Under the pieces are notes generated by a model. It saw only the letters and a program-made list of their open reading frames with translations, was not told the origin of the DNA and made no database searches. This document shows, in pieces, positions 1 to 27,414 of a stretch of 27,414 bases of DNA (the stretch's first letter is position 1; each line of letters starts with the position of its first letter). A program made the position numbers and the translations under genes. Origin of the DNA: Dehalococcoidia bacterium (GTDB lineage Bacteria > Chloroflexota > Dehalococcoidia > DSTF01 > RBG-16-68-14); contig JBBDNH010000131.1 in the NCBI GenBank assembly GCA_040877745.1, forward strand, positions 1-27,414. The letters are read 5' to 3'.

Positions 1-1
1 C

Positions 2-409
2 ACGATCGCGTCGATCTCCGAAGACGCCATGGCTAGCGTCCCCCGCGACCTGCGCGAAGCCGCGTACGCCCTCGGCGCAACCCGTCTCGAGGTGGCAATC
101 CGCGTCGTCGTGCCGGCAGCCTTCTCCGGCATCGTGGCGTCCGTCCTGCTCTCGATCGCCCGCGCCGTGGGCGAGACGATGATCGTCGCGGTCGCGGCCG
201 GTTCGACTCCCAACCTGACGCTGTCGCCGCTGGAGAGCATCCAGACCATGACCGGCTACATGCTGCAGGTGGCCCTCGGCGACGCCGCCCGCGGCACGAT
301 CGACTACAGGTCGCTGTTTGCGGTCGGCGCGGTGCTCTTCATGATGACGCTGATGTTCAACATCGCCGCCCAGATGCTGGTCAATCGCTTCCGCGAGGTA
401 TACGACTAG
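2..409 (+). CDS. pstC: Phosphate ABC transporter permease PstC (5'-truncated by window edge)
   Basis: Frame is open from base 2 ([27 protein letters not shown]..., EAA loop) and contains [10 protein letters not shown]; directly precedes pstA/pstB/phoU. Confidence 0.95.
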
Positions 410-1293
410 TGGCAACGACAACGGGGCCGCTCGTCCTGCGAGCCAGCGGCGCCGTCGCGCGTCGCCAGGCGCTCTCGCGGGCCTCTCGCTACGTGCTGCT
501 CGCCGCCAGCCTGGCCGGCCTCGTCGTCCTGGGCTACCTGGTTTACGACACGATCGACACCGGCGGCTCGCGCGTGAGCTGGGACTTCCTGACCAGCTAC
601 CCGTCGCGGTTCGCCGAACGCGCCGGCATTCGCGCTGCGCTCTTCGGCACGCTCTGGGTGATGGCCACCACGATTGCGCTGGCGTTCCCGGTCGCCATCG
701 GCACCGCAATCTGGATCGAAGAGTTTGCACCGCGCAACCGGCTGCTCACCATCGTCCAGCTCAACCTCGCCAATCTTGCCGGCGTCCCGAGCATCATCTA
801 CGGCATCGTCGGCCTGGCCATCTTTGTTCGCTTTCTCGATCTGGGGCCGAGCGTGCTGGCCGGCGGCTTCACGCTGGCGCTGATGATCATCCCGATGACC
901 GTCATCGCGTCGCAAGAGGCGATCCGCCAGGTGCCCAAGAGCACGCGCGACGCCTCGCTCGCGCTCGGGGCGACGCAATGGCAGACCGTGCGCCACCACG
1001 TCCTGCCGCAGGCGATGCCGGGCATCATGACCGGCGTGATCCTCGCATTCTCGCGCGCGGTCGGCGAGGCTGCCGCGCTGATCATGGTCGGCGCGCTCGC
1101 GTTCGTCGCGCACGACCCGGAGGGTTTCCTCGACAGCTTCACCATCGTGCCCATTCAGATCTACGACTGGACCACGCGGCCACAGGAAGCATTCCGAGAG
1201 ACCGCCGCAGCCGCGATCATCGTGCTTATGATCGCGGTGCTCGTGCTCAACCTGACGGCCGCCGTCATCCGCGAACGCTTCCGGCGGGAATAG
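409..1293 (+). CDS. pstA: Phosphate ABC transporter permease PstA
   Basis: GTG start overlaps the pstC TAG; motifs LAGVPSIIYG, RDASLALGATQWQTV, RAVGEAAAL; multiple TM helices. Confidence 0.95.
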   Translation: MATTTGPLVLRASGAVARRQALSRASRYVLLAASLAGLVVLGYLVYDTIDTGGSRVSWDFLTSYPSRFAERAGIRAALFGTLWVMATTIALAFPVAIGTAIWIEEFAPRNRLLTIVQLNLANLAGVPSIIYGIVGLAIFVRFLDLGPSVLAGGFTLALMIIPMTVIASQEAIRQVPKSTRDASLALGATQWQTVRHHVLPQAMPGIMTGVILAFSRAVGEAAALIMVGALAFVAHDPEGFLDSFTIVPIQIYDWTTRPQEAFRETAAAAIIVLMIAVLVLNLTAAVIRERFRRE

Positions 1294-1317
1294 GAAGTTG
1301 GAACGAAGGAGCCCAAC

Positions 1318-2196
1318 GTGACAGAATTGAGAATACAGGCGCCAACGCCCTTCAGGCGCGAGGATGCTCTAGTGACAGCCGAACGACAGCCGGCCGAGAC
1401 AGGCGAGCCCGCGAGCGACTTCCGTCCCGCGGAAGCGACGCTCTTCTCGCTCCAGGGCCTATCGTTCTGGTACGGCCAGAAGCAGGCCCTCACCGGCGTC
1501 ACGCTGGACATTCCGGTCAACCGGGTGACCGCGCTCATCGGCCCGTCCGGCTGCGGCAAGAGCACGCTCCTCCGTTGCCTGAACCGCATGAACGACCTGA
1601 TCCCCGGCATCCACGTCGAGGGGCAGGTGACCTACCACAACCAGAACATCTACGCGGCGGATATCGACCCCGTGGAGGTGCGCCGGCGCGTCGGCATGGT
1701 GTTCCAGAAGCCGAACCCGTTTCCGAAGTCGATCTACGACAACGTCGCCTTCGGCGCGCGCGTGAACGGCTATCGTGGCAGCATGGACGAGCTCGTCGAG
1801 CGCTCGCTCCGCCAGGCCGCGCTCTTCGACGAGGTCAAGGACAACCTCAAGGCGTCCGGCCTGGCGCTCTCCGGTGGCCAGCAGCAGCGTCTCTGCATCG
1901 CGCGAGCGCTGGCAGTGCAGCCCGACGTCGTCCTCATGGACGAGCCTTGCTCCGCCCTCGACCCGATCGCTACGCTGAAGATTGAGGACCTGATCCGCGA
2001 GCTCGTCCGAGACTTCACGATCATCATCGTGACGCACAACATGCAGCAAGCGGCGCGCGTCTCCGACTATACTGCGTTCATGCTCTCCGACGAGCAGACA
2101 ACCGGACAGCTTATCGAGTACGGGCCGACACAGGAGATGTTCACCAACCCCAAGGACCAGCGAACCGAGGATTACATCACCGGAAGGTTCGGCTAG
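1318..2196 (+). CDS. pstB: Phosphate ABC transporter ATP-binding protein PstB
   Basis: Walker A GPSGCGKS, signature LSGGQQQRL, Walker [25 protein letters not shown]-terminal [10 protein letters not shown]; GAAGGAG SD upstream. Confidence 0.97.
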
Positions 2197-2205
2197 AGGC
2201 GTACG

Positions 2206-2871
2206 ATGACGCGAGTATCCTTCGATCAGCAGCTCACAGAGATCCAGGAAGAGACCCTCCTGATGGCCGGGTTGGTCGAGAGCGCCATCGACCGCTCCGT
2301 GCGCGCGCTCAAGGAGCGCGACATCGAGCTTGCCCGTCTCGTTATCCACGACGACCTGAAGATCAACGCAAAGCGCTACGACGCTGAAGAGAAGTGCCTG
2401 GAGCTCATCGCCACGCAGCAGCCGCTCGCCCGCGATCTGCGCACTATCGTCTCCGTCCTGCACATCACGGTCGACCTCGAGCGCATGGGCGACCACGCGG
2501 AGGGCATCGCGAAGGTTGCCCTGATGGGCTCCGACGAGGCCCCGCTGCGGCCCCTGGCGGATATCCCGCGCATGGCCCAGCTCGCCAACAAGATGCTCAT
2601 GGGCAGCATTGAGGCGTTCAAGGACCGCGATGCGAAGCGCGCGCGGGCGATCTGCGACGACGACGACGAGGTCGACGCTCTCTACGACCAGGTCTATAGC
2701 GAGCTCCTCGCGATCATGGCGAACGACCCCGCGACGCTCGAGCGGGCCACGCACCTCACGTGGGTCGCCCACAACCTGGAGCGCGTCGCCGACCGCGTGA
2801 CGAACATCTGTGAGCGCGTCGTCTACCTCGTCGAAGGTCACATCCGGGAGCTCAACGTCTCCAAATACTAA
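2206..2871 (+). CDS. phoU: Phosphate signalling complex protein PhoU
   Basis: Two PhoU repeats with QQPLARDLR, DLERMGDHAEGIA, DDEVDALY, LERVADRVTNICE; follows pstB. Confidence 0.96.
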   Translation: MTRVSFDQQLTEIQEETLLMAGLVESAIDRSVRALKERDIELARLVIHDDLKINAKRYDAEEKCLELIATQQPLARDLRTIVSVLHITVDLERMGDHAEGIAKVALMGSDEAPLRPLADIPRMAQLANKMLMGSIEAFKDRDAKRARAICDDDDEVDALYDQVYSELLAIMANDPATLERATHLTWVAHNLERVADRVTNICERVVYLVEGHIRELNVSKY

Positions 2872-2950
2872 GTCTGCTTGCCACCTCAGCGACAGCGCAC
2901 GCAGCCAGGCACCCCTACCCCAGCATCTTTGAAACGACGATCCTTTCCAC

Positions 2951-3748
2951 ATGCTGGAAGAGATCGTCCTAGGCATCATCCAGGGCATCGCCGAATGGCT
3001 TCCCGTCAGCTCGGAGGGCCTGATCGTGCTCGCTAAGCGCCACCTGTTCGGTAGCGACGCCGGCGTCGACACCATTGTCCAGGAGGCGCTCCTGCTGCAC
3101 CTCGGGACGTTCTTCGCGGCGCTGATCTACCTCCGCAAGGACGTCGTTTCGCTCCTCGGTGTCGCGCGCAACTACCGCAGCGCGGCGCCGGAGCAACGAG
3201 CCACGTTGCGCTTCCTCACGGTCGCTACGATCGTGAGCGGCCTGCTGGGCGTCTTCGTCCTCGTGGCGCTCTCCAGCATCGAGGACCGGCTCGAGCTGGC
3301 CGGCCAGATCCTTACGGCCGGCGTCGGGGTGCTGCTGATCGGCACCGCGGTCCTCCAGCTCCGCACACCGGAGAGCGGCCACAAGCTGCCTAGCGACCTT
3401 CGCACGAACGACGACCTGCTGCTGGGCGTCGTGCAGGGGCTCGCGGTGCTGCCCGGGCTATCGAGGTCAGGGCTCACCGTGTCGTCGCTGCTGCTGCGCG
3501 GGTTCGAGAAGGAGGTGGCATTGCGGTTGAGCTTCCTGATGAGCCTGCCCATCGTGCTCGGGGGCAACGTCGTCCTCAACCTCGGCGACGCCGACATCGG
3601 CGCCGCCCAGGTGGCCGGCATCGCAGCGGCGTTCGTCTTCGGTCTGCTGACGATCGACCTGCTGCTGCGCGCGGCGAGGCGGTTCAACTTCGGCTACTTC
3701 GTGCTGGCATTCGGGGTCCTCGTGATCGCGTCGGCTCCCGTCTCGTAG
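2951..3748 (+). CDS. uppP: Undecaprenyl-diphosphate phosphatase (BacA/UppP family)
   Basis: QGIAEWLPVSS and PGLSRSGLT motifs, ALRLSFLMSLP, about 8 hydrophobic segments. Confidence 0.9.
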   Translation: MLEEIVLGIIQGIAEWLPVSSEGLIVLAKRHLFGSDAGVDTIVQEALLLHLGTFFAALIYLRKDVVSLLGVARNYRSAAPEQRATLRFLTVATIVSGLLGVFVLVALSSIEDRLELAGQILTAGVGVLLIGTAVLQLRTPESGHKLPSDLRTNDDLLLGVVQGLAVLPGLSRSGLTVSSLLLRGFEKEVALRLSFLMSLPIVLGGNVVLNLGDADIGAAQVAGIAAAFVFGLLTIDLLLRAARRFNFGYFVLAFGVLVIASAPVS

Positions 3749-3790
3749 AGCCTCACCAACGTCATCGGCTATCATGGGCGCGGGATCAAC

Positions 3791-4495
3791 ATGACCGAGA
3801 AGCAGAACACACCGCCCTCGATCTTCGACCAGGCGTTCCTCACCGGCGTCCCGGAGGTCACGGAGCTGCTCATCATCCGCCACGGGCAGCAGGTCACCAT
3901 CGCGGACGGTACGCTCGGCGAGGCGTTCAACCCGCCCCTCAGCGAACACGGCCAGCAGCAAGCCCGTCTCCTCGGCGAACGGCTCTCTACCCTGCACTTC
4001 GACGCCATCATCACCAGTCCGCTCAGCCGGGCGAGAGAGACCGCCGAGGCGGTCGCCCGCCATCACCGCATGGAGCCCGAGGTGGTCGACGACCTGCGCG
4101 AGGTCGAGCTGTTTCGCGACATCCCGCGCGACCGGACGGTCAAGGACTTCCTTGGCCGGGCGCTTCGGAACGCCGTCCGGGAGCGCATGCTTCAGGAACG
4201 CAAATGGGATGTCTACCCGGACTCCGAGTCGAGCGTCGAGTTCCGCAAGCGCACCGTGAACGCCATCGAGGCGATCATCGCCCGCAACCTCGGCGAGCGC
4301 GTCGCGATCGTGTGCCACGGCGGGGTGATCAACTCGTACATGGCGCACATCATCGGCGCGCCCTACGACATGTTCTTCCGCCCCGGGCACACGTCGGTCA
4401 ACATCGCCGCCGCGGGCGGCGGCCGTCGCGTCCTGCGCACGCTGAACGACATGCACCACCTCTACACGGGCGAAGGTGACTTCGCGAGCTACTAG
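3791..4495 (+). CDS. Histidine phosphatase superfamily protein (phosphoglycerate-mutase-like), substrate unknown
   Basis: LIIRHG catalytic motif, PLSEHGQQQA, SPLSRARETA, VCHGGVI. Confidence 0.88.
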   Translation: MTEKQNTPPSIFDQAFLTGVPEVTELLIIRHGQQVTIADGTLGEAFNPPLSEHGQQQARLLGERLSTLHFDAIITSPLSRARETAEAVARHHRMEPEVVDDLREVELFRDIPRDRTVKDFLGRALRNAVRERMLQERKWDVYPDSESSVEFRKRTVNAIEAIIARNLGERVAIVCHGGVINSYMAHIIGAPYDMFFRPGHTSVNIAAAGGGRRVLRTLNDMHHLYTGEGDFASY

Positions 4496-4680
4496 GACTT
4501 GGTCGAGCGTGGAGGGCGGACGGGCTCGGTCGGCCTGTCCAGCGATTCGAGCATGGCGTAGTCATCGTAGCCGGCATACGGCGCGTGGCGAACGTACCAC
4601 TCGGCGGCGTTCTCCAGCCACGCCAGCATGCGCCGGGGCCAGCTGCGCAGACCGTGGCGTTGCTGCTCTTGGGCGTTCAT
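4492..4680 (-). CDS. Small hypothetical protein (62 aa)
   Basis: ATG preceded by strong SD GGAGGAG; convergent 4-nt overlap with the upstream gene; no recognised domain. Confidence 0.6.
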   Translation of the reverse strand: MNAQEQQRHGLRSWPRRMLAWLENAAEWYVRHAPYAGYDDYAMLESLDRPTEPVRPPRSTKS

Positions 4681-4907
4681 GGCATTCTCCTCCAGAGGAC
4701 TGAGCGGCCGGTCGCGCCGCAGAGCACCAGAGCCGGCAGCGGGAGGGAAGTTCCTGCATCCCCCATGCGAACAGGATGCTTCTCTGCCGTTTTGGCACTC
4801 TGCGCCGCGCCGGCCGCGGCAACCGCTGGCTGTGTCATCGCGATTGGCACCTCGGCGAAGGCCACCGTACCACCACGTCCCATTCTGCAGCTGCCGAGTG
4901 AAGCCAC

Positions 4908-4937
4908 GGTTAACGCAGATGAATGTCGGGTTAACGC
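4908..4937. promoter_or_regulatory. Direct repeat GGTTAACGC x2 (21-bp period) in a divergent intergenic region; possible transcription-factor site
   Basis: Copies at 4908-4916 and 4929-4937, each containing the palindrome GTTAAC; TACAAT -10-like hexamer at 4977-4982. Confidence 0.4.
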
Positions 4938-4991
4938 GACGTAAGCACTACGGCCCCGCTTCACCGCCCCAGGCGATACAATGTCCGCGTC

Positions 4992-6104
4992 ATGATCTCG
5001 AAGACCGAGCTAGAGCGGCTGGCCGCCCTGCGCAGCGACGAAGGGATCGTGTCCGTCTATATCGGGATCGAGCCGCGCCTGCGCTATGACCGTGGCCAGC
5101 ACGAGGTCAAGTTCCGGGGCGCCACGAAGCGCTTCGAGCGGACGGCGGACGAACACGCGCGGGCCGTCCTCGAACGCGAGACCGGCGCGATCCTCGACCT
5201 CCTTGGCGAGACCGAGCCAGCGGGACGCGGCCTGGCCGCCTTTGTCTCCAGCCCGGCCGGCATCCGGGAACTGGTCCATCTGGACGTCCGCGTCCCAACC
5301 TGGATCGACGCCGGGGCGTCCACCAACGTCGGCCTGCTCGCACAGGTGGTAAATGAGTACCCGCGCTGGGTCGTCGCCGTTGTGCAGCGAGACCAGGCCA
5401 CGCTCTACTACAGTGAACAGGGCCATGCCGAGGAAGCGGGCGGCATCGAGAGCAGCGTGCCGGGCAAGCATGACCAGGGAGGCTGGGCTCAGGCTCGCTT
5501 CCAGCGCCACATCGAAGTCCACGTGGAGCGCCACCTGGAGAAGGTCGACGCGCTGCAGGAGCTGCAGCGCGAGCGGCCGTTCAGCCACCTCGTCCTGGCC
5601 GGCACCGGCGCGCCGGTAACCGAGCTGCGCGAGATGCTTCCAGGCCCCCTGCAGAGCCTCGTCATCGGCTCCGTGCCCGTGGATTTCAAGCACGCCTCGG
5701 AGGACGAGATCCTGGAACAGGCTCGCGCCGTGCTTGTGGACGAACAACGTCGCGTGGAGCGCGAGCTGGTGGAACAAGTTGTCGATGCCGCGGAGAGCGG
5801 TGGCCAGGGCGCCGCCGGTTTCGACGACACGTTGGCCGCGTTGCACGAAGGCCGGGTCCAGACGCTGCTCGTCGCCGAGGGCATCACCGAGGAAGGCTCG
5901 AGTTGCCTGGACTGCGACTACCTCGCGACGAGCCGCTTCGAACGATGCCCGCGTTGCGGCGGCGAAGCCGAGGCCTCGACCGACGTCGTGGAGCGCGCCA
6001 TCGACCGGGCGCTTCTGTCGGGCGCGCGCGTCGAGGTGGTCCTCGGCGAGGCGCGCGAGTGGCTGCTGGCGCGCGGCGGCATAGGCGCCGTCCTCCGGTA
6101 CTAG
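4992..6104 (+). CDS. Bacterial archaeo-eukaryotic release factor (baeRF, eRF1/Pelota-like; probably baeRF10 type with Zn ribbon)
   Basis: eRF1 middle-domain-like GKHDQGGWAQARFQRH; C-terminal domain LHEGRVQTLLV...GARVEVV...GGIGAVLRY; inserted CxxC-CxxC (CLDC...CPRC). Confidence 0.85.
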   Translation: MISKTELERLAALRSDEGIVSVYIGIEPRLRYDRGQHEVKFRGATKRFERTADEHARAVLERETGAILDLLGETEPAGRGLAAFVSSPAGIRELVHLDVRVPTWIDAGASTNVGLLAQVVNEYPRWVVAVVQRDQATLYYSEQGHAEEAGGIESSVPGKHDQGGWAQARFQRHIEVHVERHLEKVDALQELQRERPFSHLVLAGTGAPVTELREMLPGPLQSLVIGSVPVDFKHASEDEILEQARAVLVDEQRRVERELVEQVVDAAESGGQGAAGFDDTLAALHEGRVQTLLVAEGITEEGSSCLDCDYLATSRFERCPRCGGEAEASTDVVERAIDRALLSGARVEVVLGEAREWLLARGGIGAVLRY

Positions 6105-6112
6105 GACGCGCG

Positions 6113-7501
6113 ATGGCGCACGACGAGCTGATCCCCGCACAAGACCAGATCTACGCCTGGATCGAGCAGGTCTTCGCGCAGGGCGTCCGGCGGCCCGGCT
6201 ACCCCGCCGACCGCTGGGCCGAGCGCTTCTGCCAGGAGCGACTTCGCCAGCTTGGCCTGGAAAACGTGCGCGCGGAGCCGGTCGAGCTGCCGTACTGGGA
6301 GCCGGGTCGCTGTTCGCTCACCGCGTGGCCGGAAGCCGCGCCGGGCGACAGCCTGACCTTCGAAGGCTTTCCCCTTCCCCACGCGACGCCGGCCTCCGGC
6401 CTCGAGGGCACGCTTGCCCCGTACGACTACCAGGCCCCCGGGCCTGTCAACGGCAACATCGCGCTCGTCGACGTGCGCCTCGGGCGCATGCCGCACGCGG
6501 CGCTCTCGGAGCGCGCGACGTTCTTCTACGACCCCGATGGCACGCTCGCCGAGAGCGCGCAGGTGCTCCCGTTCGGACGCGGCGCGCAGGCCGTGATGGA
6601 GCCCGCGATCGAAGCCGGCGCGATCGGCTTCGTCGGGACGCTGAGCGACTACCCGTCCGACTCAAGGAGCTACTACGTCCCGTACGACGGCATCGAACGG
6701 CCGATCCCCGGCCTTTGGCTGAGCGGCAGTGACGGCGCACGCCTGCGCGAGCTGCTCGCGGCCGGGCCTGCGCGCGTCCGCCTCGTGGCCGAGTCGGTCC
6801 GCCGGCCGGAGACGTCGTACAACATCGTGGGCGAGCTGCCCGGCGCCGACGAGGAGACCGTGATCATCGGTTCTCACCATGATGGCCCGTGGGCGTCGGC
6901 GGTCGAGGACGGCTCGGGCATCGCGCTCGTGCTGGCGCAGGCCGAGTACTGGTCGCGAGTCCCGCAGAGCGAACGGCCGCACCGCCTGATCTTCCTGATC
7001 AACGCGGGGCACATGGCAGGCGGCGCCGGCGTGCACGCCTTCATCGCCGCGCACGAGGCCGAGCTGGCGCACGTCGTCCTGGAGATCCACCTCGAGCACG
7101 CGGCCAACGAGTGCGTCGAGGAGAACGGCGTGCTGAAGCCGAACGGGCTGCCCGAGGCGCGCTGGTGGTTCACCAGCCTGAACGCCGAGCTTGAAGACGC
7201 CGTCCGCGACACGCTCCGCGCCGAGGGGCTCGGCCGGTCGATCATCCTGCCGCCGGACATGTTCGGTCCCACGCCGACGACGGACGGCGGCCCGTTCCAC
7301 GCGGCCGGCGTGCCGCTGGTCAACTACCTGACGGCGCCGTTCTACCTCTTCGACGAGCAGGACACGCTCGACAAGGTCCACAAGCCGAGCCTCGTCCCGG
7401 TCACGCGAGCCGCCATCCGGCTCGTCGAGTGGACGGCCGGCCGCAGCGCGGCGTCGATGCGGGCCGGTGTGCGGCCGGCGGCTGCGGCCGCGGCGCACTA
7501 G
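6113..7501 (+). CDS. M28-family metallopeptidase/hydrolase with PA-like insert
   Basis: ATG 8 nt after the baeRF stop (the ORF-track start at 5903 overlaps the previous gene); YNIVGELPG, IIGSHHDG, AVEDGSG, LEH, TDGGPF, YLFDEQDTLDKV. Confidence 0.75.
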   Translation: MAHDELIPAQDQIYAWIEQVFAQGVRRPGYPADRWAERFCQERLRQLGLENVRAEPVELPYWEPGRCSLTAWPEAAPGDSLTFEGFPLPHATPASGLEGTLAPYDYQAPGPVNGNIALVDVRLGRMPHAALSERATFFYDPDGTLAESAQVLPFGRGAQAVMEPAIEAGAIGFVGTLSDYPSDSRSYYVPYDGIERPIPGLWLSGSDGARLRELLAAGPARVRLVAESVRRPETSYNIVGELPGADEETVIIGSHHDGPWASAVEDGSGIALVLAQAEYWSRVPQSERPHRLIFLINAGHMAGGAGVHAFIAAHEAELAHVVLEIHLEHAANECVEENGVLKPNGLPEARWWFTSLNAELEDAVRDTLRAEGLGRSIILPPDMFGPTPTTDGGPFHAAGVPLVNYLTAPFYLFDEQDTLDKVHKPSLVPVTRAAIRLVEWTAGRSAASMRAGVRPAAAAAAH

Positions 7502-7561
7502 CTTCCACTTCTGGCGCGAACAACTGCCGCGGATTTATCCTCCAGAGCACTTGGATTTTCG

Positions 7562-7608
7562 TCGAGAATGTGGTAGTATCCGGCTATATTAGTGAGCGCT
7601 TAGTTAAG
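7562..7608 (+). promoter_or_regulatory. Sigma70-type promoter for P450-ferredoxin with a possible TetR-like operator
   Basis: TCGAGA (7562-7567), 17 nt, TATATT (7585-7590); imperfect palindrome TAGTGAGCGCTTAGTTAAG immediately downstream; locally AT-rich. Confidence 0.5.
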
Positions 7609-7663
7609 CATTGCGGAGAGCCCTCGAGGCTCCAAGTTCACCCGCTAGCGAGGTAGAACGCAG

Positions 7664-8902
7664 ATGGCCAACGAACCCGTTAAGAGCTGGGAAACTGACT
7701 ACGACATTTTCAGCAAGGAGTACATCAAGGACCCGTTCCCCATCTGGGACGACCTCCGCGAGAAGTGCCCCGTCGCGCACACGGAGCGCTGGGGCGGCTC
7801 CTGGATGCCGACGCGCTACGAGGACTTGTTCAACATCGCGAAGGACATCCAGCACTTCTCGTCCCGCGACGTCTTGGTCGCGCCGGGCGGCCCGCCGCCG
7901 GACGAGGACATGGAGCCGGACGAGGACTTTCCGGAGGAGCTGCGCAACTACGACGTGGGTGCGCCGCCCATCACCTCGGACCCGCCGGTGCACACCTGGG
8001 CGCGCAAGCTCCTGCTCCCGCCGTTCTCCGCCAAGTCGATCGAAATGTGGGAGCCTGAGACGCGCGCGCTCTGCGCGTCGCTGGTCGATGGCTTCATCGA
8101 GAACGGCCGCGCGGACGCCGCGGTGGACTACGCGCAGCAGATCCCGCCGCGCGTCATCGCCAGCATGCTCGGCATCCCCACAGAGGATGCCGATACGTTC
8201 ACAGGCTGGGTGCGCAACTTCCTCGAGCTCGGCCTCACCAACACCGACCTTCAGGGCGAGGCAGCCCGCGAGATCTTCCCCTACCTCTGGGACCGCATCC
8301 AGGAGCACAAGGAACATCCCAAGGACGACCTGATTGGCTACCTCCTTAACTCCGAGGTAGACGGCGAGCCGGTGCCGGACACGCACGTGTTGGGCACGTC
8401 GTTCCTGATCCTGCTCGCCGGCATCGACACCACGTGGAGCTCCATCGGGTCGGCGCTCTGGCACCTGGCCCAGCACCCCGACGACCGCGCGCGCCTGGTG
8501 GCGGAGCCCGAGCTCATTACCGTGGCCGTCGAAGAGCTGCTGCGCGCCTACTCGCCCGTCACCATGGCGCGCTACGTTGCTGAGGACGTCCAGTACGACG
8601 GCTGCAAGATGAGCGAAGGCGACCGCGTGCTGATGAACTTCCCCGCCGCCAACCGCGACCCCAATGTCTTCGAGGACCCGGACAAGGTGATCATCGACCG
8701 GAAGAAGAACCCGCACATCGCGTTCGGCGTCGGCATCCACCGCTGCGCCGGCTCGAACCTCGCGCGCATGGAGATGCAAGTCTCGATCGAAGAGTGGCTG
8801 AAGCGCATCCCGGACTTCCGGCTGGAAAACCCCGAGGTGGTGACGTGGGCAGGCGGTCAGGTGCGCGGGCCGCGCTCGATGCCGGTGGTGTGGCCATCGT
8901 GA
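7664..8902 (+). CDS. Cytochrome P450
   Basis: I-helix LLAGIDTT, ExxR (EELLR), heme-binding FGVGIHRCAG, DPPVHT; GAGG SD upstream. Confidence 0.97.
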   Translation: MANEPVKSWETDYDIFSKEYIKDPFPIWDDLREKCPVAHTERWGGSWMPTRYEDLFNIAKDIQHFSSRDVLVAPGGPPPDEDMEPDEDFPEELRNYDVGAPPITSDPPVHTWARKLLLPPFSAKSIEMWEPETRALCASLVDGFIENGRADAAVDYAQQIPPRVIASMLGIPTEDADTFTGWVRNFLELGLTNTDLQGEAAREIFPYLWDRIQEHKEHPKDDLIGYLLNSEVDGEPVPDTHVLGTSFLILLAGIDTTWSSIGSALWHLAQHPDDRARLVAEPELITVAVEELLRAYSPVTMARYVAEDVQYDGCKMSEGDRVLMNFPAANRDPNVFEDPDKVIIDRKKNPHIAFGVGIHRCAGSNLARMEMQVSIEEWLKRIPDFRLENPEVVTWAGGQVRGPRSMPVVWPS

Positions 8903-9099
8903 AGAAGGTCAAGGTCGACGGGTCCAAGTGCCAGGGGCACAACCGCTGCCACCAGCTCGCGTCTGAGCTGTTCGACATCGACGACTACGGCTATTCCCAC
9001 CAGAAGAACGACGGTGTGGTGCCGCCTGAGCTTGAGGAAAAGGCTTTGCTCGCGGTGGAGAATTGCCCGGAGCGGGCGATCACGCTGACCGACGACTAG
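8899..9099 (+). CDS. Single-cluster ferredoxin (CxxHxxC...CP type), probable P450 redox partner
   Basis: GTG start overlaps the P450 TGA (GTGA); MKKVKVDGSKCQGHNRC...ENCPERAI. Confidence 0.92.
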   Translation: MKKVKVDGSKCQGHNRCHQLASELFDIDDYGYSHQKNDGVVPPELEEKALLAVENCPERAITLTDD

Positions 9100-9105
9100 C
9101 TCACA

Positions 9106-10461
9106 CTACACCTGCTCGAAGTAGCGGCGCTTCTCCCAATCCGTGACGGCCTTGCGAAAGGCCTCGACCTCCCAGCGGCGCATCGCCGCGTACTGCTCGA
9201 CGAACGCGTTCCCGAAGTACTCGCGCGCCGGCTCGCTCGCCTCGAAGCGCTCGACGGCCTCCGATAGCGTCCTCGGCAGCCCGGGCGCCTCGACCGCGTA
9301 CGCGTCGCCCTCGACCGGCTCCGGCGGCGCGAGCTCCCGCTCGAGGCCGTAGAGGCCGCCGGCGAGCGACGCTGCCAGCCCCAGATAGCCGTTCACGTCC
9401 GCGCCGGGCACGCGATTCTCGATGCGCGTGGCGGACGGCGAGCCCGCGATCGCGCGCAGCGCCGCCGTCCTATTCTCGAAGCCCCACGTCAGCGTCGTGG
9501 GCGCCCAGCTCCCCGCCACGAAGCGTTTGTACGAGTTCACGTTCGGTGCGTACAGCAGCATGAACTCCGGCAGCGTCGCCAGCACGCCCGCGGCGTACGA
9601 GCGCATCAGCTGCGATGCATGGTGCGGCGCATCGGCGTCGTAGAAGGCGTTGCGCTCGCCGTCCGGCGACCAGAGGCTCTGATGGAGGTGTCCGCTGCAA
9701 CCGTCCAGCCGGTCGTCGTACTTGGCCATGAACGTCGGGACCACGCCGGACTGCGCTGTGATCTCCTTCGCGCCGCTCTTGTAGAGCAGCGCGTTGTCGG
9801 CGGCCGTGAGCGCGCCGGCGTAGTGCAGGTTGACCTCGTACATCCCTTCGCCGTGCTCGCGATTATATCCCTCGACCGGCACGCCGAAGTCGACCATCAT
9901 CTTCCGGATCCCGCCCACGAGCTCTTCGTCGAGCGTCGCGTGGTGCAAGCTGTAGCAGTTCAGGCCCAGGCTGAGCGGCTCCAGGTCGCGATAGCCCTTC
10001 GCGCGCAGGCTCTGCTGGTCCTCACGGAACAAGCGCACTTCCAGCTCGACGGCCATGCGCGCAAGATATCCCGCGTCCGCCGCGCGCTCGATCACGCGCC
10101 GAAGGACGTGCCGGGGAGAGACCGCGAGCGGCTCTCCAGCCTCGGTTTCATAATCGCAGATCACGGCGGCGGCGCCGGGCTCCCACGGCACGGGCCGGAA
10201 CGTCGCCAGGTCCGGCCGCATGATGATGTCGGCGAAGCCGGTCTGCGCGCTGCCGACAGGCAGCCCTTCGATGAGCTGCTCCCCGATGTCCCAGCCGAAG
10301 ATGACGTCGCACTGCGGGAAGCCGACGCCCCTGCACCCTTCGACGAACTGCGCCGACAGCACCCGCTTGCCGCGGAAGACGCCGTCCATGTCGGCGCCGC
10401 CCACCTTCACCACCTCGATGCCGCGCTCGGCGATCAGCCGTTCGACCGTGGGGAGATCCAT
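9106..10461 (-). CDS. Glutamine synthetase family protein (gamma-glutamyl-amine ligase-like rather than GSI)
   Basis: ATG at 10461 with SD GGAGGG; DMDGVFRGKR, EHGEGMYEVNL, TFMAK...GCSGHLHQSL, NSYKRF, RIENRVPGADVNGYL. Confidence 0.88.
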   Translation of the reverse strand: MDLPTVERLIAERGIEVVKVGGADMDGVFRGKRVLSAQFVEGCRGVGFPQCDVIFGWDIGEQLIEGLPVGSAQTGFADIIMRPDLATFRPVPWEPGAAAVICDYETEAGEPLAVSPRHVLRRVIERAADAGYLARMAVELEVRLFREDQQSLRAKGYRDLEPLSLGLNCYSLHHATLDEELVGGIRKMMVDFGVPVEGYNREHGEGMYEVNLHYAGALTAADNALLYKSGAKEITAQSGVVPTFMAKYDDRLDGCSGHLHQSLWSPDGERNAFYDADAPHHASQLMRSYAAGVLATLPEFMLLYAPNVNSYKRFVAGSWAPTTLTWGFENRTAALRAIAGSPSATRIENRVPGADVNGYLGLAASLAGGLYGLERELAPPEPVEGDAYAVEAPGLPRTLSEAVERFEASEPAREYFGNAFVEQYAAMRRWEVEAFRKAVTDWEKRRYFEQV

Positions 10462-10553
10462 CGTTCGGCCCTCCTGCGTAGATTCGCCCAAGGATAGCAG
10501 AACGCCGCCCGCGCGTGGCGCCGGCGGCGGACTTCGCTAGAAGTGCGCGGACC

Positions 10554-12143
10554 CTACGAGCGCTGCTCGCCGTCTCGCCGCCGGGGCCGCAGGAAGCCGC
10601 GCATGCGGTCGACGGCAACGCCCTCCCAGGCGAGGCGCTCCTCGCGCCGCGGGTCGTTCTCGACGCGGCTCGGCACGTTGAAGAGCATCGTCGCGCGCTG
10701 GGCGGCGTCGTAGGCCGGCCAATCGGGAAGCCCGGCGTGGCTCGGATCGCCGTTGCGCGCGAATGAGATCCAGGCGTCGCTCATGAGATCGGCCAGCTCA
10801 TGCCGCTCCGGGGTGTCGCCCGTCATCGGCGAGATGTCCGGATGGCCGAACACGAACGGGATCTCCATCGCGTGTGCGGACTTGAGCAGGTTGCCCTTGA
10901 AGTTGCCCTCCCACGTGAACAGGTACATGTACGCCGGCGCGCCGCCCGCGGCCGCCTTGCGCTCCGCCAGCATGATCGACGCCAGCCTCGTGCGCTCGCT
11001 GGCGATGCCGAGCAGCAGCTCCCACGGCGTGTCGGTGGGCCTCGTCCGGCGATAGACCGCCAGGATCTCCTCCATGCGGTCGCCAAGCAGCGGGCGGAGG
11101 CGGTCCGGCAGCTCGCCATCCTCCAGCCGCCGGCGCCGGGGGTCGGCAGCAAGGAACAGCGCCGCCTCGTCCTTGTTCGAGCCGATCATCACAGGGACGT
11201 GCTTCGCCGTCGGCGCGGCGTCCGGGTGGAACGGGTGTCGCGGGTAATACGAGCCGTCGACGACAGGCGCGACGCGCATGGCGCCGCCCATCCCCATGCC
11301 GTTGCCGCCCATCTTGCTGATGCCGGCCGTCAGCTCCTCGTGCGGCATCTCTTGCAGCTTGTGCAGCTCCTTCGCGCCGATGCCGAAGTGCTCGATCACC
11401 TGCTCCGCGAACTCCGTCGCGGCCTTCGCCTCCACGCCGCGGATGCCGGGCCCGCTCTGGATGATCGCCCGGTGAAAGAGCCCCTCGGCGGACGGCAGCG
11501 CGAGCAGCGTGCTCACCTTGGAGCCGCCGCCGGACTCGCCGAAGACGGTGACGTTACCGGGATCGCCGCCGAACTGCTCGGCGTTGTCGCGCACATACTC
11601 GAGCGCCAGCACGACGTCCAGCATGCCCGCGACGCCGGAGCCGGCGAACGCCTCGCCGCCGATGTCGGCCAGGTGCAGATAGCCGAAGACGTTCAGTCGA
11701 TGGTTGATCGTGATGACAACGACATCGCCGCGCTTGACCAGGTCCGCGCCGTTGTACCACGTCTCCGAGCCGGCGCCGGCCGCGTAGCCTCGGCCGTGCA
11801 GCCAGACCATGACCGGCCGCTTGCCGCCGTCCGCGACGGCGGGCGTCCAGACGTTCAGCACCAGGCAGTCTTCGCCGATCGATACCTTGGGCAGCGGGCC
11901 GATCGTATTGACGTCGGTCAGCGCCTGGTCTGCCACGGCGCCCTGCTGCGGGCAGATCGGCCCGAACTCGGTCGCGTCACGGACGCCGGCCCACGGCTCG
12001 GCCGGCAGCGGCGGCAGGAAGCGCCGGCTACCGGCCGTCGACGCGCCGTACTGGACGCCGCGGAAGACCAGCACGCCCTGATCGGTCGTTCCCTGAAGCT
12101 TGCCGTGCGTCGTCTCAACGATGGGTTCGGTGACGGTCGTCAT
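10554..12143 (-). CDS. Type-B carboxylesterase/lipase family alpha/beta hydrolase
   Basis: GEDCLVLNVWTP, nucleophile GESGG, acid in GSNKDEA, His in AHAMEIPFVFG, WISFARNGDP; SD AGGAGGG. Confidence 0.92.
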   Translation of the reverse strand: MTTVTEPIVETTHGKLQGTTDQGVLVFRGVQYGASTAGSRRFLPPLPAEPWAGVRDATEFGPICPQQGAVADQALTDVNTIGPLPKVSIGEDCLVLNVWTPAVADGGKRPVMVWLHGRGYAAGAGSETWYNGADLVKRGDVVVITINHRLNVFGYLHLADIGGEAFAGSGVAGMLDVVLALEYVRDNAEQFGGDPGNVTVFGESGGGSKVSTLLALPSAEGLFHRAIIQSGPGIRGVEAKAATEFAEQVIEHFGIGAKELHKLQEMPHEELTAGISKMGGNGMGMGGAMRVAPVVDGSYYPRHPFHPDAAPTAKHVPVMIGSNKDEAALFLAADPRRRRLEDGELPDRLRPLLGDRMEEILAVYRRTRPTDTPWELLLGIASERTRLASIMLAERKAAAGGAPAYMYLFTWEGNFKGNLLKSAHAMEIPFVFGHPDISPMTGDTPERHELADLMSDAWISFARNGDPSHAGLPDWPAYDAAQRATMLFNVPSRVENDPRREERLAWEGVAVDRMRGFLRPRRRDGEQRS

Positions 12144-12315
12144 GGATCGGTCCCTCCTACCTGATCGCGCCCCGCGCGTGTCCCGCGTGTCCGCGACTCC
12201 ACTTGCCGGTTGTGCGTCGCCAAGGTGCGCGTGATCGGAGTCCCAGGCGTGGGGTCGATTGTGGGCAAGGCGGCGGAAGGGCGAAGCGTCGAAGGGCGTT
12301 GGTGGCTAGGGCCAA

Positions 12316-14163
12316 CTATACGCCCTTGCCGAGCCTCCCGATTGGGAGCGTTCCCACGAACCGACGCTTCACTCCGACGGCAAGGCCATAGCCCTCACGG
12401 AGCTGACGTGCGATATGCTCTGCGTCAGCAATGCGAAGTTCGCTAAGAAACGGCGCCGGAAGGTTGGCAAGCAAGCTCCCGATATCTCTGGAAAAGGGAG
12501 CGGCGTTTCTGCTGGAAGTCACCTCATCGACCAGCTCTTGCAGCTTCGCAATCAGCTGCTGGTTGTCGCGTCCGGCGGTGGTACCAGAGCCCCCATTGAG
12601 GATCATGATGGTGCAGGTAATCTCGTCTTCGGCGGGAAAGGCCGTATAAGTCGACCGCAGCCGTTGGATCGCCTCGCGAAGATTGCCAAGCGACGCCTCT
12701 GTGGCCGCTGCCGCTGCTAGCCCGCCAGCGTGAACCTCTTCGAAGTTCCTGCCCTGACGACGAATGCGCGATATCCACGTGGCGTGTTCGATTCTTGAGC
12801 GAAGGATCATGATCCAACTGAAGGCCATGCATCCGATCAGAACGAGAGTTAAGGCGACTAGAAAGCGTTCTGGACGCGTTTGCTCCGGCCAACCGAGCCA
12901 GAAGCCGACTAGAGAAAGCGTGAGAACCACGTTGAAGAAGGCATAAAATAGCACGGCGCAGCCTGAACCATGAGAGTTCTCCAAGCTTCTCTCCGCAGAC
13001 TCGGCGTTCTCTTGGGCCCAGCCCCTGGCCTCCTTCAACCATTCGGCGCTGGCGGTTCGGGCTGATTCAACCAGCCGGGTGACGTCGCGAGCCATGCGCC
13101 GTTGCAATGAAAACAGACGCGACACTACGAGGAAGATGGCGTGCCGCTCGCGCAGCGCGTCGTGCAGCGGTACCGCAGAACGCTCACTTGGAACCGCCCT
13201 GCTGAGATCGCCCGCCAGACTCGCTCGGCTTTCTCGCAGTTCCCCAACTATCGTCTCGTCCTGAAAGCCTTCGGGAATCGACTCAGCGGCGTCAATAAGC
13301 GACCCCAGCCGAGCCATCGCTGGATGGAGCTCATCCATAATCTGCCCAGTCCCAGCAACCGCCTCCTGCTTCATCGAGTCAAACAGGCGCCGCACCTGCG
13401 GCTGCACGTTGGCGAATCCGGGATCTTCAAGCGCACGATAGGCTTCATCTTCATCAATGAGAATGGCGATCCTAAGTGCGGTAAGGGCGAGGTCTGTGTC
13501 GCGCATCCTTGCTCCAATGCTGGCGTATCGCCCGAAGCACTCGCCGTAGTCCGGGCTCAGACGACACGCGGCTTCGTAATACGCGCGACACCGTGCTCGC
13601 GAACCGCCGTCGTCGAGCATTTGGCCCATGAGCAGGACGGCTTTGCTGGAGAAGTAATTCGCCCCGTCTTCGCCTGGATCCTGCTTCAGTCGGACTTCGG
13701 CAGCCTCAAGCGCATCCTCGCATGAAGCCCAGGCCGCCTCATGATCGCCACGGATCGCGAAGTGCATGCGCGCCAGGAGATAGTGCGCAGCGCAGCTTAG
13801 GGGATAGAGAGCGACTGAGCGCTGGAGGCACTCCAGCGCGCGATCGTAGTTCCTCTTGGCCCGAAGGTAGGCCTGCGCCTCCGCAAGGTACTCCAAGGCC
13901 CCCTGCTGCCGAGGATTCGCGAGTTGATAGGAGATCTTCTCAAGCGTGTGCTGTTGAAACTGCTCAAAGGCTTCAACTGAAGCAAAGCCGTGCTCTATGA
14001 TGCGTGTCTGGTTGAGGACCTCACGATGGAGTCCTTGCAGGCGATCGGCGACAGCGTCCACGCTGGCAACGATGCCGCTGGCTGCCTGGAGCACATCATC
14101 GCTGAGGCGCTCAATCGCGCCGTGAATGGCCCAGAACTCAAGGAAATCCCAATCATCTGACAC
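12316..14163 (-). CDS. TPR-containing membrane protein of unknown function (coiled coil - TPR - 2 TM - small C-terminal domain)
   Basis: TPR-like helices (ALEYLAEAQAYL...YDRALECLQRSVALYP...AHYLLARMHF; YYEAACRLSPDY); two hydrophobic helices; codon usage unlike flanking core genes. Confidence 0.75.
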   Translation of the reverse strand: MSDDWDFLEFWAIHGAIERLSDDVLQAASGIVASVDAVADRLQGLHREVLNQTRIIEHGFASVEAFEQFQQHTLEKISYQLANPRQQGALEYLAEAQAYLRAKRNYDRALECLQRSVALYPLSCAAHYLLARMHFAIRGDHEAAWASCEDALEAAEVRLKQDPGEDGANYFSSKAVLLMGQMLDDGGSRARCRAYYEAACRLSPDYGECFGRYASIGARMRDTDLALTALRIAILIDEDEAYRALEDPGFANVQPQVRRLFDSMKQEAVAGTGQIMDELHPAMARLGSLIDAAESIPEGFQDETIVGELRESRASLAGDLSRAVPSERSAVPLHDALRERHAIFLVVSRLFSLQRRMARDVTRLVESARTASAEWLKEARGWAQENAESAERSLENSHGSGCAVLFYAFFNVVLTLSLVGFWLGWPEQTRPERFLVALTLVLIGCMAFSWIMILRSRIEHATWISRIRRQGRNFEEVHAGGLAAAAATEASLGNLREAIQRLRSTYTAFPAEDEITCTIMILNGGSGTTAGRDNQQLIAKLQELVDEVTSSRNAAPFSRDIGSLLANLPAPFLSELRIADAEHIARQLREGYGLAVGVKRRFVGTLPIGRLGKGV

Positions 14164-14203
14164 GGCGACGCCTCATCATGTCGCGTGGACACGCAACTGG
14201 CCA

Positions 14204-14233
14204 GTTATAAGTTCTGTACTGCCGACGTGTCAA
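14204..14233 (-). promoter_or_regulatory. Near-consensus sigma70 promoter for the TPR gene
   Basis: Minus strand TTGACA (14233-14228), 18 nt, TATAAC (14209-14204), about 40 nt upstream of the GTG start. Confidence 0.7.
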
Positions 14234-14265
14234 ATGCAATACGGGACCATCGCCGAAGGACAACC

Positions 14266-14293
14266 GTAGGCGCGCACGACCGTGCGCCCTTAC
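14266..14293. repeat. REP-like palindrome GTAGGCGCGCACGACCGTGCGCCCTTAC
   Basis: GTAG followed by an imperfect palindrome (11/13 arm matches); resembles the GTAGGGGCGCACGGCCGTGCGCCCCTAC-type repeats I recall from Chloroflexi/cyanobacteria. Confidence 0.6.
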
Positions 14294-14356
14294 GCGTTTG
14301 AAACGTCGCGCTAGAGGCGGGCGGGCGTGAGACGAACTAGTGGTCGAAAACGTAGC

Positions 14357-14431
14357 TGGAGCGGGGGACGAGGATCGAACTCGCGACAGCCTGCTTGGAA
14401 GGCAGGTGCTCTACCACTGAGCTACCCCCGC
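14357..14431 (-). tRNA. tRNA-Gly (anticodon TCC), CCA encoded
   Basis: Full cloverleaf: acceptor GCGGGGG/CCCCCGC, D-arm GCTC/GAGC, anticodon arm CCTGC-CTTCCAA-GCAGG, T-loop TTCGATC, discriminator T, CCA. Confidence 0.98.
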
Positions 14432-14447
14432 TCGCGAAGGCGGCTCC

Positions 14448-14453
14448 AGTATA
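14448..14453 (-). promoter_or_regulatory. -10 element of the tRNA-Gly promoter
   Basis: TATACT on the minus strand, 16 nt upstream of the mature 5' end. Confidence 0.55.
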
Positions 14454-14663
14454 ACGAACCGTCCGCTCTTGCCCGCGCCATGGCGCCTCGCTAGCATGCA
14501 GCGACCATTCCGGCGCACACAAAGCACAGGGTGGCGTGGACCACACCCGACACCGAGACGATCTGGCTGGCGGTTCACTGCAGATAGCAGCCTGACACGC
14601 CACGGCGATCCCTTGGCCGCTGTGAGTATCATCGGGGAACATGCAATCGAAGCTGATATATCC

Positions 14664-15311
14664 GTGAAGCGGTACATTCTCTGGGACAACGACGGTGTGC
14701 TGGTCGATACCGAACATTGGTATTTCAAAGCCACACAGCGCGCGCTGGGGGAACTGGGCGTGCATCTGGACGAGGAAACCTACCAGGAGCGCATCGTGCG
14801 TGGCGCATCGAGTTGGGAGCTGGCTGCGCAGGCGGGAATCGACCCAGAGCGGATCGTCGCCAAACGGCAACAGCGGGATGCCTACTACCAGGCGCACCTG
14901 GCGCAGGAAACGATCGAGATACCGGGTGTGGAGCGAGTACTGGCAAAGCTAGCCAGAGATAGCAACGTGAACATGGCGATTGTCACTACCTCAACGCGTG
15001 CGCATTTCGATTTGATTCACCGCAAGAGAAATTTACTTTGGTGTATGGACTTCGTTCTTACTCGCGAAGATTATGTTTCGTCCAAGCCCGATCCGGAACC
15101 TTATCTGCTCGCTCTCAGCCGCTATGGCGCGAGCGCGGACGAGTGCCTGGTGGTGGAGGACTCGCAGCGCGGACTGCAGGCTGCAATCGCCGCTGGCATT
15201 GACTGCGCTGTGGTCTACAATGCGTTTACTGCGAGTCACGATTTCACCGGCGCAACCCACTTGTTAGATTCAATACACGATTTGCCAGGGATCATTGATG
15301 ATCGCAGGTAA
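14664..15311 (+). CDS. HAD-superfamily subfamily IA phosphatase/hydrolase
   Basis: Probable GTG start at 14664 (the track start 14469 is a likely over-extension); motif I WDNDGVLVDTE, motif II VTTS, KPDPEPY, VVEDSQRGL; AT-richer than host genes. Confidence 0.88.
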   Translation: MKRYILWDNDGVLVDTEHWYFKATQRALGELGVHLDEETYQERIVRGASSWELAAQAGIDPERIVAKRQQRDAYYQAHLAQETIEIPGVERVLAKLARDSNVNMAIVTTSTRAHFDLIHRKRNLLWCMDFVLTREDYVSSKPDPEPYLLALSRYGASADECLVVEDSQRGLQAAIAAGIDCAVVYNAFTASHDFTGATHLLDSIHDLPGIIDDRR

Positions 15312-15555
15312 CTACGAACAACGTACGTGAATTCCGGAGCGATTTTTCGCTCTCGGCAGATTCAATTTTATCGCGCAAGCGCAACCGTTCTACTGCTTGG
15401 AAGGGCACCGCCTCGATTTCGGCCCGAAACGCCCAAATCCGAATCTAACGATGACGCATTTGCGAAGCGAGGCAGGTGCTCGTCAGATCTGCAATCAGCG
15501 CCAATATGGCACAACCGGCGCCAACCGAGGGAAACTGACTGAAACGCCACAGGGC

Positions 15556-15584
15556 TTGACAAGTTCCGACGTGTGCGACATGAT
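15556..15584 (+). promoter_or_regulatory. Putative sigma70 promoter
   Basis: TTGACA (15556-15561), 17 nt, CATGAT (15579-15584). Confidence 0.5.
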
Positions 15585-15720
15585 CCTGAGGCCTAACCGG
15601 CGCAACTTCCTGTTGACCGTGTCCCACGAGAAGGCAGCAAGTTGGGGCTCACTTTGGCCAACCTTGACGGTCTCGCCATGGGAGTGAGCTACCGCTAGTG
15701 ACTGAGACTCTGATGTCGCT

Positions 15721-15805
15721 GCCTAACTCGCGCCTGGAGCGGACGCGATTTCCTTGGGCCTGCGGCGCAACAAATCGCGCCGCTCAAGCGCCAAAGTCGT
15801 CATGC
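15721..15805 (+). mobile_element. Integron attC-like recombination site (solitary, R' degenerate)
   Basis: R'' GCCTAAC (15721-15727); L'' CGCCTGGAGCGG pairing with L' CCGCTCAAGCG with a bulged base; inner stem CGCGATTT/AAATCGCG; R' GTCATGC (15799-15805) versus consensus GTTRRRY. Confidence 0.7.
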
Positions 15806-15858
15806 GCACTCCAAAGGGTCGCTAGCGCCACGCGACCAAGGTGTGAAAGGAGGGAGCG

Positions 15859-16230
15859 TTGCGCCAAGCCACGAATGAGTTGCCCGTGACTATGGAGGCG
15901 GCGGGCATGAGAGTCCGAAACGCAGACTGGGGGAACCTGGTCGTTGGGTACATTGAGCTGCCAGCCGGCACCGACTCCACGCCCATGTTCAAAGGATTGC
16001 CAGATGACGCCTGCCAATGCCCGCACTGGGGCTATGTGCTCAAGGGCGCCGTTCAACTCAGGTACACAGACGGCACCGAGGAGGTCACCGCAGCGGGCGA
16101 GGTGTTCTACTGGCCCCCAGGCCACACAATGTGCGTCGAGGAGGACACGATCTTTCTCGACTTCAGTCCGGAGAAGGAGTTCCGTGTGGTCTCCGACCAC
16201 GTCGCCCGCATGAGCGCGCCGGAAAGTTAA
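15859..16230 (+). CDS. Cupin-fold protein
   Basis: TTG start after SD AAAGGAGGGAG; CQCPHWGYVLKG and AGEVFYWPPGHT cupin motifs. Confidence 0.82.
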   Translation: MRQATNELPVTMEAAGMRVRNADWGNLVVGYIELPAGTDSTPMFKGLPDDACQCPHWGYVLKGAVQLRYTDGTEEVTAAGEVFYWPPGHTMCVEEDTIFLDFSPEKEFRVVSDHVARMSAPES

Positions 16231-16484
16231 TGGCGCATCAGACACTCCCTCGAGGCTGTAGAGATCTCTCGGCCACCCGGATTAGCGCCTCTACGAGTGG
16301 CAGAAGAAGCTCGTAGGCGGTGGGCCCTCCAGGAATCGCTCGGTTGTGCGATCGTTCCGCTACTACACCTGCAGAGCAGAGCGGGCGAAGCCTTCATTCT
16401 TTGCGCCGCCACCCTGGACCGAGACCCAAGAGTTCGTGCCGCTCCCGGGCGGCGCCACAGCGCCTTCGATAGCATGCAGCGACC

Positions 16485-17600
16485 ATGAGCAAGGACACCG
16501 TGCGCATCGCGGTGCTCGGCGCCGCGGGCTTCTCCGAGGAGGGGCACTTCCCCGGCATCCGCTCGCACCCCAACGCCGAGACCGTCGCGCTCTTCAGCCG
16601 CAACCTGGAGCGCGCGCGGGACATGGCCGCGCGCAACGACGTCCCCGAGGCGACCGACGACCTTGACGCGCTCCTCGCTCGCGACGACATCGACGCGGTG
16701 ACCATCGTCTCGGCGAACGACCAGCATCATCCGTACACGATGGCCGCGCTCGCGCGGGGGAAGCACGTCCTCTGCGAGAAGCCGATGGCTCTCAACGCCA
16801 AGGAGGCGCGCGAGATGGCGCGCGAGGCCAAGAAGCGCGGCGTCGTCAACCACATCGCGTTCACGTTTCGATACACCTACTGCATCGAGGAGCTGCGCCG
16901 CCGCGTGAGCGCGGGCGACATCGGCACGCCGCACTTCGTCGAGATCCAGGGCCAGTGGTACTCGCGGCTGCTCTTCGGCGAGGTCGCCGCCTCCTGGCGC
17001 GACGACCCGTCGCAGTACGGCCCGGGCCACCTGGGCGAGATGGGCTCGCACTTCATCGACACGATCAACTACACCTGCGGCCCAACCAGCGGCTTCATCG
17101 CAGAGGTCGCTGGCGTCGCGCTGCCCGGCCCGCGGCCGCCCGGCAGCCCGTCGACGATCGACCTGGCGTCGTTCCTCGTCCGCACGGAACGCGGGCTCGC
17201 CGGGCAGGTGCTCGCCAGCCGCGCGACCGCCCTGCCGGTGGCGTACGGCGTCATCCACGCCGGCGAGCCGCATAGCGGCCACATGGGTTACGTCATCGTC
17301 AGCGGCAACAAGGGCGCGCTGATGTCGACGTTCACACGCGGCGAGGTGGAAGCGCTGCATCTGTTCGAGCCCGGCAAGGGCTGGCAGAAGCAGGAGCTGG
17401 CCGCTGAGGCGGCCGACGGCAAGCCGCACGGCGTCGAGCGCATGGTGCACGCCTTCATCGACGCGGTACTCGGCCAACGCGCGACGCCGGACATCGACGC
17501 GACGTTCGAGGACGGCTTCCGCTGCCAGGCGGCAATGGACGCGGTCGTCGCAGGCACGGAGTCGCGACGTTGGGAGCCGGTCGCGACGGCCAGCGACTGA
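16485..17600 (+). CDS. Gfo/Idh/MocA family oxidoreductase
   Basis: RIAVLGAAG Rossmann start, DIDAVTIVS, GKHVLCEKPMA, GHLGEMGSHFID. Confidence 0.9.
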   Translation: MSKDTVRIAVLGAAGFSEEGHFPGIRSHPNAETVALFSRNLERARDMAARNDVPEATDDLDALLARDDIDAVTIVSANDQHHPYTMAALARGKHVLCEKPMALNAKEAREMAREAKKRGVVNHIAFTFRYTYCIEELRRRVSAGDIGTPHFVEIQGQWYSRLLFGEVAASWRDDPSQYGPGHLGEMGSHFIDTINYTCGPTSGFIAEVAGVALPGPRPPGSPSTIDLASFLVRTERGLAGQVLASRATALPVAYGVIHAGEPHSGHMGYVIVSGNKGALMSTFTRGEVEALHLFEPGKGWQKQELAAEAADGKPHGVERMVHAFIDAVLGQRATPDIDATFEDGFRCQAAMDAVVAGTESRRWEPVATASD

Positions 17601-17604
17601 GCGC

Positions 17605-18720
17605 ATGAGCGATATCGTCCGCCTGGGCGTCGTCGGAGCCGGCAGCATCTCGCTGCGCGGCATCCTGCCGCACTTGAGCCAGCCCGACGTCCAGGACCGC
17701 TTGCGCGTGGTCGCCATCTGCGACCCCGTCCCCGGCCGCGCGGACGCCGCCGCCGAGCGCTTCGGCATCGAGCGCGCGTTCACCGAGTACGAGGCGCTGC
17801 TCGAGCAGGGCGAGGTCGACGCCGTCACCATCGCGTCGCCCATCGGGCTGCACTACGCCCAGGGCAAGCTGGCCCTTCAGGCCGGCAAGCACATCCACTT
17901 CAACAAGACCATGACCACCACGGTCGCCGAAGCGAACGAGCTGATCGACCTCGCGGCGTCGCGCGACCTGCGCATCGTCGCCTCGCCGGGCGAGCTGCTG
18001 CGCCCGCACCAGCAGCGCATCAAGGAGCTCATCGCCGAAGGCGCGCTCGGCAGGCTCTGCTGGGCCGTCTGCGGCGCGACGTTCGGCCAGTACCACGAAG
18101 GCGAGTCCGTGCGCCAGGGCGACGACGTGCTCTCGAACATCGACCCATCGTGGTACTTCCGCAAGCCCGGCGGCGGCCCGCTCTACGACATGACGGTCTA
18201 CGCGCTGCACGGCCTCACCGGCATCCTGGGTCCGGCGAAGCGCGTCTCGGCGATGTCCGGCGTGCGCGTCGCAGAGCGCGAGTTCCAGGGCCGGATGATC
18301 CCGTGCGACGCCGACGACAGCACGCTGATGGTGCTCGACTTCGGCGACGCGCTCTTCGCGTTCGCGTACGGCGTTCCGGCGGGCGGCATCATGCGCACCT
18401 TCCAGCCAAGCTTCTTTGGCACCAAGGGCGCCATCGTCGGCCAGCGGCTGAACGGCGAGGACTTCGACTACCCGGGCCGCGAGCTGCTCGGGGAGGCCGG
18501 CGGCAGCGTGCAGTGGCAGCTCCCGCACATCGCCGGCCCGCACCGCGAGATCGAGGAGCAGCACGTGTTCGAGGACGTCATGCAGCTCGTCGACTGGGTG
18601 CGCGACGGCACACCGAGCATCGTCACTGCGGAGCACGCCCGCCACGTGATCGACATCATCGAGTCGGCCTATCGCGCGTCCGAAACGGGCGCGACGCAGG
18701 ACCTCACCACCACGTTCTAG
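17605..18720 (+). CDS. Gfo/Idh/MocA family oxidoreductase (EKP motif replaced by NKT)
   Basis: RLGVVGAGSIS, VDAVTIASPIGLH, GKHIHFNKTM, GGGPLYDMTVYALH; 4 nt after the previous gene. Confidence 0.88.
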   Translation: MSDIVRLGVVGAGSISLRGILPHLSQPDVQDRLRVVAICDPVPGRADAAAERFGIERAFTEYEALLEQGEVDAVTIASPIGLHYAQGKLALQAGKHIHFNKTMTTTVAEANELIDLAASRDLRIVASPGELLRPHQQRIKELIAEGALGRLCWAVCGATFGQYHEGESVRQGDDVLSNIDPSWYFRKPGGGPLYDMTVYALHGLTGILGPAKRVSAMSGVRVAEREFQGRMIPCDADDSTLMVLDFGDALFAFAYGVPAGGIMRTFQPSFFGTKGAIVGQRLNGEDFDYPGRELLGEAGGSVQWQLPHIAGPHREIEEQHVFEDVMQLVDWVRDGTPSIVTAEHARHVIDIIESAYRASETGATQDLTTTF

Positions 18721-18743
18721 CAGCGCAAGGGCGGACGGCGTTG

Positions 18744-18752
18744 TGATACAAT
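18744..18752 (+). promoter_or_regulatory. Extended -10 promoter of ssrA
   Basis: TGaTACAAT ending 12 nt upstream of the mature tmRNA 5' end. Confidence 0.65.
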
Positions 18753-18764
18753 TTAAGCGCACTT

Positions 18765-19111
18765 GGGGACGAAAGGCTTCGACAGGGAAGCGTTTATCTG
18801 AGGTGCAGGCCGAGCGGTCGCTCTCGCTAAACGGCGGCAACCATTTACTTGGCGAACGTGAATTCGCCCTCGCTGCCTAACTAGGTAGTGACGTCGCCCA
18901 CATCCTCACCCCGGCGGGCTGTGGTGCGGCGACGATCAGCCGGGGTGCTGCGGTTTGACGCCGATACTGACCGCCTAAGACCCATCGGCTTAGTTCGGAG
19001 AGCCGGGCCGGCGACGACCCACCGGACGAGCACCAAACGCCGGACACGCCTGTAGTACCTCAGCCTGGCCCTTTTCTGGACGGGGAGTTCGATTCTCCCC
19101 CGTCTCCACCA
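18765..19111 (+). ncRNA. ssrA: tmRNA (transfer-messenger RNA), one-piece
   Basis: 5' GGGGACG pairs with 3' CGTCTCC-A-CCA (includes the G3-U pair); T-arm GGGAG-TTCGATT-CTCCC; helix 2 TGAGGT/ACCTCA and GCAGGC/GCCTGT; PK1 CGAG/CTCG plus GTCGC/GCGGC. Confidence 0.96.
18851..18880 (+). other. tmRNA tag reading frame: (A)GEREFALAA*
   Basis: GGC resume codon 12 nt after PK1; ends LAA-TAA, the typical protease-recognition tail. Confidence 0.8.
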
Positions 19112-19296
19112 ACACCAACACCAACGGCCGGGCCGACCGCGCGCCGGGCCGGCCGCTATCTCACGACGTGACGGGGAGTTCGATTCTCCCCCGTCTCCAC
19201 CAACACCAACACCAACGGCCGGGCCGACCGCGCGCCGGGCCGGCCGCTATCTCACGACGTGGACGGGGAGTTCGATTCTCCCCCGTCTCCACCAAC
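19080..19296 (+). repeat. Tandem amplification of the tmRNA 3' end: three copies of a 34-bp T-arm/acceptor segment, unit 91-92 bp
   Basis: ACGGGGAGTTCGATTCTCCCCCGTCTCCACCAAC at 19080-19113, 19171-19204 and 19263-19296; the two intervening segments are identical except for one extra G. Confidence 0.95.
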
Positions 19297-19306
19297 CCGA
19301 CCACGC

Positions 19307-19350
19307 CGCCGCCTGCTTAGGGGAGACGACCAAGCAGGCGGCGTCTCTTG
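19307..19350 (+). terminator. Probable intrinsic terminator after ssrA and its repeats
   Basis: 12-bp perfect stem CGCCGCCTGCTT/AAGCAGGCGGCG (19307-19318/19332-19343) followed by TCTCTTG; weak U-tract. Confidence 0.6.
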
Positions 19351-19389
19351 TGCGTTTGAGCGCGAATAGCTTCATGATGCGTTGCTACG

Positions 19390-19426
19390 CACACGATGCA
19401 GACTTAGTGTGACCTGTTACCGTGTA
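19390..19426. repeat. 37-bp direct repeat, copy A
   Basis: CACACGATG-CAG-ACTTAGTGTGACCTGTTACCGTGTA; matches 21595-21631 except for 3 central bases. Confidence 0.95.
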
Positions 19427-19510
19427 GGCAGTACCGCTCCAGTCCCTGCGCGGCCACGGCCACAACCGCGGGGCTAGCGCGCGGCCACGGCTCTCGCCTA
19501 TCCTTCCGAT

Positions 19511-20194
19511 ATGCCAACCTATGTCGGCTTGCTGGAAGCAGACCTGCAGGCGGCAGCCGAGTACACCACGGGCGGCATCGGGCCGTTCTTCAAGCAAACC
19601 CGCCGTGAGGAGCCCTTCGAGCTGCTCGACTTTCTGACCCGCTCGGCGGTCGCGCTGCACAAGCTCGGCATCGTCACCGCAGTGACCCTCTTCGTCGACG
19701 AACAGGAGATCTATGGCGCGGAAGACGAGGCGAACCGAGACACGCTGAACGCGGCCCTCAACGCCGCTCGCTCCACTGACCTTGTCGGAGCGAACGAGTT
19801 CTATCTCCTGCTCTGGTACCAAGACAAGGACTTCTCCCACGTCTTCAGCATCGAAGCGAGCGTCGACCACCCCGCGGATGAGGCCGCGCTCACCGTCCTC
19901 GACGTCGCCACGCCGCTGGCAGACGCCGACACCGAGGACACCGAAGGCAGCGAAGAAGGCCTCGCCTCGGAGCACGAGGACCCGCTTGCGCCCGACGACA
20001 GCGAGTCCACGGATTACGACAAGAACCTGGACAGCATCGAACTGATCGAGGGCTTTCTCGGCCGGGTGCTCGACGAGCTGAAGAGGGAACTGGCCCTCGT
20101 GGAGCCAGAGATCGACGTGTGGATCGATTGGGAGGGCGCGTACGCCGGGCAGGGCTACGGCAGCAGCGCGCTCCCGGGCCTGCCCGGGCTGTAG
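19511..20194 (+). CDS. Hypothetical acidic protein (227 aa)
   Basis: Host-like codon usage; very Asp/Glu-rich; TATCCT 6 nt before the ATG and no SD (leaderless-type start). Confidence 0.75.
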   Translation: MPTYVGLLEADLQAAAEYTTGGIGPFFKQTRREEPFELLDFLTRSAVALHKLGIVTAVTLFVDEQEIYGAEDEANRDTLNAALNAARSTDLVGANEFYLLLWYQDKDFSHVFSIEASVDHPADEAALTVLDVATPLADADTEDTEGSEEGLASEHEDPLAPDDSESTDYDKNLDSIELIEGFLGRVLDELKRELALVEPEIDVWIDWEGAYAGQGYGSSALPGLPGL

Positions 20195-21397
20195 TCACCT
20201 CGTCTTGAACTGCTCGGCCTCCCCGGATCCCGACGTGGTGTCGCCCGCGCTGTACGAGTGGGCGCCCGCGCCAGCGAGCTTGCCCTTGTCAGCGATCAGG
20301 TACTCCTCGCGAATCGGCCGTCCATCAAACCAGCACTCCAGGATCTCCCGTACGCCGGCTGCGTAACGGGACTGCGCCGAGAGCGACGTGCCAGATACGT
20401 GGGGCGTCATGCCGTGGTTGGGCATGGAACGCCACGGGTGGTCCTTCGGCGCCGGCTGAGGGAACCAGACGTCGCCCGCGTACCCGGCGAGCTGCCCGCT
20501 TTCCAGCGCGCGGACAATCGCATCGCGATCGCAGATCTTGCCGCGAGCCGTATTCACCAGGTATGTCCCACGCTTCATCTTCGCGATCAGCGCGTCGTTG
20601 AACATGTGCTCTGTCTCCGGGTGGAGCGGCGTGTTGATCGTGACTACATCGCAGACGGCGACGAGCGCCTCAGCGTCTGGGTGAAAGGTCAGGTCTAGCT
20701 CCCGCTCGATGCTCTCCGGCAGGCGATGCCGATCCGTGTAGTGCAGCTTGACCTCGAACGGCTTGAGCCGCCGCAGGACCGCCGTGCCGATGCGCCCGGC
20801 GCCGACGGTGCCGACGGCCATGCCTTCGAGATCGTAGGACCGCGCGACGCAATCGGCGATGTTCCAGCCACCCTCGACCACCGTCCGGTAGGAAGGAATA
20901 TAGTTCCGCACCAACACGAGGATCATCATCACCACGTGCTCGCTCACGCTGATGCTGTTCGAATAGGTCACCTCGGCAACGGTGAGCCCCTTCTCACACG
21001 CCGCCTGCAGATCGACGTGGTCCGAGCCGATGCCGGCCGTGATCGCCAGCCTGAGGTTCGGCGCCTTCGCTATCCGCTCGGCCGTGAGGTAGGCCGGCCA
21101 AAACGGCTGCGAAATGACGATGTCCGCCGTCGGCAGCTCACGCTCGAAGACGCTATCCGCTCCGTCTTTGTCGGACGTGACCGTGTAGCTGTGGCCTTGT
21201 CCCTCCAGGAACGCGCGCAGCCCGAGCTCGCCCGACACGCTACCGAGGAGTTCTCCAGGCCGGAAGTCGACAGCCTGAGGTGACGGCAATGTTTGGCCGC
21301 CGGGGTAGCCGTCGATGGTAGGTATCTCGTCGCGCGCGTATGAAGTCGGGTAACCGTCGGCGGGATCGTCGTACAGCACACAGAGTACGTTCGCCAT
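20195..21397 (-). CDS. fdh: NAD-dependent formate dehydrogenase (D-2-hydroxyacid dehydrogenase family)
   Basis: ATG at 21397 (MANVLCVLYDDP) after SD GAGGAG; GELLGSVSGELGLR, TAGIGSDHVDL, GAGRIG...YTDRHR, AGDVWFPQPAPKDHPWR, TPHVSG. Confidence 0.95.
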   Translation of the reverse strand: MANVLCVLYDDPADGYPTSYARDEIPTIDGYPGGQTLPSPQAVDFRPGELLGSVSGELGLRAFLEGQGHSYTVTSDKDGADSVFERELPTADIVISQPFWPAYLTAERIAKAPNLRLAITAGIGSDHVDLQAACEKGLTVAEVTYSNSISVSEHVVMMILVLVRNYIPSYRTVVEGGWNIADCVARSYDLEGMAVGTVGAGRIGTAVLRRLKPFEVKLHYTDRHRLPESIERELDLTFHPDAEALVAVCDVVTINTPLHPETEHMFNDALIAKMKRGTYLVNTARGKICDRDAIVRALESGQLAGYAGDVWFPQPAPKDHPWRSMPNHGMTPHVSGTSLSAQSRYAAGVREILECWFDGRPIREEYLIADKGKLAGAGAHSYSAGDTTSGSGEAEQFKTR

Positions 21398-21481
21398 GTC
21401 TTCGCTCCTCGGGGGTCTGCCAAGCAATGTTTGCTGGTAATGATACTCCGCCCGGGCTGGCCGTGGCACCCAAGGCATCGC

Positions 21482-21525
21482 AGAAAAGAAGAGAGGCCCC
21501 GTGCAGTGGCGGCTACACGGGGCCT
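21482..21525 (-). terminator. Intrinsic terminator on the minus strand, upstream of fdh
   Basis: 10-bp perfect stem (plus-strand arms AGGCCCCGTG 21494-21503 and CACGGGGCCT 21516-21525) followed on the minus strand by CTCTTCTTTTCT. Confidence 0.8.
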
Positions 21526-21643
21526 ACGCGAGGGTAAACCTCACGCACCTGTACTGTAGCGCCTAGCCCTTACCGACGGCAAAGGAACGCCGTCCACACG
21601 ATGGCAACTTAGTGTGACCTGTTACCGTGTACGGCCCCGTGTA
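21514..21643 (-). ncRNA. Candidate structured RNA (unassigned family), 130 nt
   Basis: Closing stem TACACGGGGCC/GGCCCCGTGTA (11 bp) encloses hairpins GGTAAC/GTTGCC, GACGGC/GCCGTC and GTGAGG/CCTCGC; wobble pairs are valid only on the minus strand. Confidence 0.45.
21595..21631. repeat. 37-bp direct repeat, copy B
   Basis: CACACGATG-GCA-ACTTAGTGTGACCTGTTACCGTGTA; partner at 19390-19426. Confidence 0.95.
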
Positions 21644-22023
21644 CTTGCTCTCCTAGCCTCCAACGGGACGATCCCCTCTCGAAGTTGCGCGGTGTAGTGG
21701 AGGCTCGCGAGCCAGTCGAAAAGCCGGTCGCCGTCCTCTTTGAACGCCTCAAGCGCTAGTACGAGCGCGCCTTCAACGCAGTGCCAATAGTCGGCGCGAT
21801 ACACTCCCCAGGACTCGTACGATAGAGGCCAGGCGAGATCGCAGACGGGGACACCTTGCAGCCGCCGGCGCAGGAAGCGACGTAGCGCCGGCAGAGTGGC
21901 GTTGACCTCTACGCTTGCTACCAGAAACGAACCCCGGGGAACCTCAACCTCGACGACGAGGGGCTCTCGAAGGGGCCACAGATCCGACGAATAGACCCCA
22001 CAATAGACGTCATCGACGGTCAT
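21622..22023 (-). CDS. Hypothetical protein (133 aa)
   Basis: ATG with AAGGA SD; stop codon lies inside repeat copy B; no recognised domain. Confidence 0.55.
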   Translation of the reverse strand: MTVDDVYCGVYSSDLWPLREPLVVEVEVPRGSFLVASVEVNATLPALRRFLRRRLQGVPVCDLAWPLSYESWGVYRADYWHCVEGALVLALEAFKEDGDRLFDWLASLHYTAQLREGIVPLEARRASTRGRTR

Positions 22024-22087
22024 CGGCTGTGTTCCTTGCGGAGCTGAGGGTGTGGAGCGGCGCGGCCCCTGTCTCCCTCTCTCGTTC

Positions 22088-22483
22088 TTAGCTCGCCGAC
22101 GCCAGCGCGAGGGGCGGGTGAGCGAACTCGATCACCAGCGTGTGATTACGTAGCTCGAACTTCGTCACGGTCTCGTTGTGCTCGGCGTCGCCCTTCCACT
22201 TGATGGTGACCCGCTGGTCGGTGTCGAGCTTGCCGAGTGCCCAGCGGAGCATCGACTCGACCGCCTCTACGTGAAGGGGCGGCCAGCCTGAGATCACTTG
22301 ACGAAGGCCTTCGGCAACGCCTGGCTTGCCGAACTTCTCGCCGACTTCCTTGCCGATGTCCGCGATCTCGTCCCCCGCTTCGAGGCGGGCCAGGATTTCG
22401 TGGCCATCGTTAAGAATCAGGGCGGTACCGAACACTTGGTTCAGCAGCTCCATTGACTGCGCGCATGTAATTAGGTCTGCCAT
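22088..22483 (-). CDS. Hypothetical protein (131 aa)
   Basis: Strong SD AGAGGAGGAG; globular-protein-like composition; divergent from the ATPase-LuxR gene. Confidence 0.78.
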   Translation of the reverse strand: MADLITCAQSMELLNQVFGTALILNDGHEILARLEAGDEIADIGKEVGEKFGKPGVAEGLRQVISGWPPLHVEAVESMLRWALGKLDTDQRVTIKWKGDAEHNETVTKFELRNHTLVIEFAHPPLALASAS

Positions 22484-22730
22484 CAGCTCCTCCTCTTTTA
22501 GGGCCGCGCCGTACCGGCGAAGCCCCGGCCAGGGGAAGCGAGCCGACTCGAACGGCGCGTGCTATATTGCCTTCCTACCAGCGCCCGTGTCGGCGAGCCA
22601 CCTCGGATCCTCACGGCCAGGTCTCGCAGCCACATCCTCTATCGCCGCCGGGCCGGCTACATGCGGGGAATCACCCAATATTCGAACGCGAGGGGCCGTA
22701 AAGGCGCGCGCGTCATGCGGGGAGGGAGCA

Positions 22731-25553
22731 ATGAAAGATGTCTTTGTTGGTCGTCAGCCTGAACTGACCAGCCTTACCGGCCTCCTAAACGATGAAGACC
22801 ACAGAACCCGATCAGCAATCGTGACCGGGGAGGCTGGAATCGGCAAGAGCAGGTTGGTCGTAGAGTTCCTCGATCGCGCCAAGCTGCAAGGCTTCAGGGT
22901 GTTGCGGGGATGCTGCTACCGTGCTCGCCAGGCTGGAGCGTACTTTCCCTTCATTCAGGTTCTCTCTCAATTGCGCCTGGCTAGCCCCGCGGTGGAGTTT
23001 CTGGAGGTCATGGCCCGAGACCTTCTCGCAGGCACGGACTGGTCCGAAGCGAGCGACGAGGTGCGACGACACACGGGTGACTTCTTGCGCGTGCTCAGCG
23101 ATTCGATTCTGGAGCAGACCTCGTCCGGCCGGACCGTTCTCAGCCTAGAGGACCTCCATTGGGCAGACACTGGATCCCTCCTCCTGCTCAACAACCTCTT
23201 GGACGTGCCCTCCTCCTGCCTGATCATCGTTGGCACTGCTCGTTTGGAAGAGGCGATGAGTTCAGAACGACGTCAGCTCCTCGCTGCAGCGCAGGACAAG
23301 GCCGCAAGCATCAGGCTCTGCAATCTGACAGTTGGTGACACTCGCACGCTCGCCGCTGCCCTCTCGGGTCGGGGCAGCATTACGTCGGAGGAGATCGACG
23401 TGCTTCACTCGCTGACAAACGGCAACGCGCTATTCGTCCGGGAACTCTTGAAGCACTTGAACGATACCGGCTTGCTGAGGAGGCATCGACTGCCAGAGGC
23501 TATTCGGTGGGGCGGAACCCCGGAGCGGCTGGCGCATGCCATCGATCTCCGGCTCTGCCGCCTTCCCCACAAGGTTCACCGCACGTTAGCGGCATGTGCG
23601 GTGTTAGGGACCGACTTCGCAACAAGGTTCATCGCGGAGGCAACAGGAGACAGCGAAGAGGTGATCGCGACTGGAATTCAAGAGGCTGCAGCCGAGGGCA
23701 TCGTGCGTGCCACCGATTCGCTGGCATCGCCTCGATTCGACTTCACGCACTCTCTCTTCGCTAGCCGGATCTACGACGGACTACCACTCGCCACACGGCG
23801 ACGACTGCACCGCAACTTCGCCAGGGTCGAGGCGCGCGACGAGCTGACTCTCGCAGATCTCGCACGCCACTATGCCCTGGGTTTCGGGGCTTCGGGCGGA
23901 AAGGAGGCCATCAATGCCTGCCGGCTAGCTGCCGAGCAAGCAGAGGGAATCTTGGCCTTCGAAGCAGCCGCCCAATGCTGGGAGTTCGCGCTGGCATGCA
24001 CGAGGACTGGCGCCCACTCTGTCAGGGCGGAACTGTATCGCAGACTTGGGTTGGCGCTTTGGGCGTCAGGCCGTTGGGACTCGGCGATCGAGGCTTGGAC
24101 AGAGGCTGTCCGCCTGTTCGAGCTCCTCGGCAAGTCGCAGGAGGTGGGCGAGGTTGCGTTCCGTCTGGCGCAGATCCATCGGTGGCGGAACGAGTTCGCG
24201 GACACGCAGCTCTGGCTCGGGCGCGCGCTTGATTCTCCTTTGCAGGCCGTGGACAGGGCGAGAGCCACGGCTCTACAGGCGAGCATCGCCGTTCGGGATC
24301 GGCCTGAGGATGCGCTGGGAATGCTGAGCGGCGCTGACGGCCTGTTCGAGGATAGCGGACGGGACCCTGTTGTGGCATTCTGGCTCTCTCAAAGCTTCTC
24401 CACCGCCGGGAATCCCGACCGGGCCCACGCCCTCGCAAAGGCAGGGTTCGAGGAGGCACAGGGACGGGGCGCGGCCCGAACAGCAGCACTCCTTGCCGCG
24501 AGCCTGGCCACCCATGCGCTCTGTCGTCTCGACATGCGAGCGGCACGCACGTATGTCGACGTCGTACAGAGCGCTGCGGATCCGAACGACCCGCCAACAC
24601 TCATCCGGTCGCTCTTATCCCAGGCATACCTCCTGGGCTACACCGGGAGGTGGCGGCGGCTCGCCCGGTCCTGCGGCCAGTGGATGGCACAGGTCCGCCT
24701 CGCTTCGCCATATCAGGTGGCCACCGCACGTCTCGTTTGGGCTGAAGCCCAGTTCGCCCTGGGTGAACATGGGGCGGCGGAACGCGAGATGCTCCGGGTC
24801 CTTCCAATGAAGGAGATCCAAGCTGTTGTAGCGATCCACCTCGCCAGGGTCGTGCTCGCACTCGGGCGGAGCGATGAGGCGGCGGAGCTGGTCCATCGAA
24901 TGTCGCAAGTCGTGCTGGAGACGCCTCACGCCGCAGCCGGCCGTGCGGTGCTTGGGGAGGTCGTTTCCCAGCTCGACATGTCGAAGCTCCAACAGCGGTG
25001 CTACAGCGCACTTGTCAAGGAAGAACGAGCTGTCGTCATGACGTACTCGCCAATCTCGGTCCAGCGTGTCCTGGGCCGATTAAGCAGTAGCCTCAGGCTT
25101 TGGGCAAAGGCGCGCGAACACTTCGATACGGCGGTCACGCAGCTTGCAGAAGGCGGCGCGCGCTGGGAACTGGCGATGACCTATTTCGACTACGCCGCGA
25201 TGCAGCGGGCACGACGGAGTCGAGGGTTCGGCGGGCGCGCGGCCGCGCTGGAGTTGCTAGCCGCGGAGCAGCTGCGCAAGCTTCGCATTGAGCCGTCGCG
25301 GCGAAATCACCATGCCGAGTTGCCTGCTCTTGCTAACCGATTCTCGCTCACGGGTAGGGAGTTGGAGGTATTGTCGATGGTCTCGGCGGGGCTGCGCAAC
25401 CAGGAAATCGCCGCGTCGTTGACGCTCAGTCTGCGGACCGTCGAACGCCATCTGGAGAACATCTTCTCGAAGATGGGCGCGAGCAACAGGACGGAGGCGG
25501 TCATATTAGGCGTGAGGGTAGGCCTGCTCGGGCCGGCTGCAGGTGCCGGCTAG
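22731..25553 (+). CDS. STAND-type ATPase - TPR - LuxR HTH transcriptional regulator (MalT/LAL-like)
   Basis: ATG at 22731 after SD GGGGAGGGAG (track start 22326 overlaps another gene); FVGRQPEL, Walker A GEAGIGKS, Walker B LSLEDLHWAD, TNGNALFVREL, C-terminal LTGRELEVL...GLRNQEIA...SLRTVERHLENIFSKMG. Confidence 0.92.
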   Translation: MKDVFVGRQPELTSLTGLLNDEDHRTRSAIVTGEAGIGKSRLVVEFLDRAKLQGFRVLRGCCYRARQAGAYFPFIQVLSQLRLASPAVEFLEVMARDLLAGTDWSEASDEVRRHTGDFLRVLSDSILEQTSSGRTVLSLEDLHWADTGSLLLLNNLLDVPSSCLIIVGTARLEEAMSSERRQLLAAAQDKAASIRLCNLTVGDTRTLAAALSGRGSITSEEIDVLHSLTNGNALFVRELLKHLNDTGLLRRHRLPEAIRWGGTPERLAHAIDLRLCRLPHKVHRTLAACAVLGTDFATRFIAEATGDSEEVIATGIQEAAAEGIVRATDSLASPRFDFTHSLFASRIYDGLPLATRRRLHRNFARVEARDELTLADLARHYALGFGASGGKEAINACRLAAEQAEGILAFEAAAQCWEFALACTRTGAHSVRAELYRRLGLALWASGRWDSAIEAWTEAVRLFELLGKSQEVGEVAFRLAQIHRWRNEFADTQLWLGRALDSPLQAVDRARATALQASIAVRDRPEDALGMLSGADGLFEDSGRDPVVAFWLSQSFSTAGNPDRAHALAKAGFEEAQGRGAARTAALLAASLATHALCRLDMRAARTYVDVVQSAADPNDPPTLIRSLLSQAYLLGYTGRWRRLARSCGQWMAQVRLASPYQVATARLVWAEAQFALGEHGAAEREMLRVLPMKEIQAVVAIHLARVVLALGRSDEAAELVHRMSQVVLETPHAAAGRAVLGEVVSQLDMSKLQQRCYSALVKEERAVVMTYSPISVQRVLGRLSSSLRLWAKAREHFDTAVTQLAEGGARWELAMTYFDYAAMQRARRSRGFGGRAAALELLAAEQLRKLRIEPSRRNHHAELPALANRFSLTGRELEVLSMVSAGLRNQEIAASLTLSLRTVERHLENIFSKMGASNRTEAVILGVRVGLLGPAAGAG

Positions 25554-25671
25554 GCTCTACACTTTGCCACCATAGTGTCACACTTGAGAGTCGAGTTACA
25601 GTCTGCTCCGGGCTCGGGAACATCCGCCATAGCGTTGGTTGCGCTAGGCGAGTTATACTTTCGTTTCGGGG

Positions 25672-27123
25672 GTGGCAACGTTGACCACAGCATCGGGTCG
25701 CAGCCGAGCGCGTCTCGTGGCGGCGGCTCTGTTGAGCGTGGCGGCGGCGCTGCTGTTCGTCCTGCCCGCCGGCGGCCAGCCAACGGAGCAGGCTAAGCTC
25801 ACCGCCAGCGACGGCGCGACATTCGACGAGTTCGGGTACTCCGTATCGCTGAGCGGCGACACGGCCCTGGTGGGGGTCGTCTGGGACAACGACAACGGCA
25901 CCAATTCGGGCTCGGCCTACGTCTTCCAGCGCAGTGGCGGCGTCTGGACCGAGCAGGCCAAGCTCACCGCCAGCGACGGCGCGGCGTTCGACTTCTTTGG
26001 ATCGTTCGTATCGCTGAGCGGCGACACCGCCCTGGTGGGGGCCCCCCTGGACGACGACAATGGCGGCGATTCAGGCTCGGCCTACATCTTCCAGCGCAGC
26101 GGCGGAGTCTGGACCGAGCAGGCCAAGCTCACCGCCAGCGACGGCACGGCATTCGACGTTTTCGGAGTGTCCGTATCGCTGAGCGGCGACACCGCCCTGG
26201 TGGGAACCGAAGACGACGACAATGGCGACGATTCGGGCTCGGCCTACGTCTTCCAGCACAGCAGCGGCGTCTGGACCGAGCAGGCCAAGCTCACCGCCAG
26301 CGACTTCGCCGCACGCGACCTCTTCGGCGCGTCCGTATCCGTGAGCGGCGACACCGCCCTTGTCGGGGCGCTTGGTGACGACGACAACGGCAGCGGTTCG
26401 GGTTCCGCTTACGTCTTCCAAGACAGCGGCGGCGTCTGGAGCGAGCAGGCCAAGCTCACCGCCAGCGACGGCGCGGCATTCGACACCTTCGGATTTTCGG
26501 TCTCGCTGAGCGGCGACACCGCCCTGGTGAGTGCTCTCCTAGACGACGACAACGGCGCCGATTCGGGCTCGGCCTACGTCTTCCAGCGCAGCGGCGGCGT
26601 CTGGAGCGAGCAGGCCAAGGTCACCGCCAGCGACGGCGCCGCAGGCGACGAGTTCGGATATGAGGTATCGCTGAGCGGTAACACCGCCCTAGTCGGGGCT
26701 GCTGAGGACGACGACAACGGCGACGATTCGGGCTCGGCCTACGTCTTCCTGCGCAGCGGCGGCGTCTGGAGCGAGCAGGCCAAGCTCACCGCCAGCGACG
26801 GCGCCGCAGGCGACGAGTTCGGATATGCGGTATCGGTGAGTGGCGACACGGCCCTGGTCGGGGCATATCTAGACGACGACAACGGCGCCGACTCGGGCTC
26901 GGCCTACGTGTACGCGTCGCTTGCGCCTGCGCCTACAGTCACTCCGACGCCGCCGCCAGTCGGTGGCATCGCGGAGCTTGCCGAGGTGGCAGGCCAGCCA
27001 CTGGAGACCGGAGCCTCGCGGGGCCGCGGCGCGGTCGTGGTGGCTGGCATCGCAGCCGCGGTAGCCGCAGCCGGAGCCGGGCTGGGTGGCACGATCTGGT
27101 ACGCAAGAAGGCGCCAAGGCTAG
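25672..27123 (+). CDS. Secreted, membrane-anchored FG-GAP repeat (integrin-like beta-propeller) protein
   Basis: N-terminal signal-like segment; seven EQAKLTASDG...FGxSVSLSGDTALVG...DDDNG.DSGSAYVF repeats; Pro/Thr linker; C-terminal TM and RRR. Confidence 0.9.
   Translation: MATLTTASGRSRARLVAAALLSVAAALLFVLPAGGQPTEQAKLTASDGATFDEFGYSVSLSGDTALVGVVWDNDNGTNSGSAYVFQRSGGVWTEQAKLTASDGAAFDFFGSFVSLSGDTALVGAPLDDDNGGDSGSAYIFQRSGGVWTEQAKLTASDGTAFDVFGVSVSLSGDTALVGTEDDDNGDDSGSAYVFQHSSGVWTEQAKLTASDFAARDLFGASVSVSGDTALVGALGDDDNGSGSGSAYVFQDSGGVWSEQAKLTASDGAAFDTFGFSVSLSGDTALVSALLDDDNGADSGSAYVFQRSGGVWSEQAKVTASDGAAGDEFGYEVSLSGNTALVGAAEDDDNGDDSGSAYVFLRSGGVWSEQAKLTASDGAAGDEFGYAVSVSGDTALVGAYLDDDNGADSGSAYVYASLAPAPTVTPTPPPVGGIAELAEVAGQPLETGASRGRGAVVVAGIAAAVAAAGAGLGGTIWYARRRQG
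25786..26913 (+). repeat. Intragenic tandem repeat, seven units of 165 bp (one 162 bp; last unit partial)
   Basis: Unit starts at 25786, 25951, 26116, 26278, 26443, 26608, 26773. Confidence 0.95.
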
Positions 27124-27414
27124 GCGCCCTGGCACTCCTCACGCTCGTACCCGCTCACGAAGCGGGCCGCGTTTCCACCGCGCTCTCGCATACGGCTACT
27201 CTGGCTAGGCGTGGTGTCCGTATCCGTTATAGCCGGCGCCTTTGGCTACGCCATCTCTAGCGCTCGGTCCGAAGCGACTGGATTGCTCGTCGAAGGCTTC
27301 GTCGCCGACGCCCTCCTTCCTCGTCCCAGGCAAGGACACTGTCCGAGCGGCTCATGCTACGCGTGGTTCGCAGGGTTCGGCCGGCGATCCGTGCGGTATT
27401 GGAATGAGCGCGGC
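27124..27414 (+). other. Open reading frame running off the window end, with a hydrophobic segment; start uncertain
   Basis: No stop from 27124 to the end, in the same frame as the FG-GAP gene; encodes RLLWLGVVSVSVIAGAFGYAI; no ATG near the beginning, candidate GTG at 27211. Confidence 0.25.

What the first reader, a model, noticed from the sequence alone, without database searches (positions are those of the whole stretch)
19359..21643. Two homologous structured elements with an identical core and hairpins replaced in place: candidate new ncRNA or ssDNA-hairpin family
Seen: a 37-bp near-identical core at 19390-19426 and 21595-21631. On the minus strand it folds as ACAC-GGTAAC[AGGTCACACTAA]GTTGCC-ATC-GTGT, and copy A keeps the stem with a bulge shift. 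Similarity continues structurally after sequence identity ends. Each core is followed by a hairpin of different sequence (A: TGCGT-AGCA-ACGCA; B: GACGGC-8nt-GCCGTC), then exactly 7 nt, then GCTA-n(1-3)-GCGCT (19370-19359 and 21567-21558). Several stems contain G-U pairs that become C-A mismatches on the plus strand, which points to selection on a single-stranded minus-strand fold. I could not match it to riboswitch, ribozyme, 6S, SRP, RNase P or omega-RNA consensus sequences I remember. Inference: a repeated structured RNA or ssDNA element with an invariant 12-nt loop that could be a protein-binding, ligand-binding or guide segment.
Basis: partly seen in the sequence, partly recalled or inferred. 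Interest (0 to 1): 0.8.

Follow-up and report, generated by a model that had tools for sequence, protein, structure and literature searches.

The report
Recombination-type sites bounding gene modules
The two near-identical 37-base repeats are most likely not a structured RNA but copies of a lineage-specific DNA site, built like a recombinase target, that marks the joints between swappable gene modules next to the tmRNA gene in a family of uncultured Dehalococcoidia.

Summary
The repeat is real: 19390-19426 and 21595-21631 are 34/37 identical, direct, and the only two copies in this 71%-complete sediment MAG. The proposed minus-strand fold is not supported. Folding energies equal those of shuffles (z -0.4). 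In 11 homologous copies the stems show no compensatory change, and the inner helix pairs in only 53% of cells. Rfam finds nothing.

In 42 copies from relatives the conserved unit is a DNA site: ..CAC[T/G]AT, a 6-bp centre (CCCCAC or GCAGAC), then TTAGTGT[G/C]ACC. This is an 11-6-11 inverted repeat like dif or lox. One subfamily adds TGTTACCGTGTAG.

A 682-bp block, 99.4% identical in two unrelated contexts, starts with the right half of the site and ends with the left half. The crossover therefore lies within ACTTAGTG. Sites on a contig are co-oriented, lie next to tmRNA or tRNA-Gly 3' fragments, and run CCCCAC-type, cargo, GCAGAC-type in 7 of 7 arrays. Cargo varies and holds no recombinase.

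Best reading (about 0.6): att-like sites of recombinase-less modules arrayed beside ssrA and moved by an enzyme encoded elsewhere. That enzyme is unidentified, and no excision product was seen. It is a new variant of a known kind (dif modules, IMEX, CIME, integron-like arrays).

The parts
18765..19111 (+). tmRNA gene (ssrA); the array of sites begins downstream of it
   Evidence: ARAGORN; Rfam RF00023, 121.8 bits
19168..19304 (+). Two further tandem copies of the last 45 nt of tmRNA, at a 91/92-bp period. They look like footprints of ssrA-targeted integration.
   Evidence: the repeat finder families D1 and D2
19387..19427 (+). Site A: left arm ACGCACACGAT (19387-19397), centre GCAGAC (19398-19403), right arm TTAGTGTGACC (19404-19414), extension TGTTACCGTGTAG (19415-19427). 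It is 'attP-like': a GCAGAC centre joined to the conserved right extension.
   Evidence: R1 score 53.1 bits
19410..21614 (.). Module 1, between the inferred crossover points of A and B. It holds an acidic 227-aa ORF with no family match (19511-20194, +) and NAD-dependent formate dehydrogenase (20195-21397, -).
   Evidence: Pfam; NCBIfam NF005750, 700 bits. fdh is 80-88% identical at nucleotide level in 6 relatives, each in an unrelated context.
21490..21530 (.). GC-rich hairpin (GGCCCCGTG..CACGGGGCC) between fdh and site B. It is a separate short repeat found in unrelated places across most genomes of the family. It is not part of the site.
   Evidence: inverted repeat I6; matches to query 2181-2255 across the family's genomes
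21591..21631 (+). Site B: left arm GTCCACACGAT (21591-21601), centre GGCAAC (21602-21607), right arm TTAGTGTGACC (21608-21618), extension TGTTACCGTGTAC (21619-21631)
   Evidence: R1 score 49.4 bits
21615..25577 (.). Candidate module 2. It holds two small unassigned ORFs on the minus strand (21622-22023, 22088-22483) and a 1075-aa AAA_16-TPR-LuxR(GerE) regulator (22326-25553, +).
   Evidence: Pfam; NCBIfam. Its right boundary depends on the weak site C.
25555..25582 (+). Candidate site C (weak): CTCTACACTTT-GCCACC-ATAGTGTCACA, in the intergenic gap just after the LuxR-type gene and in the same orientation as A and B
   Evidence: 2 mismatches to the core pattern. Third-best R1 match in the window, but only 5.5 bits, E 0.45.

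Best explanation
A and B are copies of a lineage-specific double-stranded DNA recombination (att-like) site. The core is two imperfect inverted arms of about 11 bp (..CAC[T/G]AT and TTAGTGT[G/C]ACC) around a 6-bp centre. In this subfamily a conserved 13-nt right-hand extension (TGTTACCGTGTAG) follows.

The sites mark the joints between gene modules that carry no recombinase of their own. These modules sit in co-oriented tandem arrays in the plastic regions next to tmRNA and tRNA-Gly genes of one family of GC-rich Dehalococcoidia.

In the window the order is: tmRNA, three copies of its 3' end, site A, module 1 (acidic protein and formate dehydrogenase), site B, module 2 (LuxR-type regulator), and possibly a degenerate site C. 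A and B have the form expected at the junction of two elements integrated in tandem: the left half of one element's site joined to the right half of the next.

Shown: the site family, its architecture, its co-orientation, its association with tRNA/tmRNA fragments, and one block whose two ends fall exactly inside the site.

Inferred: strand exchange happens within ACTTAGTG, at or near the edge between the centre and the right arm. Inferred: a recombinase encoded elsewhere catalyses it. The architecture favours a tyrosine recombinase of the Xer or integrase type. The order-wide large serine recombinase is the second candidate.
For: (1) The core is conserved in other genera of the family at non-orthologous places. 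The 24-mer matches with 0-3 mismatches in G058, G066 (3 copies) and G071, and in 4 metagenome contigs. Searches across the class gave only chance-level hits.

(2) A 682-bp block is 99.4% identical between G058 (L008:3732-4413) and contig L023, with unrelated DNA on both sides. It begins ..ACTTAGTG|TGACCTGTTACCGTGTAG and ends ..CACGATGCAGACTTAGTG|. Joined end to end it would recreate site A. The same block start sits behind two further, different upstream contexts (L010, L022).

(3) In 42 unique copies, arm pairs 2, 4, 5 and 6 are almost invariant and the right arm is better conserved than the left. The centre varies (CCCCAC 17 times, GCAGAC 9 times). There are no compensatory changes, and a G.A mismatch at pair 3 occurs in 13 of 42. 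This fits protein-read half-sites and does not fit a selected hairpin.

(4) All sites on a contig point the same way, and the same way as the adjacent tRNA-Gly 3' fragments or tmRNA, in 8 of 8 arrays. The order CCCCAC-type, cargo, GCAGAC-type holds in 7 of 7 arrays.

(5) Family f5 has a related pair of sites in the same order around 2.85 kb and 9.4 kb of different cargo.

(6) Cargo is diverse and holds no recombinase.

(7) Distance and orientation to neighbouring genes are inconsistent, which argues against a promoter or operator.

(8) Candidate recombinases encoded elsewhere exist. Relatives have two Xer-like tyrosine recombinases each; only one was found in this incomplete MAG. A single-copy 469-aa large serine recombinase is kept in 87 of 93 genomes of the order.
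Against: No recombinase is adjacent to any site, and none has been tied to the site. No clean occupied-versus-empty pair of loci was found. Logan contigs of four sediment runs show no A-B deletion joint and no circle joint, though contigs drop rare variants.

Only one block (seen in 2 full and 2 partial contexts) has its boundaries demonstrably in the site. Highly similar genes (fdh, the VOC-family gene) also sit in different contexts without sites, so gene flux here is not only site-mediated.

Centres differ between partner sites, which classical tyrosine recombination does not tolerate unless only one strand pair is exchanged. Site C is weak (E 0.45). The site does not match the dif consensus. 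In single-contig G089 it lies about 0.76 Mb from dnaA in a 3.2-Mb genome, not opposite it.
Confidence: 0.6

Rival explanations
1. The site is a short palindromic repeat of the REP/MITE kind, recognised as a DNA hairpin by an HUH (Y1) transposase or similar. The block boundaries arise from transposition next to hairpins, or from homologous recombination between dispersed copies, not from conservative site-specific recombination.
For: The core is a 7-11-bp inverted repeat that could fold as a hairpin. Every genome checked carries several Y1_Tnp genes: 5 in G000 and 7 in G066. The block ends exactly at the 3' foot of the hairpin, as right ends of IS200/IS605 elements lie close to theirs (general knowledge of that family).
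Against: Copy number is very low: 2-3 in G000 and at most about 10 per genome. All copies on a contig are co-oriented, whereas REPs occur in both orientations. No copy lies near a Y1_Tnp gene in G000. The arm mismatch G.A is kept in 13 of 42 copies without compensation. The left end of the block has no matching hairpin of its own.
Confidence: 0.15
2. The site is the operator of a dimeric DNA-binding regulator (a small regulon). Its presence at block boundaries is secondary, from recombination between repeated operators.
For: The 11-6-11 inverted repeat with sequence-conserved arms is typical of dimeric helix-turn-helix operators. Two sites lie 85-110 nt upstream of genes (site A before 19511; the G066 site before a LuxR-hydrolase gene). 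LuxR-type regulators occur in two of the modules.
Against: A 24/24 identity across genera at non-orthologous loci is far tighter than operators usually are. Orientation and distance to the next gene are inconsistent, and several sites face gene 3' ends or convergent genes. The ordered CCCCAC-to-GCAGAC pairs, the co-orientation with tRNA/tmRNA fragments and the half-site logic of the 682-bp block have no explanation under this reading.
Confidence: 0.1
3. One reading: a structured non-coding RNA, or a single-stranded DNA element selected on the minus strand, with an invariant 12-nt loop.
For: Copy B can be drawn as a 10-bp interrupted stem. There is no known family match, so novelty is not excluded. 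Copy B lies about 200 nt upstream of fdh on the minus strand.
Against: z-scores are -0.4. There are 0 covarying pairs, and 10 of 11 copies break two of the six inner pairs. Copy A has no minus-strand gene downstream. fdh homologues in 5 of 6 relatives lack the element. No RNA run holding the locus was available.
Confidence: 0.04
4. A decayed local duplication or chance similarity with no function.
For: There are only two copies in this genome, and the flanks are unrelated.
Against: 0 matches are expected by chance. The same sequence is conserved in 3 other genera and 4 metagenome contigs.
Confidence: 0.01

Closest known systems
dif modules / pdif (Xer) sites of Acinetobacter plasmids and chromosomes, and IMEX elements that exploit XerCD (PMC6449649, PMC12907356)
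   Same: Both have short sites of 11-6-11 architecture with one arm better conserved. Both bound discrete gene modules that lack their own recombinase, carry diverse cargo, and form arrays of modules. The recombinase is supplied by the host.
   Different: The sequence does not match the dif consensus: no ATAA-N6-TTAT was found in the genome or family. By my recollection of that literature, plasmid dif modules are flanked by oppositely oriented sites; here the sites are direct repeats. The sites lie beside tmRNA/tRNA-Gly and not at the replication terminus. Xer involvement is untested.
Integron gene cassettes and attC sites, including CALIN arrays without an integrase
   Same: Both show co-oriented sites between cassettes. 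In both, a cassette starts with the last bases of the site and ends with most of it, so that a circle recreates the full site. In both, the crossover lies at the start of the second inverted arm.
   Different: No integron integrase is present (TIGR02249 at most 83 bits against a 265-bit cut-off). The arms are not RYYYAAC/GTTRRRY. The site is 22-40 bp without L boxes or extrahelical bases. Modules hold 1-3 genes in either orientation with their own promoters, and the end sites are hybrids (attL/attR-like).
Dehalococcoides ssrA genomic islands and cis-mobilizable elements formed by accretion (McMurdie et al. 2011, PMC3146451)
   Same: Same class of bacteria. Both form tandem arrays of islands directly downstream of the tmRNA gene. 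Both include repeats of the ssrA 3' end, islands without an integration module, and tRNA-Gly-like sequences associated with the islands.
   Different: There the island boundaries are 20-bp repeats of the ssrA 3' end, and the integrase is the island-borne serine recombinase DsiB. Here the module boundaries are a different, palindromic site unrelated to ssrA, and no integration module lies in the window.
Attachment sites of large serine recombinases (phage and SCCmec type)
   Same: The full 37-45-bp form has a second, outer imperfect dyad (ACACG..GCAAC / GTTAC..CGTGT). Its centre (TTAGTG|TGACCT) coincides with the inferred crossover. A 469-aa large serine recombinase is a core gene of the order.
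   Different: That recombinase is never next to a site, and its distribution (all five families) is wider than that of recognisable sites. Most copies keep only the inner 11-6-11 repeat, which is the tyrosine-recombinase pattern.

Membership tests
Known RNA family (Rfam) | Match to a covariance model at or near the gathering score | tested here: not met
   No hit over either copy at the gathering threshold or at E up to 10.
   0 of 10 pairs have changes on both sides. Helix 2 is paired in 53% of cells. The covariation score is 0.000 against a shuffled mean of 0.009.
Integron attC / gene cassette | Integron integrase (IntI) in the genome | tested here: not met
   TIGR02249 best score is 83 bits against a 265-bit cut-off in G000, G058, G066 and G071. 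The hits are Xer-like proteins. G000 is only 71% complete.
Integron attC / gene cassette | R'' RYYYAAC and R' GTTRRRY core sites, L boxes, length about 55-140 bp | tested here: not met
   The arms are CACAC[T/G]A and TAGTGTG. The site is 22-40 bp with no second pair of boxes.
Integron attC / gene cassette | Co-oriented sites; a cassette carries the end of one site at its start and the bulk of the site at its end | tested here: met
   Boundaries of the 682-bp block. Co-orientation in all arrays.
Xer (dif-like) site: IMEX / dif module | 28-bp architecture: 11-bp arm, 6-bp centre, 11-bp arm, with one arm better conserved | tested here: met
   Tabulation of 42 sites. The f5 variant GGTCACACGAT-GCCGTC-ATAGTGTGACC is almost perfectly symmetric.
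Xer (dif-like) site: IMEX / dif module | Sequence match to the dif consensus (..ATAA-N6-TTATG..) | tested here: not met
   No such sequence in G000. Family hits are at control level and the shared one is a promoter-like sequence. Published Dehalococcoides dif predictions are unlike it.
Xer (dif-like) site: IMEX / dif module | Location at the replication terminus | tested here: not met
   In single-contig G089, dnaA is at 3.00 Mb and the site at 2.24 Mb of 3.20 Mb. The window's GC skew turns from minus to plus near 22 kb, the wrong polarity for a terminus. Both tests are weak.
Xer (dif-like) site: IMEX / dif module | XerC/XerD-type recombinases present and acting on the site | not testable with these tools
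   Relatives have two Phage_integrase proteins each at E about 1e-50; one was found in G000. Activity needs an experiment.
tRNA/tmRNA-targeted genomic islands and CIMEs (Dehalococcoides ssrA-GI type) | Tandem elements directly downstream of ssrA or a tRNA gene | tested here: met
   tmRNA is followed by the array in the window. G066:C170 has tmRNA and then a site 780 nt on. tRNA-Gly 3' fragments lie within 4-55 nt of sites in six loci.
tRNA/tmRNA-targeted genomic islands and CIMEs (Dehalococcoides ssrA-GI type) | Element boundaries are direct repeats of the 3' end of the target gene | tested here: not met
   A and B share no sequence with the tmRNA 3' end. The three tmRNA-end copies lie upstream, 91 bp apart, with no cargo between them.
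Large serine recombinase att site | Recombinase gene adjacent to the site on the element | tested here: not met
   PF00239 hits are on other contigs or far away in all 10 genomes checked.
REP / RAYT system | Many copies, both orientations, copies flanking the Y1 transposase gene | tested here: not met
   There are 2-3 copies in G000, all in the window and all co-oriented. None lies near the 5 Y1_Tnp genes.

The most novel reading that the evidence does not exclude
A chromosomal gene-cassette system without an integron integrase exists in Chloroflexota. A family-specific 11-6-11 site lets a host-encoded recombinase insert, excise and shuffle recombinase-less modules in arrays anchored beside the tmRNA and tRNA-Gly genes. 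The recombinase would be a Xer-type enzyme or the order-wide single-copy serine recombinase. Cargo includes formate dehydrogenase, regulators, hydrolases and transporters.
Probability: 0.3. Interest if true: 0.75.

Novelty: new variant of a known kind. Interest (0 to 1): 0.55.

Why it matters
Dehalococcoidia of sediments are uncultured, and little is known about how they exchange metabolic genes. Outside Dehalococcoides itself, no cassette-like exchange system has been described for them as far as I could find.

If these sites are active, they define a simple marker that can be searched for: a 28-40-bp site. That marker would delimit mobile modules in MAGs and explain why genes such as fdh sit in a different context in every genome. 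It would also point to a host recombinase with a second job.

The result also removes a false lead. There is no new riboswitch or ncRNA upstream of fdh here.

Tried and rejected
Rfam at gathering and at E up to 10 found nothing on the elements.

Single-sequence folding of both strands gave z about -0.4 to +0.5.

Integron integrase model: below cut-off.

Canonical dif search in the own genome and the family: none. The one shared hit is promoter-like. Published Dehalococcoides dif predictions are unlike the site.

Terminus test: the window's skew has the wrong polarity. 20-kb skews around four relatives' sites were noisy, with one of four switching plus to minus. dnaA distance in G089 is not antipodal.

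Tyrosine, serine and Y1 recombinase genes: none adjacent to any site.

Plasmid and phage collections: no match. IMG/VR pattern scan: only chance hits in low-GC contigs.

Synteny of site contexts across genera: none.

Empty-site search around the G058 element: the PALP-ThiF side is syntenic in 8 genomes, but the side facing the element is variable everywhere, so there is no clean empty site.

Public runs: only Logan contigs were available. X1 contigs run straight through A and through B, and there is no A-B joint. This is no evidence against rare excision.

The REP-like reading of the f5 repeats was rejected. The repeated flank there is the 3' end of a paralogous gene on the other strand.

The earlier-findings index has no look-alike in other windows.
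Full report
THE OBSERVATION

The window is a whole 27.4-kb contig of a 1.94-Mb, 71%-complete MAG. Its relatives are Chloroflexota/Dehalococcoidia MAGs, and the runs that hold it are sediment metagenomes. The genome is 68% G+C.

The repeat is real. 19390-19426 and 21595-21631 are 92% identical. The inner 24-mer is identical, with 0 chance matches expected in shuffles, and these are the only two copies in the genome. Outside the 37-mer the two places do not align.

IS IT A STRUCTURED RNA?

Rfam finds only the tmRNA and a tRNA in the window, and nothing on the elements even at E up to 10. Both strands of both copies fold no better than dinucleotide shuffles (z -0.40, -0.38, +0.53, -0.33).

None of the 10 pairs has a compensatory change. 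The 5' side is invariant, and the 3' side varies and breaks the pairs. The inner helix is paired in 53% of cells. The G-U argument for strand selection does not survive more sequences.

Copy A has no minus-strand gene downstream. Most fdh homologues in relatives lack the element.

WHAT THE HOMOLOGUES SHOW

The 24-mer occurs with 0-3 mismatches in three other genera of the same family (G058, G066 with 3 copies, G071) and in none of 77 genomes of the order's other four families. A sample of 401 genomes of the class gave only control-level hits. Four metagenome contigs also carry it.

In G066 two copies lie 2225 bp apart around different cargo: a LuxR-hydrolase fusion and an alpha/beta hydrolase. 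A third copy lies 780 nt downstream of that genome's tmRNA gene.

The key result is a 682-bp block that is 99.4% identical between G058 (L008:3732-4413) and contig L023, with unrelated DNA on both sides. The block begins inside the site (..ACTTAGTG|TGACCTGTTACCGTGTAGCCC..) and ends ..GGCAGCACGATGCAGACTTAGTG|. The right half of the site is therefore at the start of the block and the left half at its end. Circularised, the block would recreate site A of the window.

The two left junctions differ from each other upstream of ACTTAGTG, and the two right junctions differ downstream of it. The exchange point therefore lies within those 8 bases. The same block start follows two more, different upstream sequences (L010, L022). 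The block holds one 120-aa VOC/glyoxalase-family gene.

THE SITE

A sequence-only model of the 11 copies found many weaker matches in 14 of 16 genomes of the family. Most of them match only the left two-thirds of the model.

From 42 unique copies the common unit has three parts. The left arm is ..CAC[T/G]AT. The 6-bp centre is CCCCAC in 17 copies, GCAGAC in 9, and others, nearly always ending in AC. The right arm is TTAGTGT[G/C]ACC.

Arm pairs 2, 4, 5 and 6 are almost invariant Watson-Crick pairs. Pair 3 is T-A in 23 copies and an uncompensated G.A in 13. The outer pairs are about 40-50% complementary. The right arm is better conserved than the left. This is the 11-6-11 layout of dif, lox and similar core sites.

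The window's copies belong to a subfamily with a further conserved TGTTACCGTGTAG. A related, almost perfectly symmetric variant (GGTCACACGAT-GCCGTC-ATAGTGTGACC) occurs in family f5. Recognisable sites are found in f1 (11 of 15 genomes), f2 (2 of 2) and f5 (2 of 21), and in none of 54 genomes of f3 and f4.

ARRANGEMENT

Every contig with several sites has them in one orientation.

The sites also point the same way as the nearby tmRNA gene or tRNA-Gly 3' fragments. Those fragments lie 13-19 nt before a site (G059:C42, C6, C4) or 4-55 nt after one (G068:C59, G066:C11, L023).

In 7 of 7 arrays a CCCCAC-type site comes first and a GCAGAC-type site follows the cargo, like attL and attR of an integrated element. 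In f5 the order GCCGTC, cargo, GACCAA is the same in two genomes around 2.85 kb and 9.4 kb of different DNA.

Site A (GCAGAC centre plus the conserved right extension) and site B (GGCAAC centre plus the extension) have the composition expected at the joint of two elements lying in tandem.

A third, weak site in the same orientation lies at 25555-25582, just after the LuxR-type gene. It has 2 mismatches to the core and is the third-best model hit in the window, but at only 5.5 bits and E 0.45.

Cargo between sites is diverse: NAD-dependent formate dehydrogenase (700 bits to NF005750), LuxR-type regulators, hydrolases, a DEAD-box helicase, an MFS transporter and DUF58. It contains no recombinase.

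fdh itself is 80-88% identical at nucleotide level in six relatives. In each it sits in a context with no DNA or protein similarity to the others. In G059 it sits alone between a tRNA-Gly fragment plus site and a second site.

MECHANISM

The half-site logic of the block, the ordered hybrid-type sites, the co-orientation and the tRNA/tmRNA setting together point to conservative site-specific recombination. That recombination would insert circular, recombinase-less modules and build tandem arrays.

Because the centres of partner sites differ, exchange must occur at the right edge of the centre. One possibility is a single strand exchange resolved by replication, as described for some Xer-dependent elements (general knowledge of IMEX biology). 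The other is exchange at the centre of the longer outer dyad (TTAGTG|TGACCT), as a serine recombinase would do.

The enzyme is not identified. There is no integron integrase, and no tyrosine, serine or Y1 recombinase gene lies next to any site.

Two candidates are encoded elsewhere in the genome. The first is the Xer-like proteins, two per relative and one found in this incomplete MAG. The second is a 469-aa large serine recombinase that is single-copy and vertically conserved in 87 of 93 genomes of the order. That count includes the unpublished genome G025, and the claim does not depend on it.

The site is not the chromosome's dif by three tests. It does not match the consensus. The window's skew has the wrong polarity. 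In single-contig G089 the site is 0.76 Mb from dnaA in a 3.2-Mb genome.

LIMITS

No excision product was seen in Logan contigs of four runs. No clean empty site was found. Only one block has both ends demonstrably in the site. Similar genes also move without sites.

I therefore put 0.6 on the recombination-site reading, 0.15 on a REP/HUH-type hairpin repeat, 0.1 on a regulator's operator, 0.04 on the RNA reading and 0.01 on a decayed duplication or chance. The remaining 0.1 is unassigned.

COMPARISON AND NOVELTY

In how it works, the system is closest to dif modules and IMEX elements (PMC6449649, PMC12907356) and to integron cassette arrays. In setting, it is closest to the tandem ssrA islands and cis-mobilizable elements of Dehalococcoides (PMC3146451).

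It fails defining features of each. It has no IntI and no attC boxes. It has no dif consensus and no terminus location. Its boundaries are not repeats of the ssrA end. I file it as a new variant of a known kind, with the enzyme open.

Noticed in passing
window 19077-19304: The last 45 nt of the tmRNA gene occur three times in tandem at a 91/92-bp period, with identical 46-nt spacers and no cargo between them. This resembles stacked att footprints of ssrA-targeted elements as in Dehalococcoides (PMC3146451), but the cause of the exact tandem amplification is unexplained.
   Followed up: partly
window 21480-21555 (hairpin 21490-21530): A GC-rich hairpin (GAGGCCCCGTG..CACGGGGCCT) is repeated at 83-92% identity in unrelated places across most genomes of the family, up to 5 copies in one genome and 2 in G000. 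It is a dispersed terminator-like or REP-like repeat and not an fdh-specific attenuator, because fdh homologues in relatives lack it.
   Followed up: partly
G000:C4:3575-4981 (locus L126), minus strand: A 469-aa large serine recombinase (resolvase, recombinase and zinc-ribbon regions) is single-copy and vertically conserved in 87 of 93 genomes of the order. Identity is 73-80% within the family and 53-63% outside it. A core-genome serine recombinase is unusual, and its target is unknown.
   Followed up: partly
window 20195-21450 and loci L077-L082: The fdh gene and about 45 nt of promoter-like upstream sequence (on the minus strand, GGCGGTATAATC-like) are 80-88% identical across 7 genomes of at least 5 genera. 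Neighbours differ in every genome. This suggests repeated transfer or relocation of a single-gene unit.
   Followed up: partly
L008:2568-2983 versus G071:C92:45515-45930; L008:3733-3799 versus G071:C62 end: G058 and G071, placed in different genera, share stretches of 100% nucleotide identity that end at contig ends. This indicates very recent transfer of mobile DNA or cross-binning between MAGs that appear to come from one project.
   Followed up: no
L070:2050-2110, L073:5650-5715, L071:6948-6996, L072 around 9100-9150, L081:1313-1355, L084/L085 (G060:C3): About 45-nt 3' fragments of tRNA-Gly(CCC), running from the anticodon stem to the CCA end, are scattered beside the sites and beside tyrosine integrase genes. 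They mark tRNA-Gly as a second integration hotspot in this family.
   Followed up: partly
L008:3128-3167: A 40-nt sequence is 97-100% identical in five other places in four genomes of the family (G058:C107, G070:C70, G059:C109, G059:C172, G060:C2). It is another short dispersed repeat of unknown nature.
   Followed up: no
L112 (G089:C1:2233200-2253190) and L113 (G091:C1:464400-484390): In family f5 each palindromic site abuts the stop codon of a member of a paralogous gene family on the other strand. The shared 3' end reads ..GCTGCTGAAGGCGTAA, and several further paralogues lie nearby without a site.
   Followed up: partly
window 4992-6104: A 370-aa protein of the bacterial eRF1-like (baeRF family 10 / acVLRF1) release-factor group lies a few kb upstream of the tRNA-Gly and tmRNA region.
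   Followed up: no
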